From the NCBI GenBank assembly GCA_963703315.1, contig OY969811.1:704001-768000 (forward strand): DNA of 64,000 nucleotides. The letters are read 5' to 3'. Positions 1 to 64,000 of this stretch are shown piece after piece. The notes below the pieces were generated by a model. That model did not search any database, had not been told where the DNA came from, and worked only from the letters and a program-made list of their open reading frames with translations. This DNA comes from an uncultured cyanobacterium. GTDB lineage: Bacteria > Cyanobacteriota > Cyanobacteriia > Pseudanabaenales > Pseudanabaenaceae. Positions within the stretch are counted from its first letter, which is position 1; every line of letters starts with the position of its first letter. Both the position numbers and the translations under genes were made by a program.

Positions 1-822
1 GGCTATAGAGGGGATACGGTGGATAATGGATTAGAAGCTGTCAATGCGCTAGAAAGACAAAACTATGATTTAGTCTTTATGGATATCCAAATGCCGATTA
101 TGGATGGCTTGACGGCTTGCCAGCATATTCGCCAATTATCAGAACGCAGTCCTTGGATTATCGGACTTTCGGCAAATGCATTTAGAGAATCTCGTGAAAA
201 GGCTCTATCGATGGGAATGAATGATTATCTTACGAAGCCTTTGCAAATTGAAGATTTAGTAAAAACTCTACAACGTATTTCTGAGTATTTAAAATCTAGT
301 GACCAGCCTTTAGGATTAGCAAAAAGTGATTTATTATCTCAAAGCCTAGATTCGTTAACTGAAAACCCTATTGAGTTAGCGAAAGTTCCATTTAATAATC
401 TTGATAATCTTGAGCCATCTATCACTGGCTCTAATACTTACTCAGAATTAGAGTTTTCTATTGCCGAACTTAATGTAATTAATCCTGCCACAATCCAAGG
501 CTTAGAAAGCTTTATCAGTAAGCATGAACTAAGTGAAGTTATTGAGTCCTATTTAGCTGAATCAGAACTAGCGATCGCAAAAATGAAGTATTCATTAAAG
601 CAATTGAATTTTGCGGGAATCAGCTTTGAGAATCATTCACTCAGAGGAGGATGTGGCACTTTAGGGGCGGATCGACTTGTGGCGATTTGCAAAGAATTAA
701 GCCATGCTTGTAAGATCCAAGATCAGGATAGCAAGGTCAAAGGTATAGAGCAGGTTATTCAGAAACTAGAGTTTGAATTTGCTAAAGTATCTCAAGTGTT
801 GAAACAAAAAATGTCTGCTTAA
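1..822 (+). CDS. C-terminal part of a hybrid sensor kinase (receiver + Hpt); 5' end lies outside the window
   Basis: Frame open from base 1; receiver motifs DLVFMDIQMP and DYLTKP; Hpt motif HSLRGGCGTLGA. Confidence 0.9.
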   Translation, partial: GYRGDTVDNGLEAVNALERQNYDLVFMDIQMPIMDGLTACQHIRQLSERSPWIIGLSANAFRESREKALSMGMNDYLTKPLQIEDLVKTLQRISEYLKSSDQPLGLAKSDLLSQSLDSLTENPIELAKVPFNNLDNLEPSITGSNTYSELEFSIAELNVINPATIQGLESFISKHELSEVIESYLAESELAIAKMKYSLKQLNFAGISFENHSLRGGCGTLGADRLVAICKELSHACKIQDQDSKVKGIEQVIQKLEFEFAKVSQVLKQKMSA

Positions 823-916
823 GGATCTGGGCATAATTAAAACCCCAAAACCTGTGGCGCACGCTGCGCGTGCGCCACAGGTTTTGGGGTTTTATATTTA
901 ATTGCGTCCATATTCT
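822..916. mobile_element. MITE family A, degenerate copy
   Basis: Central hairpin AAAACCTGTGGCGCACG..CGTGCGCCACAGGTTTT as at 15675 and 22043; TA on both sides; variant termini. Confidence 0.7.
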
Positions 917-1057
917 TAAGTGAGTTGCGGCGATTCGCGCCGCCAATCATCTTCTGGGTTTTATCCTAAGCAAAACTTTTGCTATAGTGAGAACGCAAAG
1001 CGCTATAGTTATGTTCAAAATTGGAAGATTTGCAAGAATTATTGAGAGCCTTAGCTT

Positions 1058-2023
1058 ATGTCAGCCGCAACCAAAAAGTATCGATTAATTACCCGTAGCG
1101 ATTTTGACGGTGTAGTTAGCGCTGTATTACTCAAGGAACTGGATATGATCGATGAGATCCTATTCGTCCATCCCAAAGACGTGCAAGACGGTAAGGTAGA
1201 GGTCTGCGATCGCGATATTTTGACGAATCTCCCCTATATTGAAGGTGCATATTTAATCTTCGATCACCATGCTAGTGAAACGATGCGGGTTTATGACACT
1301 CCTGAAAATCATATTATTGAAGGTGATGCGCCCTCAGCCGCGAGAGTTGTTTATAACTACTACGGTGGAAAATTAAAGTTTCCGCAAATTTCCCAAGAGA
1401 TGATGCAAGCGGTGGACAAGTGTGACTCAGCACAATTTGACATCAATGATGTTCTGCATCCCCAAGGTTGGGTCTTATTGAGTTTTTTGATGGATTCGCG
1501 GACAGGCTTAGGAAGATTTCGCGAGTTTACGATCTCTAATTATGCCTTAATGATGGAATTAGTGGAAGCCTGCCGTATTCAGACGATTGAAGAAATTATG
1601 GAACTTCCCAACATCAAGGAACGTGTAGAACTTTATTTTACTCAGCAAGAAATCTTTAAGAGGCAGATTCAAAGTTGCGCTGAAGTTTACGATAAGCTCA
1701 TCGTAGTTAATTTACAGAACGAAGAAACGATCTACGCGGGCAATCGCTTTATGGTGTATGCACTCTATCCTGAGTGTAATATTTCCATGCACTTGATGTG
1801 GGGAAGACAAAAGCAAAATACTGTATTTGCAGTTGGGAAGTCGGTGATCAATCGTACCTGTCCTCTCAATATCGGAGAGTTGATGTTGAGATATGAAGGA
1901 GGTGGTCATGCCAATGCGGGTACTTGTCAGATTGCTAATGAGCAAGCGGACAAGGTTAAACAGGAATTGATTGATGTGATCATACGGAATAATCAAGGGG
2001 TGCAACCAGCGACGCTAGCTTAG
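1058..2023 (+). CDS. DHH-family phosphoesterase (exopolyphosphatase-like)
   Basis: RSDFDG, FDHH and C-terminal GGGHANAG motifs. Confidence 0.85.
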   Translation: MSAATKKYRLITRSDFDGVVSAVLLKELDMIDEILFVHPKDVQDGKVEVCDRDILTNLPYIEGAYLIFDHHASETMRVYDTPENHIIEGDAPSAARVVYNYYGGKLKFPQISQEMMQAVDKCDSAQFDINDVLHPQGWVLLSFLMDSRTGLGRFREFTISNYALMMELVEACRIQTIEEIMELPNIKERVELYFTQQEIFKRQIQSCAEVYDKLIVVNLQNEETIYAGNRFMVYALYPECNISMHLMWGRQKQNTVFAVGKSVINRTCPLNIGELMLRYEGGGHANAGTCQIANEQADKVKQELIDVIIRNNQGVQPATLA

Positions 2024-2591
2024 GACGCAAGCTTGACAAGGCGATCGCTCGATGACTGATTTTGGCTTTGACTTCAGGAGCAATCTCACCAAAGGTTTGC
2101 TGAAGCTCTGGCACGAAAAAAATCGGGTCATAGCCAAATCCACCGTTACCAACTGGTGCATCAGCGATCGCCCCTTTGCATATCCCAATTGCCTCGGCAG
2201 CGATCGCGCCATCGGGTGAGGCGATCGCGATCGCACAGACAAATTGTGCTGCTCGATTAGAAGCACTACGAAGTTCTTGTAAAACTCGATCAATACGTGA
2301 GCGATCAGTGTCTGCATATCTAGCGGAGAGTACTCCAGGAGCGCCGTTGAGAGCAACTACTTCTAGTCCTGAGTCATCAGCGATCGCCCATTCGTTAGTG
2401 GCGATCGCCACCTGAGAAGCTTTAAGCCGTGCATTCTCAATAAAAGTTATCCCTGTTTCTTCAACATCAATGCTGTCAGGTTTTGCAATCAGAGTTACGC
2501 CTAGATTTGCCAAATAAGCGCGAAATTCTTCTACCTTACCAGCATTGCCACTGGCAATCACTAATTTTTGAAGTGGAGTGGATACAGACAT
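1980..2591 (-). CDS. rdgB: Non-canonical purine NTP pyrophosphatase RdgB/HAM1
   Basis: ASGNAGK, ADDSGL, GFGYDPIF, KISHR motifs. Confidence 0.95.
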   Translation of the reverse strand: MSVSTPLQKLVIASGNAGKVEEFRAYLANLGVTLIAKPDSIDVEETGITFIENARLKASQVAIATNEWAIADDSGLEVVALNGAPGVLSARYADTDRSRIDRVLQELRSASNRAAQFVCAIAIASPDGAIAAEAIGICKGAIADAPVGNGGFGYDPIFFVPELQQTFGEIAPEVKAKISHRAIALSSLRPKLASLVAPLDYSV

Positions 2592-2681
2592 TTGTTAAAC
2601 CATTTGTGAATTGTCGTGCCACAAAAATAAGCTTTTTGCAGCATTTTTGCATAAGGCTTAAATTTTACAGCAAAAAAACAA

Positions 2682-2775
2682 TAGGACTTACGCAAAATGA
2701 TTTTATCGTAGGGTCAATTCATGAATTGACCCTACGATAAAATCAGGGTTTTGAGGTATTTTTGCGTAAGTCCTA
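2682..2775. mobile_element. MITE family B, 94 bp, with internal GTAG-type REP palindrome
   Basis: TIR TAGGACTTACGCA/TGCGTAAGTCCTA; 5-bp direct repeat AACAA on both sides; internal CGTAGGGTCAATTCATGAATTGACCCTACG. Confidence 0.85.
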
Positions 2776-2821
2776 AACAAAAGAGATATGCAGTGCAAAG
2801 CATCGCATATCTCTTTTGTTG

Positions 2822-4786
2822 TTATGGTTTCAAGCCCAAAAAGAAATCTGACTGGAAGCGATCGCTAGTTTCCGAATAAACAAAAACAGCCCCCCCCAGT
2901 TTATCTATTACTTTTTTGATTGGAGCAGGAAGTTCTGAATTTGCTGGTTTATCAGTATCGTCGGGGTTAGGCATTATCTCTGCCAAGAAGAATCCTGCAC
3001 CTAGTTTGGCGATCGCATTAACATTGAGATAAAAGTAACCGAAGTTGGGTTGAGGCATATCGGCGATCGCGTCTCGAAACTCTGGAGATTCCGCAAGAGT
3101 TGTTTTAGGGACTGGGATAAATGCCGATGCTGTATTTGCCCCTAAGGTAAAGATTAAAGTTTGGCGATCGCGCCAACCGTAGGCGAATATACTTTGAGTT
3201 CTGCCCTGCTCTCGACCATCGGGAAACTCAAAACTAGTTAGTAAAGTTGTCCCCACTTGGCGCTTTTTCACTTGCAGAAATTCTTTGTCAAAACTGACCA
3301 AATATTTAGTCAGTTTATCCAGAGTTGCATTAGCAGCTTCGGGCTTTGATGTACGAATTAAGGCTCCTAAGGTAAGGTCAATGCCCATTTCTTTAAAAGG
3401 AGAGCGATCGCTAGGGAATACCACCAAGGCATATTCGCCATCAATCCAAGAAATAACATCTTTCTCAATATCAAGGTTGAGTCCCGATCCAGCAATTAAA
3501 GGAGTGAGCATTCGCAAGCTTTCCACAAAGATTTTATAGGATGGTTGCAGCTTTGCCTCTTCTACAAACCACTGCCATTGACGATTGAGGTTGCGGCTGG
3601 TAATAGCTCCATAAATATTTGATGGCAGATAGGAAAGAAGCCGATCGCGAGTTGCGTTATCCTTGGGCAAGGGCGATCGCACTTCTGAGAAATAGCTATT
3701 ACTTTGACTGCGTATACCTTTAGGAGTTACCCATGTAAACAAATCTAAACTGCTGTACTGCCCTAAAGTATATTTCAAGCCTTGAAGATATTCGGCACGA
3801 CTGAATCCTGGAATATCCGATGTTTCAGGCAAGTCAGCAGCAAGGAGTTCTGATATCTTTGTCAGTTCTTTAAAATCACCATAGCCAGCAATCAACGAAC
3901 GGTTCCATAATGGATGATTGAGCGATCGCAAAAAGAGTTGATTATCAGCTAAAGAATCAGATGCATGAGTATCAATCATCCTCTCAATAGTTTGGCGATC
4001 AGAGGCAATAACCGCGACTCCACTGGGTAACTGGGCGATCGCAAAGCGCTTAAAGTTAAAGTCTAGAAGTTGTGGAGGAGCATTTTCATTTGATTCGGAT
4101 TCATTCTCAAGATTAGGATTCTGATCATCTGGGGATTGTTTGGTACGCAGAAGCGAAGTTAACGAGTTTTGAGCGTTCAATCTTCGAGAAGTGACGGATT
4201 GATCATCTTCAGAGTTCTCTTCTAATTGCCATTCCCGAATCTTGATGTTTTTGTACAGGGTTTCCTTGGGTTTTGGCAGCCCTCCTCCTTGCAACTTTTG
4301 AATGAAATCCTCAAATTTCTGGCTATCTTGAACTACAGACAAAGCCGCAACTGAAAACTCTAATTTATCAGGATCATTCATCAAAAAGGCGATCGCTAGT
4401 TCTTTCCCCAACCAAGGCTGCACATCTTTAATGATAGAGAAGTCTTCAGATAGCCCTAGAAAATTTAGAAGTTTGTTGATCGCTAAAATTGGACTTTGAG
4501 CAGGTAGCTGAAACTGCTCTAATGCTTGCCAAGAGCGCTGATCAACATCAACAAATACCAAACCCAACGCATTTGTCGGAATCTGTTTGGCAATATTCAA
4601 AGAACGTTGAGCAAATTGATGATCTATCGCTTCCTTGAGGTTAGCTGCTTGTGGAGCAGCAGTATTTACACTCAAATATCTAGTAACGCTTTGGCTAAGT
4701 AACGGATTACTTTGAGAATTAGCGATCGCAGGTAAGGCTGATGTACCAGCACCAATTGCCAAAATCGCCGCAAATAAACTCTTCAC
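2822..4786 (-). CDS. DUF3352-family exported protein
   Basis: Signal peptide; DVQPWLGKELAIA, DVISWIDGEYA and NFGYFYLN segments typical of the family. Confidence 0.75.
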   Translation of the reverse strand: MKSLFAAILAIGAGTSALPAIANSQSNPLLSQSVTRYLSVNTAAPQAANLKEAIDHQFAQRSLNIAKQIPTNALGLVFVDVDQRSWQALEQFQLPAQSPILAINKLLNFLGLSEDFSIIKDVQPWLGKELAIAFLMNDPDKLEFSVAALSVVQDSQKFEDFIQKLQGGGLPKPKETLYKNIKIREWQLEENSEDDQSVTSRRLNAQNSLTSLLRTKQSPDDQNPNLENESESNENAPPQLLDFNFKRFAIAQLPSGVAVIASDRQTIERMIDTHASDSLADNQLFLRSLNHPLWNRSLIAGYGDFKELTKISELLAADLPETSDIPGFSRAEYLQGLKYTLGQYSSLDLFTWVTPKGIRSQSNSYFSEVRSPLPKDNATRDRLLSYLPSNIYGAITSRNLNRQWQWFVEEAKLQPSYKIFVESLRMLTPLIAGSGLNLDIEKDVISWIDGEYALVVFPSDRSPFKEMGIDLTLGALIRTSKPEAANATLDKLTKYLVSFDKEFLQVKKRQVGTTLLTSFEFPDGREQGRTQSIFAYGWRDRQTLIFTLGANTASAFIPVPKTTLAESPEFRDAIADMPQPNFGYFYLNVNAIAKLGAGFFLAEIMPNPDDTDKPANSELPAPIKKVIDKLGGAVFVYSETSDRFQSDFFLGLKP

Positions 4787-4882
4787 TCACAACCTCTTAT
4801 AAAAAAATTACACTTATAAAACAACAAATAAAACAACAAATTTCCGAGTTTTTAAATGACAAACAAGACTAATCCATCACAG

Positions 4883-4919
4883 ATAGAAATAGGCGGCGCT
4901 TTGCGCCGCCTATTTCTAT
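4883..4919. repeat. REP-like palindrome (GCGGCGC-TTT-GCGCCGC core), probable terminator
   Basis: Perfect inverted arms just downstream of the stop at 4922. Confidence 0.8.
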
Positions 4920-4921
4920 TA

Positions 4922-6070
4922 TCAATTGATATTACAGCTAGAAATTTTGGCTAAAAGTGCAGCATACTGAGCCTGAAGTTCTTGTGCCTTACTATCTTTT
5001 GATTGATGCCATGCGGTTAACCAAAGTGGTGTCGGGAAATGTCCATTAGGCGCAGTTTGCGAGTAAGTAGCATTAGATGAAATCCAATTTGCATTTTGTC
5101 GCCAGCCCACAACTTCGCTAAAGGTTTGCCAACTTTTCAAAGCCTTGTCTTCTTCAATGACCGCACCAAATATCTTACTGACTTCATCGGCGGAAGTATT
5201 ACCAGAATCACTAGTTTGACTTGAAGGCTGAAATGGAGTCTTAGTAACTTCGGTAGGACTGTCAGGGACTAATTTCAACAATTGCGACGAAGCCCTAACT
5301 TCATGAGCTTTCTGAGCTAAAATCTGCTCTTGAGCTTGTTTAATTTCTTTAATGAGAATTGGCGCAAGTACTCGAAATTGATTGTTAGGGTTAGCCACAG
5401 CCGCTTTAACTGACTGAATCATCACGTTCCATTCATTCAAGCCAAAGCGATCGCCTATTTCCTGTAGCTGCGTGCAGATTGTGGCGAGATTTTGACGACT
5501 GCGAGGACTATCTGGCTGCTTAAATAGCTCCAGCATATTCCGTAATTTAACAGGGATTTCCGATTGAAATACACCCAACATCTCTCTTGTATCAACCTTG
5601 GTACTAGTTTGGGTTCCGCTCTTAGCTTGCGCTCCAGAGCCTTTGCCTGAGATCAAGATTTGCAGATGATTTTTAAGTTTTTCAAAAATTTGATCAGAAC
5701 CTGCCATCACTGTGTCAACGGCATCTTTAGTTAAGCCATAGGGACTTTGTAGATGTTCTACTAATTCTTGCAATTTATCAAAGGCTTGGAGAAAAAGAGT
5801 TTGCAGATCTTGATCAACCTTAAAATTAGTATTCTCACGAATGACTTTAAAATAATCCTCAAAGTTGTGAGCAACGTGCTGAATGCTACTAAATCCCAGC
5901 ATTGCTGCTCCCCCTTTAATCGAATGAGCAGCTCGAAATATTTCATTAACCGCTTCCGCATCCCCCATGAGCGATTGTAAGTTGAGTAGTCCTGACTCAA
6001 TTGTTTGCAGATGCTCCTTAGCTTCTTCAATAAAGTAACCTGTAATCTGCTTTTGCTTATCTTGATCCAT
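4922..6070 (-). CDS. CheA-type Hpt domain protein with a C-terminal GUN4-like half domain
   Basis: FIEEAKEHL..IFRAAHSIKGGAAMLG; tail WQTFSEVVGWR..APNGHFP. Confidence 0.8.
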   Translation of the reverse strand: MDQDKQKQITGYFIEEAKEHLQTIESGLLNLQSLMGDAEAVNEIFRAAHSIKGGAAMLGFSSIQHVAHNFEDYFKVIRENTNFKVDQDLQTLFLQAFDKLQELVEHLQSPYGLTKDAVDTVMAGSDQIFEKLKNHLQILISGKGSGAQAKSGTQTSTKVDTREMLGVFQSEIPVKLRNMLELFKQPDSPRSRQNLATICTQLQEIGDRFGLNEWNVMIQSVKAAVANPNNQFRVLAPILIKEIKQAQEQILAQKAHEVRASSQLLKLVPDSPTEVTKTPFQPSSQTSDSGNTSADEVSKIFGAVIEEDKALKSWQTFSEVVGWRQNANWISSNATYSQTAPNGHFPTPLWLTAWHQSKDSKAQELQAQYAALLAKISSCNIN

Positions 6071-6160
6071 GATATGAGCCTCTGCAATCCTAATGTAATT
6101 CTAATCTATAGCTATAGCCCCAAGAAATAGTTGCAACGCAAAGCGCTGCAACTATCTTTC

Positions 6161-6754
6161 TTACCCCAAAATTGATGACATATAGATTTGATTTTGGGCG
6201 CTAAATCCATAACGACCTTGACTATGCTGTCGCCAAAGTTTATCGATGAGTTGTAAGTCATCACAAGAAATTTGCTTAACTTCCTCAGCAGACAATACCG
6301 AACCAATATTTTTACGAGCCGCTTGACACATCACATTCCATGTTTCTTGATTTGCTTCTTGCCATTTACCACTGGCTAGTAAATCTTGTAATTTTGTATA
6401 ATCAACTCCTGTAGACGATTTGAGTGTTTGCCTTTGCGGTGATGGCGCGGAACTAGCGATCGCCGCCAAATTACTGCTAGGACGGCGAAACCGTAAGGTC
6501 ATTGTGCCATTTCCCTGCCCATCACTTAACAAAATTGCTTCACCAGTAGCTGTGAATTTGACGGCAATTTCCACTTCATCTAGAGCTAGCCCATTGGCGT
6601 GACTTGGAGAACTATCAGTTGCGAGTTGCTGAACTAAGCTAGCAAGTTTTTGAATGCTGTCTTTGATCTTAGTGGTGCTAACCGATTTGATCGACTCACC
6701 AGTGGCGCGATCGCTATTTGCTGCAAACTCAATTAGTATTTCTTCGCTATCCAT
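6161..6754 (-). CDS. Pepco-like N-terminal domain plus N-terminal half of a GUN4 domain
   Basis: LDEVEIAVKF..MTLRFRR; GVDYTKLQDLLASGKWQEANQET..IDKLW..GRYGFSAQ, then stop. Confidence 0.75.
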   Translation of the reverse strand: MDSEEILIEFAANSDRATGESIKSVSTTKIKDSIQKLASLVQQLATDSSPSHANGLALDEVEIAVKFTATGEAILLSDGQGNGTMTLRFRRPSSNLAAIASSAPSPQRQTLKSSTGVDYTKLQDLLASGKWQEANQETWNVMCQAARKNIGSVLSAEEVKQISCDDLQLIDKLWRQHSQGRYGFSAQNQIYMSSILG

Positions 6755-6831
6755 GACATCCTTAATTTGGTGCTATTGGGGGCTGTTTAGGGCTATTGGC
6801 TAGATCTTAAGATGACCTCTCTGCCTAAATT

Positions 6832-8844
6832 TTAGGAGGAAATCGCCTCAGAACTATGCATATCCGACTCTTTATTCAAGTTATTGTTTAAGTTACTGTT
6901 TAAATTGCTATCTGAATTGTTACCAAAAGCATTGTTTAAATTATTGTCTTTATCATTGCTCTTGTCATTAGTATTATTGCTCTTGTCATTAGTATGACCG
7001 TTAGTGTTATTACTAAGACCATTGGTTACAGCAGCAGTAACATTAGGAATTGGTACATTCGGCTTAATCGCTGTAATTCTAGCAGCGATCGCTCGTTTTG
7101 TTAGTGCCGTATTATAAGCAGTCGTAATTGCCAAACGATCAACCATGCCAATCACCCGTTTTGGCTGATTACGATCCACTACAGGCATTTGCCGCAAATC
7201 TCTAGTTGCCATCCGTTTCAAAGCCTCTGCCAGAGATTCATCGGCAAAAGTACAGATTACTTCATTAGTACAAATATTCTGCACGGTCATGTCTTCAATG
7301 GGGCGATCGCCGTTAGGTGAAGATAGAATGCGTTTGATGTCTTGAGTCGTCAAGATACCTTGTAAATGGTTGATGTCATCAAATACTAGGGCGCTGTGAT
7401 GATAGCCGCTAGTGATAAATTGGGCAGCTTGTAGCAGAGGCATCGAATATTTGATTGAAGCAGGATTGAGGGTCATGACTTCGGCAATCTTAATTTTTTC
7501 GAGAACTTCGATATCGGCAGGTAAGTTTGACCATTGCATGATCATCCGATCTGCTCTGGAGGTATCGATTTGATCCAGCACCCACGCACAAAGTCCGACG
7601 GCTGCCATCAGTGGTAAAACAATACGGTAGTCACGGGTCATTTCAAAGAGCAATAACACCGATGTCAAGGGAGCGCGAACTGTTCCTGCTAGTACTGCCG
7701 CCATGCCGACTAGGGCATAAGCAGGGGATGCGGCGATCGGAATTGAAGCAGGTAATAAACTGGCGATCGCCTGACCATAAAAACTACCCAGCACTGCGCC
7801 TAAAAAAATCGAAGGGGCAAAAATCCCACCCACAAAGCCACTAGCTGAGCTAATTGCTGTTAGTAAAAGTTTGATTACTAACAAAATTGCTAACAAAGGA
7901 ATTGTAAAAGGCGTATCTTGCAAAATCGATTCCACAGTTTCATAGCCAATGCCGATCGCTTCAGGGAAAGTCAAAGCAATCAGTCCAACGCATAGCCCCC
8001 CCATCAATAATTTGATAGGCATCGTTAGGGTTTTCATGAATGGGGCGATCGCCCATTCCCCTGCAAAAAATTTCTTGGCTTGCTTAATGGCACGGGTAAA
8101 CATCAGCGCCACTACACTAGCTAGCACCCCCAAACCGAGATAGAGAGGTAACTCCCAATAACTGCGTACCTCATAAACTGGCAAACTAAAAGCTGGTCGC
8201 TCACCGAGGCTAATCTGGGAGACTAAAGCAGAAATTACCGAAGCCGTAACCACCACACTGACATCAGAGTTAGGACTAGATTTATCAGTTCGATAGGAAT
8301 CGCGTAACAATACCTCAAGGGCAAAAAATACCCCTGCGATCGGCGCATTAAATCCTGCGGCTAGTCCTGCCGCTCCCCCAGCACCTATCAACAGCCGAAT
8401 CCGTTCGCTAGAAAACTGCATCATTTGACCTAGTAGAGAGCCAATATTGCTACCTAGCTCAACGCTTGGTCCTTCAGGTCCCAGAGATGCTCCTGCCCCT
8501 AGAGAAAGAGCCGCCGCTACAGTTTTTAGAGGAACCTGCGAATAGGACTGCACCATATCGCGGTTAGAACCTAAAGCTTCTACTTGATCTAGCTTGAGGC
8601 GGACAATGCTGACAACTAGCGCTCCAATCATCGGAATCAAGATGATTGCCCAATGCCACTGAGCGCTGATCACTACCGCTAGTTCATGCCAATAAAATTC
8701 TTGAGCAAATAAAATCAACTTCCGAAACAGAGTCACACCCGTGCCACTGATCACACCTACAGCGATCGCCGAAACAAGCATGACCGTCTCCGCAGATGGC
8801 TGAAGACGGTTTAAGACAGTCACCAGTAAGCGGGAAAGCGACAT
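6832..8844 (-). CDS. ClC chloride channel/antiporter with CBS pair and Asn-rich tail
   Basis: GPEGP, GFNAPIAG, GGIFAP, FEMTRDY motifs; two CBS domains. Confidence 0.93.
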   Translation of the reverse strand: MSLSRLLVTVLNRLQPSAETVMLVSAIAVGVISGTGVTLFRKLILFAQEFYWHELAVVISAQWHWAIILIPMIGALVVSIVRLKLDQVEALGSNRDMVQSYSQVPLKTVAAALSLGAGASLGPEGPSVELGSNIGSLLGQMMQFSSERIRLLIGAGGAAGLAAGFNAPIAGVFFALEVLLRDSYRTDKSSPNSDVSVVVTASVISALVSQISLGERPAFSLPVYEVRSYWELPLYLGLGVLASVVALMFTRAIKQAKKFFAGEWAIAPFMKTLTMPIKLLMGGLCVGLIALTFPEAIGIGYETVESILQDTPFTIPLLAILLVIKLLLTAISSASGFVGGIFAPSIFLGAVLGSFYGQAIASLLPASIPIAASPAYALVGMAAVLAGTVRAPLTSVLLLFEMTRDYRIVLPLMAAVGLCAWVLDQIDTSRADRMIMQWSNLPADIEVLEKIKIAEVMTLNPASIKYSMPLLQAAQFITSGYHHSALVFDDINHLQGILTTQDIKRILSSPNGDRPIEDMTVQNICTNEVICTFADESLAEALKRMATRDLRQMPVVDRNQPKRVIGMVDRLAITTAYNTALTKRAIAARITAIKPNVPIPNVTAAVTNGLSNNTNGHTNDKSNNTNDKSNDKDNNLNNAFGNNSDSNLNSNLNNNLNKESDMHSSEAISS

Positions 8845-8881
8845 GGTGGAAACTCGTGGAGAGGAAATAGTAAGTGTTAAC

Positions 8882-8930
8882 TAGAATAACTTTTTGACGG
8901 GAGCATCGCTCCCGTCAAAAAGTTATTCTA
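8882..8930. terminator. Perfect hairpin overlapping the 3' end of the RNase R-like gene
   Basis: TAGAATAACTTTTTGACGGGAGC-atc-GCTCCCGTCAAAAAGTTATTCTA. Confidence 0.75.
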
Positions 8931-11244
8931 AAGTTTGAGTGTCAATTTGATCAGGTATTTCTAGATTCGGATCTAATTCAGAAGTAGAAGCTTCAGGATT
9001 AGACAGGTCAGGATTGCTCTCAGTGTTAACTACGGCAACTAAATCAATTTGTTGACGATAGTAATCAACACCTTTGACCTGTACTTCAACGCGATCGCCT
9101 AAGGAATATTGACGACCACTGCGACGACCAACCAACAAAGTTGAAGCCCTTGCTCTGCCCTTACCATTAATTAATGGGAACTCATACCAATCATCCTTTA
9201 GAGAACTGACATGAACTAAGCCTTCAACCAATAGAGATTCAATTTCCACAAAGAATCCATAGGACTGCACGCTCGTAATGATGCCATAGAAGTTTTCACC
9301 TGTGTGCGATCGCATAAACTCAGCTTTACGCAAGCCATCAAGATCAGATATCGAGCGATGGTATAAAGCATCAGCTTGATTAAGCTTCGGTACAATGGCT
9401 TCCAAATCTTCGATTAACTGGCGTTCAGTGTCAGGAGGTAAAACACTCCAATTTACTTGACCATGAGCGCTCGAACTGCGGAGATTTACACCATCCTTAA
9501 TCCTAATGCTACGGCGATCGCGTCCTTCTTCAAATACAGTATGTAAAATACGCTGAATCAGCAAATCTCCATAATGATTTTGGGGAAACACTCCATGAAT
9601 ATATGGCTGCTCAATTAATCCCAATCCAAAATGTAATGTAGGTGCAAGCACATACTCATTAGTCTTAAACATTGACAGCAAAAGATATTTAAGAATGTCA
9701 CGAGTAGTATCCTGCTCAAGCTGATCCACCTGCTGTAAAATCTGATGCAAGTCTTTAATCTGCACTTGTTCAGGAGTTTCTAACTGAACAGTAATCCCCA
9801 TGCTTTCCAGTAACTTTGTCCAATCATCGATTTTGCCTTGATCAGGAGGAATTTGACGAAGGTAGAGAGATGGAACCGCAAGGGAATGTAAGTGGGAAGA
9901 AATCGCTTTATTCGCTAAAACCATTACTTCAGCGACAGTGCCAGAAATAGGTAAAGTCAATGGAACTACGATTAAACCGCGCACTCCCTCATCAGCCTCT
10001 TGAGAAGGAATTTGTGGCAATACTAATCTAATCGCATTGGAACGTTCTTGGAGTAAAGTCCCAACCTTGGCAATCAAATGAACTAATTCTTCAACTTCAG
10101 TATCAATCTCTTGACTAGGCGCGTCCTCATCTACGGCAACCTTACCATCGAGAATCTGCTGCGCTCTCTGATAACTCAAGTTTGCTCTTACTAAAATCGC
10201 TGATGGTTGAATCTCAAAGGAAATGAGATTACCTTCATGATCTAATTTAATTAACACTGACATCGTTAGATATTCAGGCTGATTAAATACATTCATCTCA
10301 GGCAACATTGGCAAGATCGTATCGCCCAAGAAAAATGACCGTAATCGCTTACGAGCTTCTAAGTCCAACGGTGAACCCGCAGTAACATAAGTTGCCACAT
10401 CAGGAATATGTACTCCCAAATCCCAGCCAGTTTCTACCGCAGTGATGGAGATGGCGGCGGCGTTACCAATTCTCACCGTTAGAGTTTTGCGTAAATCGAG
10501 ACGATGTTTGAGGTCAGCTTTTCTAACGCCTCTAGGCAAACTTGCGGCTGCCGTCAAAGCCTTCGCACTAAAACGTCTGGGTAAATTATGTTTGCAACAG
10601 ACTAGATCAATGTCATTAGTTGATTCGGCATCATCTCCCAAAATCTGCAAAATTCGCCCTAAAGGTAAGTGGTTACCCAAGGAAAATCTCACCATTTCCA
10701 AATGCACCAATTTGCCATTGGCAACACTAAGATCGGGAGTCTCTTCGTCTGGTACTAGCTCGACTTCAAATAAGAGTCGATCATCTAGAGGTACGGCTCG
10801 GTAGCTGTCATCCACTAATTTCACAGTCGAGAGTAAAGTCAAGTTCGATCGCTCAAGGATCAAGCGCACTTCACCTTCAGGCGATCGCCGCCTTACACCA
10901 TCCTTGGTTACCCGTACCAAAACGCGATCGCCATTCCAAGCATTGCTCAAACGACTCTCGCGCACATAAATATCTTCAGCGCCCTCGACATCTTGGATCG
11001 CAAAGCAAAAACCCTTACTAGAGCAACGTAACCGTCCCTCAATCAAACCTTCTTCCTGAATGCGGCGATAGCGTCCTTTATCTTTCTCCAGAATCCCAAT
11101 TTTTTCGAGAGCATCTAGAGCAACTTGGAGGCGACGAACGCTTTTGCTATCATCACCAATTCCCAGTTTTTTTTCGATCGCTTTGGGCGTAACTAGCTTG
11201 TCATCAGAGAAATTGTCTAACAGTTGATTAATCGAGAATTCCAT
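8923..11244 (-). CDS. RNase R/RNase II (RNB)-family protein with cold-shock and S1 domains; active site degenerate
   Basis: KGFCFA cold-shock domain, S1 motif YGFFVEI..VEGLVHVSSL; catalytic Asp cluster not found. Confidence 0.85.
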   Translation of the reverse strand: MEFSINQLLDNFSDDKLVTPKAIEKKLGIGDDSKSVRRLQVALDALEKIGILEKDKGRYRRIQEEGLIEGRLRCSSKGFCFAIQDVEGAEDIYVRESRLSNAWNGDRVLVRVTKDGVRRRSPEGEVRLILERSNLTLLSTVKLVDDSYRAVPLDDRLLFEVELVPDEETPDLSVANGKLVHLEMVRFSLGNHLPLGRILQILGDDAESTNDIDLVCCKHNLPRRFSAKALTAAASLPRGVRKADLKHRLDLRKTLTVRIGNAAAISITAVETGWDLGVHIPDVATYVTAGSPLDLEARKRLRSFFLGDTILPMLPEMNVFNQPEYLTMSVLIKLDHEGNLISFEIQPSAILVRANLSYQRAQQILDGKVAVDEDAPSQEIDTEVEELVHLIAKVGTLLQERSNAIRLVLPQIPSQEADEGVRGLIVVPLTLPISGTVAEVMVLANKAISSHLHSLAVPSLYLRQIPPDQGKIDDWTKLLESMGITVQLETPEQVQIKDLHQILQQVDQLEQDTTRDILKYLLLSMFKTNEYVLAPTLHFGLGLIEQPYIHGVFPQNHYGDLLIQRILHTVFEEGRDRRSIRIKDGVNLRSSSAHGQVNWSVLPPDTERQLIEDLEAIVPKLNQADALYHRSISDLDGLRKAEFMRSHTGENFYGIITSVQSYGFFVEIESLLVEGLVHVSSLKDDWYEFPLINGKGRARASTLLVGRRSGRQYSLGDRVEVQVKGVDYYRQQIDLVAVVNTESNPDLSNPEASTSELDPNLEIPDQIDTQTLE

Positions 11245-11986
11245 GAGGCGAGGGTCGAGCGATTGTTTAAGGTGAGCAAGTTAAATCAAACAAGGGGCAA
11301 CAAAGCTATAGAGCAGCCTGATAACACAAACAAAAATCAACATCGTAAATCAACGAAATTTAAAAATTCGATGATTATCACCAACCAATGACTTCGTAAG
11401 GTTCGACTTATCGAAACGAAACATAGGAAGTCAATATTATCTTCCTTAAGAAGATTCTCTAGCTTGGTGATAGCGTTATAGCCTCAAGACACTAGATGCA
11501 GTGAGAAGTATGGATCTAAACGCATACCCCTGATTACTGCATTCTGAACGGCAAACTCAGAGAAATTTCATTTATTTCTGGATGAAGTTGCGATCTAGAT
11601 CTATATATAAATAGTGTCTCACTATACTTATGGGGCTTCAGTAGCTTACGAATTTGCAGAGTTAGCTTATATAGTGTTCCCCTACTAATGCAATATTTTA
11701 GCCCAATTACTCCAGCAAATATTTTTGTTTGTAGATGAAATTTTTGAGTTGGAAAACAAATCTTCAAAATTAGTAAAAATATTTGATATGGTCTCAATAT
11801 CTCAAATTTATTGAAATATCATCCAAAAGTTATAAAATTTCAATTAACATTTCCCCTAAATTAGGTTAGACTACAAAAATACATTGTTAAATGTGTCAAA
11901 AAATACTTAACTTTTTGTTGTTATCTTTGGTACATTTATATTGTTACAGATTTAAACCTGTTGCGTTGTGAGGAATGGTAATTTAA

Positions 11987-13609
11987 ATGTCTAAATCTTC
12001 TAAGAAAAATTTTAGTTTAGTTGCGCCAGCAGTATTGTCTGCTGTTGCAGCATCTGCATTGATTAGTGGTGCTGCTAATGCTCAAGCTTCTCAAGACTCT
12101 GAAGTTATTCGCTCTGTAAATAGCAATAGCCTCGGTCGTACCAATGCTGTTGCTCAAAATGTAACTTCAGTATCTCAACTTAGCGATGTTAAGCCTACTG
12201 ACTGGGCTTTCACCGCATTGCAATCCTTGGTCGAGCGTTACGGTTGTATCGCTGGCTACCCTGATCGTACTTTCCGTGGCAAACAAGCAACCAGCCGTTA
12301 TGAATTCGCTGCTGGTTTGAATGCTTGCTTAGACAAGATCAACGAAATCATCTCCGCAGGACTTGCTGACAAAGTTAGCAAAGAAGACCTCGCCACCTTG
12401 CAAAAGCTTCAAGAAGAATTTGCGGCTGAACTCGCAACCCTTCGTGGTCGTGTCGATGCTCTTGACGCTAAGACCGCTAAGCTCGAAGCTCAACAGTTCT
12501 CCACCACCACCAAGCTACGTGGCGAAGCGATCTTCGGTCTTGCTGCTGGTTCTGACGGTGTTTCTGCAACTGGTGTTGACAAAACCAACACAATTTTTAG
12601 CTACCGCGCTCGTCTCAACCTTGACACAAGTTTTACTGGTAAGGATTTGTTGAGAACCCGCTTACAAGCAAGTAACACTGATAGTTTCACAGCTTTAGCT
12701 GGTAGCAATAGCACTCGTCTTTCCTACGATGGCTATGGCACTGCTAACAACTTTGAAATCAATCGCTTGTACTACCGCTTCCCCGTTGGTGACAACCTCA
12801 AACTATATGTTGCACCTATTGGCGCTGTAGAAGATGTAATCGATCCTCTTAACCCACTCGAAAGCGATAGCCAAGGTACAATCTCTCGCTTCGGTCGTTT
12901 CAGCCCATTGATCCGTATTGCTTCTAGTGGTGGTACTGGTCTTGCAGTTGCTGGTTTTGATTGGAAGTTCTCCGATAAGGTTGCTTTCCAAGCTGCCTAC
13001 AGTGCTGCTAATGCTGCACTTGCAACTGGTGCTGGTGGCGTAACTGGTGGGGCTACCAAAATTGCCGCTCAGTTCGTATTCAAGCCTATGGATTCACTAA
13101 CCCTTGGTGTTGGCTATGCTAATGCTTATAACCCAACCAATGCTACTGCCACTGCTACCTCTTTTGGTTCTGGCTTAAATGTTGATGGTTTTAGTGGTAC
13201 TGGTCTTAGTGGATTTAAGAGTGACACTGTTGTCGGTAGCTTAGTTTGGGACATCACCAAGAAGTTTGCACTTAACACTTGGGGATCTTGGAGTTTCACT
13301 AACTTTACTAGTGTCACTGGAGCTTCTTCTGCAACTTTCACTAGTTGGATGGCTGCACTCTCTGCTAAGGATCTATTCACAGAAGGCGATCTAGCTGCTG
13401 TGATCTTTGGTCAACCTCTCCATGCAAGCAATATCACTGGCGCAACTGGAACTCTTAACGTTCCTTACCATCTTGAAGCTTTATACCGCTTCCAAGTATC
13501 TAAAAATATCAGCATCACTCCTGGTGTATTCTTCGTATTCAACCAAAACGGTAATGCCGCTAACGGTACTGCAACTGTTGGTGTAATTCGTACCACCTTC
13601 TCCTTCTAG
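11987..13609 (+). CDS. SLH-domain outer-membrane porin (SomA/OprB, iron-uptake porin family)
   Basis: VTSVSQLSDVKPTDWAF, RYEFAAGL, FSTTTKL, terminal RTTFSF; strong codon bias. Confidence 0.93.
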   Translation: MSKSSKKNFSLVAPAVLSAVAASALISGAANAQASQDSEVIRSVNSNSLGRTNAVAQNVTSVSQLSDVKPTDWAFTALQSLVERYGCIAGYPDRTFRGKQATSRYEFAAGLNACLDKINEIISAGLADKVSKEDLATLQKLQEEFAAELATLRGRVDALDAKTAKLEAQQFSTTTKLRGEAIFGLAAGSDGVSATGVDKTNTIFSYRARLNLDTSFTGKDLLRTRLQASNTDSFTALAGSNSTRLSYDGYGTANNFEINRLYYRFPVGDNLKLYVAPIGAVEDVIDPLNPLESDSQGTISRFGRFSPLIRIASSGGTGLAVAGFDWKFSDKVAFQAAYSAANAALATGAGGVTGGATKIAAQFVFKPMDSLTLGVGYANAYNPTNATATATSFGSGLNVDGFSGTGLSGFKSDTVVGSLVWDITKKFALNTWGSWSFTNFTSVTGASSATFTSWMAALSAKDLFTEGDLAAVIFGQPLHASNITGATGTLNVPYHLEALYRFQVSKNISITPGVFFVFNQNGNAANGTATVGVIRTTFSF

Positions 13610-13639
13610 GATTTGGTTTAGCGCTTAATTACAGTTGAT

Positions 13640-13683
13640 ATAAAAAAGTAGAGGCAATTTATGAATTGCCTCTACTTTTTTAT
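13640..13683 (+). terminator. Intrinsic terminator built on a GTAG-type REP palindrome
   Basis: AAAAAAGTAGAGGCAATT..AATTGCCTCTACTTTTTT after the porin stop. Confidence 0.8.
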
Positions 13684-13735
13684 TGATGCTACTAATATAG
13701 AGTGAGTATTATGAGTTTCTGGTGGAGTTGCCACG

Positions 13736-14161
13736 ATGACTGTGTTATATGAGCAGGATTATGGACTCTGGGCTGAAAAGATGGCTGATTTGTTGGCGGC
13801 AGGTCGTTTTGCTGAGTTGGATATCGAGAATTTGGTGGATGAGGTACGCGATTTGTCCAAGCGAGAACGCGATCGCCTATTGAGTAGTGTGCGCTTGATT
13901 GTGCATCATTTACTTAAGTGGGATTATCAACCCCAACGACGCTCAAGGAGTTGGCAGATAACAATTCAAAGGGAACGGCTTCATATAATTCGTTATTTGG
14001 AGGACAGCCCAAGCTTAAAACGATATTTAACGAGTGAATGGCTAGACAAAATCTACTCAATTGCTTATCTAGATGCCCAAAAAGAAACAGATTTAGAGTT
14101 TCCAGTCAATTGTCCCTACTCTATTGAGGATGTATTAGAACGCCCCATTAGTTTAAGCTAA
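13736..14161 (+). CDS. DUF29 family protein
   Basis: LYEQDY..W, LDIENL..E, HLLKW, SPSLK, CPY motifs. Confidence 0.9.
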   Translation: MTVLYEQDYGLWAEKMADLLAAGRFAELDIENLVDEVRDLSKRERDRLLSSVRLIVHHLLKWDYQPQRRSRSWQITIQRERLHIIRYLEDSPSLKRYLTSEWLDKIYSIAYLDAQKETDLEFPVNCPYSIEDVLERPISLS

Positions 14162-14226
14162 TCTCAAATTGGTAGTTACAAAGAATTCGCGGGTTCCCTA
14201 AATCCGTATAATCAACGATCAAGACT

Positions 14227-14898
14227 TTATTTTTCGCTTAATACTAATAAATGTCGCGTTGCTTCAGCGACTTGAGGTATTGGGTCGTTAGCAAGTTTTG
14301 CTAACGCAACTTTAGCTTCATCGCCACCGAGAGTGGCGAGAGCCTGTGAAACACGATGGCGAATTTGCCAATCAGGATCATCGATGAAGGGAAGTAGCAG
14401 AGAAACAGCTTTAGGGTTTCCCAGATCACCAAGGGAACCGATCGCCGCAATCTTGACTAATTCATTGGGATTTTGTAATGCTTCGGCAAGGAACTCAAGA
14501 CCTTGGGGCGCACCTAGATCACCGATCGCGGCAATGATGCTAAATTGAAACATCCAGTCATTTGTAGACTCATAAGCAGTTTTAAGCAGGTCAAAAGCTT
14601 GGTTAAGTTGTAGAGAACCAAGGGATGCCGCCGCCGCCGCCCGTACATCTATCTCTGGATCGACAAATAGGCGATCGCTGAGAATTTCCAAAGACTTTTG
14701 CAAATCAACAGTTCCAACTGTACCAATTTGACTGATCACATCGTAACGAATGCGAGCATTGGCATCAGTTGCTGCAACTATCAGTAAATTAAATCGATCA
14801 GATATGGGAAGAGAGCGACTAGCTTGAACAGCTTTCATCCGAGTCCCGATGTCATCTGTTGCCAATTGCTCTCTTAAAGTTTCAAATGTTTCGCTCAC
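14227..14898 (-). CDS. nblB: HEAT-repeat phycobilisome degradation protein NblB-like
   Basis: PBS-lyase HEAT repeats, DW..FSIIAAIG, DWQIR. Confidence 0.75.
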   Translation of the reverse strand: MSETFETLREQLATDDIGTRMKAVQASRSLPISDRFNLLIVAATDANARIRYDVISQIGTVGTVDLQKSLEILSDRLFVDPEIDVRAAAAASLGSLQLNQAFDLLKTAYESTNDWMFQFSIIAAIGDLGAPQGLEFLAEALQNPNELVKIAAIGSLGDLGNPKAVSLLLPFIDDPDWQIRHRVSQALATLGGDEAKVALAKLANDPIPQVAEATRHLLVLSEK

Positions 14899-14914
14899 AA
14901 GAAAAATCTCGCAT

Positions 14915-15139
14915 TTAATACGCTAATGTCTCTAGTGTCTCACGTAAGTAGCTACGCACGAGATCATCAAGAACGCTTTCTTGTACAACATCTTTGATGT
15001 CACCATTGCGGGATCGCTGCCATTTGTCAAATCCTGAACTTGTAGCGATCGCCTGTTTGAGATCACTCCAAACCTTAGAATCTTTGGCAACTTCGCGCAA
15101 AGGTAGAGCCAAGTCATTCACTGTTGAGGATAAGTTCAT
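14915..15139 (-). CDS. Small conserved cyanobacterial hypothetical protein
   Basis: W.DLKQAIATSSGF..W and YLRETLETLAY terminus. Confidence 0.7.
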   Translation of the reverse strand: MNLSSTVNDLALPLREVAKDSKVWSDLKQAIATSSGFDKWQRSRNGDIKDVVQESVLDDLVRSYLRETLETLAY

Positions 15140-15248
15140 AGAGATTTCCTAAGCTTATATAGATATTCATTTTATCACTTCAATAAAGAAGCCATAGATT
15201 TAGAATTAAATGTATATCTATAGATAGAAATCAATTATTCAAATCGTT

Positions 15249-15665
15249 ATGACTACTTCAAATCCTTTTATTGATCCCAAGATTGCATCGCAGACTACAG
15301 AACTAAATCCAAGTTATGCAATACCTGCTGTACTAATATTGGCAAGTATACCGATTATCTGGATTCAACCAATTGCTGCGGGCGTAGTTTCAATTTTTGG
15401 ATTGTTCCTAGTCTATCAAGCCGCTACCATTCGGTTGGTGTTTACCGCAACAGATTTAGAAGTTTATAGATCGCAAGAAAAATTCCGTACTTTTCCATAT
15501 CAAGAATGGCAGGATTGGAAGGTTTTCTGGTTTGCTTTTCCAGTTCTGTTTTATTTCAAAGAAATAAAAAGTATTCATTTCTTACCTGTTTTATTTGATG
15601 TCAATCTCCTAAAAACTTGTTTAGAGAAATATATTCCTCTCCAAAAATCTGGTAGCCCTAAATAG
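15249..15665 (+). CDS. DUF3119 family membrane protein
   Basis: FPYQEW..W..F..LFYFKEIKSIHFLP. Confidence 0.85.
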   Translation: MTTSNPFIDPKIASQTTELNPSYAIPAVLILASIPIIWIQPIAAGVVSIFGLFLVYQAATIRLVFTATDLEVYRSQEKFRTFPYQEWQDWKVFWFAFPVLFYFKEIKSIHFLPVLFDVNLLKTCLEKYIPLQKSGSPK

Positions 15666-15674
15666 GTAAGGATA

Positions 15675-15774
15675 AGTAGCTGGGCATAATTAAAAACTAG
15701 AGCCAAAACCTGTGGCGCACGCTGTGCGTGCGCCACAGGTTTTTGGGCTTTATATTTAATTGCGCTCAGCTACT
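15675..15774. mobile_element. MITE family A (100 bp, TA TSD) nested in a host hairpin
   Basis: Ends AGTAGCTG../..CAGCTACT flanked by TA; removing it restores a perfect 21-bp stem spanning 15659-15811. Confidence 0.9.
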
Positions 15775-15849
15775 TAGTAGGCGCTTTGCACCTACTATCC
15801 TTACCTATTTAAATCGTTTCCTTTTTAGCCCTACAAAGAATCTTGATGG

Positions 15850-17178
15850 ATGAATTATTTTTTAGGAATTGATTTTGGGACTTCTGGGGTAAGAGCGATC
15901 GCTATTAATATAAATGGTGAGATTATGGCGATCGCTCGATCTGACTATGACCTTCGTGATTGGGCAACGTGGCAAACCGCACTGGATCAAGTAATTACTG
16001 GCTTACCTCAAGAAATCAGGCTAAATATTAGAAAAATCGTCATCGATGGCACTTCAGCAACGGGTTTAATTTGTGACTCCAACGGACAAGCGATCGCCCC
16101 ACCCATGATTTATAGCGATGCTTGTAGTCCTGAAATTCTTAGTCAAGTCAATTTAATTGCGCCGCCGCAACATTTTGCTAATAGTGCAACATCAAGTTTT
16201 GCCAAGTTGATTTCACTGTTGCAGAAGTTAGATCAAACCTCTAATAAAGCTAAACACCATTTAGCTTTATTAGAGGTTGTCTATTTTTTACATCAAGCCG
16301 ACTGGTTGAGTTATTTGCTGCATGGAAAGTTGGGCGTGAGTGATTATCACAACGTCCTTAAATTAGGTTACGATCCCCAAGCTTTGACTTATCCTGACTG
16401 GCTCAAGGATTGGGCTTTAAAAAATCCTGCTTTAGTTTTACCAGAGGTCTTAGCACCGAGTACGACGGTGGGTAAAATTCAGGAAGATATAGCTACGCAA
16501 TTAGGTCTGTCCACAAACTGCAAAATTGGTATAGGCACGACGGATAGCAATGCTGCTTTTTTAGCTTGTGTGGGTACGGCAACACCTACGATTGGGACAG
16601 CAGTGACTTCTCTGGGTTCAACAATGGTACTCAAAGTTTTAAGCGATCGCCCCGTTAATGATGCTAAGTACGGAATTTATAGTCATCGTTTCGAGCATCC
16701 TGACTTGGGTTGTTTATGGCTAGTGGGTGGAGCCTCGAATGTTGGCGGGGCAGTGTTACGCCAATTTTTTAATGATCAACAATTACAAGAACTTAGCGAT
16801 CGCATTAATCCTGATATTTCTAGCCCCCTTGATTACTATCCCTTGCCAAAAATAGGCGATCGCTTTCCCATTAACGATCCTAATTTATTACCCCGCCTAG
16901 ATCCACGTCCTGATGATCCCGTAGCATTTTTACACGGTTTACTGGAAAGCATGGCAAGAATTGAGGCACAGGGATATCAACTTTTGCAAAAATTAGGAGC
17001 TTCCCCAATTCAGCAAATTTATACCGCAGGGGGTGGGGCAAGTAACCAAGTATGGACAAAAATACGCGATCGGTATCTCCAAAACTTAAGGCAAAATTCA
17101 AGACAAATTTCAATGCTGAATGCTTTGCAAACTGAAGCGGCTTATGGTGCGGCGTTATTAGCTAAAATACCTCTATGA
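15850..17178 (+). CDS. FGGY-family carbohydrate kinase (D-ribulose kinase-like)
   Basis: GIDFGTSG, GTTDS, GGASNVGG, TAGGGA. Confidence 0.9.
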   Translation: MNYFLGIDFGTSGVRAIAININGEIMAIARSDYDLRDWATWQTALDQVITGLPQEIRLNIRKIVIDGTSATGLICDSNGQAIAPPMIYSDACSPEILSQVNLIAPPQHFANSATSSFAKLISLLQKLDQTSNKAKHHLALLEVVYFLHQADWLSYLLHGKLGVSDYHNVLKLGYDPQALTYPDWLKDWALKNPALVLPEVLAPSTTVGKIQEDIATQLGLSTNCKIGIGTTDSNAAFLACVGTATPTIGTAVTSLGSTMVLKVLSDRPVNDAKYGIYSHRFEHPDLGCLWLVGGASNVGGAVLRQFFNDQQLQELSDRINPDISSPLDYYPLPKIGDRFPINDPNLLPRLDPRPDDPVAFLHGLLESMARIEAQGYQLLQKLGASPIQQIYTAGGGASNQVWTKIRDRYLQNLRQNSRQISMLNALQTEAAYGAALLAKIPL

Positions 17179-17855
17179 TTACTCCACTCAAGCGCAAAAA
17201 TTTTGACGAACTGATCCCTGCTGTACCTACTTCAGAGCAGTATCAATACTATTGGGGAAACGGACAAAGTGTATTTCGGCGTGTTGCCATTTCGATCGCC
17301 AGTGTGATTGTTTTCACGATTCTCTACAACCGTGTCCATGAAAATAATCCCAGTAGTTTTGCAGCATTGGCGATGTTTGTCTGTGCTGCCTTGGGGGGAT
17401 TGTATTGGATGTTAGAGCCAGTGGCACTAGCCAGCATTCGGAATGCTAAGTTGCGCCGCTTTGCCTATTGTGGTTTTTGGCAAGCGGAGGTGCTGGATGT
17501 ATATGTCTCTCAAGAAGTGCTTGCCCGTGAGGAAAAGGTGGATTCACGAGGAAGGATGGATGTTAGTTATGATGCTGAAAGTTTTTTAAATATTGAGCTT
17601 GGGGATGAGACAGATTTTGTGACGACATTACGTTTACCAATGAAGCGTGAACTTAAGCGGATTCGCCCTGAGCAAACAGTTTATATGTTGCTTTTTTCTA
17701 ACGATCGCCGTTTTGGTCGTGTTAGTCGTCTTACCTCCGATGCTTATATTCCGCAATACAATTTTTGGGTTGGAGATTATCCTTATTTGCGGCGCGATGC
17801 CTTTATTGATCTCACTAAATACATGGTGAAGCGATCGCAAAAAGTTGCCAATTGA
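17175..17855 (+). CDS. Conserved cyanobacterial membrane protein, coupled to the kinase gene
   Basis: ATGA overlap; two TM segments; WVGDYPYLRRD motif. Confidence 0.7.
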   Translation: MITPLKRKNFDELIPAVPTSEQYQYYWGNGQSVFRRVAISIASVIVFTILYNRVHENNPSSFAALAMFVCAALGGLYWMLEPVALASIRNAKLRRFAYCGFWQAEVLDVYVSQEVLAREEKVDSRGRMDVSYDAESFLNIELGDETDFVTTLRLPMKRELKRIRPEQTVYMLLFSNDRRFGRVSRLTSDAYIPQYNFWVGDYPYLRRDAFIDLTKYMVKRSQKVAN

Positions 17856-18081
17856 GTGGCGGCGCAAAGCGCCGCCACTCTTCTTCTGGGGTTTTGATTT
17901 GTAGTAGCTAACTCTTGCTTTGCTATACAACTATATATTGGATATATATTGGATATTTGTGATTGATCCCGATCATTAAGAAACTTGGAATATGTGCGCT
18001 ATGTCACTGCCAGCCATGAGACGATCCCCTACGCTGGGATCATGAATTAGCAAAGATAGCGATTATTTACAGGTAAAAACA

Positions 18082-18441
18082 ATGTTAGGTATTCAAACAC
18101 ACAAAACTAATCCGAACGACCTTCAAAATGTAGGCAAACAAATTTGCATTTATCGTAATGAAAGTGACGTAATTCAGATTGTCCGTATATCCCAGCCTAA
18201 TAGTGATTTTCTGGAAAGATCAATTTTGCCAAATCAATACATTCATTTTTCTGCATCAGTGAATGCACTGTTAGAAGTTTATGAAGGCATAATGTCAGGA
18301 TTGGTTCATGCTGATACGATTCCTTGTTATCAACTGGCAATTAACACAGACATAGATCGATTACAAAATCTGGTTAATGCCAAAAAATCTAGTTATGAAT
18401 TAGCTAAATCTTCACAGGATGTACTTGCTATAGTCATTTAA
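18082..18441 (+). CDS. DUF1830 family protein
   Basis: CIYRN..IQIVRI..LER..LEV..DTIPC. Confidence 0.75.
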   Translation: MLGIQTHKTNPNDLQNVGKQICIYRNESDVIQIVRISQPNSDFLERSILPNQYIHFSASVNALLEVYEGIMSGLVHADTIPCYQLAINTDIDRLQNLVNAKKSSYELAKSSQDVLAIVI

Positions 18442-18633
18442 TACCAAATCCAATTTAGATAGGTGGCGGCGCTTTGCGATGCCACGCAAAAAAGAGAAAG
18501 AGAGTGCTTTGCGCTCTCTTTCTCTTTTTTGCTCTTTAATGATTGATTACGCAGACGATGCTTGATCGCGTCCCGAAAAAAACTACAATAAAATTCAATA
18601 GCAATCGATGACAAATTAAAAGAAATTAAGACT

Positions 18634-19929
18634 GTGACATATAAAGTTGGACTTCTCGGATTAGGAACAGTTGGCACTGGTGTTGCCAAAATACTCCAAG
18701 ACCCTGTGGGTCGCCATCCTCTGCTACCTAATATTGAAATTGCGCGTGTGGGCGTGCGATCGCTCAATAAGCAACGGGATGTGGCGATCGCCTCGGATAT
18801 TGTCACAGATGATTTGGAGTCGATTGTTAATGATCCTGCGATCGATATTGTGGTTGAGGTAATTGGTGGGATCGAGCCAGCAAAAAGTTTAATTTTAAAA
18901 GCGATCGCTAATGGTAAGCATATTGTTACGGCAAACAAAGCGGTAATTGCCAGACATGGTAATGAAATTTTTACAGCAGCCAAACAAAAAGGCGTATATG
19001 TAATGTTAGAGGCGGCAGCTTGTGGCGGGATTCCCGTGATCCAAGCACTAAAACAAAGTCTTGGCGGTAATCGGATTAGTGAATTGACAGGGATCGTCAA
19101 TGGCACAACCAATTACATTTTGAGTCGGATGTATTTTGAGGGTGCTGATTTTGCAGCGACTCTAGCAGAAGCCCAAAAATTAGGTTATGCCGAAGCCGAT
19201 CCTACTGCCGATGTCGATGGTTATGATGCCGCAGACAAAATGGCGATCTTGGCGAGTCTAGCTTTTGGCGATCGCATCAGACTTGAAGACATCTATCGTG
19301 AAGGTATTCGCTCAATTACTAGTGCCGATATTGGCTATGCTAAAGAGCTGGGCTTTACGATCAAACTTTTAGGTATTGCGAGAAGGGCAAAAGATGCTGA
19401 TCACAACAATCTCGAAATTCGCGTCCACCCTACCTTGATCCCGCTTCAGCATCCTTTGGCAAATATTCATGGAGTCACTAACGCTGTGCGGATTGAAGGC
19501 GATCCCATTGGTGAAGTTGTCTTTTCGGGACCTGGAGCAGGGGCAGGAGCAACAGCTAGTGCTGTAGTTGCCGACATTATCAATGTTGTAGCGGCTTTAA
19601 AATCCGTTCCCAATCAAATTAATCAACTGATGGGCTGTTCCCATGAACACTATGCCCAAATCGCCCCCATTGAAGACACTGTGACCCAGTTCTATGCGCG
19701 GTTAATTACCCATGATCTACCAGGAGTAATCGGTGATCTTGGAACTGCTTTTGGCAAGCATCATGTTAGCTTGAATGCAATTTTGCAAAAAAATACAATT
19801 CACGATGGACTCGCGGAAATTGTGGTGGTAACTCAACGGGTGAGTGAGTTAAATTTCCAGAAGGCGATCGCCGCCATTCGCGAATTATCAACATTACACA
19901 GTATTCCTACGGTGTTGAGGGTTTTGTAA
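18634..19929 (+). CDS. hom: Homoserine dehydrogenase with ACT domain
   Basis: GLGTVG, VTANK, GIVNGTTNYIL, GPGAG. Confidence 0.95.
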   Translation: MTYKVGLLGLGTVGTGVAKILQDPVGRHPLLPNIEIARVGVRSLNKQRDVAIASDIVTDDLESIVNDPAIDIVVEVIGGIEPAKSLILKAIANGKHIVTANKAVIARHGNEIFTAAKQKGVYVMLEAAACGGIPVIQALKQSLGGNRISELTGIVNGTTNYILSRMYFEGADFAATLAEAQKLGYAEADPTADVDGYDAADKMAILASLAFGDRIRLEDIYREGIRSITSADIGYAKELGFTIKLLGIARRAKDADHNNLEIRVHPTLIPLQHPLANIHGVTNAVRIEGDPIGEVVFSGPGAGAGATASAVVADIINVVAALKSVPNQINQLMGCSHEHYAQIAPIEDTVTQFYARLITHDLPGVIGDLGTAFGKHHVSLNAILQKNTIHDGLAEIVVVTQRVSELNFQKAIAAIRELSTLHSIPTVLRVL

Positions 19930-19984
19930 GCAAAAGAGAATAGCGGCGCAAAGCGCCGCTACTCTTTTAGTAAGAGAGAATTCT

Positions 19985-21244
19985 CTATATCGTAATTTTG
20001 GGACTGTTATACCAGTTATACGTCGGACTATCAGGCTCATCGTCGATACCTAATTGACTCTCCGCACCATCAATGCGAATGCGTACCAGATATTCTCCAG
20101 TTTTGATATTGGCAACGGGAATCTCAATGGTAGAAGTACTATTTGCTAGGGGAGGACGATCAAATAGATAGACAGTAGGCTCCTCAATTGTCCATTCATT
20201 TAAAGCTAAAACCACTTTCTGCTTTTCACGGACGATCACATCCAGTTGTACTACAATTATCGCCGATCGCAAATTATCCTCAATCTCTTCTAAATTCTGT
20301 ACCGACAGATTAAGAATCGTCGGACAAAGGACAAATGGCAGCACATTTGAGGCAATCTCATTGGTCATTAGAGGCGAAGTACTAGCAATGCGATGCACCA
20401 CTTGCAAACTCTGCACTCCTGCTTGAATAGTTTCTAAAGCTAGAGAAGTTAGAGAAAAAATGATCTCGCGATCTTGAACAGAAATAGGCGCAATCACTAA
20501 ATCACCAATATGGATTTCTACATTCTGGTTTTCTAAATTGCGTCCACGAATCAGCAGCGTACTGCCAATTAAGATCGGTTCAAAACGACTACCCTGAACC
20601 AGCACCTGCTCAATGTAAGGTGATGCAGGAAATGGCGCAATTCCTGAAGGAGAAGTATCGCGAATTGGTAAAGCTCTTTGGAATGTCTCCCGACCTTCGA
20701 CAATCACTAGACAAGCTCGATAGGCAACCGATAGCACATAGGGAACTTGATAAAAGACAGACCATGCTTTAGACAAATCTTCCAAAGAAATATCTATAGG
20801 TACAACATTGATCTGTTGAATTTGATCAGCAAGATCGGAATCAGCTAAAAATGGAAATGTAGCATCGTTACAAGTAGAACGAATCAGTTCAGGGGTAAGA
20901 ATCCGCTTATCAACAAGAGTACTCACCACACTTCCCAAAATCCTCTGGGGTTGTAGTTCTGCGTCATTACCATAGCAACTCATCATGTAATAGAGATCGA
21001 TCGCCACTTGCCGATTGAGGGGACTTCCCTTAGAGCGATTGGGGGTAGAGTCATAGTTAGCTAGAGAAGGATTGCTAGTTACTTGGTACAAAAAAATGTT
21101 TACCCCCACTTCTGGCGCACCTGTAGAAATTCCCCCTGGCGGTAAAGTCGTAGCTCGCGCCCCTTCGATATCCTGTTGAATGACCGCTTGCAAGACTCGT
21201 TGCAAAGTTGCCGTAACTGTCGCGATCGCTAAATAATTACTCAT
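19985..21244 (-). CDS. DUF4255 (Pvc16/Afp16-like) CIS cap/terminator protein with C-terminal Ig-like extension
   Basis: MSNYLAIATVTATL, VNIFLYQV, LSKAWS..PYVLSVAY; adjacent to tail genes. Confidence 0.8.
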   Translation of the reverse strand: MSNYLAIATVTATLQRVLQAVIQQDIEGARATTLPPGGISTGAPEVGVNIFLYQVTSNPSLANYDSTPNRSKGSPLNRQVAIDLYYMMSCYGNDAELQPQRILGSVVSTLVDKRILTPELIRSTCNDATFPFLADSDLADQIQQINVVPIDISLEDLSKAWSVFYQVPYVLSVAYRACLVIVEGRETFQRALPIRDTSPSGIAPFPASPYIEQVLVQGSRFEPILIGSTLLIRGRNLENQNVEIHIGDLVIAPISVQDREIIFSLTSLALETIQAGVQSLQVVHRIASTSPLMTNEIASNVLPFVLCPTILNLSVQNLEEIEDNLRSAIIVVQLDVIVREKQKVVLALNEWTIEEPTVYLFDRPPLANSTSTIEIPVANIKTGEYLVRIRIDGAESQLGIDDEPDSPTYNWYNSPKITI

Positions 21245-21935
21245 CCGTACTCACCAAACCTAATTTTAAAGCCCTCACAATTGCTTGGGTACGACTAGCC
21301 ACACCCAACTTCTCAAAGACACTCGTTAAATGTGCCTTGACCGTGGCGATCGTCACATATAAGTAGCGCGAAATCTCCTCATTTGATGCTCCCTTAATCA
21401 ACCAGTTCAGCACCTCCTGTTCGCGATCGGTTAAATGAATTTTGGAATGCACCTGTAGCGATCGCCCCGCATAAAAATGAAAAATCCGAAAGAAACTAGT
21501 GGCAATATCAGGGGGCAAGAAAATCTCATCATTCATCACAGTGGAAATCGCATCGTACAACTGACTACCAATGCGATCCTTTGCCACATAGCCCCGCGCC
21601 CCTAACTGCATCGCTCTAAACACCAACTCATCCTCACGATGTGCCGACAAAATCAAAGCCTTGCCATGATAATCCAATTTTTTTAAATCCATTAAGACTT
21701 GCAATCCACTGTCTTCAGGTAATTCTAAAGCCAACTTTACATCCAAAAGAATCAAAGCAGGCTTCTGCTCAATTACGAGCTTGATCGCTTGCTCACTAGA
21801 GGTTGCCTCCCCCACAATCTGAAATTGTAGATAGCAATCATCACTATAAAAGCTCAGCAGCGTATGCAAACCTCGACGAAAAATGGAATCATTTTCTACT
21901 AATAAAACTGATACTACTTGAGCCGTTGTTGTCAT
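21237..21935 (-). CDS. NarL/LuxR-family response regulator
   Basis: Receiver LILLDV..GYVAK; HTH LTDREQEVL..TVKAHLTSVFEKLGVASR. Confidence 0.93.
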   Translation of the reverse strand: MTTTAQVVSVLLVENDSIFRRGLHTLLSFYSDDCYLQFQIVGEATSSEQAIKLVIEQKPALILLDVKLALELPEDSGLQVLMDLKKLDYHGKALILSAHREDELVFRAMQLGARGYVAKDRIGSQLYDAISTVMNDEIFLPPDIATSFFRIFHFYAGRSLQVHSKIHLTDREQEVLNWLIKGASNEEISRYLYVTIATVKAHLTSVFEKLGVASRTQAIVRALKLGLVSTDE

Positions 21936-22042
21936 AGATCATTCTTTTAATTTCTCACTAGCAGCAATAAAAACTTTTTCAAGAAACTTCAGTAGGTAAA
22001 TACGCTTACTCAGACATTTGGCTAACATCACCACAAACGCTA

Positions 22043-22143
22043 AGTAGCTGGGCGCAATTAAATATAAAACCCCAAAACCTGTGGCGCACGAGCAGCGTGC
22101 GCCACAGGTTTTGGATCTGGTTTTTTAATTATGCCTAGCTACT
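22043..22143. mobile_element. MITE family A (TA TSD), reverse orientation to the 15675 copy
   Basis: TA-AGTAGCTGGGC..GCCTAGCTACT-TA with the same central hairpin. Confidence 0.88.
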
Positions 22144-22372
22144 TACAGCACGAATACTAGAGAAATACTGCCAAAATCAATACTTTTCCAGTAAGCTTTT
22201 CAACACATACGCAAATTATCTTGACTTTGAAATAAAACGTAATACACATTAAATTTCATCTAAAAGCTTTTATTAATCCTTAGCAATTGTTAACAAAACT
22301 TTTATTAATTCTTAGTAATTAAATTTTGTTTAATCCCAAGAACTTTTACTTAGTCTCATTTTAGTAAAAGTA

Positions 22373-22386
22373 TAGACTAAAGTCTA
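22373..22386. promoter_or_regulatory. Candidate operator for the NarL/LuxR regulator
   Basis: Palindrome TAGACT-AA-AGTCTA 62 bp upstream of the sheath start. Confidence 0.45.
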
Positions 22387-22448
22387 ATAACCCTTAAATT
22401 TAATCCTACCTACTGTATACCCCTATAGACATAGTTAAAGGGTGGCAT

Positions 22449-24158
22449 ATGGCACTAGACTACTTCGCCCCGGGCGTATACGTCGAAGAGGTTGATAAAG
22501 GCAGTCGTCCGATTGAAGGGATCAGCCTGAGTGTGGCGGGATTTATTGGATTTACAGAAGATGTTCGCGGTGATGCAGAACTATTCAAGCCAATGATGGT
22601 GACATCGTGGGATCAATATCGGGAATACTTTGCAGCTCCTGGATCTGACGGATACACCGACTTTGATGCTTACTTACCCTTTGCGGTTAGCGGCTGGTTC
22701 GTCAATGGTGGCGGACGCTGTTGGGTTACAAGTATCGGTACAAAATTGCCTGGTTCAACCCCTCCACCTCCCGAAGCAACGGCTTTAAAGATCGGCACAT
22801 CTAACAATAAGCCAGCCCTGATGTTTAACATCAAGCCTGCTGATGCCTCCGAAAGTCAATTAGCTCTGCCCTCCTCAGGCGATCGCCTCAAAGTGATCAT
22901 CCAAGAGAGTACTCCTAAGCCCTTACCTGATGATGCTCCTGCCGATGCTGAGCCACCTTTAAACACTGGTGAATTTTTCAATGTATTAGTTGTTCGTGGC
23001 GGACAAGAACTCGAAAGATTCGAGAATGTCTCCATGAATCCACAGGTAGCGACCGATGTTGCTGACTATGTAGTCACAGCGATCGCTGATTCCGAATATG
23101 TCACCATTGCCGACATCTCCACCAGTGGACAGCCTCTCTCCCGCCGTCCCGCCAATGGAGCCTACGAAATCGCACCACCTCCTTATATCTCCACAGTTGA
23201 TCGCTTTGCTCGCGACCTTCTAGGACAAAGAGACGATCGCACAGGCATTCAAGGGATGTTTGAAATCGACGAAACGGCAATGATTGCCTGTCCTGACCTC
23301 ATGCGCGTCTACGAAGCAGGACTGATCGATATCGATCAAGTGCATGGAGTTATGGAAATGATGCTCAGTATGTGCGAAAACTCCTTCCCAGGACCAGCCT
23401 TCCGCATGGCAGTCATCGATCCCCCACCGATCAAGCCATCTAAAGGCATGGAAGCCGTACCACCCGATCGCCAAAAACCTCAAGACGTAGCCCAATGGTT
23501 GAGTATGTTCAACCGCCGCTCCATGTTTGGCGCACTCTACTATCCTTGGATCAAGGTTGCCAACCCGCGCAAAGGTGGTAAACCCTCCTACATTCCTCCC
23601 TGTGGTCACATCATGGGTCTCTGGTGTCGTACTGATCAATCTCGCGGTATCTTCAAAGCGCCAGCCAACGACACCCCTAGAGGCGTACTCGGCTTAGCTT
23701 ATGAAACCAATATGCGTGAGCAAGAACTCTTAAACCCCATTGGCATCAACTGTATTCGTAACTTTGCCAGCTACAATCGCGGCTTCAAAGTATGGGGCGC
23801 ACGCACCCTCGTCGAACCTGACAACATTCAGTGGCGCTATATCAGTGTCCGCCGTCTGATCAGCTACATCGAGAAATCGATCGAAATTGGTACTCAATGG
23901 GTTGTCTTTGAACCTAACGACACCGATCTCTGGGCAAGAGTAACTCGCACCGTCAGCAATTTCCTTGAAGGACTCTGGCGTAATGGTGCATTATTTGGTG
24001 GCGCATCTTCAGAATCGTTTTACGTTAAATGTGATGCTTCTCTAAATACTCACGAAACCATGATGATGGGTCGTCTATTCATTGAAGTTGGCATTTGTCC
24101 AGTCCGACCTGCGGAATTTGTAATCTTCCGCGTCAGTCAATGGTCACCTAATAGTTAA
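22449..24158 (+). CDS. Contractile tail sheath protein (CIS)
   Basis: APGVYVEEV, LYYPWIKV, KAPAN, VWGARTL, WRYISVRR, VFEPN, PVRPAEFV. Confidence 0.95.
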   Translation: MALDYFAPGVYVEEVDKGSRPIEGISLSVAGFIGFTEDVRGDAELFKPMMVTSWDQYREYFAAPGSDGYTDFDAYLPFAVSGWFVNGGGRCWVTSIGTKLPGSTPPPPEATALKIGTSNNKPALMFNIKPADASESQLALPSSGDRLKVIIQESTPKPLPDDAPADAEPPLNTGEFFNVLVVRGGQELERFENVSMNPQVATDVADYVVTAIADSEYVTIADISTSGQPLSRRPANGAYEIAPPPYISTVDRFARDLLGQRDDRTGIQGMFEIDETAMIACPDLMRVYEAGLIDIDQVHGVMEMMLSMCENSFPGPAFRMAVIDPPPIKPSKGMEAVPPDRQKPQDVAQWLSMFNRRSMFGALYYPWIKVANPRKGGKPSYIPPCGHIMGLWCRTDQSRGIFKAPANDTPRGVLGLAYETNMREQELLNPIGINCIRNFASYNRGFKVWGARTLVEPDNIQWRYISVRRLISYIEKSIEIGTQWVVFEPNDTDLWARVTRTVSNFLEGLWRNGALFGGASSESFYVKCDASLNTHETMMMGRLFIEVGICPVRPAEFVIFRVSQWSPNS

Positions 24159-24165
24159 AGTCTAG

Positions 24166-24200
24166 GGATTGTTTCCCTGCCGAAGGCAGGGAAACAATCC
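24166..24200. terminator. Hairpin after the sheath gene
   Basis: GGATTGTTTCCCTGCC-GAA-GGCAGGGAAACAATCC. Confidence 0.65.
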
Positions 24201-24398
24201 TCTGTAGCTAGCTTGCGTAAAAAGCGCTATCACAAACTGATTTTTGTCCTGTCTTTTGGGGAGAAATCAGTCTATTTCTAGAAACTTATCGCTTTTTTAA
24301 GATTTGCAATGTGTTTTTTATGAATTCATTGCTTAGGTTTTTAGGATGATAAGTTGTTTGTATGAACACAGAAACTCATATTTTTTTAGGCAGAAAGA

Positions 24399-24872
24399 AT
24401 GGCTGATCTTATACCAATTCCTACTAGTCGATACTATGTAGAATTTAAAGGGTTGGAGAACAAATTAGTAAAGAGCGTCTCCGAAGTTACCTTTACAGCT
24501 CAGACAGCAGGACACGAAAAGCCCCTTGCCTCAACTAAAGACGGCAAGACAATTTGGCAGAGTACTTCATCAGGATTTGAAGAAAATCCCAACGTTACTC
24601 TTGAAGTGTATGTCACCGAAGGAGACATGGACTTTTACAATTGGATGCTGTCTACAATGCCAAAAAGTGAGGGCGGTAAGGGAGAGTGGTCTAGTATGCG
24701 TAAAGATGGCTCCATCGTTGCTTACGATAGTGAAGACAAGGAGGTGCTGCGTTGGAATCTCACAAAATGTTGGATTAAGTCTTACAAGGTGAGTGAATTC
24801 AGTTCTGAAAGTAAAGACCTAGCAGTTGAGACTTATGAGATTATTGCCGAACAAATCAACCGAGCTAAATAG
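24399..24872 (+). CDS. T4 gp19-like tail tube protein 1
   Basis: FYNW..RKDGSIVAYD..RWNL..W..Y..AVETYEI pattern; follows the sheath. Confidence 0.82.
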   Translation: MADLIPIPTSRYYVEFKGLENKLVKSVSEVTFTAQTAGHEKPLASTKDGKTIWQSTSSGFEENPNVTLEVYVTEGDMDFYNWMLSTMPKSEGGKGEWSSMRKDGSIVAYDSEDKEVLRWNLTKCWIKSYKVSEFSSESKDLAVETYEIIAEQINRAK

Positions 24873-24933
24873 ATTTACCTAATTAACAAGCTCTAGGTAT
24901 AACGATTTAATAAATTTTTGAGGTCAAAAAACT

Positions 24934-25407
24934 ATGGCGAGTGGTGAAATTTTAGCTTGCTCCAAGTACTACTTCAACTTAACTGGACTTGACGACTTGA
25001 TTGTCAAAAAAGTAAGTGGTATTGGTTCAACCTTGCAAACTGCTGGAGACTCCAAATCCTACGGTGTATCTAAGGATGGTAAGTCAGTTATTCAGGCAAC
25101 CGTAACAGGCGTAACTAACAGTAAAATCACTGTTGAGTTTGTTTCTACGGTTGGAGATGATCGGCTTGTAAAATGGTATAGCGATTCGCATAGTGAGCCG
25201 ATCGCTGGCGGCGGTACAAAGACAAAGGGTGAAAGAAAAACAGGTTCAATCACTCTTTACAATCAGGGTGGTGAACCAGCAGCGACTTGGGAGATGACAG
25301 GCGTGATGCCTGCTAGCTATAAGTCAAGCAAATTTGAAGCGGGGTCAGAAGGGCTTGCGACTGAGACACTTGAGTTTGTATATCAAACTTTACATCGCAA
25401 AAAATAA
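24934..25407 (+). CDS. T4 gp19-like tail tube protein 2
   Basis: KW..RKTGSITLYNQ..W..P.SY..ATETLEF. Confidence 0.82.
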   Translation: MASGEILACSKYYFNLTGLDDLIVKKVSGIGSTLQTAGDSKSYGVSKDGKSVIQATVTGVTNSKITVEFVSTVGDDRLVKWYSDSHSEPIAGGGTKTKGERKTGSITLYNQGGEPAATWEMTGVMPASYKSSKFEAGSEGLATETLEFVYQTLHRKK

Positions 25408-25557
25408 CTTTCATCCTCGAAGTAATTACAGCGCTTGGCGCTGAATGAAAACCCAAAGAAATTTTTGAAAGCGACGCAAAGCGTCGCTTTCAAAAATTTC
25501 TCTGTACTACTTAAGAGATTGTTTTCCCACCAATTTTGTGTAGCGCGGCGTAGCCGC

Positions 25558-25607
25558 GCAATATAAAAAAAGCAATATAAAAAAAGCAATATAAAAAAAG
25601 CAATATA
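25558..25607 (+). repeat. 14-bp tandem repeat (GCAATATAAAAAAA) x3.6
   Basis: Read directly; ends 17 bp before the tube-3 start. Confidence 0.9.
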
Positions 25608-25624
25608 GAGTTTGTGGTAATTGT

Positions 25625-26116
25625 ATGACCGACGAACCTCAAATTGAGTTTTTAGCTAGTTCTCGATTTTATATAGAAATTACTTTGCATGGTAGCCTTG
25701 AGAAAATTGATGGCTACTTTATGGAATGTAGCGGCTTATCCCGTAGCCAAGAAATGATTGAGATTGTGGAAGTAACTCCACAAATTTGGGGTAGGAGTGG
25801 TTCTACTAAGGGCAGAGTCGTCAGGACAAAAATTCCTGGTAATGTCAAAAGTGACAATATTATTCTCAAGCAAGGGCTTACTCTGTCCATGACCATGTGG
25901 AACTGGTTAAAGGCTGTTGAAGATGGCAAATGGTCACAACAATTCCGCGATGGGGATATTACCATTTACGATCAGTCCGCCACTGAGAGAGCAAGATTTC
26001 GATTTAATGGGGCTTGGCCAGTGCGCTATAAAATTTCTGACTTTAAGGCGGATAGTGGCGAGTTTGCCGTGACTGAGGTAGAGTTAAGCGTTAGAGATTT
26101 TTTACGGATTAATTAA
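25625..26116 (+). CDS. T4 gp19-like tail tube protein 3
   Basis: GYFMECSGL, KIPG..NIILKQG, WNW, RDGDITIYD, AWPVRY. Confidence 0.9.
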   Translation: MTDEPQIEFLASSRFYIEITLHGSLEKIDGYFMECSGLSRSQEMIEIVEVTPQIWGRSGSTKGRVVRTKIPGNVKSDNIILKQGLTLSMTMWNWLKAVEDGKWSQQFRDGDITIYDQSATERARFRFNGAWPVRYKISDFKADSGEFAVTEVELSVRDFLRIN

Positions 26117-26130
26117 TTTAATTCACTTCT

Positions 26131-26433
26131 ATGGTTCAAACCGAGTTTGAATTTACACTCCCCAAAGGATATGTTGACAGTGATGGGAATCTGCATCGTA
26201 AAGGTGTGATGCGACTATCAAGGGCGATCGATGAAATTACGCCAATGCGCGACCCTCGTGTAAAGGGGAATCCCGCTTATGCAACTGTAATTATTTTGTC
26301 TAGAGTGATCACTAAATTGGGGGGACTAGAAGAGATTAATCCTATGGTTATCGAAAATTTGTTTGCTAGTGATCTCAGTTATCTACAAAAGTTTTATCGT
26401 CAGATTAATGAGCTAGAAGAAGTAGAATCTTAG
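26131..26433 (+). CDS. CIS tail-assembly chaperone-like protein
   Basis: TEFEFTLPKGYVD..HRKGVMRL..DEI.P.RDPRV..DLSYLQ.FY..IN, as in eCIS loci. Confidence 0.8.
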   Translation: MVQTEFEFTLPKGYVDSDGNLHRKGVMRLSRAIDEITPMRDPRVKGNPAYATVIILSRVITKLGGLEEINPMVIENLFASDLSYLQKFYRQINELEEVES

Positions 26434-26436
26434 ATA

Positions 26437-26523
26437 AGTAAGTCGGCTTAATTAACTATAAAGATGCAAAACCTGTAGCGCAAGCTCAGCTTGTGCTACA
26501 GGTTTTGCATCTGGTTTCTAATT
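26437..26523. mobile_element. Truncated MITE family A-related remnant at the CIS/MoxR junction
   Basis: TA-AGTAAGTCGGC left end and AAAACCTGTAGCGC..GTGCTACAGGTTTT hairpin; right end missing. Confidence 0.6.
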
Positions 26524-26547
26524 CTCTTTATGTGATTTATTCAACTT

Positions 26548-27498
26548 ATGAGCAAAACTCAGGCGATCTTCCATCAACTTGCAGAGCAACTGAGCCATGT
26601 AGTTTTTGGACAATCTGTACTTGTCAATCAGTTACTGATTGCACTTCTATCTAGCGGTCATGTGATTCTTGAAGGTGTACCCGGAACTGGCAAGACCCTT
26701 ACAGTTAAAGTTCTCGCCAAACTTTTACAGGCAGAATTTCGGCGTATTCAACTGACTCCAGATATTCTGCCATCAGATATTCTGGGTACGAATATTTTTG
26801 ATCTCAACACTCGCAAGTTCGTCCTCAAAAAAGGTCCGATTTTTACCCAGATTCTATTAACGGATGAGATTAATCGCACACCACCAAAGACACAGGCGGC
26901 TTTATTAGAGGCAATGGAAGAGCGTCAAGTTACTCTTGATGGAGAAAGTTTGCCCCTGTCGGAACTATTCTGGACGATCGCTACACAAAATTCTCTAGAG
27001 TTTGAAGGTACTTATCCTTTGCCAGAAGCTCAGTTGGATCGCTTTCTATTTAAATTAATTGTGAACTATCCCGATCCTGTCGCGGAGAAGCAGATGTTGT
27101 TAGGTAGTCATACAGGCGGGCATAACAATCGTAATAATTTAGCAGAATTGAAGGCGATCGCTACGGTTGAGCAATGTTTGCAAGCACAGCAGGAAGTCCG
27201 CGCTGTTAATATTCATGAATCGGTAATTGATTACCTATTAGCACTGGTTGAGCGGACAAGGCGACATCCTGATTTATCGCTAGGTGCTTCCCCAAGGGCA
27301 GCAGTTGCTTGGTTGTTGGCTAGTAAAGCCTCTGCTTGGCTAGCGGAACGAGAGTTTGTTACTCCCGATGATATCAAGGCAGTTGCGCCGCCTCTATTGC
27401 GTCACCGTCTGATTTTGCGCCCTGAAGCACAATTAGATGGAGTATCAGTTGATCCAGTCATTCAATCCCTTCTCAATCAGGTTCCTGTGCCAAGATGA
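26548..27498 (+). CDS. MoxR-family AAA+ ATPase
   Basis: GVPGTGKT, RIQLTPD, DEINRTPPKTQAALLE, YPLPEAQLDRF. Confidence 0.95.
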   Translation: MSKTQAIFHQLAEQLSHVVFGQSVLVNQLLIALLSSGHVILEGVPGTGKTLTVKVLAKLLQAEFRRIQLTPDILPSDILGTNIFDLNTRKFVLKKGPIFTQILLTDEINRTPPKTQAALLEAMEERQVTLDGESLPLSELFWTIATQNSLEFEGTYPLPEAQLDRFLFKLIVNYPDPVAEKQMLLGSHTGGHNNRNNLAELKAIATVEQCLQAQQEVRAVNIHESVIDYLLALVERTRRHPDLSLGASPRAAVAWLLASKASAWLAEREFVTPDDIKAVAPPLLRHRLILRPEAQLDGVSVDPVIQSLLNQVPVPR

Positions 27499-28826
27499 TT
27501 CCTACAAGCCGTACCTATTTACTTTTGCTGTTGGGTGGGGCGATCGCCACAATGGCGGCAGCGATCGCAGGAACAGATACGCGATCGCAAGTATCTATCG
27601 CAATCTTAATCCTGTGGAATCTAACGCTTTTAATCCTAGTTTGGCTGGATGCCAGACGAATCAAGCCTGTGACTGTCCTGCGTCAGCCTCTGTCCCGTTT
27701 ATCGATTGGACGCGATAACCCTGTGACGGTTACAGTTGCGGGTAGAAGTGGCGATCGGGTACAGATTCGGGATGGATTTCCTGCTGATTTCCAAGTCAGT
27801 CATAGTCAACTTGAGGTAGTTCTAGAGAATATTGCTAGTCAAGATCTGATCTATACAGTCAAGCCCTTTGCGCGTGGAGAATACCATTGGCAAGATTTAC
27901 AGATCCGTCAAATTGGACAGTGGGGGCTAGCATGGCGATTTTGGAAGGTTGCCGCGAAAGAAACGATCGCTGTTTATCCAGATTTGCTGCTATTGCGATC
28001 GCTCTCTATTAAGTTAGCATTGCAATCTACAGGCACAATGGAATCACGCCGCCGTTTGGGAATCGGCACTGAGTTTTCGGAACTTAGGGAATATAATGCG
28101 GGTGATGATTTGCGGCTAGTGGATTGGAAAGCAACGGCAAGACGTAGCCGCCCGATGGTGCGGGTTCTTGAACCTGAACATGAGCAAACTCTGATTATTC
28201 TGCTGGATCGAGGACGGTTAATGACGGCAAAGATTCAAGGGATGACGCGCTTTGATTTTGGGATGAATGCTGCCCTTGGTTTAGCTTTGGCAGGAATTAG
28301 TCGGGGCGATCGCGTGGGGATTGGTGTATTTGACCGCAAGATGCATACTTGGATTCCCCCAGAACGGGGTCAGCACCAAATGGCAAAATTTATTGAACGC
28401 CTCACCCCAATTCAACCTGAGTTACTGGAACCCGATTATGTCAATGCGGTGACTACGGTTGTCCAGCAGCAAATTCGTCGCGCCCTTGTGGTCGTAATTA
28501 CGGATATTGTGGATGCAGTGGCTTCAGCAGAGCTATTGCTAGCCTTAGCGAGACTAAGACCACGCTATCTACCTTTTTGTGTGACCTTGCGCGATCCTGA
28601 TGTCGATCGCCTTGCCCATACTGCTACTGCATTGGCTGCAAGTCCCGATAAAGCGATCGCGGCTTCCTATAGTCGGGCTGTGGCTTTAGATTTAATTGCT
28701 CAGCGCGAATTTGCCTTTGCATCGCTCAAGCAAAAGGGGGTATTAGTTTTGGATGCACCTGCAAATCAAGTGGGTGAAGAATTAGTCAATCGCTATCTAA
28801 TGTTGAAATTAAAAAATCAACTTTAA
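27495..28826 (+). CDS. DUF58 (vWA-like) membrane-anchored protein
   Basis: GTEFSELREY..GDD.R.VDWKATAR; ATGA overlap with MoxR gene. Confidence 0.92.
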   Translation: MIPTSRTYLLLLLGGAIATMAAAIAGTDTRSQVSIAILILWNLTLLILVWLDARRIKPVTVLRQPLSRLSIGRDNPVTVTVAGRSGDRVQIRDGFPADFQVSHSQLEVVLENIASQDLIYTVKPFARGEYHWQDLQIRQIGQWGLAWRFWKVAAKETIAVYPDLLLLRSLSIKLALQSTGTMESRRRLGIGTEFSELREYNAGDDLRLVDWKATARRSRPMVRVLEPEHEQTLIILLDRGRLMTAKIQGMTRFDFGMNAALGLALAGISRGDRVGIGVFDRKMHTWIPPERGQHQMAKFIERLTPIQPELLEPDYVNAVTTVVQQQIRRALVVVITDIVDAVASAELLLALARLRPRYLPFCVTLRDPDVDRLAHTATALAASPDKAIAASYSRAVALDLIAQREFAFASLKQKGVLVLDAPANQVGEELVNRYLMLKLKNQL

Positions 28827-28890
28827 ATTCCCTGATTTTTTTAGAACTTATGCAAAAGATGGGAGCGGCACTTCCATCTTTTCAGTTATA

Positions 28891-29041
28891 TAGGACTTAC
28901 GCAAACCAACCAAGAACTAAAGTTCTTGGCTCAAAGCTAAAGTCAGCTAAAGCGGACTAAAAAGCGCCATCCGATCAACCCGTTTCAACGGGTTTAAGCT
29001 TTCAGCCCGTAATTTATTACAGGGCTATTGCGTAAGTCCTA
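28891..29041. mobile_element. MITE family B, 151 bp
   Basis: TIR TAGGACTTACGCA/TGCGTAAGTCCTA; 5-bp direct repeat TTATA on both sides. Confidence 0.85.
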
Positions 29042-29099
29042 TTATAGTTATATGAAGTGTTAGTTCACTGGAGTGAATTGCTATTAGGAGGATTCAGTC

Positions 29100-29675
29100 A
29101 TGATTGTTGCAAATCCTTTGTTTACACTTGCGGAATATCTTGCTTACGATGATGGAACAGATACGCGCTACGAATTAGTTAACGGAGAGTTAGTGGCGAT
29201 GGCACAGCCTACGGGAATTCATGGAGGGATGAGTGAGTTTGTCAATGATTCCTTCCGTTTGGAGATTCAACGTTTACAATTGCCGTTGATCTCTAAGCAG
29301 GATTTGATTGCGGTACAAACAGGGCTAGTGCGTGGCAAAATTACTTGTCGAGTTCCTGATGTAGTGGTGATTACATCGGAGCAATGGCAAGAAATGCGAT
29401 TTCGAGAAGCCGTGTTAACTGATTCTGTGCCTTTATTAGTAGTAGAAATCGTGAGCGATAGTACCCGTAATATCGACTATCGAAAGAAAAGGGCTGAATA
29501 CAATGCGATCGAGATTCCTGAATATTGGATTATCGATTTTAGCGATCGCAAGGTAACGATTTTACTGCTCGAAGATGGGCTATATGAAGAAATAGTTTAT
29601 CGAGGAGATGAGCCTATTAAATCTTTGCTGTTTCCAGAATTACGGTTAACACCAGAGCAGATTTTCAATGTTTGA
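29100..29675 (+). CDS. Uma2 family endonuclease
   Basis: [35 protein letters not shown]. Confidence 0.92.
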
Positions 29676-29725
29676 AGTTATACCAAAACTAAAAATGGCG
29701 TAGCCATTTTTAGTTTTAAAAACCC

Positions 29726-30715
29726 TTACTGGGTTTGGTTTTTAATGTCGGGCTTTTGATTAACTGGTGGACGGTTTTGGAAATAGGCAAGTAAAGCCCA
29801 TAATAATAGTGTTCCAATTAAGTATTTTAGAGGTGCAGGTACAGCAGGATTTGGAGATAAGAAGCCCTCGATCGCACCTGCGATTAACAACAAAGGAACA
29901 ACTCCAAACATTAATCGAGCAGCTTGATTTCCATAAATTTTAAAAGCATCCACACGGCGATATTCTCCGGGGAAAAGTAATGCTTTGGCAATCAGTAAAC
30001 CTGCCCCTCCTGACAAGAAAATGGCGGGTAACTCTAGCGCCCCATGTGGAAACACGAATGCCCAGAAAGGAAATGCCAAACCATGTTGCTGGACTAAAGC
30101 GCCGATCGCTCCTATTAAAACTCCATTAAAAAATAGAACATAAGCCGTCAATAAACCACCCGTAATTCCTCCTGCCACAGTACGGAAGCAGACGCTCATA
30201 TTGTTAATGGCAATACCACTGGAAGCGAGAGGTTCGGAGCCTAAAATGGAACCCATCCATAGTTCGCCGCGATCGCGTACTAAAGAAATTAAGCGCTCAG
30301 GAACCACTAGTGCTAAAAACGATGGGTCGTGCCAAGCAAACCACCAAGCTATCAATGCCCCAACTACAAAGAGTCCTGTGGCGATCGCGATATAGGCTCT
30401 TGACTGATAGACGACTGTAGGAAATCCCCAGATATAAAAGGCTAGGGCAGCCCGCCATTCTTGTTTACGAGATCCTTGATAGATTTGGCTATAGCTGCGA
30501 GAAGTTAAGGTTTGTAAATGTTGGATAATCGTTTCACCTAGCTGATGAGTCTTCGCTCGCGCCAGATCGGCAGAAACCGAACGATAGAGACTGGCAAGTA
30601 ACGCAATCTCATCAGCTTTTAGGGATTTTAGTCCTTTAGTTTCTAAGCGTTTTAATAGAGCTTCTAGTTTTTGCCACTGAGTCTCACGCCTTGCAATCCA
30701 ACGTTGTACATCCAT
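29726..30715 (-). CDS. SpoIIM (DUF95)-family membrane protein
   Basis: LYR....DLA, FNG..IG, PHGALEL, AGAIEGF. Confidence 0.9.
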   Translation of the reverse strand: MDVQRWIARRETQWQKLEALLKRLETKGLKSLKADEIALLASLYRSVSADLARAKTHQLGETIIQHLQTLTSRSYSQIYQGSRKQEWRAALAFYIWGFPTVVYQSRAYIAIATGLFVVGALIAWWFAWHDPSFLALVVPERLISLVRDRGELWMGSILGSEPLASSGIAINNMSVCFRTVAGGITGGLLTAYVLFFNGVLIGAIGALVQQHGLAFPFWAFVFPHGALELPAIFLSGGAGLLIAKALLFPGEYRRVDAFKIYGNQAARLMFGVVPLLLIAGAIEGFLSPNPAVPAPLKYLIGTLLLWALLAYFQNRPPVNQKPDIKNQTQ

Positions 30716-30777
30716 AGTCTTGAATTAGCTGCAAATCTAGGTTAGCCTAAATCAACTGCGAAATTAGAGGTTTTCCC

Positions 30778-31698
30778 ATGAGTCGCGCTCCCCTTCGCCC
30801 CCTGAGTATCGGTAATGTGGTTAGCACAGGGCTAGTGCTGTACCGTTCTAATTTGAAAACTTACTTTGGTATTGCATTGCGTGCCTATCTTTGGATCATT
30901 TTGCCATTGGTACTGTTAGGTGTAGCGAGTGGAATGTTTCTGATGAGTCGGCAATATCCTTGGGGTTTACTAGCGATCTCCCTAATCTTACTACTGGGAG
31001 GAATCGGTAAATATTTGACGAACTCAGCCCTAATTTCGCGACTTGCTTATCAAGACTTAATCGGCAAACCTGAAACCGAAAGTAAAGCCCGTCAGTATAT
31101 TGATCCTAAGCTTTGGACTTTCTGGTGGGTATCTATTCTAGTGGGGTTTCAACTTTTGCTTATTTATATACTTGCAGCGATCGCAGTAGGTATTGTAGCG
31201 ACAGTTTTAGGATTCATTTTGCGGACTTTACTTGGTCCGATACTTGCAGGATATCTCATTGTCGTCATAGTTGGTTTAGGAGTCTCCATCATTCTGTCAT
31301 GGTACTTTGCTCGTTGGATGATTGCCGAAGTTCCGCTAGCGATCGAAAGTAATTTAACTGCAATGGAAAGCATTAAACGTAGTTGGGAGTTAACTCAAAA
31401 TTCAGCGCTCCGAGTCCAAGGGATTGTGTTAATAGCATTTTTGGTGACGATTCCGATTACGGCTTTAACTAACTATGCGCCACAGTTTCTATTTGCACGG
31501 GCAGTACCAGGATCGGCTCTGTTTTGGATTGGTACGGCGGTTTCCTTTGTTTTCAGTCTATTAGGATCAGTTTTGATACTTCCACTTTGGCAAACAATCA
31601 AAGCCGCAATCTACTATGATTTGCGAACACGCCGTGAAGGATTAGATATCAAATTGCGTCAAGGTAGAGATAGTAGCGATGATAATGATTTTATCTAG
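30778..31698 (+). CDS. Polytopic membrane protein of the MoxR/RDD cluster
   Basis: RPLSIG, SIKRSWELT, YYDLRTRREGLD. Confidence 0.75.
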   Translation: MSRAPLRPLSIGNVVSTGLVLYRSNLKTYFGIALRAYLWIILPLVLLGVASGMFLMSRQYPWGLLAISLILLLGGIGKYLTNSALISRLAYQDLIGKPETESKARQYIDPKLWTFWWVSILVGFQLLLIYILAAIAVGIVATVLGFILRTLLGPILAGYLIVVIVGLGVSIILSWYFARWMIAEVPLAIESNLTAMESIKRSWELTQNSALRVQGIVLIAFLVTIPITALTNYAPQFLFARAVPGSALFWIGTAVSFVFSLLGSVLILPLWQTIKAAIYYDLRTRREGLDIKLRQGRDSSDDNDFI

Positions 31699-31709
31699 AC
31701 AAATAATCC

Positions 31710-32483
31710 ATGAGTCTTTTTAATAAAATTACGCTACAAACTCCCGAAAGTGTCGAACTGGAGTTCACCCTTGCAGGAATTGGCAATCGAACCCAAGCCC
31801 TGTTAGTTGACTATGTTTTACTAGGAGGGGCGATCGCCCTTGTCATATTTACTGGATCAATCTTGTTCACGCAGTTTGACGCTGTGTTAAGAAAGTGGTA
31901 CTTAGCGATCGCCTTATTAGTTACCTTTAGTATTTTTGTCGGTTATTTCATCTTTTTTGAAACCCTGTGGCAAGGACAAACCCCTGGTAAGCGCTATGCC
32001 AAAATTCGGGTGATTCGTGATGATGGCAGACCTGCGGGACTTGTTGAAGCTACTTTGAGAGCCTTGTTACGTCCCATTGACGATGCGCTATCGATTGGGT
32101 TCTTGATGATTTTCTTGCATAAACAGGAAAAAAGATTAGGTGATCTCGTGGCAGGAACCGTAGTCATTCAAGAAGAACGTCCTGCCATTGATCAAAAAAT
32201 GATTCTTTCCGATCGCGCTGAATCTCTTGCTCAACAACTTTTAGAAGCGAGTAATCTCTCTCTATTGCTTCCCGATGACTTTGCCTCGATTCGCGAATTT
32301 TTGCAGCGTCGTCAACACCTAGAACCAGAATCTCGAAAAACGCTCAGCCGTCAACTTGCTCTGCAACTCAAAGCAATTCTAGAATTGGAAACAGTTCCCT
32401 TTAAGGCTGATGCGGAAACTTTTATAGAGGTTGTGTTTGTGGCTTATCAACAGCAACGGAGGCGATCGCATGGGCAGTTTTGA
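31710..32483 (+). CDS. RDD family protein
   Basis: TPESVEL..R..A.LVD, GQTPGKR, RLGDLVAGT. Confidence 0.92.
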   Translation: MSLFNKITLQTPESVELEFTLAGIGNRTQALLVDYVLLGGAIALVIFTGSILFTQFDAVLRKWYLAIALLVTFSIFVGYFIFFETLWQGQTPGKRYAKIRVIRDDGRPAGLVEATLRALLRPIDDALSIGFLMIFLHKQEKRLGDLVAGTVVIQEERPAIDQKMILSDRAESLAQQLLEASNLSLLLPDDFASIREFLQRRQHLEPESRKTLSRQLALQLKAILELETVPFKADAETFIEVVFVAYQQQRRRSHGQF

Positions 32484-33078
32484 TAAAAATGATTTTAACT
32501 GGCAGATCGAACAGTTTCAACGACGGGCGAGTGAGTGGCTAGAACTCAACGTCTTTCCCGTTGCTGAACAAACCATTCGTGATGCTGACTGGACATTTAC
32601 TGATTGGATCGTGAATGGCGCGATCTGGCTAGCATGGGCAATTCTCGGTGGGGCGATCGCTTGGCTAATCTGGCAACTTTACAAGCTCCTATATCCCTAT
32701 CTCGAAACAATTGGTTGGATTAGACCACGTTTGCGAATAGAAGAAAAATTATCTGTCGCTCCTCCTGCAATGGAATGGGAACAGCGATCGCAAGCTTTGG
32801 CGGGACAAGGAGAATATCGTGAAGCCTGTCGCGCCCTCTATATGGCAATGTTGCAACGTCTCCACGAAGCCACCCTCGCACCTCAACAACCCAGCCGCAC
32901 CGATGGTGAGTATCTCCAACTATTGCGACAGATCCCGCGTTGGCAAACCTATCAGGTGCTGCTGAGTACCCACGAGCGGCTATGTTTCAACGATGAAGTT
33001 CTCTCTCTCAATTCCTTTGAGCGCTGCCAACAAGCCTATCAAGAACTCAATCATTACCTCAGTAGCAACCGATCATGA
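32470..33078 (+). CDS. DUF4129 domain protein
   Basis: G.YREACRALY..L..SRTDGEY; ATG at 32470 preferred over the upstream TTG. Confidence 0.8.
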   Translation: MGSFDKNDFNWQIEQFQRRASEWLELNVFPVAEQTIRDADWTFTDWIVNGAIWLAWAILGGAIAWLIWQLYKLLYPYLETIGWIRPRLRIEEKLSVAPPAMEWEQRSQALAGQGEYREACRALYMAMLQRLHEATLAPQQPSRTDGEYLQLLRQIPRWQTYQVLLSTHERLCFNDEVLSLNSFERCQQAYQELNHYLSSNRS

Positions 33079-34142
33079 AATTATCGCGACGGAAAATCTT
33101 AGTAGCAGCGATCGCCTTAGTAGTTACGGTTCTACTTATCTTTGTGAGCGCTCCCAATAACACTTTACATCCTGGTTCTACTTATAGCCGCGCTCCTCAA
33201 GGCTATGGTGCTTGGTATGCCTATATGCTAGATCGCAAAGTTCCAATTCAACGTTGGGAAAAGCCTTTAAAAAATCTGTTGACTAAGGAAAAAGGGACAT
33301 TAGTACGCATCTTTCCCGCAGCATTTAAAGCAACACTCAGTTCTGAAGAACGGAATTGGATTGCCACAGGAAACACCATCATTCAACTTGGGGTTTCCGC
33401 ACCCGCTACGGCTGCTAATTTCAATCAGTCTATCGAAAATCCTGTAGGTATGATCCAGATTGATACCACCAGAAGATTTAAACCCACAGCATCACAGGAG
33501 GCGGTTTTAAGCGATCGCTTTGGCGTGATTATCCGTCAAGAAAAAATTGATAAAGGTCTCCTCCTGCAAGTAAGTACGCCCTATCTTGCCGCTAATGCCT
33601 ATCAAGATGCAAAGGGCAACTATGCTTTGCTAGCGCAACTGGTTCAGGAAAATACACCAATCTGGATAGATGAATATTTGCATGGTTACAAAGATCAGCA
33701 GAGTCGAGAAGCCCTTAAGGAAGGAAATTGGGTGAGCTACCTGATTAAAACACCACTTCTAGCCATAGCTTTACAGGTTACGATTTTACTATGTGTAATT
33801 ATTTGGTCACAAAATCAGCGCTTTGGCATACCACAATCTATTGAGCCGATTAAGACTGATAATAGTCAAGCCTATATCAATTCCCTTGCCAGTGTTTTAG
33901 TACGTGCTGGGGCTAGTGAGTTTGTGGTGCAAGCGATCGGGCAAGCTGAGAAACGTCAGTTACAAAAAAGATTAGGTTTAGGCACAACCTTACTTTCGCA
34001 TCCAGAACTTCTGAGTGCTTGGGTAGAAACTGGGCGATCGCAATCGGAACTCGCGGCGGTTTTAGAACCCCTTGAGCGTAAACAACGTATTAGTGAGAAG
34101 CAGTTATTAGAATGGCTGGCGCAGTGGCAGCACTTAAACTAA
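33075..34142 (+). CDS. DUF4350 domain membrane protein
   Basis: STYS..P.GY.A, DEYLHG, RFG; ATGA overlap. Confidence 0.8.
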   Translation: MKLSRRKILVAAIALVVTVLLIFVSAPNNTLHPGSTYSRAPQGYGAWYAYMLDRKVPIQRWEKPLKNLLTKEKGTLVRIFPAAFKATLSSEERNWIATGNTIIQLGVSAPATAANFNQSIENPVGMIQIDTTRRFKPTASQEAVLSDRFGVIIRQEKIDKGLLLQVSTPYLAANAYQDAKGNYALLAQLVQENTPIWIDEYLHGYKDQQSREALKEGNWVSYLIKTPLLAIALQVTILLCVIIWSQNQRFGIPQSIEPIKTDNSQAYINSLASVLVRAGASEFVVQAIGQAEKRQLQKRLGLGTTLLSHPELLSAWVETGRSQSELAAVLEPLERKQRISEKQLLEWLAQWQHLN

Positions 34143-34168
34143 ACTGCTTCGCAGCGCGTTTAAAAATT

Positions 34169-34215
34169 TTATCAATAGTGGGGACATCGCTTTGCGATAT
34201 CCCCACTATTGATAA
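34169..34215. terminator. Hairpin between convergent genes
   Basis: TTATCAATAGTGGGGA..GCTTTGC..TCCCCACTATTGATAA. Confidence 0.7.
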
Positions 34216-35580
34216 TTAATCTTGGTTTTCTAATCTGGCTTGTAACAATGGCACATAGTTCGTATAAACATGACCTTGCCTAAATTCATCATCATCTAAA
34301 ACTTTCTGATGAAAGGGAATAGTCGTTGGTACGCCTGTGATCGCACATTCTCGCAAAGCCCGCTTCATCCGTAAAATTGCCGCAGGGCGATCGCTTGCCC
34401 AGACAATCAACTTTGCAATTAGTGAGTCGTAATAGGGCGGAATGACATAATCAGTGTAAACATGGGAATCCATGCGTACCCCAGGTCCACCGGGGGGTAA
34501 ATAACCACTAATGCGACCGGGGTTAGGGCGGAAGTTGTGATCAGGATCTTCGGCATTAATGCGACATTCGATCGCATGACCCCGAATTTCAATATCTTTT
34601 TGCTGGAAGCGTAACTTCTCGCCTTGGGCAACGCGCAACTGTTCCGCAATCAAGTCAATGCCTGTGATCATCTCCGTTACAGGATGCTCAACTTGGATAC
34701 GGGTATTCATTTCCATGAAATAAAACTTGCCGTATTTATCCAGCAAAAATTCCACTGTGCCGACACCGACATAATTAATCGCCTTGGCAGCCTTCACCGC
34801 CGCATCCCCCATTTTTTCACGTAATTTCGGATTTACGGCACTGCTAGGTGCTTCTTCCAATAATTTTTGATGACGGCGTTGGATCGAGCAGTCCCGTTCG
34901 CCCAAATGCACTACGTGACCATGCATATCTGCCAAAATCTGAATTTCGATATGGCGTGGATCTTCGATGACCTTCTCGATATAGACACCACCATTACCAA
35001 AGGCAGCCTCGGCTTCCCCTTGGGCAGCCCGTAATAAACGTAACAAATCATCGGGGTTATTAACTAGACGCATTCCTCGACCACCACCACCTGCGGTCGC
35101 CTTGATCATCACAGGAAAGCCAATATCATGGGCAATTTTGATCGCTTGCTCCTCTGATTCGATTAAGCCTTCACTGCCGGGGATAGTCGGTACACCTGCC
35201 TTTTGCATTGTCTTCTTGGCAGTAGACTTGTCTCCCATAGAGCGGATTGAGTTGGGACTAGGACCGACGAACATCAAATTATGATCGGCGCAGATTTCCG
35301 CAAATCGAGCATTTTCTGATAAAAATCCATATCCAGGGTGAATCGCGGTGGCGTTATGGGTAATCGCCGCCGAAATAATATTAGGAATATTGAGATAACT
35401 TTTACTGCTAGGTGAATCGCCAATGCAGACGGCTTCATGGGCTAGCTGTACGTGTAATGAGTTGCGATCGATGTCCGAATAAACAGCAACAGTCGGAATT
35501 CCTAGTTCTTCGCAAGTCCGAATAATTCGGAGGGCAATTTCACCTCGATTGGCAATTAGTAGTTTGGCGATTGGAGCCAT
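34216..35580 (-). CDS. accC: Acetyl-CoA carboxylase biotin carboxylase subunit
   Basis: [34 protein letters not shown]. Confidence 0.97.
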
Positions 35581-35925
35581 GTTTCAGAACAGTTTGTTGG
35601 TAATTGGTAGTTTGTAATCGCTTGATATGAGTTGGGATACGTCAGATCACGATTTTAGGTTTTCTGATTTGGCTTTGAGTCAGCAGCGTGAATCATGAAT
35701 TAGATGAATTATTTTTTTGTGCAGACAACAAATCAGAGCTTTTGAATTTTAACTTTTTTTGTGCGGCTTCGTATCATGCAACCAAATACTATGCAAAATA
35801 CTATTCAAATTTTTGGCTCTCTCAGACTTGATTAAATGGTGAATCAAATCCGAAAGAGCCGTTTTGTTTGATGAGCTTGATGATTAAATACTTGCATTTA
35901 GATCCAAAGTGCCTCATATTTCAAC

Positions 35926-36195
35926 TTACAGCCTTAAAGTGGTCATATCTCTGGAGCGAGAATGAAGGCTTTGGGCTTGGGGCAGAGGTGTAAAGCGACT
36001 GGCAACTGGCTTCATTGATCTTCTTGGTTCTGCGGGCAACCCTGGGGCATAAGCTTCTAATACATGACCACTGCGAGTACACATTACTAATAGATAGTCA
36101 CATTCTTCGCATTGAGTTTTGACTTGACCAAGATAGGAGAGGTGATGGCGCTCGGCGATTTCACCACAATTAGGGCAACGAATAGATTCAATCAT
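35926..36195 (-). CDS. Small zinc-ribbon protein conserved in cyanobacteria
   Basis: CPNCG..CEECDYL..C..G.VLEAYAPG. Confidence 0.7.
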   Translation of the reverse strand: MIESIRCPNCGEIAERHHLSYLGQVKTQCEECDYLLVMCTRSGHVLEAYAPGLPAEPRRSMKPVASRFTPLPQAQSLHSRSRDMTTLRL

Positions 36196-36817
36196 TTTGG
36201 GATCTCCCTAATATTAATATATATAAATAAATTTAAATTCTCTTGCAAATTTCGTAAAACTAATTTCTTGAAGGTAATTTAATGAACTGAGAAACAGTAC
36301 ATCATCTTGTTCAATTATTTAATGTTTGTGATGATTTGACTACAAGAGTAAGGTTGAAATTCTTAAAGGTTGAAAATCTGACAGTTTTCTCAAAAGTATT
36401 TCTAAAGAAGTAGCTGTAAAGATTTGAATATATTTTTAATTTGGTTTTAGATAATTATGGATGAGATAAACTTTTAAAAATCAAGATTTAAGTATGAGTC
36501 GATTATATGCATAAAAAATGGAGATCATTACCAGATAGGCGATCCCCGTCTTAGAATTGACAACAAATAATCACTAGAACTTGCTTGGCTGTAAGGAGTT
36601 GATTGATGATTAAAAAATAGTTAAAGATAAATATGTATTCAAAAATCCTTATAAATATTTACAAGATTCTTATGATCAACCAAATATGAATATTATTTAA
36701 TAATACTAAGAAATGTGAATATTGCTTCACGATATACATACAGCATTTTACGAATTTATCACCTATAAAAAAGCTAAGAGAGAGTGACAGTGCGAAGTAC
36801 CGCCACTCTCTTGCGAT

Positions 36818-37729
36818 CTAGAGGACGCTAGCAAGTAAAGCTTTTTGAGCATGGAGACGATTTTCGGCTTCATCCCAAATACGTGATTGCCTGCCTTCCA
36901 TCACTTCATCAGTAATCTCTTCACCACGATGAGCAGGTAAACAATGTAAAGCGATCGCTTCTTTATCGGCTAAAGACATTAACTCTGCGTTTAACTGATA
37001 GGGCTGAAAAATGGGAATGCGATCTTCTGCTTCTGATTCTTGCCCCATACTTGCCCAGACATCGGTATATAAAACGTGAGCCGCCCTAGAAGCCAGTTTG
37101 GGATCTTCCGTGACAATCACTTCTGAATTTATAGCTAGGGCTTTTGCCTGAGCGACAACTTGAGGGTCGGGAGTAAAGTTTTTCGGTGAAGCAATGCGGA
37201 CATTCATCCCCACTAGAGCGCAACCAATCATCAGGGAATGCGCCATGTTATTACCATCACCAAGATAGGTCAGGGTAAGTCCTTTTAAAGTGCCAAAATT
37301 TTCTAATACGGTCAGTAAATCGGCGAGAACTTGGCAAGGATGTTCTAAATCACTAAGAGCATTGATGATTGGCATCTTAGAAAATTTGGCAAAGGTCTCC
37401 AACTCCGCTTGCTCAAAGGTACGAATGGCAAGCACATCTAAGTAACGATCAAGGACTCTGGCAGTATCTTCTATGGGTTCACCACGACTTACTTGGGTTA
37501 CATTCGGGTCAAGATCGATGACGTGTCCCCCTAATTGATGCATAGCAACAGTAAAACTGACTCTTGTTCTTGTGGATGCTTTGCGAAATAGTAGCCCAAG
37601 GGTTTTGCGCTGAAAGTCAAACTGTACTTCCCCTGCCTTGAGTTGTTTCGCAAGTGTCAGCAATTCCTGAATCTCGCTTGGTTGTAAGTCTGCCAAACTA
37701 AGAAGATCGCGTCCCTGAAGGTTTCCCAT
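36818..37729 (-). CDS. argF: Ornithine carbamoyltransferase
   Basis: STRTR, HPCQ, SMG, HCLP. Confidence 0.97.
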   Translation of the reverse strand: MGNLQGRDLLSLADLQPSEIQELLTLAKQLKAGEVQFDFQRKTLGLLFRKASTRTRVSFTVAMHQLGGHVIDLDPNVTQVSRGEPIEDTARVLDRYLDVLAIRTFEQAELETFAKFSKMPIINALSDLEHPCQVLADLLTVLENFGTLKGLTLTYLGDGNNMAHSLMIGCALVGMNVRIASPKNFTPDPQVVAQAKALAINSEVIVTEDPKLASRAAHVLYTDVWASMGQESEAEDRIPIFQPYQLNAELMSLADKEAIALHCLPAHRGEEITDEVMEGRQSRIWDEAENRLHAQKALLASVL

Positions 37730-37844
37730 AGTTGTTAGTTAGAAAAAAACTTGTAATGACTGTATCATCAACATGAACGGCTTGACACGCTGCGAATTTG
37801 TCTCATGACAAACCTAAACTAATGCAGATATTTTTACAGTTGCC

Positions 37845-37899
37845 AAAAACCGAGAAGAGAATTGCGGCGCTTCGCGCCGCAATTCTCTTCTCGGTTTTT
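37845..37899. repeat. REP-like perfect palindrome (GCGAAGC loop on minus strand)
   Basis: 26-bp arms around TTC. Confidence 0.85.
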
Positions 37900-37948
37900 A
37901 GTCAGCGCAAAGCGCTGTATAGCAATCGTCGCTAATATTTTATGAAGT

Positions 37949-40900
37949 ATGAAGTTCCTATCCTCAAGACTCGCTACCTTCAGAATATCTAGGCATCATT
38001 ATCTGTGGTTGCTGGTAGGTCTTGCGAGCTTACTGATCGGTAGTGAGATTGTGGGGCGATTAGGTGCGGAAATATTATGGTTTCAAGAAGTTGGCTATTT
38101 GCCCATGTATTTGCGGCGGCTGATGGCGCAAATGGGATTGGGAATTGTGGTATTTGCGATCGCTACTATTTATCTGTTTAGAAATTTACAAATTGCCCAA
38201 AAACTGAAATATGCTGAGCCTTTGAGTGATCTAGAAAAACAGGCGCAGAAATCTCAGAAATCCAAGACAAAATCTCAATATCGCCTTTATAAGAATCAGC
38301 TTAATCATCAGCAAGTAGTAGCGTCTAAATATATTCCTACTTCCTTGAGATTACGATCGCTATTGCCGCTAGTTTTGGGATTGAGTTTGCTGATTTGCTT
38401 GCTAGTAATTCACTATGGACAGGTGGCGATCGCCCAATGGCAACCTTCCGTAATTCAGCCAATGATCGCCCCAAAAACACCTTTATTATTTCGTCCAGAG
38501 ACAGTTTGGAATTTGGCAGTTTCAATCTTAACCGAGAGACTGACGGCAACTGTGATGATCGCGGTGTCAATCGCTTTACTGATTTATCCCAAATTTTTGT
38601 TCAGGGCGATCGCTGTTTTTATCAGTTTATCTACGGCATGGGTGATCTCCCGACAATGGACACATATTCTTCCTTACTGGCAACCCACTAGTTTTAATCG
38701 AACTGAGCCAGTTTTTAATCAAGATATTAGCTTTTATATATTCAATTTGCCCACCTTAGAAGTTTTGGAATTCGGGCTAGTTGGGATCTGTCTGTATGGT
38801 TTTATGGCTGTACTTTTAACCTATTTATTATCGGGAGGAAGCCTGAGCGAAGGTAAATTTATTGGTATCTCCCATGATCAGCAGCGCCATCTCTATGGAC
38901 TTGGGGGCGTGGTGATGTTGGTGGTTAGCTTCAGTTATTGGCTAAATCGCTATGAGCTTTTATATTCTCCACGTGGAGTTTCCTATGGTGCTAGCTATAC
39001 CGATACGGTCGTGCAGTTACCTGTTTATACAGGACTGAGTGTTTTAGCCTGTGCGATCGCCATTTATCTAATCCTGCGATGGATCAAATTTCATCGCCAA
39101 CCTGTGAGCCGTAGACCGATAGTGGCAGCATTATTGGGATATTTGATTATGGCGATCGGGCTGGGCGTGGGGTTACCGATCTCAGTCCAAGCCTTAATCG
39201 TACAGCCCAATGAACTTGCCCGCGAGCAGCCCTATATTCAACGCACGATCGCCTCCACCCGTGCAGCATTTGGACTCGAAAGTATTACTTCGCAAATTTT
39301 TAATCCACAGGGCAAATTAACCGAGCAATCCATTCAAAAGAATGATCTTACAGTTCGTAATATTCGGCTTTGGGATAAACAGCCACTCCTCGCAACCAAT
39401 CGCCAACTTCAACAAATCAGGCTCTATTACAGTTTTCCCGATGCTGATATTGATCGCTATACGATCAACGAAACTAATCAATCCAAACCTAATGCTAGTC
39501 AACAACAGGTACTGATCGCCGCTAGGGAATTAGACTATCGAGCGGTTCCCCAAGAGGCGCAAACTTGGGTGAATCAGCATTTAATTTATACGCATGGCTA
39601 TGGCTTTACCCTCAGTCCTGTGAATCGGGTTGGGGCGGGAGGATTACCAGAATATTTTATTAAAGATATTGGGATTACCGAAGGGACACCCCTCACTACT
39701 TCTAGTGAAGCCGTGCGGCAAAGCATTCCCATTGGTAAACCACGCATTTATTACGGAGAGAATACGGATACCTATGTGATGACTGGCACAAAAGTTAAGG
39801 AACTCGATTATCCTAGCGACAATGACAATGTGTACAACATTTACGATGGCAGGGGCGGTATTCTCCTTAATTCCTTTTGGCGGCGGATGCTATTTGCTAA
39901 GTACTTAAATGACTGGCGGATGGCGGTAACTCCTGAATTTCTGCCCGAAACCAAGTTACTATTTCGGCGAAATATTATGCAGAGGGTGAAGGCGATCGCC
40001 CCATTTTTGCGCTATGACAGTGATCCTTATTTGGTGGCGGCAAAGGCGCAGCCCCAGTCGAATGATCCTAGTTCTCTCTATTGGATTGTTGATGCCTATA
40101 CAACTAGCGATCGCTATCCCTATTCCGACATTGGTAAAGAAGGAATTAATTACATTTGCAACTCGATCAAAGTAGTGATTGATGCCTATCATGGTACGGT
40201 GAATTTCTATATTGCCGATCCCAGTGATCCAATCATCAGTACGTGGGCAAAGATTTTTCCTGATTTGTTTAAGCCTCTAAGGGCAATGCCTGAAAACCTG
40301 CGTCAGCATTTACGCTATCCTGTGGATTTATTCTCAATTCAATCAGAACGCTTGATTACCTATCACATGACCGATGCTCAAGTGTTCTATAACCGCGAAG
40401 ATCAATGGCAAATTCCTAATGAAGTCTATGGGGATAAACCGCGTTTGGTAGAACCCTATTACTTGATTACGAGTTTACCTGAAGTTCCCTTTGAGGAATT
40501 TATTCTCTTATTACCATTTACCCCTAAAGAGCGCACCAATTTAGTAGCATGGCTAGCGGCGCGATCGGATGGAGAAAATTATGGCAAACTACTGCTCTAT
40601 ACATTTCCTAAACAAATTCTTGTCTATGGGACTGAACAAATCGAAGCCAGAATCAATCAAGATCCTGTCATTTCTCAACAAATTTCACTCTGGAATCGTC
40701 AAGGCTCACGAGTAATCCAAGGAAATCTGTTAGTTATTCCGATTGAGCAATCACTTTTGTATGTAGAACCACTCTATTTAGAATCGACTCAAAACAAATT
40801 ACCGACATTAGTACGAGTGATTGTCGCCTATGAAAATCGGATTGTGATGGCACAAACTTTACAACAGGCGATCGCTGCCATCTTCAAACCAGAGCCAGAA

Positions 40901-40951
40901 ATTACGCCGCCAATTATTCGTCCAGTCGAAGCACCCGTGACACCACCTTAA
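37949..40951 (+). CDS. UPF0182 family membrane protein
   Basis: [37 protein letters not shown]. Confidence 0.93.
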
Positions 40952-40982
40952 AAAAAGAGGTTGCTATGCAACCTCTTTTTTA
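40949..40982. terminator. Bidirectional terminator spanning both stop codons
   Basis: TAAAAAAAGAGGTTGC-tat-GCAACCTCTTTTTTA. Confidence 0.8.
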
Positions 40983-41516
40983 GATTTTTACGCCAGATTT
41001 ACGGGCAATCCAGATTTCCCAGTTACGCAGAAAACTTGATCGAGCTTTGAATATTGTGGAAATCGATGGCTTAAATACAATCTCCTCACAAGGGGGCTGT
41101 ACCAAAATCGTAAATAAGCCTAAACGATTTCCCACAATCGTGTCAGTAAATAGGCGATCGCCAACCATAGCAACTTGTGAAGCTGGTAATTGCATTGCTT
41201 CTAAAACCTGACGCACTACCCGCCGCGATGGCTTACCAGCCCGACTACGATAGGGAAGCTTGAGACTTTCGGCAACCTTTTGAATACGGCGATCGCTAAA
41301 GTTATTACTAGCTAGCCAGATGGGATATTGCGATCGCATTTGCTCTACCCAACGACTAATTTCTTCCGACGCATAGGCTTCATCATCACCAATCAATGTA
41401 TTATCCACGTCTAAAATCAAGCCCCGTAATCCATGTGCTTCCATGAGTTGCGGCGTGATCGCGTAAATTGGTGCTGACAAAACTAGGTCAGGAGCAATAA
41501 GTTTCCAAGCTTTCAC
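40980..41516 (-). CDS. YqeG-family HAD IIIA phosphatase
   Basis: LDVDNTL, SNN, KP, VGDRLFTD. Confidence 0.9.
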   Translation of the reverse strand: MKAWKLIAPDLVLSAPIYAITPQLMEAHGLRGLILDVDNTLIGDDEAYASEEISRWVEQMRSQYPIWLASNNFSDRRIQKVAESLKLPYRSRAGKPSRRVVRQVLEAMQLPASQVAMVGDRLFTDTIVGNRLGLFTILVQPPCEEIVFKPSISTIFKARSSFLRNWEIWIARKSGVKI

Positions 41517-41586
41517 AAATATTTTGAAAATGTTAATTAAATTATTAAGAATATCTTAACTCAGAATTGCCCCAGCAGCATGAGTG

Positions 41587-42246
41587 CTATAGCAAGCCAC
41601 GATAGCGAATGAAGACTAAAACAACTGACCATGAGCCTAGGGCTACTTTAATCGCAACGAGAATGTTCAGAATTGGGATGATACCGCCACTGAATAGTTC
41701 GCCCATCTGACCATGGGGTAATTCTAGCCCTGAGAGGGTGATCACTGATAAAACAATAAAAATTAGAACCGATATCTTTTCCCAAGTTGCGGCGTGCCAT
41801 CGCTTATACAAATTCTGAAGTCTCTCTGGCGAAGAAGTAATCGCAATCAAGCCGATCGCCGTTCCACCAGCGACACCTGCGGCAAAGCCTCCTCCTGGGC
41901 TGAGATGCCCACGAATGGCTAACTCGATCGCTACCAGTGCCGCAATAGTGGCTCCCAGTTGAGCAAGGACAATTGAAGTTTGATCGGTAAATTGGTAAAT
42001 TCTCGTAAAGGGTTTCTCATTGGCAAGTAAAAAGTTTGCCCCCATAATTGCGATCGTAAAAACAATTACTTCAAAAATGGTGTCATAGAGGCGATTGCGA
42101 AAAATGATTCCTGATACGACATTACTCACACCACTGTCTTGGGCGATCGCCTCGACAATCGAGAAAGATAAGCTAGGCGCGGGGTTGGGCAGGAATAGCA
42201 TTTTTATAAAAAAAGCAATCCCTGCGATTATATAAATCCATTTCAT
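41587..42246 (-). CDS. mnhB: Mrp/Mnh antiporter subunit B
   Basis: NVV..I..R.YDT.FE, GHLSPGGGFAAG. Confidence 0.85.
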   Translation of the reverse strand: MKWIYIIAGIAFFIKMLFLPNPAPSLSFSIVEAIAQDSGVSNVVSGIIFRNRLYDTIFEVIVFTIAIMGANFLLANEKPFTRIYQFTDQTSIVLAQLGATIAALVAIELAIRGHLSPGGGFAAGVAGGTAIGLIAITSSPERLQNLYKRWHAATWEKISVLIFIVLSVITLSGLELPHGQMGELFSGGIIPILNILVAIKVALGSWSVVLVFIRYRGLL

Positions 42247-42303
42247 TGTTCTTGGGGGAGTAATTAAGATGGTAGGAGTTTAGAGTTATCGCAAAATTAA
42301 CCG

Positions 42304-42981
42304 CTAGATGCGAATTAATTGGACATTAGCCAAATCTGGATTCGCTTGCATAATCTCATAAAGCCGACGCAAACGGATTTTGATTTGATAAAATCTGCCT
42401 TGATTAACTTCTTGAGTCTCAGCATCATGCAAAGTGGCATGAACAAGCTTATCAATTAACGCTTGTTCTAATTCTGCTTCAGTCTCATAGGGAACTAATT
42501 CAACTCTCATATAGTATTTACTGAAAGTATTTTTCAGGACATCGATCAGCTTCTCAATATTAGATATAGAGATATGATCCTGATCTATTCCATTATCTGT
42601 ATCTATAACTGGATGCTCGTCAAGCTGCTCAGGTTGTTGTAATTCTTCTTGTTCTAATTGCTCAGAGGGAAGGTAAAGCTTATTTAATTCTTCTTCTAAA
42701 TCGTGAGCGATCGCCATCTCCTCAACTACACCCAAACGCAATACTAAAGAGGATCGTATCGCAACCACTTGGAGCATTGTCGCTAAAAAAGCTCCGACTA
42801 GAGCCTCGGTCAGCGCTACATCCGCCGCGCCTAAAATCGTATAGACTAGCGCTGATATTGCGCCTAAAATGCCACGAATAACTAGAGCTTTGTAGGGATT
42901 AGTTTGGAACACCAACATTGATGCTGATATCGGTAGCAGCACTGCGATCGCATAGACATAACCATCGTAATTACTAATCAT
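42304..42981 (-). CDS. DUF4040 (MrpA/MrpB-related) subunit with acidic insert
   Basis: LGAADVALTEALVG. Confidence 0.85.
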   Translation of the reverse strand: MISNYDGYVYAIAVLLPISASMLVFQTNPYKALVIRGILGAISALVYTILGAADVALTEALVGAFLATMLQVVAIRSSLVLRLGVVEEMAIAHDLEEELNKLYLPSEQLEQEELQQPEQLDEHPVIDTDNGIDQDHISISNIEKLIDVLKNTFSKYYMRVELVPYETEAELEQALIDKLVHATLHDAETQEVNQGRFYQIKIRLRRLYEIMQANPDLANVQLIRI

Positions 42982-43056
42982 TTACTGTTCTAATACTGTT
43001 CTAATCTGGAGGAAGGCTTAATTGTTTTTAGGACGTGTTAATACAACGCAAAGAAT

Positions 43057-43356
43057 CTATTTCTTTTTAGTCGTACTGCTGGAACAGTATGCCAGCACAT
43101 AGCACAGCATCGTATTCCATAGGGCTAAGGAAATAATTGCCAGAATCAGTAATGGCAACTCCTTGGGGCGAAGTAAGACTAAACCAAATACGATCGCGAT
43201 CGAGCCAAGGGTATCCGATACCGAAAGGCTATGGAGTTTAAAAAGTACCGATCGCTTTGTTAGTAAAGCTGACGTTCCCCAAAACCAGAATACTAATCCA
43301 CTTAGAATACAGATATAACTGAGTATATGGACTAAATTTGTCATGGTTATGGACAT
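43057..43356 (-). CDS. mnhG: Mrp subunit G
   Basis: KLHSLSVSDTLG. Confidence 0.8.
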   Translation of the reverse strand: MSITMTNLVHILSYICILSGLVFWFWGTSALLTKRSVLFKLHSLSVSDTLGSIAIVFGLVLLRPKELPLLILAIISLALWNTMLCYVLAYCSSSTTKKK

Positions 43357-43358
43357 GG

Positions 43359-43643
43359 TTATAGCTCTCCTGTGCGTTGAATGATATGGGCTAGGAGCAT
43401 AAATCCTGCATTACCCACACTCAAAATAATCACGCCGATTACGCCAATCATCCAATCGTCTCGCAACACTGCGATTACTAAAATCATCACTGCGGATTTG
43501 GCAGCAATACTAGAAAAAGCAAGCATGATTTCCCAAATATCGCCATCGTATTTCCAAGCCTGATAAAGGGGAATTAGTAAAGATATAACCATCGCGCCGA
43601 CGACAAAATTTAATACGGAATTGGGAGATAGATCGATATTCAT
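43359..43643 (-). CDS. Mrp subunit F-like
   Basis: Three TM segments; position between E and G. Confidence 0.7.
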   Translation of the reverse strand: MNIDLSPNSVLNFVVGAMVISLLIPLYQAWKYDGDIWEIMLAFSSIAAKSAVMILVIAVLRDDWMIGVIGVIILSVGNAGFMLLAHIIQRTGEL

Positions 43644-44035
43644 GAATTACGTCTCCTCTGGATGCGGCGCACAACATGATGTACCACATACCAGTCATCT
43701 TCTTGATGTCTCAACACAATAGTTTTAGGTGTGAAAGTAATCACAAAAATGTCCAAGAAAACTAGGGCTGCTGATCGACGGTTTTTGGCTTTTTCCATAA
43801 TCACTTCTTCATGTTTATGGGGTTGACAGATCATCTCAATTGCTTCGATATAGGCTTGAGGAACTGCCACAATCATCTTTTTGATGCCATAAATAACATC
43901 CTTAAACTGAATCGCTTCCGAGCGGTAATAGGGCATGAGCAGAGAGATGCTTACACCAATGATGATATTGGTAATACTTAAATTAGCGGTTAACAAAAAC
44001 CAGATCACGATTCGCAAAATAAATTGTCCAATCAT
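43640..44035 (-). CDS. mnhE: Mrp subunit E
   Basis: W.LLT..IIG, ITFTPKT, VH. Confidence 0.8.
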   Translation of the reverse strand: MIGQFILRIVIWFLLTANLSITNIIIGVSISLLMPYYRSEAIQFKDVIYGIKKMIVAVPQAYIEAIEMICQPHKHEEVIMEKAKNRRSAALVFLDIFVITFTPKTIVLRHQEDDWYVVHHVVRRIQRRRNS

Positions 44036-45489
44036 GCCAGCACCATCCAGAACAGTAGAATTAACGTCAGGCTCATAACACCAATCAGATTCTCAAAATC
44101 CTCGAACAACGTGGAAAATTTGACCACAGCGTGTTTAAAAATTAGCCAATATGCTATCCAACCGATCGCGATCGTTGCCAGAGGTTTGACGGCATTTTCC
44201 AGAGTATAGGCTTCATAGTAAACGGCATTTGCCACAAACAAGCCGCCCAATAAAATGGCGATCGCTACCCAAAACTCAACCCGCAAGGGTTCTTTAATCC
44301 CTGATTGAGCTTGATGCTTAGTTTGATTATGGTGGGGCAAGAAAATAAACTTAGCAAAGGAGATCGCCGTGCCTAAAGCCGCAATGTTCATTCCGATTAC
44401 CTGCCAAGGCTGGAGATTTTCCATAGTTAATACTTTTGCCCCAAATCCAGATAGTAAGGGAAACCCAGAAATGGAAAAGCTAGCAATCACCAAAGGTATC
44501 CAGAGTTGGGTAGGAATAGGCTGATGCTGCAATTCTTTCAGGTTACGGCTAGGCAAATTGCCCACAATTAGAAATAGAGCCGATTTGACTAAGCCATGGG
44601 TGAGCGCATAGAAGCCACCAACCTCTGGTGCAGCAAGGATAAAACCTAACTGCGAAATGGTATGAAAGGCTAACATCCGCTTGGCATCTTTCTCAAACAC
44701 AGCAAAAAAAACGCCAAGTAGAGCGGTTAAAACCCCAAATATGCGGACGATTGGGTCAAGTTCTTCAATCAATAATGCACAATGCACTAATGGCAAAATT
44801 CCCGCCTTTACGACTACTCCCGACATCAGTGCCGAGACTGGTGACTCGGATTCGGCATGGGTCAATGGCAGCCATAGTCCTGATACAAAGATCCCGCCCT
44901 TGGCTAACAGCCCTAAAAAGATCAAGGCGATCGCTTCGGGAGGTGCGCCTCGCAGTCCGCTAAAAGTAAAGGAATGGTTGGCTTTATATACCAACACTGC
45001 GCCAATCAGGTAAAACAACATGGCGACATTGCTGACAAATAAATAGCGCAAACCAATCCAAATGGAGCGATCGCTTCGGGGATAGGCAATCAATAAAAAG
45101 CTGGCAATGCTAATTACTTCTAGAGCCACATATAAACTGATGAAGTCGGAGCAGGCAAAAGCTGCATTGATACTGCCATGTAGCAATATGACTTGAGCAT
45201 AAAAAAAGGCGGTGCGATCGCTATTCCAGCAGTAAATAATCACGGCTGCCGTGACCAAAGCATTGGTCAAGATAAAAAATCCTGCCAAGGGATCAAGAAC
45301 CAAGGTCACACCAAAGTTATCGAGCAATTGTAAGTTGATCGGCGTTTGCTGGACAAACAGAGGAATCACGTATAGTGCCAACGCAAATGCACCGACTAAA
45401 GCCAAAATGCGATCGCACTTCGGAAATATATAAATAATGAATCCCACCAAAAATGGTAAGACAATCCAGAACAAAGTTAGGAAAGTCAT
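44032..45489 (-). CDS. mnhD: Mrp subunit D (antiporter-like)
   Basis: LYVALEV, WLPLTH, SALMSGVVVK, HGLVKSALF. Confidence 0.88.
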   Translation of the reverse strand: MTFLTLFWIVLPFLVGFIIYIFPKCDRILALVGAFALALYVIPLFVQQTPINLQLLDNFGVTLVLDPLAGFFILTNALVTAAVIIYCWNSDRTAFFYAQVILLHGSINAAFACSDFISLYVALEVISIASFLLIAYPRSDRSIWIGLRYLFVSNVAMLFYLIGAVLVYKANHSFTFSGLRGAPPEAIALIFLGLLAKGGIFVSGLWLPLTHAESESPVSALMSGVVVKAGILPLVHCALLIEELDPIVRIFGVLTALLGVFFAVFEKDAKRMLAFHTISQLGFILAAPEVGGFYALTHGLVKSALFLIVGNLPSRNLKELQHQPIPTQLWIPLVIASFSISGFPLLSGFGAKVLTMENLQPWQVIGMNIAALGTAISFAKFIFLPHHNQTKHQAQSGIKEPLRVEFWVAIAILLGGLFVANAVYYEAYTLENAVKPLATIAIGWIAYWLIFKHAVVKFSTLFEDFENLIGVMSLTLILLFWMVLA

Positions 45490-45821
45490 ACCAGATCACT
45501 CTTCTCAATCTCATGAATTTCCAAGGTGGGATTATTGCGTGCGAGTTTGATCACCCCAACCAACATCAATGCTTGAATTGAGAAGCCAATCACGATCGCT
45601 GTCAAAATCACAGCCTGAGGTACTGGGTCTGCATAGTTAGTTCTTGGGATATCGCCAAGGATGGGTGTAAATACTCCTTGGCGGGATGCAATTACTACAA
45701 AATATGCGATTACGCCCGTACTCATCACATCCATAGAAATGATTTTCATAACAAGGTTCTTTTTAAGAATAATTCCTAAAAAGCCACAGAGTATAGTTGC
45801 AAGGACAAAGGCTTCTAACAC
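45486..45821 (-). CDS. mnhC: Mrp subunit C
   Basis: DPVPQAVILTAIVIG. Confidence 0.92.
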   Translation of the reverse strand: MLEAFVLATILCGFLGIILKKNLVMKIISMDVMSTGVIAYFVVIASRQGVFTPILGDIPRTNYADPVPQAVILTAIVIGFSIQALMLVGVIKLARNNPTLEIHEIEKSDLV

Positions 45822-45924
45822 ATCAATTTTCTCTGACAGTATTACTAATAGAGTTTACTTTAGGCTTTTATGTAGCTTTTACACTCCGATTAAACCCAGA
45901 AAATTCTCTATATATAGCTGCTAT

Positions 45925-45979
45925 AAAAAACTAAGAGAGAGTCGCAGCGCAAAGCGCTGCGACTCTCTCTTAGTTTTTT
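45925..45979. repeat. REP-like palindrome / terminator of the mltG operon
   Basis: AAAAAACTAAGAGAGAGTCGCAGCGC-AAA-GCGCTGCGACTCTCTCTTAGTTTTTT. Confidence 0.8.
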
Positions 45980-45984
45980 TTTGC

Positions 45985-47076
45985 TTATTGTTTTGGTGTT
46001 TTTTGTTGGATCTTTTTATCGATCGCCTGTAATGCTTTTTCGTGATCTTCTAAATTGCGACTAAATACATGACTACCATCATATTTGGCAACAAAAAATA
46101 AATAATCGGTATTCGCTGGATCAAGAGTAGCTTTAAGACTGGCTAATCCGACTGAAGCGATCGCCCCCGGTGGTAATCCTTCATTGAGATAGGTGTTATA
46201 CGGAGAAGCCGTTCGTACCTGTTCCAGTGTAAGTGGGTTTTCAGGAGTCTGTTTAATATTTAAGCCATATTCCACAGTGGGATCTGCCTCTAGACGCATA
46301 TTCTTTTTCAGGCGGTTCCAGAAAACACCTGAGATAATGCGACGCTCTGATTCGATCACCGATTCCTTTTCGACGATACTCGCAAGAGTGACCCAATCCT
46401 TGAGGCTAACTTTGACCTTAGGCTTGCCCGTCTGATTCTCTTTGTAAACAGGTAAAGCAACCTGCTCAAAGCGATCGAGCATTAAGTCAATAATGCGATC
46501 TGGTGTCGCTTCCGATGGCAGAATTTGATAGGTATCAGGAAAAAGAAATCCCTCTAAACTAGGAATATCTTCAGGTAGCCAAGGGCGACGCAAAGGACTC
46601 GTCCTTTGTGCTGCTGCAATGAAATCCTTAGCTGCAAAAAAGCCTTGCTTCTCAAATAAATCTGCCATCTGGGCGATCGACCAACCTTCAGGGATTGTAA
46701 ATCGCACTTCGGTGGATTTAGCGGTTTGAATTTGGGCAACAACTTCTGGCAGCGATTGAGTGGTTACAAAGTCATAGGTTCCCGATCGCAAGGCTACTGA
46801 TTCGCTACTGCGTAGTGATTGCCAAAATATCCACAGGCGCAAAGCTAAGCTAGAGCGAATTACGCCTGCGGCTTCTAGTTCTTGGGCGATCGCCTGAGTG
46901 GGGGTTCCATCAGATATGGTTAATCTAATTTTTGCCCCAAAGTTGCTAGGTGCAGCACTTGCCCAAAGCCACCAAGAGCTACTAATTACGCCTGTAACTA
47001 GTAAGGTTAGTGGAATTGCAACTCCATAAAATAGCCAATTAGAACTCTTCTTCGGCATCTTCTGTGCTGAGGACAT
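45985..47076 (-). CDS. mltG: Endolytic transglycosylase MltG
   Basis: TIPEG, LEGFLFPDTY, LASIVEKE, SPYNTY, GLPPG. Confidence 0.95.
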   Translation of the reverse strand: MSSAQKMPKKSSNWLFYGVAIPLTLLVTGVISSSWWLWASAAPSNFGAKIRLTISDGTPTQAIAQELEAAGVIRSSLALRLWIFWQSLRSSESVALRSGTYDFVTTQSLPEVVAQIQTAKSTEVRFTIPEGWSIAQMADLFEKQGFFAAKDFIAAAQRTSPLRRPWLPEDIPSLEGFLFPDTYQILPSEATPDRIIDLMLDRFEQVALPVYKENQTGKPKVKVSLKDWVTLASIVEKESVIESERRIISGVFWNRLKKNMRLEADPTVEYGLNIKQTPENPLTLEQVRTASPYNTYLNEGLPPGAIASVGLASLKATLDPANTDYLFFVAKYDGSHVFSRNLEDHEKALQAIDKKIQQKTPKQ

Positions 47077-47593
47077 GGTCTAAATATTGCTCCACATAAG
47101 GCTCAAGGGCTACCATCTCATCAGGTGTAAGAATTTCAGGCTGACCATTAGCTCCAACTTTGGCAATAAACATTAGAGGATCAAGGGAGGTGAAAACTGA
47201 AAAAGCTTGCTCTTCATAGTAGAAATGCGCTAGTTCTTGGAATTCCCCACAGTTGCCATCTTCCTCGGTATCAATCTCAATGATATCCTCTTCAGTAGGC
47301 TCAGGTAATTCACCCTCAACGGTCAACGTATGGGCAGAACGCTTTAGAGAAAGATTTTGTTCTGCTAAAACTGCCTGAGCTACTGGAAAAATTAGATCAA
47401 TTTCCTCTTCGGTGACATCGACTAATTCAGTTTCTTCTTCGTCATCGGTTTCTTGCCATGCAAAGATTTGCACAGAAAAATCCACTGGTTGCAGTAATAA
47501 ATATTCGGTACTGTCCACTTTAAAAGCGGTTTCCACAGTGCAAGGCAAGCTCTTACCTGCGTCATCCGTAAGTACGATCGTCGATCCTTCCAT
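47039..47593 (-). CDS. DUF3727 family protein
   Basis: Acidic; L.C.VE..EYLLL.PVD, LTVEGEL, LDP; between ruvX and mltG. Confidence 0.8.
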   Translation of the reverse strand: MEGSTIVLTDDAGKSLPCTVETAFKVDSTEYLLLQPVDFSVQIFAWQETDDEEETELVDVTEEEIDLIFPVAQAVLAEQNLSLKRSAHTLTVEGELPEPTEEDIIEIDTEEDGNCGEFQELAHFYYEEQAFSVFTSLDPLMFIAKVGANGQPEILTPDEMVALEPYVEQYLDHVLSTEDAEEEF

Positions 47594-47731
47594 AGATTGC
47601 TGTTTTGTATCCTATAGCACTACTAGCTCAGAGAAACGCTCTTATATAAGGCTTTCGGCGCTTTAAGCATTATGCCAGTAAAGGGGACATATTTAGAAAA
47701 TAGAGATGCGGCGAAGTAGCATCTCTATTTT

Positions 47732-48154
47732 CTAAGATTGATTCTTGAGAGCTAGCCATTGCTGCAAAATCAGGGCGGCGGCTTTGCGATCAATCATTTC
47801 TTTGTTTTGTCTGGTGGAAATACCTTGCGATCGCATCATTTCTTCGGCTTCGTAGGAGGTTAGGCGCTCATCGACAAATTCTAAAATCATGCCGAGTTGT
47901 TTGGCAGCCCCGTTAGCAAATTTTTGGACGTGTTTGGCTTGATGCCCCAATGATCCATCCATGTTGTAGGGCAAGCCAACCACAAGAGTATCGATATTAC
48001 GCTCAGTTATTAGCGATCGCAAGATTGCCATATCCTCATCCCATGATTTACGAATAATCGTGGTAATGCCATGTACTGATATACCGAGGCGATCGCATCC
48101 TGCGACACCGATCCGTTTTCTACCGACATCTAAACCTAGTGCTGCATATTGCAT
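47732..48154 (-). CDS. ruvX: YqgF/RuvX nuclease
   Basis: LGLDVG.KRIGVA, VVGLP, VDERLTS, D..AA.LIL. Confidence 0.95.
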   Translation of the reverse strand: MQYAALGLDVGRKRIGVAGCDRLGISVHGITTIIRKSWDEDMAILRSLITERNIDTLVVGLPYNMDGSLGHQAKHVQKFANGAAKQLGMILEFVDERLTSYEAEEMMRSQGISTRQNKEMIDRKAAALILQQWLALKNQS

Positions 48155-48202
48155 AAGTATCTTTGGCGTGTCGTACTTCGCACGACACGCTACTGGTTTT
48201 GT

Positions 48203-48844
48203 CTATTGATTTTGAAATGGTTGTACTTTTTGAATTAAGGTTTGCGATCGCGCAATGATCGTTGTCCAATCATTCTCGGCGATCGCCTCAATCGAAAATA
48301 AATGGCTGGAAATACCAACGGCGATCGCCCCTGCCGCGAGAAATTGATCAGCATTTTGAATCGTAATTCCCCCTGTGGGAATTAAAGGGATCTCGCGTAA
48401 TACAGGTTGTAAGCATTTTAGGTAATCCACACCACCAATTACTTTGATCGGAAAAACTTTAACGGCGGCAGCTCCTGCTTGCCATGCAGTGACAATTTCG
48501 GTGGGGGTGAGTGCGCCTGCAATCACAGGAATATTATTTTCTAAACCTTTAGCAATTAAGTCGGGATTAGTGTGGGGCGTAAACAAAAAGCTACAACCAC
48601 AGGCGATCGCTCGTTCCGCACTGTCCATATCTAAAATTGTGCCTGTGCCAATTTTGCAATCAGGTAGCTCCTGTTGCAACTTGGGGATGAGAGATTCAGA
48701 GCGATCGGTGTTCCAAGCGATTTCGATCAGCTTAATCCCACCTGCGGCAGCAGCAAGTGCCATTTCTCGTGCCGTACCAACATTATCAGCGCGAATAACG
48801 GCAATAATGCGATGCTGTTGCAACAAACTGAGCCAAGGATTCAC
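48203..48844 (-). CDS. eda: KDPG/KHG aldolase
   Basis: IAVIR, IGTGT, PTEI, VKVFP, PTGG. Confidence 0.9.
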   Translation of the reverse strand: MNPWLSLLQQHRIIAVIRADNVGTAREMALAAAAGGIKLIEIAWNTDRSESLIPKLQQELPDCKIGTGTILDMDSAERAIACGCSFLFTPHTNPDLIAKGLENNIPVIAGALTPTEIVTAWQAGAAAVKVFPIKVIGGVDYLKCLQPVLREIPLIPTGGITIQNADQFLAAGAIAVGISSHLFSIEAIAENDWTTIIARSQTLIQKVQPFQNQ

Positions 48845-48926
48845 AGATTTTATAGAAATTTACATTTGCGATCAACTGCCCAAGATCATGCCACAGATTG
48901 ATCGTAGGTGCAATTTATCCCAAAAC

Positions 48927-48981
48927 TAAAACCCAAAAGAGAGTGGCGGCGCGAAGCGCCGCCACTCTCTTTTGGGTTTTA
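48927..48981. repeat. REP-like perfect palindrome with GCGAAGC loop
   Basis: 26-bp arms around GAA. Confidence 0.85.
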
Positions 48982-49118
48982 TGTCTTAACTTGCTTGGCT
49001 CTTGGCTATAGTTAAAAAAAACTTACTGAGTTTGTTTTTTAATTCACAAAAGTATTGCCCTTGCGATCATTTATGCTTTAGACAAGTTGTTTACAAAGAT
49101 TTTTACCAAAACTAAATT

Positions 49119-49577
49119 ATGGCTTTGAATGTTGGCGATCGCGCCCCAGAGTTTAGCTTGCCCGACACCAATGGCAATATCGTGACCCTATCTAGCCTTA
49201 AGGGAAACCGAGTTATTTTATATTTTTATCCCCGCGATAACACCCCTGGATGCACTAAGGAAGCTTGTGGGTTTCGCGACAATTACGCCCAATTTCAAGC
49301 AAAAAACACATTGATTTTTGGGGTAAGCACCGATGATGCGAAATCACACCAAAAATTTACTGCTAAGTTTGAATTACCTTTCCCATTACTCAGCGATGTT
49401 GATGGTCAAGTTGCTACTGCCTATGAGAGCTATGGCAAAAAACAATTTATGGGTAAAGAGTATTTAGGTGTTTTCCGTAATACCTTTGTGATTGACCCAG
49501 AAGGTAAAATTGAGAAAATTTATCTTAGAGTTAAAGCAGAGCCACATCCTGCCCAAGTTCTAGCTGATATCCTTTGA
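49119..49577 (+). CDS. bcp: Peroxiredoxin Q / BCP
   Basis: YFYPRDNTPGCTKEACGFRD. Confidence 0.95.
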   Translation: MALNVGDRAPEFSLPDTNGNIVTLSSLKGNRVILYFYPRDNTPGCTKEACGFRDNYAQFQAKNTLIFGVSTDDAKSHQKFTAKFELPFPLLSDVDGQVATAYESYGKKQFMGKEYLGVFRNTFVIDPEGKIEKIYLRVKAEPHPAQVLADIL

Positions 49578-49578
49578 G

Positions 49579-50457
49579 GTGTATACATTGGAACCAAGCC
49601 TAATTAAGTCTTTGATTGCTGAACCTTGGGTAATTCGCGATCGCCAATTTATTTGGGGCGAGCGCACTTATCTGATGGGTGTTTTAAATGTTACGCCCGA
49701 CAGTTTTAGTGATGGTGGTCGATTTGCTTCTAAGGATGCGGCACTTCAGCAGGTCGCGCAGATGCTGCCCTATATTGACATTCTGGACATTGGTGGCGAG
49801 TCCACCCGTCCCGATGCTCAACCTGTCAGTGCTGAAGAGGAAAGCGATCGCATTTTGCCAATTATTGAGGCAGTTCGTGCCGCATACCCTAACCTCCCCA
49901 TTTCCGTTGATACTGTCAAGGCAAGCGTGGCAAAAGCAGCGATCGCCGCAGGAGCCGATATCCTCAACGATGTGTCGTCAGGTCGGTTTGATCTGGAAAT
50001 GTTACCTCTAGCAGGAAAGTTGCAAGTACCAATTTTTTTGATGCATATGCAAGGCGAACCCCGCACGATGCAAGCTAATCCGCAATATCGCAATGTCGTG
50101 CAAGAGGTGAAGCAATTTCTCAGCGATGCGATCACGGTAGCAAAGGCTTGTGGTATTCCTGCAAATTTAATTGCGATCGATCCAGGAATTGGCTTTGGTA
50201 AAACTCTGGAGCATAATCTTGACCTATTAAGAAACTTAAGTGTTTTTAAAACGATTAAAGCTCCACTTTTAGTAGGCGTATCGCGCAAAAGTTTTATTGG
50301 CAAAATCTGCGATCGACCTGATCCTCGCGATCGCTTATTTGGAACGATATCTGCCTGTAGTGCTTGCATCGCAGGTGGCGCTGATATTTTACGAGTACAT
50401 GACCCTAAAGAAGTTGCCGATGCTTGTCGCGTTAGTGATGCAATTTTTCGCTTATAA
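49579..50457 (+). CDS. folP: Dihydropteroate synthase
   Basis: NVTPDSFSDGG, GGESTRP, DPGIGFGK, SRK, RVHD. Confidence 0.97.
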   Translation: MYTLEPSLIKSLIAEPWVIRDRQFIWGERTYLMGVLNVTPDSFSDGGRFASKDAALQQVAQMLPYIDILDIGGESTRPDAQPVSAEEESDRILPIIEAVRAAYPNLPISVDTVKASVAKAAIAAGADILNDVSSGRFDLEMLPLAGKLQVPIFLMHMQGEPRTMQANPQYRNVVQEVKQFLSDAITVAKACGIPANLIAIDPGIGFGKTLEHNLDLLRNLSVFKTIKAPLLVGVSRKSFIGKICDRPDPRDRLFGTISACSACIAGGADILRVHDPKEVADACRVSDAIFRL

Positions 50458-50605
50458 AGACTATTGCAAAACCCGCATAATCTCTATGCAAAATTACTAA
50501 TAATAAAAAGTATCCCTAACAGTCCATCAGTTACAATAGCGACACAGGATGTAGGCTTTAATACCATCCAAATAAAGTTTGTAATCATTTTTTAGAGGGC
50601 AAGAC

Positions 50606-51709
50606 GTGCCACAGGCTAAGCATTTGCTGATTGGTTCCACCAGATCAGGTAGTGGTAAATCAGCAACAATTTTGGGTTTAACATATCATTTGCAAGCCAA
50701 AGGTTACAAAGTTGGCTACGGTAAACCAATTGGCACTTTTACGACCAAAGAATTACCTGAGTCAGCCGAACGTGGAGAAGCTGATGTGGAATTTATTAGA
50801 AAAGCGCTCAATTTACCGCAATCACTCCTACGCCCCACGCTCCTAAATCTTGACCGAGCTGCTATTCAGCGTCGTTTATCTGGTGAAGATAAGGCTGACT
50901 ACAGCCATAAACTAGAAGAATACAAAACAATCATCGAAGGCGATCTTGTCCTTTTAGAAGCTCCTGCTAACACCGCAGAGGGTGCTATTTTTGGATTGTC
51001 CTTAGAGGAAATGGCAAATCATCTTGATGCCCCAATTGTTTTAGTCATGCGATTTGGCTCACTCTTAGTTGTGGATCACATTTTGATGGCAAAACAGCGT
51101 TTCGGTAAGCATCTGTTGGGAGTAGTCATTAATGACATCCCTGAAGATCAATACGAAACTGCGATCGAAATCCTGCATCCCTATCTTGAAGAACAGGGTA
51201 TTCCCGTATTTGCTCTCATGCCCGAAAATCGCACCTTACGCAGTGTCAGCGTCTCCGAAATCATTGAGCAGCTAGGTGCAACGATACTCTGTTCTCCTGA
51301 AAATATTGATTTAGGCAAAGTCATGGTCGAGGAGCTAAAAATTGGGGCTATGGATGTTAATTCTGCCCAAAGCTATTTCCGTAAATCCTATAACAAGGCT
51401 GTAATTACAGGCAGCAGCCGCATTGATCTCCAATTTGCTGCTCTCGAAACTTCTACCAATTGCCTGATCCTCACGGGTCGCCCTTTCATTAACGACGATG
51501 TTGCTCACAAGGCGAAGGAATTGGGTGTACCCGTACTTTCTGTCAACAAAGACACCTTGAGTACAGTTAGTATTATTGAAGGTTGTCTTGGTCAAGTCCG
51601 TTTACATGAAGGGATTAAAGTGACGAGTATTTGCGACATGATGGGCAAGCACTTTAATTTCGATCGCCTATTAAAGCTCATGAAAGTCAAGGCTCTTGCC
51701 ACCGCTTAA
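50606..51709 (+). CDS. Phosphotransacetylase-family protein (BioD-like N domain + DRTGG)
   Basis: SGKS, GYGKP, IGAM, AVITG..R.D.Q.AALET. Confidence 0.85.
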   Translation: MPQAKHLLIGSTRSGSGKSATILGLTYHLQAKGYKVGYGKPIGTFTTKELPESAERGEADVEFIRKALNLPQSLLRPTLLNLDRAAIQRRLSGEDKADYSHKLEEYKTIIEGDLVLLEAPANTAEGAIFGLSLEEMANHLDAPIVLVMRFGSLLVVDHILMAKQRFGKHLLGVVINDIPEDQYETAIEILHPYLEEQGIPVFALMPENRTLRSVSVSEIIEQLGATILCSPENIDLGKVMVEELKIGAMDVNSAQSYFRKSYNKAVITGSSRIDLQFAALETSTNCLILTGRPFINDDVAHKAKELGVPVLSVNKDTLSTVSIIEGCLGQVRLHEGIKVTSICDMMGKHFNFDRLLKLMKVKALATA

Positions 51710-51742
51710 ATAAAAAAAGATTGTGCTTTGCACAATCTTTTT

Positions 51743-51973
51743 TTACATCTCTTGGAGAGTTTTCCAGCCAGGTTGCCATAGCGATCGCCTTTTGAGGGCT
51801 TTAGCATTGAGCCAAAACCTCACAGAATCATCACAAGCTGCTTTGATCTCTGCAAAAACTAAATCACCCTCATTTTTGCGATTGACTACTACAAAATGTC
51901 GCCAGCCAAAGGTTTCTTGCATAGCTGTCCATTTTGATCCGATTAAATGCGGAAACTTTTGTTTTTTCGGCAT
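51743..51973 (-). CDS. TIGR02450-type Trp-rich protein
   Basis: GSKWTA..GWRHF..W.PGW. Confidence 0.85.
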   Translation of the reverse strand: MPKKQKFPHLIGSKWTAMQETFGWRHFVVVNRKNEGDLVFAEIKAACDDSVRFWLNAKALKRRSLWQPGWKTLQEM

Positions 51974-52022
51974 GGCATATATTTAGACATAAAAAATTGC
52001 GAGTAATCGCAATTTTTTATGT

Positions 52023-52265
52023 CTAATCAACATCATCATCATCAAGATCATCATCATCGTCATCGATGTAACTAGCATCATCACCGAGCATCAATTCACT
52101 CAGTTCTTCAGCTTCATCATCAAACTTTAGGCTGGACTCAGTGCCTTCTCTAGCAATCAGTCTACCTGTAGACTCTAACCAATCCAAGATCGATACTTCT
52201 TGCTGAGTAGGAATGATGGCAGCAGGTTGGTTGCGGCGTTGAACGCGCAAAGCGGGGTTATTCAT
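52023..52265 (-). CDS. DUF3134 family protein
   Basis: NPAL..R.QPA.IIP..SILDWLESTGRLIAR, acidic tail; ATG at 52265. Confidence 0.8.
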   Translation of the reverse strand: MNNPALRVQRRNQPAAIIPTQQEVSILDWLESTGRLIAREGTESSLKFDDEAEELSELMLGDDASYIDDDDDDLDDDDVD

Positions 52266-52328
52266 ATCTAAAAAAATACCTATTGTGATTACCAATCAAA
52301 AAGAGTGCTAAGCACCCTTCTCGATTAT

Positions 52329-52667
52329 TTAGAAACCTGCGGGTAAACCTAAGCCACCAGTGAGATCTTCCATTTTTTGTTTCATTGTGCCAGTCGAAAG
52401 CTGATAAGCATCCTTTAAAGCTGCAAGTACTAAGTCTGATAAAACTTCTGCACCTTCGTTCAATGCTTCTGGGGCAATTTCTACACTTTGAGGTTCTTGG
52501 TTGCCACTTAGGGTTACTTTAACTAAGCCGCCGCCTGATTCACCAGTTAGACGTAGTTGATCTAATTCTTCTTGTAACTTTTTCGCGCCTTCTTGAATTT
52601 GCTGCGCTTTTTGGAAGGCTTCTTTCATTTTGCCTAAACCAAAGCCAAATCCTTTTCCGTCTGACAT
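52329..52667 (-). CDS. YbaB/EbfC nucleoid-associated protein
   Basis: [21 protein letters not shown]. Confidence 0.93.
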
Positions 52668-52741
52668 AGCAGTATCAGTCTTGTTCTAAGTTTTCCCATA
52701 TATTATGTCACTAATCGTCACGGTTCGGTAAGTACGGTCAT

Positions 52742-52795
52742 CTAGATATCCGTCCATAGACGTGCATCAACAAATCTAGAAATATGTTTGATATT
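52742..52795 (-). pseudogene. 3' remnant of a PIN-domain toxin gene
   Basis: Translates NIKHISRFVDARLWTDI*, resembling the C-terminus of cyanobacterial PIN proteins (N..HL.RFV.A..W..I). Confidence 0.6.
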
Positions 52796-52823
52796 TTTTT
52801 CATATAATCACAGGACTATAAAG

Positions 52824-54353
52824 CTTACGGTTCGCTGATGTTTGAAATAAGTCAAAACATTTGACGAAAAAATTTAATTGTTATCACTCAGCAGGTCTAT
52901 TTTTTTCTACATCCATTAAGAGATTTTGCAATCCCTGATAGGGAGATGGATATATTTTTAGCTTCTTATGCCACTTATCAATCCATTCTTTTTCATCTTC
53001 CTCACAGTTTTGATCGGATAAATCCTTTAGACTATCAGGAAGATTTGTATTGCACAGATATGTATGCTTCAATTGTTCTCTTGTTAACTCCTTTGCATCC
53101 TCAAAATCTGCACCACTGAGGTTTGCGCCATCAAGTTTTGTGCTTTTGAGATTTGCACCCTTAAGTTTGGTATATTTGAGATTTGCACCTTCAAGATTGG
53201 CTACGAATAAATCTGCACTCTCAAGATTAGCGCATGTGAGATATGCGCCCTTAAGCCTGCTTCCTACAAAGTTTACGCCATTAAGCCATGAGGATTCTAG
53301 GTCTGACCCCTTAAGATTAGCTCCTGAAAGATTTGCGTTCCAAAGATTAGCTCCTGAAAGATTTGCGTACTCAAGATTAGCTTTTGAAAGATCTGCGCCA
53401 TTCTCTAAAGTTAGACCAGAAAGAGATTCACCCTGCTCAACTAAATCTTCTAATGCTGCAATCCTAGCGCCGCAAACCTTCTGACTATGAGATGTATGAA
53501 TCACTTGCCATGCTTGGTATTTTGCTTGCCGTTCACGTTGAGGGATTTCTTGGAGAAATTTCCATCCCACGTAGAGGATAGTTAAATTTGGTAGCACACC
53601 AAAAAACCACAATAGCCCCTGCCCTGTCAACTTAAATCGTTGGCTACGGCTTAGATCTTGATAAAACCAAACAATTGGACTTAGTAAGTTGTCCCTCCTA
53701 ACATCTGGCAGGAGGTCTGGATTTGACTTTTGGAGAGCTAATAGCTTTTTGTATTCATCGGGTTTAATTTCAAGCTTCTTAGATTCGCTTTGGATCATTA
53801 GTTCCCGAACAAATGGGTCAGTCTTCTTGTTTACAGCCTCGATACTATTTTTTGTCTTAGAGATCAAATCTTTTAATTCTTGACTTTCCAGACTATTTTC
53901 TTGTTTATTTTCTGGGTAGAAAGCTATGGACAAGAGCAATAAAACGAATAGACTACTACCAATCTTTAAGCCTGTCATCAAGCCATTATTTTGCTTCAAT
54001 CTAGAGACAAACTTGCTCTTGAGCAAAGTCTCCCAAAAAGGTCTGCTTGGGACATTATTATTTTCCAATATTCTTTATCCTCAATAACTATTTATCACTA
54101 TCAAAAATCTTAATCGTTTTAAGATTTTACAAGTTTAATCATATAAATTATGGTTTGCTGATTTTTTAAGTGTAAACAGCTTTCATTTATTTAGTTTTTA
54201 ACTACTAATAATCAGTAATTAATTTTTTTAAGATGTTATTGTCAACATAATTCCTATAAAAACCAATAGTAGCATCAAAAAATTTACAAATCCTGAAAGA
54301 CCTATTTTCTCGTCAAATGTTTTGACCTATTTCAAAAATTAGCGAACCAGAAG
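52824..54353. mobile_element. Non-autonomous cargo-carrying element (50-bp TIRs, 6-bp TSD ATAAAG)
   Basis: 52824-52873 matches the reverse complement of 54304-54353 at 44/50; ATAAAG at 52818-52823 and 54354-54359; no HIP1 seen inside. Confidence 0.8.
52884..54068 (-). CDS. Membrane-anchored pentapeptide repeat protein
   Basis: Two hydrophobic segments, YQAWQVI..RI.ALE.L linker, A(D/N)L.. repeats. Confidence 0.9.
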   Translation of the reverse strand: MENNNVPSRPFWETLLKSKFVSRLKQNNGLMTGLKIGSSLFVLLLLSIAFYPENKQENSLESQELKDLISKTKNSIEAVNKKTDPFVRELMIQSESKKLEIKPDEYKKLLALQKSNPDLLPDVRRDNLLSPIVWFYQDLSRSQRFKLTGQGLLWFFGVLPNLTILYVGWKFLQEIPQRERQAKYQAWQVIHTSHSQKVCGARIAALEDLVEQGESLSGLTLENGADLSKANLEYANLSGANLWNANLSGANLKGSDLESSWLNGVNFVGSRLKGAYLTCANLESADLFVANLEGANLKYTKLKGANLKSTKLDGANLSGADFEDAKELTREQLKHTYLCNTNLPDSLKDLSDQNCEEDEKEWIDKWHKKLKIYPSPYQGLQNLLMDVEKNRPAE

Positions 54354-55025
54354 ATAAAGTGGTGAGTTTGGATCAAGGCACTCTTGTAAGTAATTCCAAG
54401 TTTCGGTTTGTTCATCTCCATCTTCAGCTAACCATTCTTCCATGAGTCTAGCTAGACCTTGACGTTGTTTTTCTCTCGTTTTCTTAGGATCTTGACTGTC
54501 TATTCTGGTGATGATGCTTGTAAAGTAGCTGTCTAGTTCGGTGACAATATCAGAATTTTTGAGCAGTGGCTTAACTAAGATTTGGATTTGTCTAACTACG
54601 GTAACTAGGAATTGAATTTGTGTGGATTCGTTTTGAGATTTTAGGGATTGTAGGTTCAATTGTTCTAGGATTAATGCATCATTACCAATGAGTGCGTAAG
54701 TAAGATAGTGCAAAATATTTTTGCAGTCGCTGGATAGGTCTTTTAGAAATTCTTGAGTAATTGATGCTTGGGTAATTGATGTAGTTGTTTCGGTGATCGG
54801 GATTTCTTGAATAGCCACTAAGATCGCTTCTCGGACTATTTTTTTCGCGTTGACTGTAAGTAGTTGGACAAATTCTAAGATTTCTCTTAGTCGTGCTAAA
54901 GATACATCAGTATTGAATGTGTCCATAAATGAGTCGGTATTAACATTAATGGTTAATTCAGTGACTGATTCAATAGTTGGGTCAGATGTGATCATTGCAA
55001 TATTTTGCATAGCTTTGCCCCTCAT
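54339..55025 (-). CDS. Degenerate phycobiliprotein-fold domain fused to an antitoxin-like C-terminal segment
   Basis: NAKKIVREA, D...ILHYLTYALIGND..IL, ELDSYF; tail LMEEWLAEDGDEQTETWNYLQECLD. Confidence 0.6.
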   Translation of the reverse strand: MRGKAMQNIAMITSDPTIESVTELTINVNTDSFMDTFNTDVSLARLREILEFVQLLTVNAKKIVREAILVAIQEIPITETTTSITQASITQEFLKDLSSDCKNILHYLTYALIGNDALILEQLNLQSLKSQNESTQIQFLVTVVRQIQILVKPLLKNSDIVTELDSYFTSIITRIDSQDPKKTREKQRQGLARLMEEWLAEDGDEQTETWNYLQECLDPNSPLYLLVR

Positions 55026-55088
55026 CTGTCTTGATCTATATTTTAGAATTTAGAGCGCTTAACCATGATGCTAGCACAGCCTATGATG

Positions 55089-55694
55089 TTAAGTACTTGC
55101 TGAAAATTCTTGGCTAAAATCTTGAATTTTCTTAAATTTGTAAAAATCCATAATTGCGCCCCAGATGGCTGAGCCTGTTTCAGGATTGACTCCGCGATCG
55201 CCACTCCAAAATTCATCAGCACTAACCTCAAAACCTAAAACAACTTGGCGCGATTCGTTTAAATATTGAAAACAACATTTGGCATCTTTGGGCATTTCGG
55301 CTTTGTAGCGACCATTGGCAAATGAGACATCTAGTAAACAACCAGCCAGAGGTTCGATGTCATTAATGGTGATTTGATTAAGCCGATCGCGATCGCGTCC
55401 AGCCCCAGACCATGCGACAGGATCTTTAAATCCCCAATATTTCACCTGAATTTTGCCGTCATTTTCCACAAATTGCAAAATGCGCTGACGATAGGGGCGA
55501 TCGAGGATCAGGGCATTGGCTTGTTCGGCAAAGATGGCAATGCTGCCCAAAATGTTAAATGGGATAGGACGTTGCCACCAGACTAAGTTCACAAACCAAA
55601 CAGGTTGATCTAGCGATTGTTCACGGTTACTAAATTCTCCCGCTATCCATGACGCGAGAGTTGAGAGTTCTTTAGAAATACTTGTAAGTGTCAT
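55089..55694 (-). CDS. cpcT: CpcT/CpeT-family chromophore lyase
   Basis: AGEFSNREQ..P.WF, EQA..PYRQR, GC, DRG..WG. Confidence 0.85.
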   Translation of the reverse strand: MTLTSISKELSTLASWIAGEFSNREQSLDQPVWFVNLVWWQRPIPFNILGSIAIFAEQANALILDRPYRQRILQFVENDGKIQVKYWGFKDPVAWSGAGRDRDRLNQITINDIEPLAGCLLDVSFANGRYKAEMPKDAKCCFQYLNESRQVVLGFEVSADEFWSGDRGVNPETGSAIWGAIMDFYKFKKIQDFSQEFSAST

Positions 55695-55748
55695 AAATAA
55701 TTAATGTTAGGTGGTTGCAGGTGATTGCGGATAGAGTTCATCCAAAAT

Positions 55749-56789
55749 CTAATTTGCGAGGTCAAATATAACTTCGGTTAAGCCAGTTACAACTCTTGTA
55801 AACTTATCAAAATTAATTTTGTCAAGAGTATCTTGTTCTGTATGGTAATGCGGGTAGCGGTAAGTAGCCGTATCTGTAACCATGATTGCGGGATATCCCT
55901 GCTGCCAAAACGACCAATGATCCGACCAACCAATTCCAGATATCCAATCGGGCAAAGAAGCGCCTTCAGAGGGGAATTGGGCATGATTACGAAAAGAGGC
56001 GATCGCTTTTCTCACCAAATCTCCAGATTGGACATTGCCGATAAAACCGATGAAATTGCCTTGGTTTGGATAAATTAAGCCGATAGGAAAAGGATATCTC
56101 TGGCTTTTCTCAATATCTGAAAAGTATCCCATCGTCTCTAGACTCAACATTGCCACAATATTTGCTCCCTGCTGGTGTAGTTGTTTGGCATACACGAAAC
56201 TCCCCATATCCTTTGTCCAGAAATAGGGTGGTTCTTCATTCGTAAATTCAACAAAACGAATAGTTCTCTTGGTAGATTTTGTGGCAAATATTCTCGCTAG
56301 CTCTAGGGTTGCTGCTGCACCTGTAGCATTGTCGTTAGCACCAATACTAGTGAAAGCAGTGTCATAATGACCTCCCACTACCACAATTTCTTGAGGTTTA
56401 TCGGTTCCTATTTTTTCAACTTCTAGGTTGTAGTATGACTTGCCCTGAATTTTGTACTCAAGTGATTTTGGCTTATAACCTGCTTTAGTAAAAGCTTCTT
56501 CAAGAAAATCTTTGGTAGCATTTAGCTTTGCATATTGTCCAGAATTTCTGGCTCCAATTTCCGAGGCGATTTTTTGAATGTCCTGTTTTAGCAAAGCTTG
56601 CAATGCGATTTCTTCAGGCTTTAAAGCTGTAAATTGACCTCTATAACTTTGCGCTGGCATCGCAAACATGGTGAACCAGCCCCATGCACTAAGAATGAGT
56701 AAAACGGCAAAGAATATAGCTAGACGAATTAATGCGGTTTTACTAATAATCTGGAATTTTAATCTACGTTTGTTGGAGGACTGGTACAT
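55749..56789 (-). CDS. M28-family peptidase
   Basis: GGHYDT, GANDNATG, NEEPP, SDH, YH..DT. Confidence 0.9.
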   Translation of the reverse strand: MYQSSNKRRLKFQIISKTALIRLAIFFAVLLILSAWGWFTMFAMPAQSYRGQFTALKPEEIALQALLKQDIQKIASEIGARNSGQYAKLNATKDFLEEAFTKAGYKPKSLEYKIQGKSYYNLEVEKIGTDKPQEIVVVGGHYDTAFTSIGANDNATGAAATLELARIFATKSTKRTIRFVEFTNEEPPYFWTKDMGSFVYAKQLHQQGANIVAMLSLETMGYFSDIEKSQRYPFPIGLIYPNQGNFIGFIGNVQSGDLVRKAIASFRNHAQFPSEGASLPDWISGIGWSDHWSFWQQGYPAIMVTDTATYRYPHYHTEQDTLDKINFDKFTRVVTGLTEVIFDLAN

Positions 56790-56802
56790 AACTTTGCGAT
56801 CG

Positions 56803-57237
56803 CTACTGCCAAAATCTTTTATTCAAAATTGTCTCAATATCTCGCTCAAATTCCCATGTTTCGGGGAAATTTGTATCTGGATAGTCAGCAGTCAGATCAT
56901 AGAGCGCAGATGAGTAGTTAAAGTCAAACCTTTCATCCCAATTTTCTTTTAAGCTAGGGGCATCTCTAAAAATAAGCTCAATACCGCATCGATAAAAGCT
57001 AATGTCGCTTTGCCATCTCTCAAATTGATTTGGTAAGGGGACATATAGCCGTTTGAGCATATTTACGAGCAAGTTTTTCAGCTTGTCATCCAAATCTCTT
57101 TTGAGGATGTAGATCAAGCTTTCAAATTCTTCAATCAGGTTGTCTAAGTCCAGATTTGCAAAATCTTTGGCTTTAAGCTTGGTGACATTTTCCTGAACCC
57201 AAAGTATATAATCTTGGTCAAATAAAGACTGATTCAT
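56803..57237 (-). CDS. DUF29 family protein (divergent)
   Basis: LFDQDY..W, LDLDNLIEE, LKRLYV, PSLK, FP.TW.F; ATG at 57237. Confidence 0.85.
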   Translation of the reverse strand: MNQSLFDQDYILWVQENVTKLKAKDFANLDLDNLIEEFESLIYILKRDLDDKLKNLLVNMLKRLYVPLPNQFERWQSDISFYRCGIELIFRDAPSLKENWDERFDFNYSSALYDLTADYPDTNFPETWEFERDIETILNKRFWQ

Positions 57238-57447
57238 TTTAATCTTTGCCTGTAAAGTCAGGTGAGTATACTGGAAAATCCGCAACTGCTACTATGTTAT
57301 CTCCCCCACTAGACTCAGTGAAGGATGATTGGAATTTTCTTGAGGTTTGGATCGATTAAAATCAAGTGACGATCGCTTTCTTTACCATCAAAATATCAGC
57401 ATTAAACTTCTTGTATAATTGAAACTAATTGCAACTAGCGAAATAAT

Positions 57448-58566
57448 ATGAAACTTAAAAGAGTCTCTATCAAAGGGCTAAACAATAAGGTTGATTGTGA
57501 TTTTGAATTTCACGATGACATAAATATTGTCACAGGCATTAATGGCTGTGGAAAAACAACATTATTAAAAATGCTCTGGTATGCAATTTCAGGAAATATC
57601 GAGCATCTTATGTCTGAAATAAGTTTTGAATCATTTAACTTAGAAACTAGTTGTTACTCTTTATTTATAACCAACAAAGATAGTTTTATTGAGTGGAAAT
57701 ATATTGGAAATAATATTGAGGAGAGTCGTGCAGGACTATCTAAAAGTGGCGCACCTTTAAATGACCTTATCATTCAACATAAAACATCATCTGTTTTCTT
57801 CCCTACTTTTAGAAGGATAGAGGGAGGATATGCAATGATTAATCCTTATAAGAAAGGTCGTACAGCAAGTGGAGCAAGAACTGCTACATATATGCAGGAA
57901 GAGTTTATGGAAAAAGACGCTATAAACATACAAGATAACCTTGATAAATTATCGAAACTTCTAACTGTTCTCGATCATAAGTTTGTTTGTTCTATATCAA
58001 CTCATGATCTTGTTACTCTAGTAAATTCGCGCCATGCTGAAAGAGCTGAAGAAATTAATGAATATTCTCTTGAATTAAATAAATCATTGATTAACAAAAT
58101 TGAAAATATAAAATCTGGTATTGAAGATAACAAGGAAGAGTCTCTAGTCATTCTTAGCAAACTTCAACAAGAAGTAACTATTGTTAATAATAAACGTGAT
58201 GAACTTTTTCAACCTTTCAAGGTCTTATCAGAACTAGTGATAAACATTTTAAAATATAAAGAGGGTATTAAACTTAATGATTTTCAGATAGGGGGAGGAA
58301 TGCTTAAGGCTATTGATTCCAGATTTCTTTCATCTGGTGAACAACAAATGCTTAGCTTTCTTTGCTATAACGCATTTTATGAAAACTCAGTAATATTTAT
58401 TGATGAGCCTGAGTTAAGTTTGCATCCAGACTGGCAGCGTAGATTATTTCCTAACTTGATGAAGCAACAATCAAGTAACCAATTTGTTGTAGCTACACAT
58501 TCTCCTATGATTTACTCTAAATACTCAGACAAAGAAATTATACTTTCATCGGAGAAAGGTGAATGA
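57448..58566 (+). CDS. ABC/AAA_21-type ATPase, PARIS AriA-like
   Basis: GINGCGKT, LSSGEQQ, FIDEPELSLHPDWQ, ATHSP. Confidence 0.85.
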   Translation: MKLKRVSIKGLNNKVDCDFEFHDDINIVTGINGCGKTTLLKMLWYAISGNIEHLMSEISFESFNLETSCYSLFITNKDSFIEWKYIGNNIEESRAGLSKSGAPLNDLIIQHKTSSVFFPTFRRIEGGYAMINPYKKGRTASGARTATYMQEEFMEKDAINIQDNLDKLSKLLTVLDHKFVCSISTHDLVTLVNSRHAERAEEINEYSLELNKSLINKIENIKSGIEDNKEESLVILSKLQQEVTIVNNKRDELFQPFKVLSELVINILKYKEGIKLNDFQIGGGMLKAIDSRFLSSGEQQMLSFLCYNAFYENSVIFIDEPELSLHPDWQRRLFPNLMKQQSSNQFVVATHSPMIYSKYSDKEIILSSEKGE

Positions 58567-59306
58567 GTAGAGGAAAGTATCTTTCTGAAGATGAAATTGT
58601 AGATCTATTGAGAGAAACATCACTTCCAACAATTTTAGTTGAAGGCAGCGATGATTTATCGGTATATAACAGATACTTAGAAAGCAAGATTAATATTGAA
58701 GATGTTGATGTTTTACCTTGTCAAGGAAGACCGACTCTTCTGAATATTTTTCAAAGAAGAGCAGAATTTAGAAATGCTAAAGTGGTCTTTGTTGCAGATA
58801 AAGATATGTGGTTCTTTTGTGGCATTCCAAAAGAATATGAAAATCAAATAGTATTTACAGATGGATATTCATTAGAAAATGATATTTATGTTGAACAAAG
58901 TTTTAAAAAACTATTAGATAAAGAAGATTTAAAAAAGTTTGAGAATTTAATTAAGCAGTTATCAATTTGGTTTGCTTTTGAAGTCAATAGATATAAAGAA
59001 ACTCTTGAGTCAAAATGTGATGTTAATACAGATAGGATATGTCCAGACGATACTATCTGCCCTAATTTTAAGCAAGCAATAAATTTTGTCGATCCACCTC
59101 AAGAGCTTGTAGGTCTCATTCATCGTGAATATGCTAGAGCGTTGCGTGGTAAAAACTTATTTCAGGCTTTATTAAGGTTTTTAACTCGTCGGACATCAAA
59201 TTATAGTCGAGCTAATCTTCTTGAGCTTGGTTCAAAAGTGCTTGATAATCCACGAATAGAAATTTTGGTTAACAAAATCATGGAAAAGTTTCAAGAATAT
59301 CGCTAA
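58563..59306 (+). CDS. DUF4435 TOPRIM-like nuclease, PARIS AriB-like
   Basis: ILVEGSDD, ADKD, YSLEN, RGK; ATGA overlap with the ATPase. Confidence 0.8.
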   Translation: MSRGKYLSEDEIVDLLRETSLPTILVEGSDDLSVYNRYLESKINIEDVDVLPCQGRPTLLNIFQRRAEFRNAKVVFVADKDMWFFCGIPKEYENQIVFTDGYSLENDIYVEQSFKKLLDKEDLKKFENLIKQLSIWFAFEVNRYKETLESKCDVNTDRICPDDTICPNFKQAINFVDPPQELVGLIHREYARALRGKNLFQALLRFLTRRTSNYSRANLLELGSKVLDNPRIEILVNKIMEKFQEYR

Positions 59307-59385
59307 GTAATAACCTCGATAGGTGGCTAACACGATGTCCAAACGATGCAAAAATAGTAGATCGATTCTACTGGAGAAAGATTAG

Positions 59386-60789
59386 GTGTCGGACAAATTT
59401 GATTACGATTTGATCATTATTGGCGCTGGCGTTGGTGGACATGGCGCAGCCCTCCATGCCGTCGCCTGTGGCTTGAAAACAGCGATCGTTGAAGATGGCG
59501 TAATGGGCGGAACCTGCGTCAACCGAGGATGCATCCCCTCCAAGGCATTACTCGCCGCTTCTGGACGAGTGCGCGAAATGCGGGCAAAGTCTCACCTAAA
59601 GGCGTTAGGTATTGATGTCGGTGAAGTAAATTTCGATCGCGGGGCGATCGCTAGTCATGCCGATAACTTAGTACTGAAATTGCGCGGCGACTTGACCAAT
59701 AGCCTCAAACGATTAGGCGTAGATATTTTGGAAGGTCGTGGTCGTGTAGCTGGCGAACAGAAAGTTAGCGTTGGCGATAAGACCTACACCGCCAAAGACA
59801 TTATTCTCGCCACTGGTTCCGAGCCATTCGTCCCTCGGGGGATTCAACTCGACGGCAAAACCGTATTTACCAGCGATCAGGCTGTACGTCTAGAAACCTT
59901 GCCCCAATGGGTCGCGATTATCGGTAGCGGTTACATTGGTTTAGAATTTGCGGATGTCTATACGGCGCTTGGTTCGGAAGTAACGATGATCGAAGCTCTC
60001 GATATATTGATGCCCGGATTCGATCCTGATATTGCCAAGATTGCGGAGCGTGTACTTCTCAAACCTCGCGATATTGAAACTAGAACTGGTGTATTCGCCA
60101 CCAAGATTACCGCAGGTTCTCCTGTCAAAATAGAACTTACCGATGCCAAGACTAAGAAGGTAGTGGAAGTTCTGGAAGTGGATGCTTGCTTGGTGGCCAC
60201 AGGTCGGATTCCGCTTACTAAAGATCTTGGTTTAGAAAGCGTCGGTATTGCGCCTAATCAGCGTAGATTTATTGATGTGGATGACACGATGGCGACTTCC
60301 GTTCCCCATCTTTGGGCGATCGGTGATGCGACGGGTAAGATGATGTTGGCTCACGCTGCCTCGGCTCAGGGCATTGTTGCTGTAGAAAATATCTGTGGTC
60401 GTGCGACTACGGTTGATTATCAAAGCATTCCTGCGGCGGCGTTCACCCATCCTGAAGTCAGCTTTGTCGGTTTGACTGAACCACAGGCGAAGGAAAAAGG
60501 AGCATCGGAAGGCTTTAAGGTTGCCACAGCGAAGTCATACTTTAAAGGCAATTCCAAGGCGATCGCAGAGGGAGAAACCGAAGGCTTAGCCAAGATTGTT
60601 TACCGCGAAGATACGGGCGAACTTTTGGGCGTGCATATTATCGGTATTCATGCTTCTGACTTGATTCATGAGGCATCTGCGGCAATACGCGATCGCCAAA
60701 CGGTGCAGAAGTTAGCGACGATTGTTCACGCGCACCCAACGCTCAGCGAAGTTTTGGATGAAGCTTACAAACGCGCAGCGCATATCTAA
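59386..60789 (+). CDS. lpdA: Dihydrolipoyl dehydrogenase
   Basis: [35 protein letters not shown]. Confidence 0.97.
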
Positions 60790-60790
60790 C

Positions 60791-60821
60791 TAAAAAAGCA
60801 TCCCGATGGGGTGCTTTTTTA
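60791..60821 (+). terminator. Intrinsic terminator of lpdA
   Basis: AAAAAAGCATCCC-gat-GGGGTGCTTTTTT. Confidence 0.8.
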
Positions 60822-60966
60822 TGTCCATTTGCGATCGCTTAATCTTTTTGGGGATATCTATTTCAAGTCTATGTGTGTAAAATTTGTATTGACACGCAAC
60901 GCATGAGAGTTAATTAGAACAAGGTAGTTAGTTATATGAAGTCTCATATATCTGTACAAGTAAAAC

Positions 60967-61066
60967 GGGCACTGGTCAGCTAAATCGTGATCGACGTATT
61001 TGCGTCTTTTTTATTGGCATGAAATGGACGCTTCAGAACCCATCCCACATTACCTGACCAGTGCCT
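60967..61066 (+). ncRNA. Candidate structured RNA (long hairpin) upstream of the RHH/DUF29 array
   Basis: GGCACTGGTCAG pairs with CTGACCAGTGCC; inner GCGTC/GACGC stem. Confidence 0.4.
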
Positions 61067-61088
61067 AGCCGTCTATCTCGATGCTGAT

Positions 61089-61232
61089 ATGAAAAAAGAT
61101 TTGGAGACCCTTGCTAAATTAGACAAGCGAAGTGTTTCTAACCTTATCTATGCTTGGGTTGTAGATAATATTGAGTCTGCCAAGCGAGAGGGGAAATTAG
61201 GCGATCGCACCAATAACACAGGAGCAAAATAA
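61089..61232 (+). CDS. Ribbon-helix-helix-like small protein (not in ORF track; possibly 5'-damaged)
   Basis: (LAVYLDAD)MKKDLETLAKLDKRSVSNLIYAWVVDNI..; stop TAA directly followed by the DUF29 ATG. Confidence 0.55.
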   Translation: MKKDLETLAKLDKRSVSNLIYAWVVDNIESAKREGKLGDRTNNTGAK

Positions 61233-61685
61233 ATGACACAAACAATTGCACCACCATCGACCTTGTACGAGCGTGACCTTAATTTGTGGTTAGGAGATGC
61301 GATCGCCAAATTGAAAGCAGGTGACTTTCAAAATCTTGATGTTGAAAATTTAATAGAGGAGCTAGAGGGTTTGGCTGGTAGAGATCGGCGTGAGGTATCA
61401 AATAGGCTTAAACGATTGATCGAACACATACTCAAGCGATGCTATGTCGATATGCCTGAATGTTATAGAGGATGGGAAGTCACGATCATCAATCAGCGTG
61501 ATGAACTTGATGAAATTCTGAGTCAGTCCCCAAGTCTTAAACAGGTTTTCTTGCAATGTTTTGATGATGCGTTTAAAAAAGCCTTGAGACTCGTAAAAAC
61601 TGAATACCGAGAGGTTTCTTTTCCTGATACATGGCAGTTTGGGCGCGATATCGACACGATGCTAACTGTTGATTTTTGGGAGTAG
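61233..61685 (+). CDS. DUF29 family protein, array copy 1
   Basis: LYERD..W, LDVENLIEEL, HILKR, SPSLK. Confidence 0.92.
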   Translation: MTQTIAPPSTLYERDLNLWLGDAIAKLKAGDFQNLDVENLIEELEGLAGRDRREVSNRLKRLIEHILKRCYVDMPECYRGWEVTIINQRDELDEILSQSPSLKQVFLQCFDDAFKKALRLVKTEYREVSFPDTWQFGRDIDTMLTVDFWE

Positions 61686-61822
61686 CGATCGCCCCAATGC
61701 CAAAAGTCATGAGTGAGTCAATCATACAGTCCTTAATCTATGCTTGGGTTGTAGATAATATCGAGTCTGCCAAGCATGAGGGAAAATTAGGCGATCGCAC
61801 CAATAACACAGGAGCAAAATAA

Positions 61823-62281
61823 ATGACACAAACAATTGCACCACCATCGACCTTGTACGAGCGTGACCTTAATTTGTGGTTAGGAGATGCGATCGCCAAA
61901 TTGAAAGCAGGTGACTTTCAAAATCTTGATGTTGAAAATTTAATAGAGGAGCTAGAGGGCTTGGCTGGTAGAGATAGGCGTGAGATTGATAGTAGGCTAA
62001 TCACCATGATTGAGCATATTCTCAAGCGCTGCCATGTCGATATGCCTGATTGCTTTGGTGGTTGGCAGAATACGATCGCCACGCAAAGGAACGAACTAGC
62101 ACTAATACTCGAACAATCCCCAAGTCTTAAGCGATATTTTTTAGACCGTTTTGATCGATGTTTTGCGATCGCTTTGCGGGATGTAAAAAAGGAATATTCA
62201 AAAAAGGGCTATCAAATTCCTGATACATGGCAGTTTGGGCGCGATATCGACACAATGCTAACCGTTGATTTTTGGGAGTAG
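61823..62281 (+). CDS. DUF29 family protein, array copy 2
   Basis: Same ends as copy 1, divergent middle. Confidence 0.92.
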   Translation: MTQTIAPPSTLYERDLNLWLGDAIAKLKAGDFQNLDVENLIEELEGLAGRDRREIDSRLITMIEHILKRCHVDMPDCFGGWQNTIATQRNELALILEQSPSLKRYFLDRFDRCFAIALRDVKKEYSKKGYQIPDTWQFGRDIDTMLTVDFWE

Positions 62282-62434
62282 CGATCGCCCCAATGCCAAA
62301 AGTCATGAGTGAGTCAATCATACAGTCCTTAATCTATGCTTGGGTTGTAGATAATATCGAGTCTGCCAAGCGTGAGGGAAAATTAGGCGATCGCCTTTAT
62401 GATGAGTTCTTTTGCATAAGTTCTAACAAATCTA

Positions 62435-62821
62435 ATGCGTAATTTCTATTTCGATCGCAAGTATTTCTATCTCACAGTTGTACTATTTTTGATAGAAGTT
62501 TGGATTGCTATTTTTATGGATGACCAGTTTATCCGTCCTTTTGTGGGAGATATTTTAGTAGTCATTCTCATTTACAGCTTTGTCAGAGCTTTTTGGAAGA
62601 TTAATGCTAATGTCGCGGCTCTATCGGTATTTGCATTTGCCTGTGTGATCGAAGGCTGTCAATATCTCCAACTCATTGACAAATTGGGACTACGACAATA
62701 CAAGCCCTTAGCAGTGATTCTGGGGACTACCTTCGATTGGAAAGATATCTTTGCCTATGCGATTGGGACGGCAATCATTATCTTATGGGAAAAGCTGGCT
62801 AATTCCTCAAAGTCTATCTAG
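62435..62821 (+). CDS. DUF2809 family membrane protein
   Basis: FIRPFVGD, IE..QY, ILGTTFDW.D..AY. Confidence 0.85.
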   Translation: MRNFYFDRKYFYLTVVLFLIEVWIAIFMDDQFIRPFVGDILVVILIYSFVRAFWKINANVAALSVFAFACVIEGCQYLQLIDKLGLRQYKPLAVILGTTFDWKDIFAYAIGTAIIILWEKLANSSKSI

Positions 62822-63467
62822 TTCTGATCATGGATTCTAATTCGAGAAGGCGACCTTCGGCTAAGCGATCGCGACATTGTTTCACGGTTTGCAACTGCTC
62901 AGTAGAGCGAGATGATTCAAATTGACAATGTTGGACTTGATAAAGTTGCCATTGACGTTGCCCAGCCGAATTTTTGAGATTGTCTTGATTCAAGATTTTA
63001 TTCAAACGTTGGGAAGTTGCATCTGGGGTAAGTTGATAGTTTCTTGTTCCTTGTAAATCCGCAATGCGATCGTTGGTAACCCTAGCGCGGCAACTATGAT
63101 ATAGCAGTGGATAAATGGAACCTTTACGAAAGGGTTCGCTTAGTTCTTGGCAATGAGTATCTCGATAGGCATTCCAAGTTTGCTCGATCGCCATGAGTTG
63201 ATTTTTTTTAGCTTCAGGAAACGAGCGAGAGACATCTTCATAAACAAGCGATCTCAAAAAATCGGCAGTTTTTGCCCATCGCGATGCACAGAAGTTAAGC
63301 GCAAGTTGAGTTTGGGCTTCACAGGCAGGAGCAGCTACCCCGAATATTTGTGATTGACCGACTGTTTGAGGAGTCACTTGGGCAGAGATTGGAGCGATCG
63401 CTACAAAGGATACTCCGATAGTGATCAGGAAAGAATTAAGAAAAGAATTACAGGAGACTTTGTTCAT
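62814..63467 (-). CDS. LprI/DUF1311-family exported protein
   Basis: Signal peptide; C..QTQ..LN.CA, Q..W..YRD..C, GSIYP. Confidence 0.8.
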   Translation of the reverse strand: MNKVSCNSFLNSFLITIGVSFVAIAPISAQVTPQTVGQSQIFGVAAPACEAQTQLALNFCASRWAKTADFLRSLVYEDVSRSFPEAKKNQLMAIEQTWNAYRDTHCQELSEPFRKGSIYPLLYHSCRARVTNDRIADLQGTRNYQLTPDATSQRLNKILNQDNLKNSAGQRQWQLYQVQHCQFESSRSTEQLQTVKQCRDRLAEGRLLELESMIRTR

Positions 63468-63476
63468 AAGTGTGGC

Positions 63477-63974
63477 TCAAAAAGTAGTACCTGATTTAAA
63501 TCCATACCAATCACCAATGATCGGATAGTATCCATAGATCTTAGAACCAAAGTGAGCATTTCCATAGGGATTAGGTTTGTAGGCAAATCCATAATGGATA
63601 AAATCAAAAAAAAGTCCATATTGACCAGTACTAAAGTAGATGCCGCCACGCTCATCGCGATCGCACTCGATGACACGATAAAAACCTAGCTGTTGATCGA
63701 TAGGTTTGCTATTACAGATTTTCTGAAGTTGATCGACATGAGTGACAACTGCTTCAAAGGCAGGACGAGATAAGCTAAAGGCAATTGTTTGAGGTAGATT
63801 GGTTTTCAATAAAATCGTAGTGATAGCGATGGTAACCACAAAGGCAATTAGTAAGCGGCGGCGATCGCGTTTATTTTCATTGATGCGTTGCAAGGGAAGC
63901 TGCTTCTCTTTCTTTCGTCGATTTAGAGTAAGTATAATCGCTAATATGATGGCAATAGCAAAAGGAATTGACAT
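63477..63974 (-). CDS. Hypothetical membrane protein
   Basis: Two hydrophobic segments and aromatic/Gly-rich C-terminus. Confidence 0.6.
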   Translation of the reverse strand: MSIPFAIAIILAIILTLNRRKKEKQLPLQRINENKRDRRRLLIAFVVTIAITTILLKTNLPQTIAFSLSRPAFEAVVTHVDQLQKICNSKPIDQQLGFYRVIECDRDERGGIYFSTGQYGLFFDFIHYGFAYKPNPYGNAHFGSKIYGYYPIIGDWYGFKSGTTF

Positions 63975-64000
63975 TACATAGGCGATCGCTAAAATAATAA

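What the first reader, a model, noticed from the sequence alone, without database searches (positions are those of the whole stretch)
19985..26433. Regulator-linked contractile injection module with three tube genes but no baseplate, spike or tape measure
Seen: [DUF4255 <- LuxR regulator] divergent from [sheath, tube, tube, tube, chaperone], bounded by hom and a MITE remnant. No VgrG, PAAR, gp25, baseplate, LysM, Afp15-type ATPase or capsid gene is in the window. Established: eCIS loci (PVC, Afp, MAC, Anabaena thylakoid CIS, Streptomyces cytoplasmic CIS) normally carry these parts together. Inference: a CIS split over several loci, or a reduced sheath-tube assembly with another role. All six structural ORFs are intact, which argues against decay.
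Basis: partly seen in the sequence, partly recalled or inferred. Interest (0 to 1): 0.72.

Follow-up and report, generated by a model that had tools for sequence, protein, structure and literature searches.

The report
Scattered but complete cyanobacterial injection syringe
The "missing" baseplate, spike and ATPase genes sit elsewhere on the same chromosome, so these genes are the shaft-and-cap part of a complete, scattered gene set that likely builds a syringe-like protein machine of a known kind, whose activity in cyanobacteria is untested.

Summary
In detail: cap (Pvc16/DUF4255), a response regulator, a sheath, three tube genes and a tail chaperone lie at 19985-26433, all intact, with no other tail gene in the window. 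The reduced sheath-tube reading fails its own refutation test. The closed chromosome holds one baseplate J, gp25, VgrG, DUF4280 spike tip, CIS-tube initiator, fourth tube and Afp15-type ATPase, spread over four more loci 0.28-1.49 Mb away, plus a DUF4157 protein at a sixth. Six markers co-occur in 30 of the 33 family genomes with any of them. One distant cyanobacterium has nearly all orthologues in one 34-kb cluster. dN/dS is 0.03-0.17 for all 18 genes tested. Sheath, baseplate and spike are closest to the Streptomyces coelicolor cytoplasmic system (subtype IId), not the Anabaena thylakoid one. Lineage II normally has no tape measure, Streptomyces has a linked LuxR-type regulator, and a split cyanobacterial IId locus is already catalogued. 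Modest remaining interest: extreme scattering, two long-retained major-tube paralogues, an orphan regulator with a conserved palindrome, and no functional study of this cyanobacterial clade found. This scan reported the same system before, from its baseplate locus in this genome.

The parts
19985..21244 (-). Cap / tube-terminator protein (Afp16/Pvc16 family = DUF4255), 419 aa, with a weak C-terminal Ig-like (TIG) match
   Evidence: Pvc16_N 125 bits, TIG E 5.6e-4; the only Pvc16_N match in the genome; dN/dS 0.10
21237..21935 (-). NarL/LuxR-type response regulator (receiver + HTH), 232 aa; overlaps the cap gene start by 8 nt; orphan (linked kinase not found in this family)
   Evidence: orthologue in exactly the 31 of 71 family genomes that have the sheath orthologue, always beside it; D65, S97, K119 kept, acidic pocket E14-N15
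22041..22145 (.). Palindromic genome-wide repeat (REP/MITE-like), about 216 sites; not specific to the module
22373..22386 (.). Perfect 6-2-6 inverted repeat 76 nt upstream of the sheath start; candidate binding site of the divergent regulator (inferred)
   Evidence: Only perfect copy in the genome (0.44 expected by base composition, my estimate); same 14 letters in G000 and the 9 same-genus relatives shown and in 6 of 6 named Pseudanabaena loci; arms kept with a changed spacer in Tumidithrix; 2 or more mismatches in the 17 more distant loci checked
22449..24158 (+). Contractile sheath (Cis2), 569 aa
   Evidence: Pfam sheath domains; only sheath in the genome; best PDB match S. coelicolor CIS sheath 8BKY, 357 bits full length, against 159 bits for Anabaena All3325; 92-97% identity across the genus; dN/dS 0.03
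24399..24872 (+). Tube 1, major-tube (Cis1a-like) paralogue, 157 aa
   Evidence: gp19 family; predicted fold (mean pLDDT 71) best matches chain 1a of the S. coelicolor CIS cap structure 9GTS, E 6.9e-8
24934..25407 (+). Tube 2, second major-tube paralogue, 157 aa, 36% identical to tube 1
   Evidence: position-2 tubes group apart from position-1 tubes across several cyanobacterial families
25625..26116 (+). Tube 3, Cis5/Cis1b-like (initiator/adaptor-type) tube, 163 aa; sister group of the fourth tube at C1:2167959-2168465
   Evidence: CIS5_fam 38.8 bits below cut-off, TIGR02241 over cut-off; tube3+tube4 clade SH-aLRT 97 in a quick tree
26131..26433 (+). Tail assembly chaperone-like protein, 100 aa; its paralogue, adjacent in most other cyanobacteria, lies at C1:1922130-1922432
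   Evidence: PHROG 508
26435..26517 (.).

Best explanation
The window holds the cap, regulator, sheath and tube genes of one complete but scattered gene set, closest to the Streptomyces-type (subtype IId) contractile injection system, which likely assembles a working phage-tail-like syringe inside the cell. SHOWN: the chromosome has exactly one sheath, cap, gp25, baseplate J and VgrG. Locus A is the window. Locus B (C1:2157750-2168465) has tube 4, a 2271-aa low-complexity protein, the CIS-tube initiator, VgrG, a DUF4280 tip and gp25. Locus C (C1:2214686-2219460) has baseplate J, a TIGR02242 wedge and a Cis13-like protein. The Afp15-type ATPase is at C1:1010213, the second chaperone with an Ig-like membrane protein at C1:1922130-1925557, and a DUF4157 protein at C1:1853376. 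INFERRED, by homology to the solved Streptomyces particle: baseplate, spike and initiator tubes nucleate the tube, tubes 1 and 2 build its length, the sheath polymerises around it and the cap ends it. The divergent regulator likely drives the high-copy sheath-tube operon through the palindrome at 22373. Because sheath and tube are needed in hundreds of copies and the baseplate in a few, separate transcription units would let the modules drift apart by rearrangement. LEAST CERTAIN (about 0.5): the particle stays in the cytoplasm and fires into the producer's own membrane under stress or in development, as in Streptomyces. Single-pass Ig-domain proteins (974 aa, 723 aa) and the DUF4157 protein are candidate cargo or membrane adaptors.
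For: Missing parts found in the own genome: Baseplate_J, gp25, fourth gp19 tube; TIGR02243 612 bits, VgrG_rel 373 bits and TIGR02242 117 bits, all over cut-off; CIS_tube, DUF4280; WHD+AAA ATPase; eCIS_core. Single copy of sheath and cap. Co-occurrence in 71 family genomes: sheath 31, baseplate 33, VgrG 32, ATPase 31, 974-aa protein 31, regulator 31; all six in 30, none in 38, partial in 3 (kin are not independent). G181 (another family) carries orthologues of all structural parts, the ATPase and DUF4157 proteins in one 34-kb cluster. Sheath-to-baseplate distance runs from 4.8 kb to 1.66 Mb in the 11 genomes where both share a contig. Median dN/dS 0.03-0.17 for 18 of 18 genes tested, 5-31 pairs each; dS is 0.95-2.0, so the ratios are rough. 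PDB: sheath 357 bits, baseplate 385 bits, VgrG 189 bits to S. coelicolor CIS, against 159, 31 and 106 for the next eCIS/tCIS types compared. Papers: split loci and eight core parts (PMC6899500); split IId locus in Nostoc sp. PCC 7107 (its Table S2 row); Streptomyces particle composition and lack of tape measure (PMC12237407).
Against: No particle, protein or mutant has been seen for this organism. RNA evidence is only contigs of relatives in freshwater metatranscriptomes, with DNA carry-over not excluded. The sheath palindrome is not found upstream of the other modules (best 3 mismatches), so how the loci are co-ordinated is unexplained. The linked histidine kinase seen beside the regulator in 32 of 47 regulator-bearing cyanobacterial loci was not found in this family. 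The 148-aa initiator has no LysM match. Subtype rests on best matches and gene content, not on an Afp11 tree with reference subtypes. Homology of the 974-aa protein to Sco4256 or CisA was not shown: all 15 hits were cyanobacterial or unnamed.
Confidence: 0.88

Rival explanations
1. Same complete machine, but released on lysis to act on other cells (classical extracellular CIS) or tethered to a membrane, rather than acting on the producer from the cytoplasm.
For: A 498-aa gene with a Cis13-like N-terminus follows the wedge genes, where fibres are usually encoded (CIS13_fam E 8.6e-9, below cut-off), and it has the highest dN/dS of the set (0.17). The DUF4157 protein has two hydrophobic helices, as cargo might.
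Against: The nearest characterised relatives (Streptomyces, Roseiflexus; subtype IId) are cytoplasmic (PMC10066040, PMC12998442 passages). The 498-aa protein continues into DUF4159, not a known fibre domain.
Confidence: 0.35
2. Reduced sheath-tube assembly with a role of its own, independent of a baseplate.
For: The module travels as a unit with its own regulator and conserved palindrome. In 27 of 37 cyanobacterial loci with 9 kb or more of flank on both sides, no baseplate part lies within about 10 kb of the sheath.
Against: All 31 family genomes with this sheath also have the baseplate J orthologue, and 30 of 31 have VgrG and the ATPase too. There is only one sheath for the one baseplate. 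A contiguous cluster exists in G181.
Confidence: 0.04
3. Decaying relic of a once contiguous cluster, broken up by rearrangement and no longer used.
For: The cluster is broken into six loci. 17 or more same-genus genomes lack it. G027 shows decay (sheath matched in two pieces; VgrG, ATPase and the 974-aa gene not found).
Against: All G000 ORFs are full length without internal stops; dN/dS 0.03-0.17; sheath 92-97% identical across the genus; upstream element invariant.
Confidence: 0.05
4. Prophage tail remnant or thylakoid-anchored CIS of the Anabaena type.
For: Sheath, gp25 and wedge match phage-tail PHROGs; the host is a cyanobacterium.
Against: No Terminase_6N match in the genome while 5 of 14 controls ring; eCIS-specific families present (Pvc16_N, CIS_tube, eCIS_core, VgrG_rel); Anabaena sheath matches only the C-terminal third at less than half the Streptomyces score; the baseplate search returned no Anabaena chain.
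Confidence: 0.03

Closest known systems
Streptomyces coelicolor cytoplasmic CIS / S. lividans SLP (eCIS subtype IId; PDB 8BKY, 9GTP, 9GTR, 9GTS; PMC10066040, PMC10020575, PMC12237407, PMC8505568)
   Same: Best structural-database match for sheath, baseplate J, VgrG and tube 1; same core parts (Cis1a/1b, 2, 7, 8, 9, 11, 12, 16, ATPase); no tape measure; a linked LuxR-type regulator; accessory proteins with Ig-like domains and one membrane helix (architecture only).
   Different: Genes scattered over six loci instead of one cluster; four gp19-type tubes instead of two; the regulator is a two-component receiver + HTH protein; a DUF4280 tip and a Cis13-like/DUF4159 gene are present; no CisA or Sco4256 homologue was shown; the host is a diderm phototroph.
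'Split' eCIS loci of dbeCIS, including the IId locus A0677 of Nostoc sp. PCC 7107 (PMC6899500, text and Table S2)
   Same: Tube and baseplate genes at separate loci in a cyanobacterium, subtype IId.
   Different: The paper describes split systems as two locations; here there are six, and the cap, ATPase, spike and wedge modules are each separate. Pseudanabaena occurs in the supplements searched only once, in the list of genomes screened (one file was cut when stored).
Roseiflexus / Chloroflexota CIS (subtype IId; PMC12998442)
   Same: IId system in a filamentous phototroph; particles seen free in the cytoplasm.
   Different: Different phylum; not compared by sequence here.
Anabaena PCC 7120 thylakoid-anchored CIS (PDB 7B5H/7B5I; PMC8894136)
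   Same: Cyanobacterial host; homologous sheath, tube and spike.
   Different: One 15-gene cluster; far lower sequence scores (sheath 159 vs 357 bits, VgrG 106 vs 189); a different lineage, so thylakoid anchoring cannot be assumed.

Membership tests
eCIS-like system (dbeCIS core, PMC6899500) | Afp1/5 tube genes | tested here: met
   Four gp19-family genes, three in the window
eCIS-like system (dbeCIS core, PMC6899500) | Afp2/3/4 sheath | tested here: met
eCIS-like system (dbeCIS core, PMC6899500) | Afp7 tube initiator (listed with a LysM domain) | tested here: inconclusive
   CIS_tube PF19266 77 bits at C1:2160633, directly before VgrG, but the 148-aa ORF has no LysM match
eCIS-like system (dbeCIS core, PMC6899500) | Afp8 VgrG spike and Afp9 gp25 | tested here: met
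   VgrG_rel 373 bits; GPW_gp25 70 bits
eCIS-like system (dbeCIS core, PMC6899500) | Afp11 baseplate J | tested here: met
   TIGR02243 612 bits
eCIS-like system (dbeCIS core, PMC6899500) | Afp15 AAA+ ATPase and Afp16 cap | tested here: met
   WHD + AAA, 678 aa, next to the cap gene in G065, G066, G181; Pvc16_N
Contiguous eCIS locus (dbeCIS rule: neighbouring parts within 30 kb) | Afp1/5 and Afp11 in one region | tested here: not met
   Sheath-tube module 1.49 Mb from baseplate J; tube 4 is 46 kb from it; fits the paper's 'split locus' class instead
Subtype IId | One afp11 copy, VgrG as a single ORF, afp10-type tip present | tested here: met
   One baseplate J match; 642-aa VgrG with hub and OB-fold parts; DUF4280 PAAR-like tip
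Subtype IId | No Afp14 tape measure | tested here: inconclusive
   CIS_TMP not found, but no control genome rang either; the 2271-aa low-complexity protein has no family match
Subtype IId | Placement in the Afp11 phylogeny with Streptomyces | tested here: inconclusive
   No tree with reference subtypes was built; best PDB match is S. coelicolor Cis11, 385 bits against 31 for the next
Cytoplasmic CIS (Streptomyces mode) | Free cytoplasmic particles that contract and cause producer cell death; needs membrane protein CisA | not testable with these tools
   No imaging or mutants; CisA homology not tested for lack of a tool-supplied CisA sequence
Thylakoid-anchored CIS (Anabaena) | Sheath and baseplate of the Anabaena lineage with anchoring extensions | tested here: not met
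Prophage | Terminase and head genes | tested here: not met
   No PF03237 match in the genome (one terminase family only); no head PHROG among window ORFs

The most novel reading that the evidence does not exclude
A cyanobacterial branch of subtype IId that is an active, self-targeting cytoplasmic injection system run as a dispersed regulon. Its sheath-tube operon is switched by a dedicated response regulator (paired with a kinase in Nostoc-like taxa, orphaned in Pseudanabaena), and its tube is a fixed heteropolymer of two old paralogues with two initiator-type rings, which could set length or cargo without a tape measure. It would give filamentous cyanobacteria a second injection system for regulated cell death, distinct from the thylakoid one.
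Probability: 0.2. Interest if true: 0.62.

Novelty: new member of a known kind. Interest (0 to 1): 0.3.

Why it matters
As a discovery it is modest: a known kind of machine whose genes are split. It matters in three smaller ways. (1) Cluster-based eCIS screens with a 30-kb rule would miss or mis-score this system, although it is present in about two thirds of the genus sample, so cyanobacterial IId systems are probably under-counted. (2) No functional study of a cyanobacterial IId system turned up in six literature searches, so a culturable Pseudanabaena with a single such system is a clean test of whether Streptomyces-style regulated cell death extends to cyanobacterial filaments. (3) The regulator, its candidate operator and the two major-tube paralogues give concrete, cheap handles for that test.

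Tried and rejected
Reduced sheath-tube machine: rejected. Mobile island bounded by a MITE: rejected; the repeats occur at 54-216 genomic sites, GC stays within 0.38-0.51 across the region, and neither hom nor the MoxR gene neighbours the module in 11 relatives. MoxR ATPase at 26548 as the CIS ATPase: rejected. Shared operator for all dispersed modules: not found; none of the 11 other upstream regions scanned had a match with fewer than 3 mismatches, and the 7 other genomic sites with one mismatch are fewer than chance would give (chance figure is my estimate). Link of the 974-aa protein to Streptomyces Sco4256: search of residues 105-505 among shorter proteins gave 15 hits, none named from Actinomycetes, with only the best-sharing 7997 candidates scored; the resemblance rests on architecture (Ig-like Pfam matches in homologues; one membrane helix) and on the paper's statement that such homologues occur in cyanobacterial IId regions (PMC10020575). 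Cap protein against PDB sequences: no match. CIS_TMP search: uninformative, no control rang. Cognate kinase in the family: 0 of 71 at E<=1e-35, but no positive control was in that set and only up to 28 candidates per genome were scored; for G000 a full ORF search found only generic kinase-domain matches at 26-38% identity. Expression: no raw-read run was offered; 5 RNA runs hold 5-11% of the words. Contigs of relatives cover sheath, tubes, chaperone, regulator and parts of the cap gene and, on G021's locus, baseplate J, gp25, wedge and parts of VgrG; flanking housekeeping genes are covered too, no silent stretch was laid, and depth was not used to rank genes. Tube tree: only the quick tree finished, with three long rows. 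Literature: searches 'contractile injection system'+'Pseudanabaena' (4 papers, 3 listed, none on this system), +'cyanobacteria'+'thylakoid', 'eCIS/cyanobacteria/IId/split', 'SlpR/LuxR', 'eCIS+Nostoc punctiforme+sheath' (0) and 'contractile injection/response regulator/histidine kinase/IId' (nothing relevant in the 10 listed); subscription journals are not covered. A word search of earlier findings returned nothing.


Full report
1. Observation. The seven ORFs lie as described: a Pvc16_N/DUF4255 cap gene and a receiver-LuxR regulator on the minus strand, divergent from a sheath, three gp19-family tube genes and a 100-aa chaperone-like gene. The other 55 window ORFs of 90 aa or more gave no phage head or tail family. 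The 'MITE remnant' is one of about 93 genomic copies of a palindromic repeat, and similar repeats sit inside the module. The downstream AAA gene is MoxR-type.

2. The rest of the machine. The window is G000:C1:704001-768000 of a single-contig 4.57-Mb genome, 99.67% complete. Family searches of that genome found baseplate J, gp25 and a fourth tube gene. Reading those regions gave locus B, C1:2157750-2168465 (tube 4, a 2271-aa low-complexity ORF, CIS_tube, VgrG_rel 373 bits, DUF4280, gp25), and locus C, C1:2214686-2219460 (TIGR02243 612 bits, TIGR02242 117 bits, a 498-aa gene with a weak Cis13-like start and DUF4159). A WHD+AAA ATPase lies at C1:1010213, an eCIS_core/DUF4157 protein at C1:1853376, and a second chaperone beside a 974-aa single-pass membrane protein at C1:1922130-1925557. 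Sheath and cap each have one match in the genome; one terminase family was sought and not found. Seven of the eight core eCIS parts named in PMC6899500 (passages) are clearly present; the eighth (Afp7) is present as a tube domain without LysM.

3. The pieces belong together. In 71 genomes of the family, orthologues of sheath, baseplate J, VgrG, ATPase, the 974-aa protein and the regulator were found in 31, 33, 32, 31, 31 and 31 genomes. All six occur in 30, none in 38, and three genomes are partial: G015 (85% complete), G049 (no sheath or regulator found) and G027 (sheath matched in two pieces, no VgrG, ATPase or 974-aa gene found). Orthologues were told from the second, unrelated CIS of some genomes by identity (57% or more, against 49% or less). 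Kin are not independent, so this is a description, not a statistical test. The window's gene order is kept in 11 of 11 relatives read; G065 and G066 have one extra gene between regulator and cap, then the ATPase. Loci B and C form one run in the 6 same-genus relatives where both were fetched, so the 46-kb gap between them is not general. The sheath-baseplate distance is 4.8 kb to 1.66 Mb in the 11 genomes where both share a contig, and 0.41-1.66 Mb in four closed or near-closed ones. G181, from another family, has cap, ATPase, sheath, tubes 1-4, both chaperones, the low-complexity gene, CIS-tube, VgrG, tip, gp25, baseplate J, wedge, the Cis13-like gene and two DUF4157 genes within 34 kb. All 18 genes tested show median dN/dS of 0.03-0.17 against relatives (5-31 pairs each; dS near saturation).

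4. Which kind. Against solved structures the sheath scores 357 bits over its full length with S. coelicolor CIS (8BKY) and 159 bits over its C-terminal third with Anabaena All3325. Baseplate J scores 385 bits with 9GTP and 31 with the next; VgrG 189 with 9GTR and 106 with Anabaena. The predicted tube 1 fold best matches a chain of the S. coelicolor cap structure. This points to subtype IId. The closest named sheath relatives are Pseudanabaena (94-97%) and Tumidithrix (82%). This sheath type occurs in 21 of 301 genomes drawn from the phylum.

5. Three tubes. Among the 80 best-matching cyanobacterial sheath loci, 75 had enough downstream sequence: 36 have three tube genes after the sheath, 35 two, 3 four and 1 five (two of the four-counts may be double ORF calls). 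So three tubes is common in this clade. In a quick tree of 116 tubes from 36 of the 80 loci plus G000, position-1 tubes form one group (SH-aLRT 99), position-2 tubes lie apart from them, and tubes 3 and 4 are sister groups (95, 100; together 97). Tubes 1 and 2 are thus an old, retained duplication of the major tube, and tubes 3 and 4 are initiator-type. A predicted tube 1-tube 2 pair scored 0.60 against a best control of 0.00, with runs agreeing in at least 90% of contacts and partner pLDDT at least 76. The tool calls this weak: its mark was reached by 116 of 157 solved complexes and 2 of 215 mismatches, but at 0.60 or under by only 18 solved complexes and both mismatches. Tube rings are solved structures and close cousins also pass, so it cannot tell a mixed tube from two separate ones.

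6. The regulator. It tracks the sheath exactly in the family and lies within about 10 kb of the sheath in 27 of 37 well-flanked cyanobacterial loci. In 32 of 47 loci with the regulator a 370-410-aa histidine kinase sits beside it; in 15, including all Pseudanabaenaceae read, it does not, and G000 has no orthologue of that kinase. The phospho-acceptor Asp65 is kept; the acidic pocket reads E-N where all 32 kinase-paired copies read D-D. A perfect 6-2-6 palindrome at 22373-22386 is invariant in the genus, keeps its arms in Tumidithrix and is unique in the genome. It is a candidate operator (paired-site binding by NarL-type regulators is recalled knowledge). It is not found before the other modules, so the regulator would control the sheath-tube operon only.

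7. Expression. Only assembled contigs from five freshwater RNA runs of two studies were offered. Contigs of relatives, mostly under 95% alike, cover the sheath-tube operon in the four runs laid and parts of the baseplate run of G021 in four runs of one study. This fits expression of both modules in nature but does not show it: DNA carry-over was not excluded.

8. Mechanism. Shown: a full, single-copy, conserved parts list. Inferred from the S. coelicolor particle (61 sheath and 60 tube layers on a baseplate of Cis1b/7/8/9/11/12, capped by Cis16; PMC12237407 passage): loci B and C build the baseplate and spike, locus A the shaft and cap. Separate promoters for high-copy and low-copy parts (S. 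coelicolor has four; PMC10020575 passage) would let modules move apart without loss of function. A role of the ATPase in cargo loading is recalled, not tested. Mode of action is open. I put cytoplasmic, producer-directed firing at about 0.5, because the characterised IId systems are cytoplasmic, and release or membrane tethering at about 0.35.

9. What I saw of the papers: PMC8894136, first of eight parts; PMC10066040, PMC12998442, PMC10020575, PMC12237407, PMC8505568 and PMC13277306, passages found by term; PMC6899500, passages and supplement rows, one file cut when stored; all others as search listings only. The supplements of PMC10020575, which list cyanobacterial IId homologues, were not read and may name this genus.

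10. Verdict. Observation confirmed; reduced-machine reading refuted; a new member of a known kind (split subtype IId contractile injection system). An earlier report of this scan on locus C of the same genome reached the same overall reading; I consulted it after my own tests and do not count it as evidence. Interest 0.30.

Noticed in passing
window 21237-21935; L048:13497-14615, L047:6058-7176, L043:9365-10549: The CIS-linked regulator has a dedicated 370-410-aa histidine kinase beside it in 32 of 47 cyanobacterial loci that carry it, but is an orphan in Pseudanabaenaceae; G000's copy has E-N instead of D-D in the acidic pocket.
   Followed up: partly
L014:9528-10898 (G000:C1:2219528-2220898): A dCache-HAMP membrane sensor with no output domain follows the baseplate genes, here and in relatives including G181; dN/dS 0.13.
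   Followed up: partly
L014:10955-13126 and L012:12633-15557: Two single-pass membrane proteins with N-terminal Ig-like domains (723 aa with WD40 C-terminus; 974 aa) travel with the system; architecture resembles the Sco4256 family, homology not shown.
   Followed up: partly
L008:8872-11268 (G000:C1:2168872-2171268): 798-aa kinase-like + membrane helix + periplasmic-binding-protein gene upstream of tube 4; homologues lie near the sheath in 16 of 37 well-flanked cyanobacterial loci.
   Followed up: partly
G000:C1 about 2168465-2168640, directly upstream of tube 4: Uncalled ORF of about 57 aa, conserved in 6 of 6 genomes read; by eye it resembles the C-terminal tail of the 2271-aa low-complexity protein.
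   Followed up: no
L013:11140-17955 (G000:C1:2161140-2167955): 2271-aa Ser/Asp/Gln-rich repetitive protein between tube 4 and the CIS-tube gene; 1016-2657 aa in relatives; no family match. Could be cargo or a length determinant.
   Followed up: no
L016:977-1333 (G000:C1:1009860-1010216): Small conserved ORF (about 74 aa in relatives) directly before the ATPase; lies between cap and ATPase in G065, G066 and G181; no Pfam match.
   Followed up: no
L015:1480-2193 (G000:C1:3013249-3013962): Stand-alone 237-aa winged-helix protein (PF22977, 176 bits) of the kind found at the N-terminus of Afp15-type ATPases, without an AAA domain.
   Followed up: no
G027:C68 (L023); G049: G027 looks like a decaying copy (sheath matched in two pieces, spike and ATPase not found); G049 (99% complete, 180 contigs) has baseplate, spike and ATPase but no sheath or regulator orthologue found.
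   Followed up: partly
G017:C6, G035:C47, G038:C64, G044:C144, G054, G055:C199, G058:C4: Several same-genus genomes carry a second, unrelated CIS with two sheath genes and a VgrG in two ORFs, as described for other lineage II subtypes.
   Followed up: no
L148, L151: These loci carry four major-tube paralogues in tandem before tube 3.
   Followed up: no
window 25558-25607: A 14-nt unit repeated about three and a half times just upstream of tube 3.
   Followed up: no
L027:10606-11676: A spermidine-synthase-like + SEC-C gene sits between regulator and cap in G065 and G066; homologues lie near the sheath in three other loci (L133, L135, L167).
   Followed up: no

What the first reader, a model, noticed from the sequence alone, without database searches (positions are those of the whole stretch)
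52818..54359. Transposase-free 1.53-kb element with 50-bp inverted ends and a 6-bp target duplication carrying a pentapeptide gene
Seen: ATAAAG|CTTACGGTTCGCTGATGTTTGAAATAAGTCAAAACATTTGACG.. at the left and its inverted counterpart (44/50 identical) followed by ATAAAG at the right. Each end holds the palindrome GTCAAA-N3-TTTGAC. The interior has one cargo gene and no HIP1. The right end supplies the last codons and stop of the neighbouring gene. I do not recognise these ends as a named IS family. Inference: a gene-delivery cassette mobilised in trans; the inverted ends could also allow inversion.
Basis: partly seen in the sequence, partly recalled or inferred. Interest (0 to 1): 0.72.

Follow-up and report, generated by a model that had tools for sequence, protein, structure and literature searches.

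The report
Mini-transposon pair carrying one gene
In this cyanobacterium a repeat-protein gene sits between the ends of two tiny enzyme-free jumping elements and is flanked by a duplicated 6-base target, so it likely jumped here once as one block using a borrowed IS1634-type enzyme; this is a known gene-moving trick, seen here with an element family for which I found no report.

Summary
The 50-bp ends (44/50) and the ATAAAG duplication are real. A close relative has the empty site with one ATAAAG.

The ends are not a new kind. They are the left end of a Pseudanabaena MITE family (48 complete copies fetched; 46 with 6-bp and 2 with 5-bp duplications). Its outer 20-24 bp are identical to the ends of a complete 1,794-bp IS1634-family element with a 6-bp duplication.

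It is single-copy, and no transposase with these ends was found in the genome, so it is likely stranded.

The same cargo, again bounded by these ends, lies at another locus in a second species (dS 0.18 against 0.64-2.1 for four core genes), which points to horizontal transfer. There the right MITE is flipped at exactly the same junction. No inversion of the whole block was seen.

It works like TIME-COMPs and the IS1634 composite Tn6097: a new variant of a known kind, of modest interest.

The parts
52818..52823 (.). left copy of the 6-bp target duplication ATAAAG
   Evidence: single copy in the G015 empty site
52824..52873 (+). outer left end: 50-bp stub of the MITE left end, 3/50 differences from the left end in L071; rest of that MITE is gone
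52851..52865 (.). sub-terminal palindrome GTCAAA-ACA-TTTGAC, a feature of the MITE left end only; absent from the IS1634 element L107
52884..54068 (-). cargo gene, 394 aa, TTG start: one hydrophobic N-terminal segment (about aa 28-52), a conserved middle part and pentapeptide repeats (about aa 224-345); dN/dS about 0.38 against the G002 copy
54141..54146 (.). ATATAA at the cargo/MITE junction, likely one half of the older target site of the inner MITE; same junction in G002
   Evidence: ATATAA occurs twice among the 48 MITE targets
54147..54353 (-). whole decayed 207-bp MITE (25% GC); both halves match the outer element of L071 (88% and 77%)
54147..54196 (+). inner right-type end, decayed: 9/50 differences, including the terminal C; holds a sigma70-like -35/-10 (54176/54147, 10 of 12) facing the cargo, untested
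54304..54353 (-). outer right end = left-type end of the inner MITE, 3/50 differences from the left end in L071
54354..54359 (.). right copy of the target duplication ATAAAG
54339..55025 (-). target gene (phycobilisome/globin-like domain, PF00502); the insertion swaps its last five residues SPVII for LLVR
52742..52817 (-). cut-off tail of the target gene plus a 62-nt remnant of the PIN-domain gene that follows it in G015 (about 390 nt missing here)

Best explanation
The block is a transposase-free composite of two MITE-derived arms with IS1634-type ends around one pentapeptide-repeat gene, and it likely jumped into the end of the neighbouring gene as one unit using an IS1634-family transposase supplied in trans. 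Shown: the anatomy (left-end stub, cargo, whole inverted MITE), the 6-bp duplication, the empty site, the MITE family, and the identity of the outer 20-24 bp with a complete IS1634 element. Inferred steps: (1) MITE copies inserted on both sides of the cargo, probably in a lineage with a MITE burst. (2) The transposase paired the two outermost ends, both left-type; the inner end has lost its terminal C and would be a poor substrate. (3) The unit was inserted at ATAAAG. (4) The cargo reached this lineage by horizontal transfer. (5) It is now likely immobile, because this genome's IS1634 copies have unrelated ends. The cargo is kept under purifying selection; its role is untested, most likely a membrane-anchored pentapeptide-repeat protein of an accessory cyanobacterial family.
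For: Empty site with one ATAAAG in G015, and the same uninterrupted junction (ATAGGA) in G045. 48 complete MITE copies at distinct sites: 46 with 6-bp and 2 with 5-bp AT-rich duplications. L107:1759-3552 is 1,794 bp, has a 20-bp perfect TIR and an AATATA duplication, and scores NF033559 IS1634 E 1e-88, above cut-off. Its ends are identical to the MITE ends for 24 and 20 bp. IS and MITE co-occur in G022. The TIR motif recurs beside related transposases in other cyanobacteria: both ends found at 8 of 24 loci, three with 6-bp and one with 5-bp duplications. Published IS1634 traits are 1500-2000 bp, ends C-----YT and 5-6-bp AT-rich duplications (PMC2266710, Table 1). The same cargo with these ends lies at another locus in G002; dS 0.18 against 0.64, 1.24, 1.44 and 2.08 for four core genes. 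The IS1634 composite Tn6097 has inverted copies and 6-bp repeats and was caught transposing (PMC3281130, passages).
Against: No second copy of the whole 1,530-bp unit with its own duplication was found. G002 has lost its outer right end and has no testable empty site. Contigs in runs X2 and X6 carry cargo plus inner end but leave the match at 54310-54311, without the outer end. The L107 element lacks the sub-terminal palindrome, so the exact parent of the MITE is not in hand. No transposase match at E<=1e-10 was found in G030, the genome with most ends (fragmented assembly). 0 of 8 wider end pairs in the fetched multi-copy loci share a duplication. Transposition was not tested.
Confidence: 0.83

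Rival explanations
1. A plain MITE made the duplication at ATAAAG. The cargo came in later by recombination with a MITE-bearing donor, and a flip of the right MITE between its 20-bp repeats gave the two left-type ends.
For: The right MITE is found in both orientations at one junction, so flips happen; a flip keeps a duplication intact.
Against: It needs two extra events. The window's orientation (right-type end inside) is also in runs X2, X3 and X6, and in X2 and X6 the contigs run on into other sequence, so it likely predates this insertion. No plain MITE at this site turned up in the 48 genus genomes.
Confidence: 0.08
2. It is one IS1634 derivative whose transposase gene was replaced by a passenger gene (a mobile insertion cassette).
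For: Its length (1.53 kb) is IS-like, it has terminal repeats and a 6-bp duplication, and the ends match IS1634.
Against: Both outer ends are left-type, and a full MITE with its own second end lies inside. No transposase remnant: only 37 bp match L107.
Confidence: 0.05
3. The 50-bp arms are sites for a recombinase that inverts or excises the block as a switch.
For: Long inverted arms with an internal palindrome; the inner MITE occurs flipped in G002.
Against: The arms are dispersed MITE ends with variable 5-6-bp duplications, the mark of DDE transposition. No recombinase gene among the 11 ORFs scanned around the site. No strand-changing joint in the likely source run (contigs only).
Confidence: 0.04

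Closest known systems
TIME-COMP / IMU-bounded units (PMC4133298, passages; PMC13367494, abstract and Introduction)
   Same: Passenger DNA between two MITEs in direct or inverted orientation, no transposase, duplication outside the outermost ends, transposase in trans.
   Different: Those have Tn3-type ends, mostly 5-bp duplications and whole MITEs on both sides, mainly on plasmids. Here the ends are IS1634-type, the duplication is 6 bp, one arm is cut to 50 bp, and the site is a cyanobacterial chromosome.
Tn6097 of Paracoccus ferrooxidans (two ISPfe2, IS1634 family; PMC3281130, passages)
   Same: IS1634-family composite, inverted arms, 6-bp duplication.
   Different: Tn6097 is autonomous, with two whole ISs and a 14-kb core; this unit has only MITE-derived arms and one gene.
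IS1634 family (PMC2266710, Table 1 and family paragraph)
   Same: End signature C-----YT and a 5-6-bp AT-rich duplication; outer 20-24 bp identical to a full member (L107).
   Different: No transposase; sub-terminal sequence with the palindrome is not shared with L107.
Mobile insertion cassettes such as MIC231 (named in PMC3281130 and PMC2266710; details recalled)
   Same: Non-autonomous, IS-ended, carries a passenger gene.
   Different: A MIC has one left and one right end of one IS; this unit has two left-type ends and an inner MITE.

Membership tests
MITE-bounded composite (TIME-COMP-like) | MITE-derived arms on both sides of passenger DNA | tested here: met
   Whole MITE at right, 50-bp left-end stub at left
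MITE-bounded composite (TIME-COMP-like) | target duplication outside the outermost ends, single copy in the empty site | tested here: met
MITE-bounded composite (TIME-COMP-like) | no transposase inside | tested here: met
MITE-bounded composite (TIME-COMP-like) | moves when the cognate transposase is supplied | not testable with these tools
   needs a transposition assay
TIME-COMP in the strict sense | Tn3-derived ends | tested here: not met
   the ends match an IS1634 element
IS1634-derived non-autonomous element | terminal repeat shared with an element encoding an IS1634 transposase | tested here: met
   24/20 identical terminal bp with L107; NF033559 298 bits, cut-off 100
IS1634-derived non-autonomous element | 5-6-bp AT-rich duplication; ends C-----YT | tested here: met
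   46 of 48 with 6 bp, 2 of 48 with 5 bp. Family end CTTACGGT has C1 and T8 but G at position 7, so the YT signature is met only in part
IS1634-derived non-autonomous element | derived by deletion from a known autonomous parent (shared sub-terminal sequence) | tested here: inconclusive
   L107 shares 35/50 and 27/50 of the two ends; no parent with the palindrome
Autonomous IS1634 element | encodes a DDE transposase | tested here: not met
Mobile insertion cassette (single-IS derivative) | one left and one right end, no inner ends | tested here: not met
   two left-type ends plus an inner right end
Qnr / HetL / PipB pentapeptide families | score above the family cut-off | tested here: not met
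   all 16 NCBIfam hits lie below their cut-offs

The most novel reading that the evidence does not exclude
This IS1634-type MITE family acts as a reusable gene-shuttle kit in Pseudanabaena. Bursts of MITEs box up genes and carry them between species, and the upstream MITE can flip cleanly at its own ends, so that either of two ends, one carrying a promoter-like sequence, faces the cargo and changes its expression.
Probability: 0.12. Interest if true: 0.55.

Novelty: new variant of a known kind. Interest (0 to 1): 0.32.

Why it matters
It is a well-documented natural case of a gene that likely moved between cyanobacterial species by MITE ends alone: empty site, duplication, active MITE family and candidate transposase are all in hand. 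It extends MITE composites from Tn3-type ends to IS1634-type ends, and suggests that a 50-bp stub is enough. It gives a ready test pair (L107 transposase plus short ends) for a poorly studied IS family. It does not reveal a new mechanism.

Tried and rejected
Other copies in the own genome: none at up to 17/50 mismatches; only the three ends at this locus.

Own IS1634 copies as partner: 8 copies, 25% identical to L107, with unrelated ends; rejected.

The NF041680/IS701-like transposase beside a MITE end in L108: it appears to have inserted into the MITE; rejected as partner.

Plasmid collection: no match. Viral contigs: none. Metagenome scan with a 51-nt end: none. With a looser pattern: 12 loci, 8 with MITE ends and 4 without a terminal repeat; none gave a transposase or a cargo between ends.

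Empty site for G002: mutM and alr were not found adjacent in the other 47 genus genomes as listed, so it cannot be tested.

HIP1 absence as evidence of foreign origin: weak. Promoter in the inner end: the scan found 6 sites against 5.4 +/- 2.7 in shuffles, and 6 of the 9 changes are C>T, which fits plain decay; kept as a lead only.

In one search the alr comparison was out of frame and was dropped from the dS figures; the inner-end comparison there was off by one base and was redone.

Earlier-finding look-ups by sequence and by words were empty. No fold or complex job was run.

Full report
OBSERVATION. The arms at 52824-52873 and 54304-54353 are 44/50 identical in inverted orientation, and ATAAAG lies immediately outside each. 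Both arms hold GTCAAA-ACA-TTTGAC. The interior has one long ORF, 52884-54068 (-), 394 aa, with pentapeptide repeats. The neighbouring PF00502 gene ends LLVR* inside the right arm; in G015 it ends SPVII*. HIP1 is absent, but so it is from 300 of 2983 tiles of this size. The element is single-copy in the 4.57-Mb, one-contig genome.

EMPTY SITE. Of 10 relative loci tested, L003 (G015) has both flanks joined by a single ATAAAG. L004 (G045) has the same junction with ATAGGA, three more (L008-L010) have a more diverged uninterrupted version, and five gave no usable match. So the 1,530 bp are an insertion with a 6-bp duplication.

WHAT THE ENDS ARE. A scan of the species collection for the end gave 62 stretches (58 loci), all titled Pseudanabaena: 57 loci from one assembly and 1 from another. 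They contain 48 complete copies at distinct sites of a 226-bp MITE (47 identical, one of 227 bp). 46 have a 6-bp and 2 a 5-bp duplication, AT-rich, with no fixed sequence. The MITE has a 20-bp terminal repeat but different left and right sub-terminal parts; the palindrome belongs to the left end only. G030 holds 148 matches to the 19-bp terminus, and the reversed-pattern control has 0. A sister MITE, the outer element in L071, is closer to the window's sequence.

THE PARTNER. In G022, L107:1759-3552 is a complete 1,794-bp element with one 573-aa ORF, a 20-bp perfect repeat and an AATATA duplication. The protein scores 298 bits on NF033559 (IS1634; cut-off 100) and hits DUF4277 and DDE_Tnp_1. 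Its ends are identical to the MITE ends for 24 and 20 bp, and G022 also holds a MITE copy. Among 24 related transposase loci from other cyanobacteria, 8 show this type of repeat at both ends (three with 6-bp, one with 5-bp, three with no duplication, one at contig ends), 7 at one end, and 9 at neither. A 206-bp element with such ends and a 6-bp duplication also occurs in G713 (L228). These traits fit the published family description (PMC2266710, Table 1 and family paragraph read). Against: L107 lacks the palindrome, so it is a candidate mobiliser, not the proven parent, and G030 gave no transposase match. The window's genome has 8 IS1634 copies, but at 25% identity and with unrelated ends. The unit is therefore likely stranded.

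TRUE ANATOMY. A third end starts at 54147. 54147-54353 is a whole 207-bp MITE whose halves match L071 at 88% and 77%. The unit is thus a left-end stub, the cargo, and an inverted whole MITE, so both outer ends are left-type. Each outer end differs at 3 of 50 positions from the L071 left end; the inner end differs at 9 of 50, including the terminal C. I infer that the transposase used the two outer ends.

THE CARGO ELSEWHERE. Among 48 genus genomes only G000 and G002 matched over the cargo (six candidates were scored per genome, so misses are possible). In G002 it lies between mutM and alr, with a left-type end downstream, interrupted by an unrelated 100-bp repeat. A MITE of the same family starts at exactly the same upstream junction (..CATATAA|) but in the opposite orientation, and lacks its far end. 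The cargo is 91% identical with dS 0.18 and dN 0.068. Four in-frame core genes have dS 0.64-2.08; a fifth was out of frame and was dropped. This indicates transfer between lineages, and purifying selection on the cargo. Contigs from runs X2 and X6 (one study) carry cargo plus inner end in the window's orientation and then diverge at 54310-54311; the X6 contig at the cargo's 3' end runs into other sequence without the left stub. A short X3 contig covers 54116-54354 in the same orientation. So the window's orientation is the commoner one, and G002's is likely a flip between the 20-bp repeats or a second insertion at the same target; I cannot tell which. Record 17 of X6 shows a whole MITE and a second, oppositely oriented inner-type end about 1.9 kb away, without our cargo: a possible second composite that I could not fetch. 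The protein search returned 20 relatives of the N-terminal 225 aa, the query included, all unnamed beyond 'pentapeptide'. All 16 NCBIfam hits are below cut-off.

MECHANISM. Most likely (0.83): two MITEs landed around the gene, an IS1634-family DDE transposase paired the outer ends, and it inserted the unit at ATAAAG in the last codons of the PF00502 gene, which stayed nearly intact. Anatomy, duplication, empty site and end identity are shown; mobilisation by this enzyme, the order of events and the vector are inferred. In the fetched multi-copy loci, 0 of 8 wider end pairs share a duplication, so such jumps are rare. No inversion or circle of the whole block appeared in the likely source run, but contigs drop rare forms.

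COMPARISON. It works like TIME-COMPs (PMC4133298, passages; PMC13367494, abstract and Introduction) and like the autonomous IS1634 composite Tn6097 with inverted copies and 6-bp repeats (PMC3281130, passages). MITE-flanked integrons are reviewed in PMC10969869 (passages). IS1634 activity in Microcystis is reported in PMC11448079 (passages); its MITE is assigned to ISL3. It is not a TIME-COMP in the strict sense, since the ends are not Tn3-type. Six literature searches (listings only, apart from the papers named) showed no IS1634-type MITE composite and no description of this MITE family. ISfinder, most subscription journals and supplements were not seen; the large MITE catalogue PMC11602168 (listing only) may include the family in its supplements.

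VERDICT. Real, and explained as a new variant of a known kind. Interest 0.32.

Noticed in passing
window 52742-52817; L110:4113-5326: In G015 the target gene is followed, with overlapping stop and start, by a PIN-domain gene (PF01850). In the window that gene is reduced to 62 nt by an internal deletion that does not touch the element. The target's acidic C-terminus looks like a cyanobacterial antitoxin motif fused to a globin-like domain (recalled, untested).
   Followed up: partly
L002:1383-1481; G000 3124727, 360321, 4037827, 765067 and others: A second, about 100-bp dispersed repeat with inverted ends GGCAYTGG..CCAGTGCC; 10 blast hits in the own genome and common across the genus. Possibly another MITE; family not tested.
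   Followed up: partly
L071:3996-4444: A 226-bp MITE nested inside its sister MITE with its own TCTTAA duplication; the outer element has no duplication.
   Followed up: yes
G000 346539, 1177073, 2061456, 3133588, 3209525, 3892645, 4019604, 4512334: Eight near-identical copies of another IS1634-type element with different ends; 5-bp duplications are visible at most copies.
   Followed up: partly
run X6 record 17: Whole MITE plus a second, oppositely oriented end about 1.9 kb away with a different interior; the second end is listed with 0 differences from window 54148-54194. Could not be fetched.
   Followed up: no
L112:2388-3200: Internally deleted 813-bp IS1634 copy in G005 with both ends and no duplication.
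   Followed up: partly
window 57448-59306: AAA ATPase plus DUF4435 gene pair in low-GC sequence, absent at this place in G015; looks like an accessory defence or toxin-antitoxin-type pair.
   Followed up: no
window 51983-52026 and 51711-51745: Perfect 20-bp and 16-bp hairpins between genes, likely terminators or REP-like repeats.
   Followed up: no
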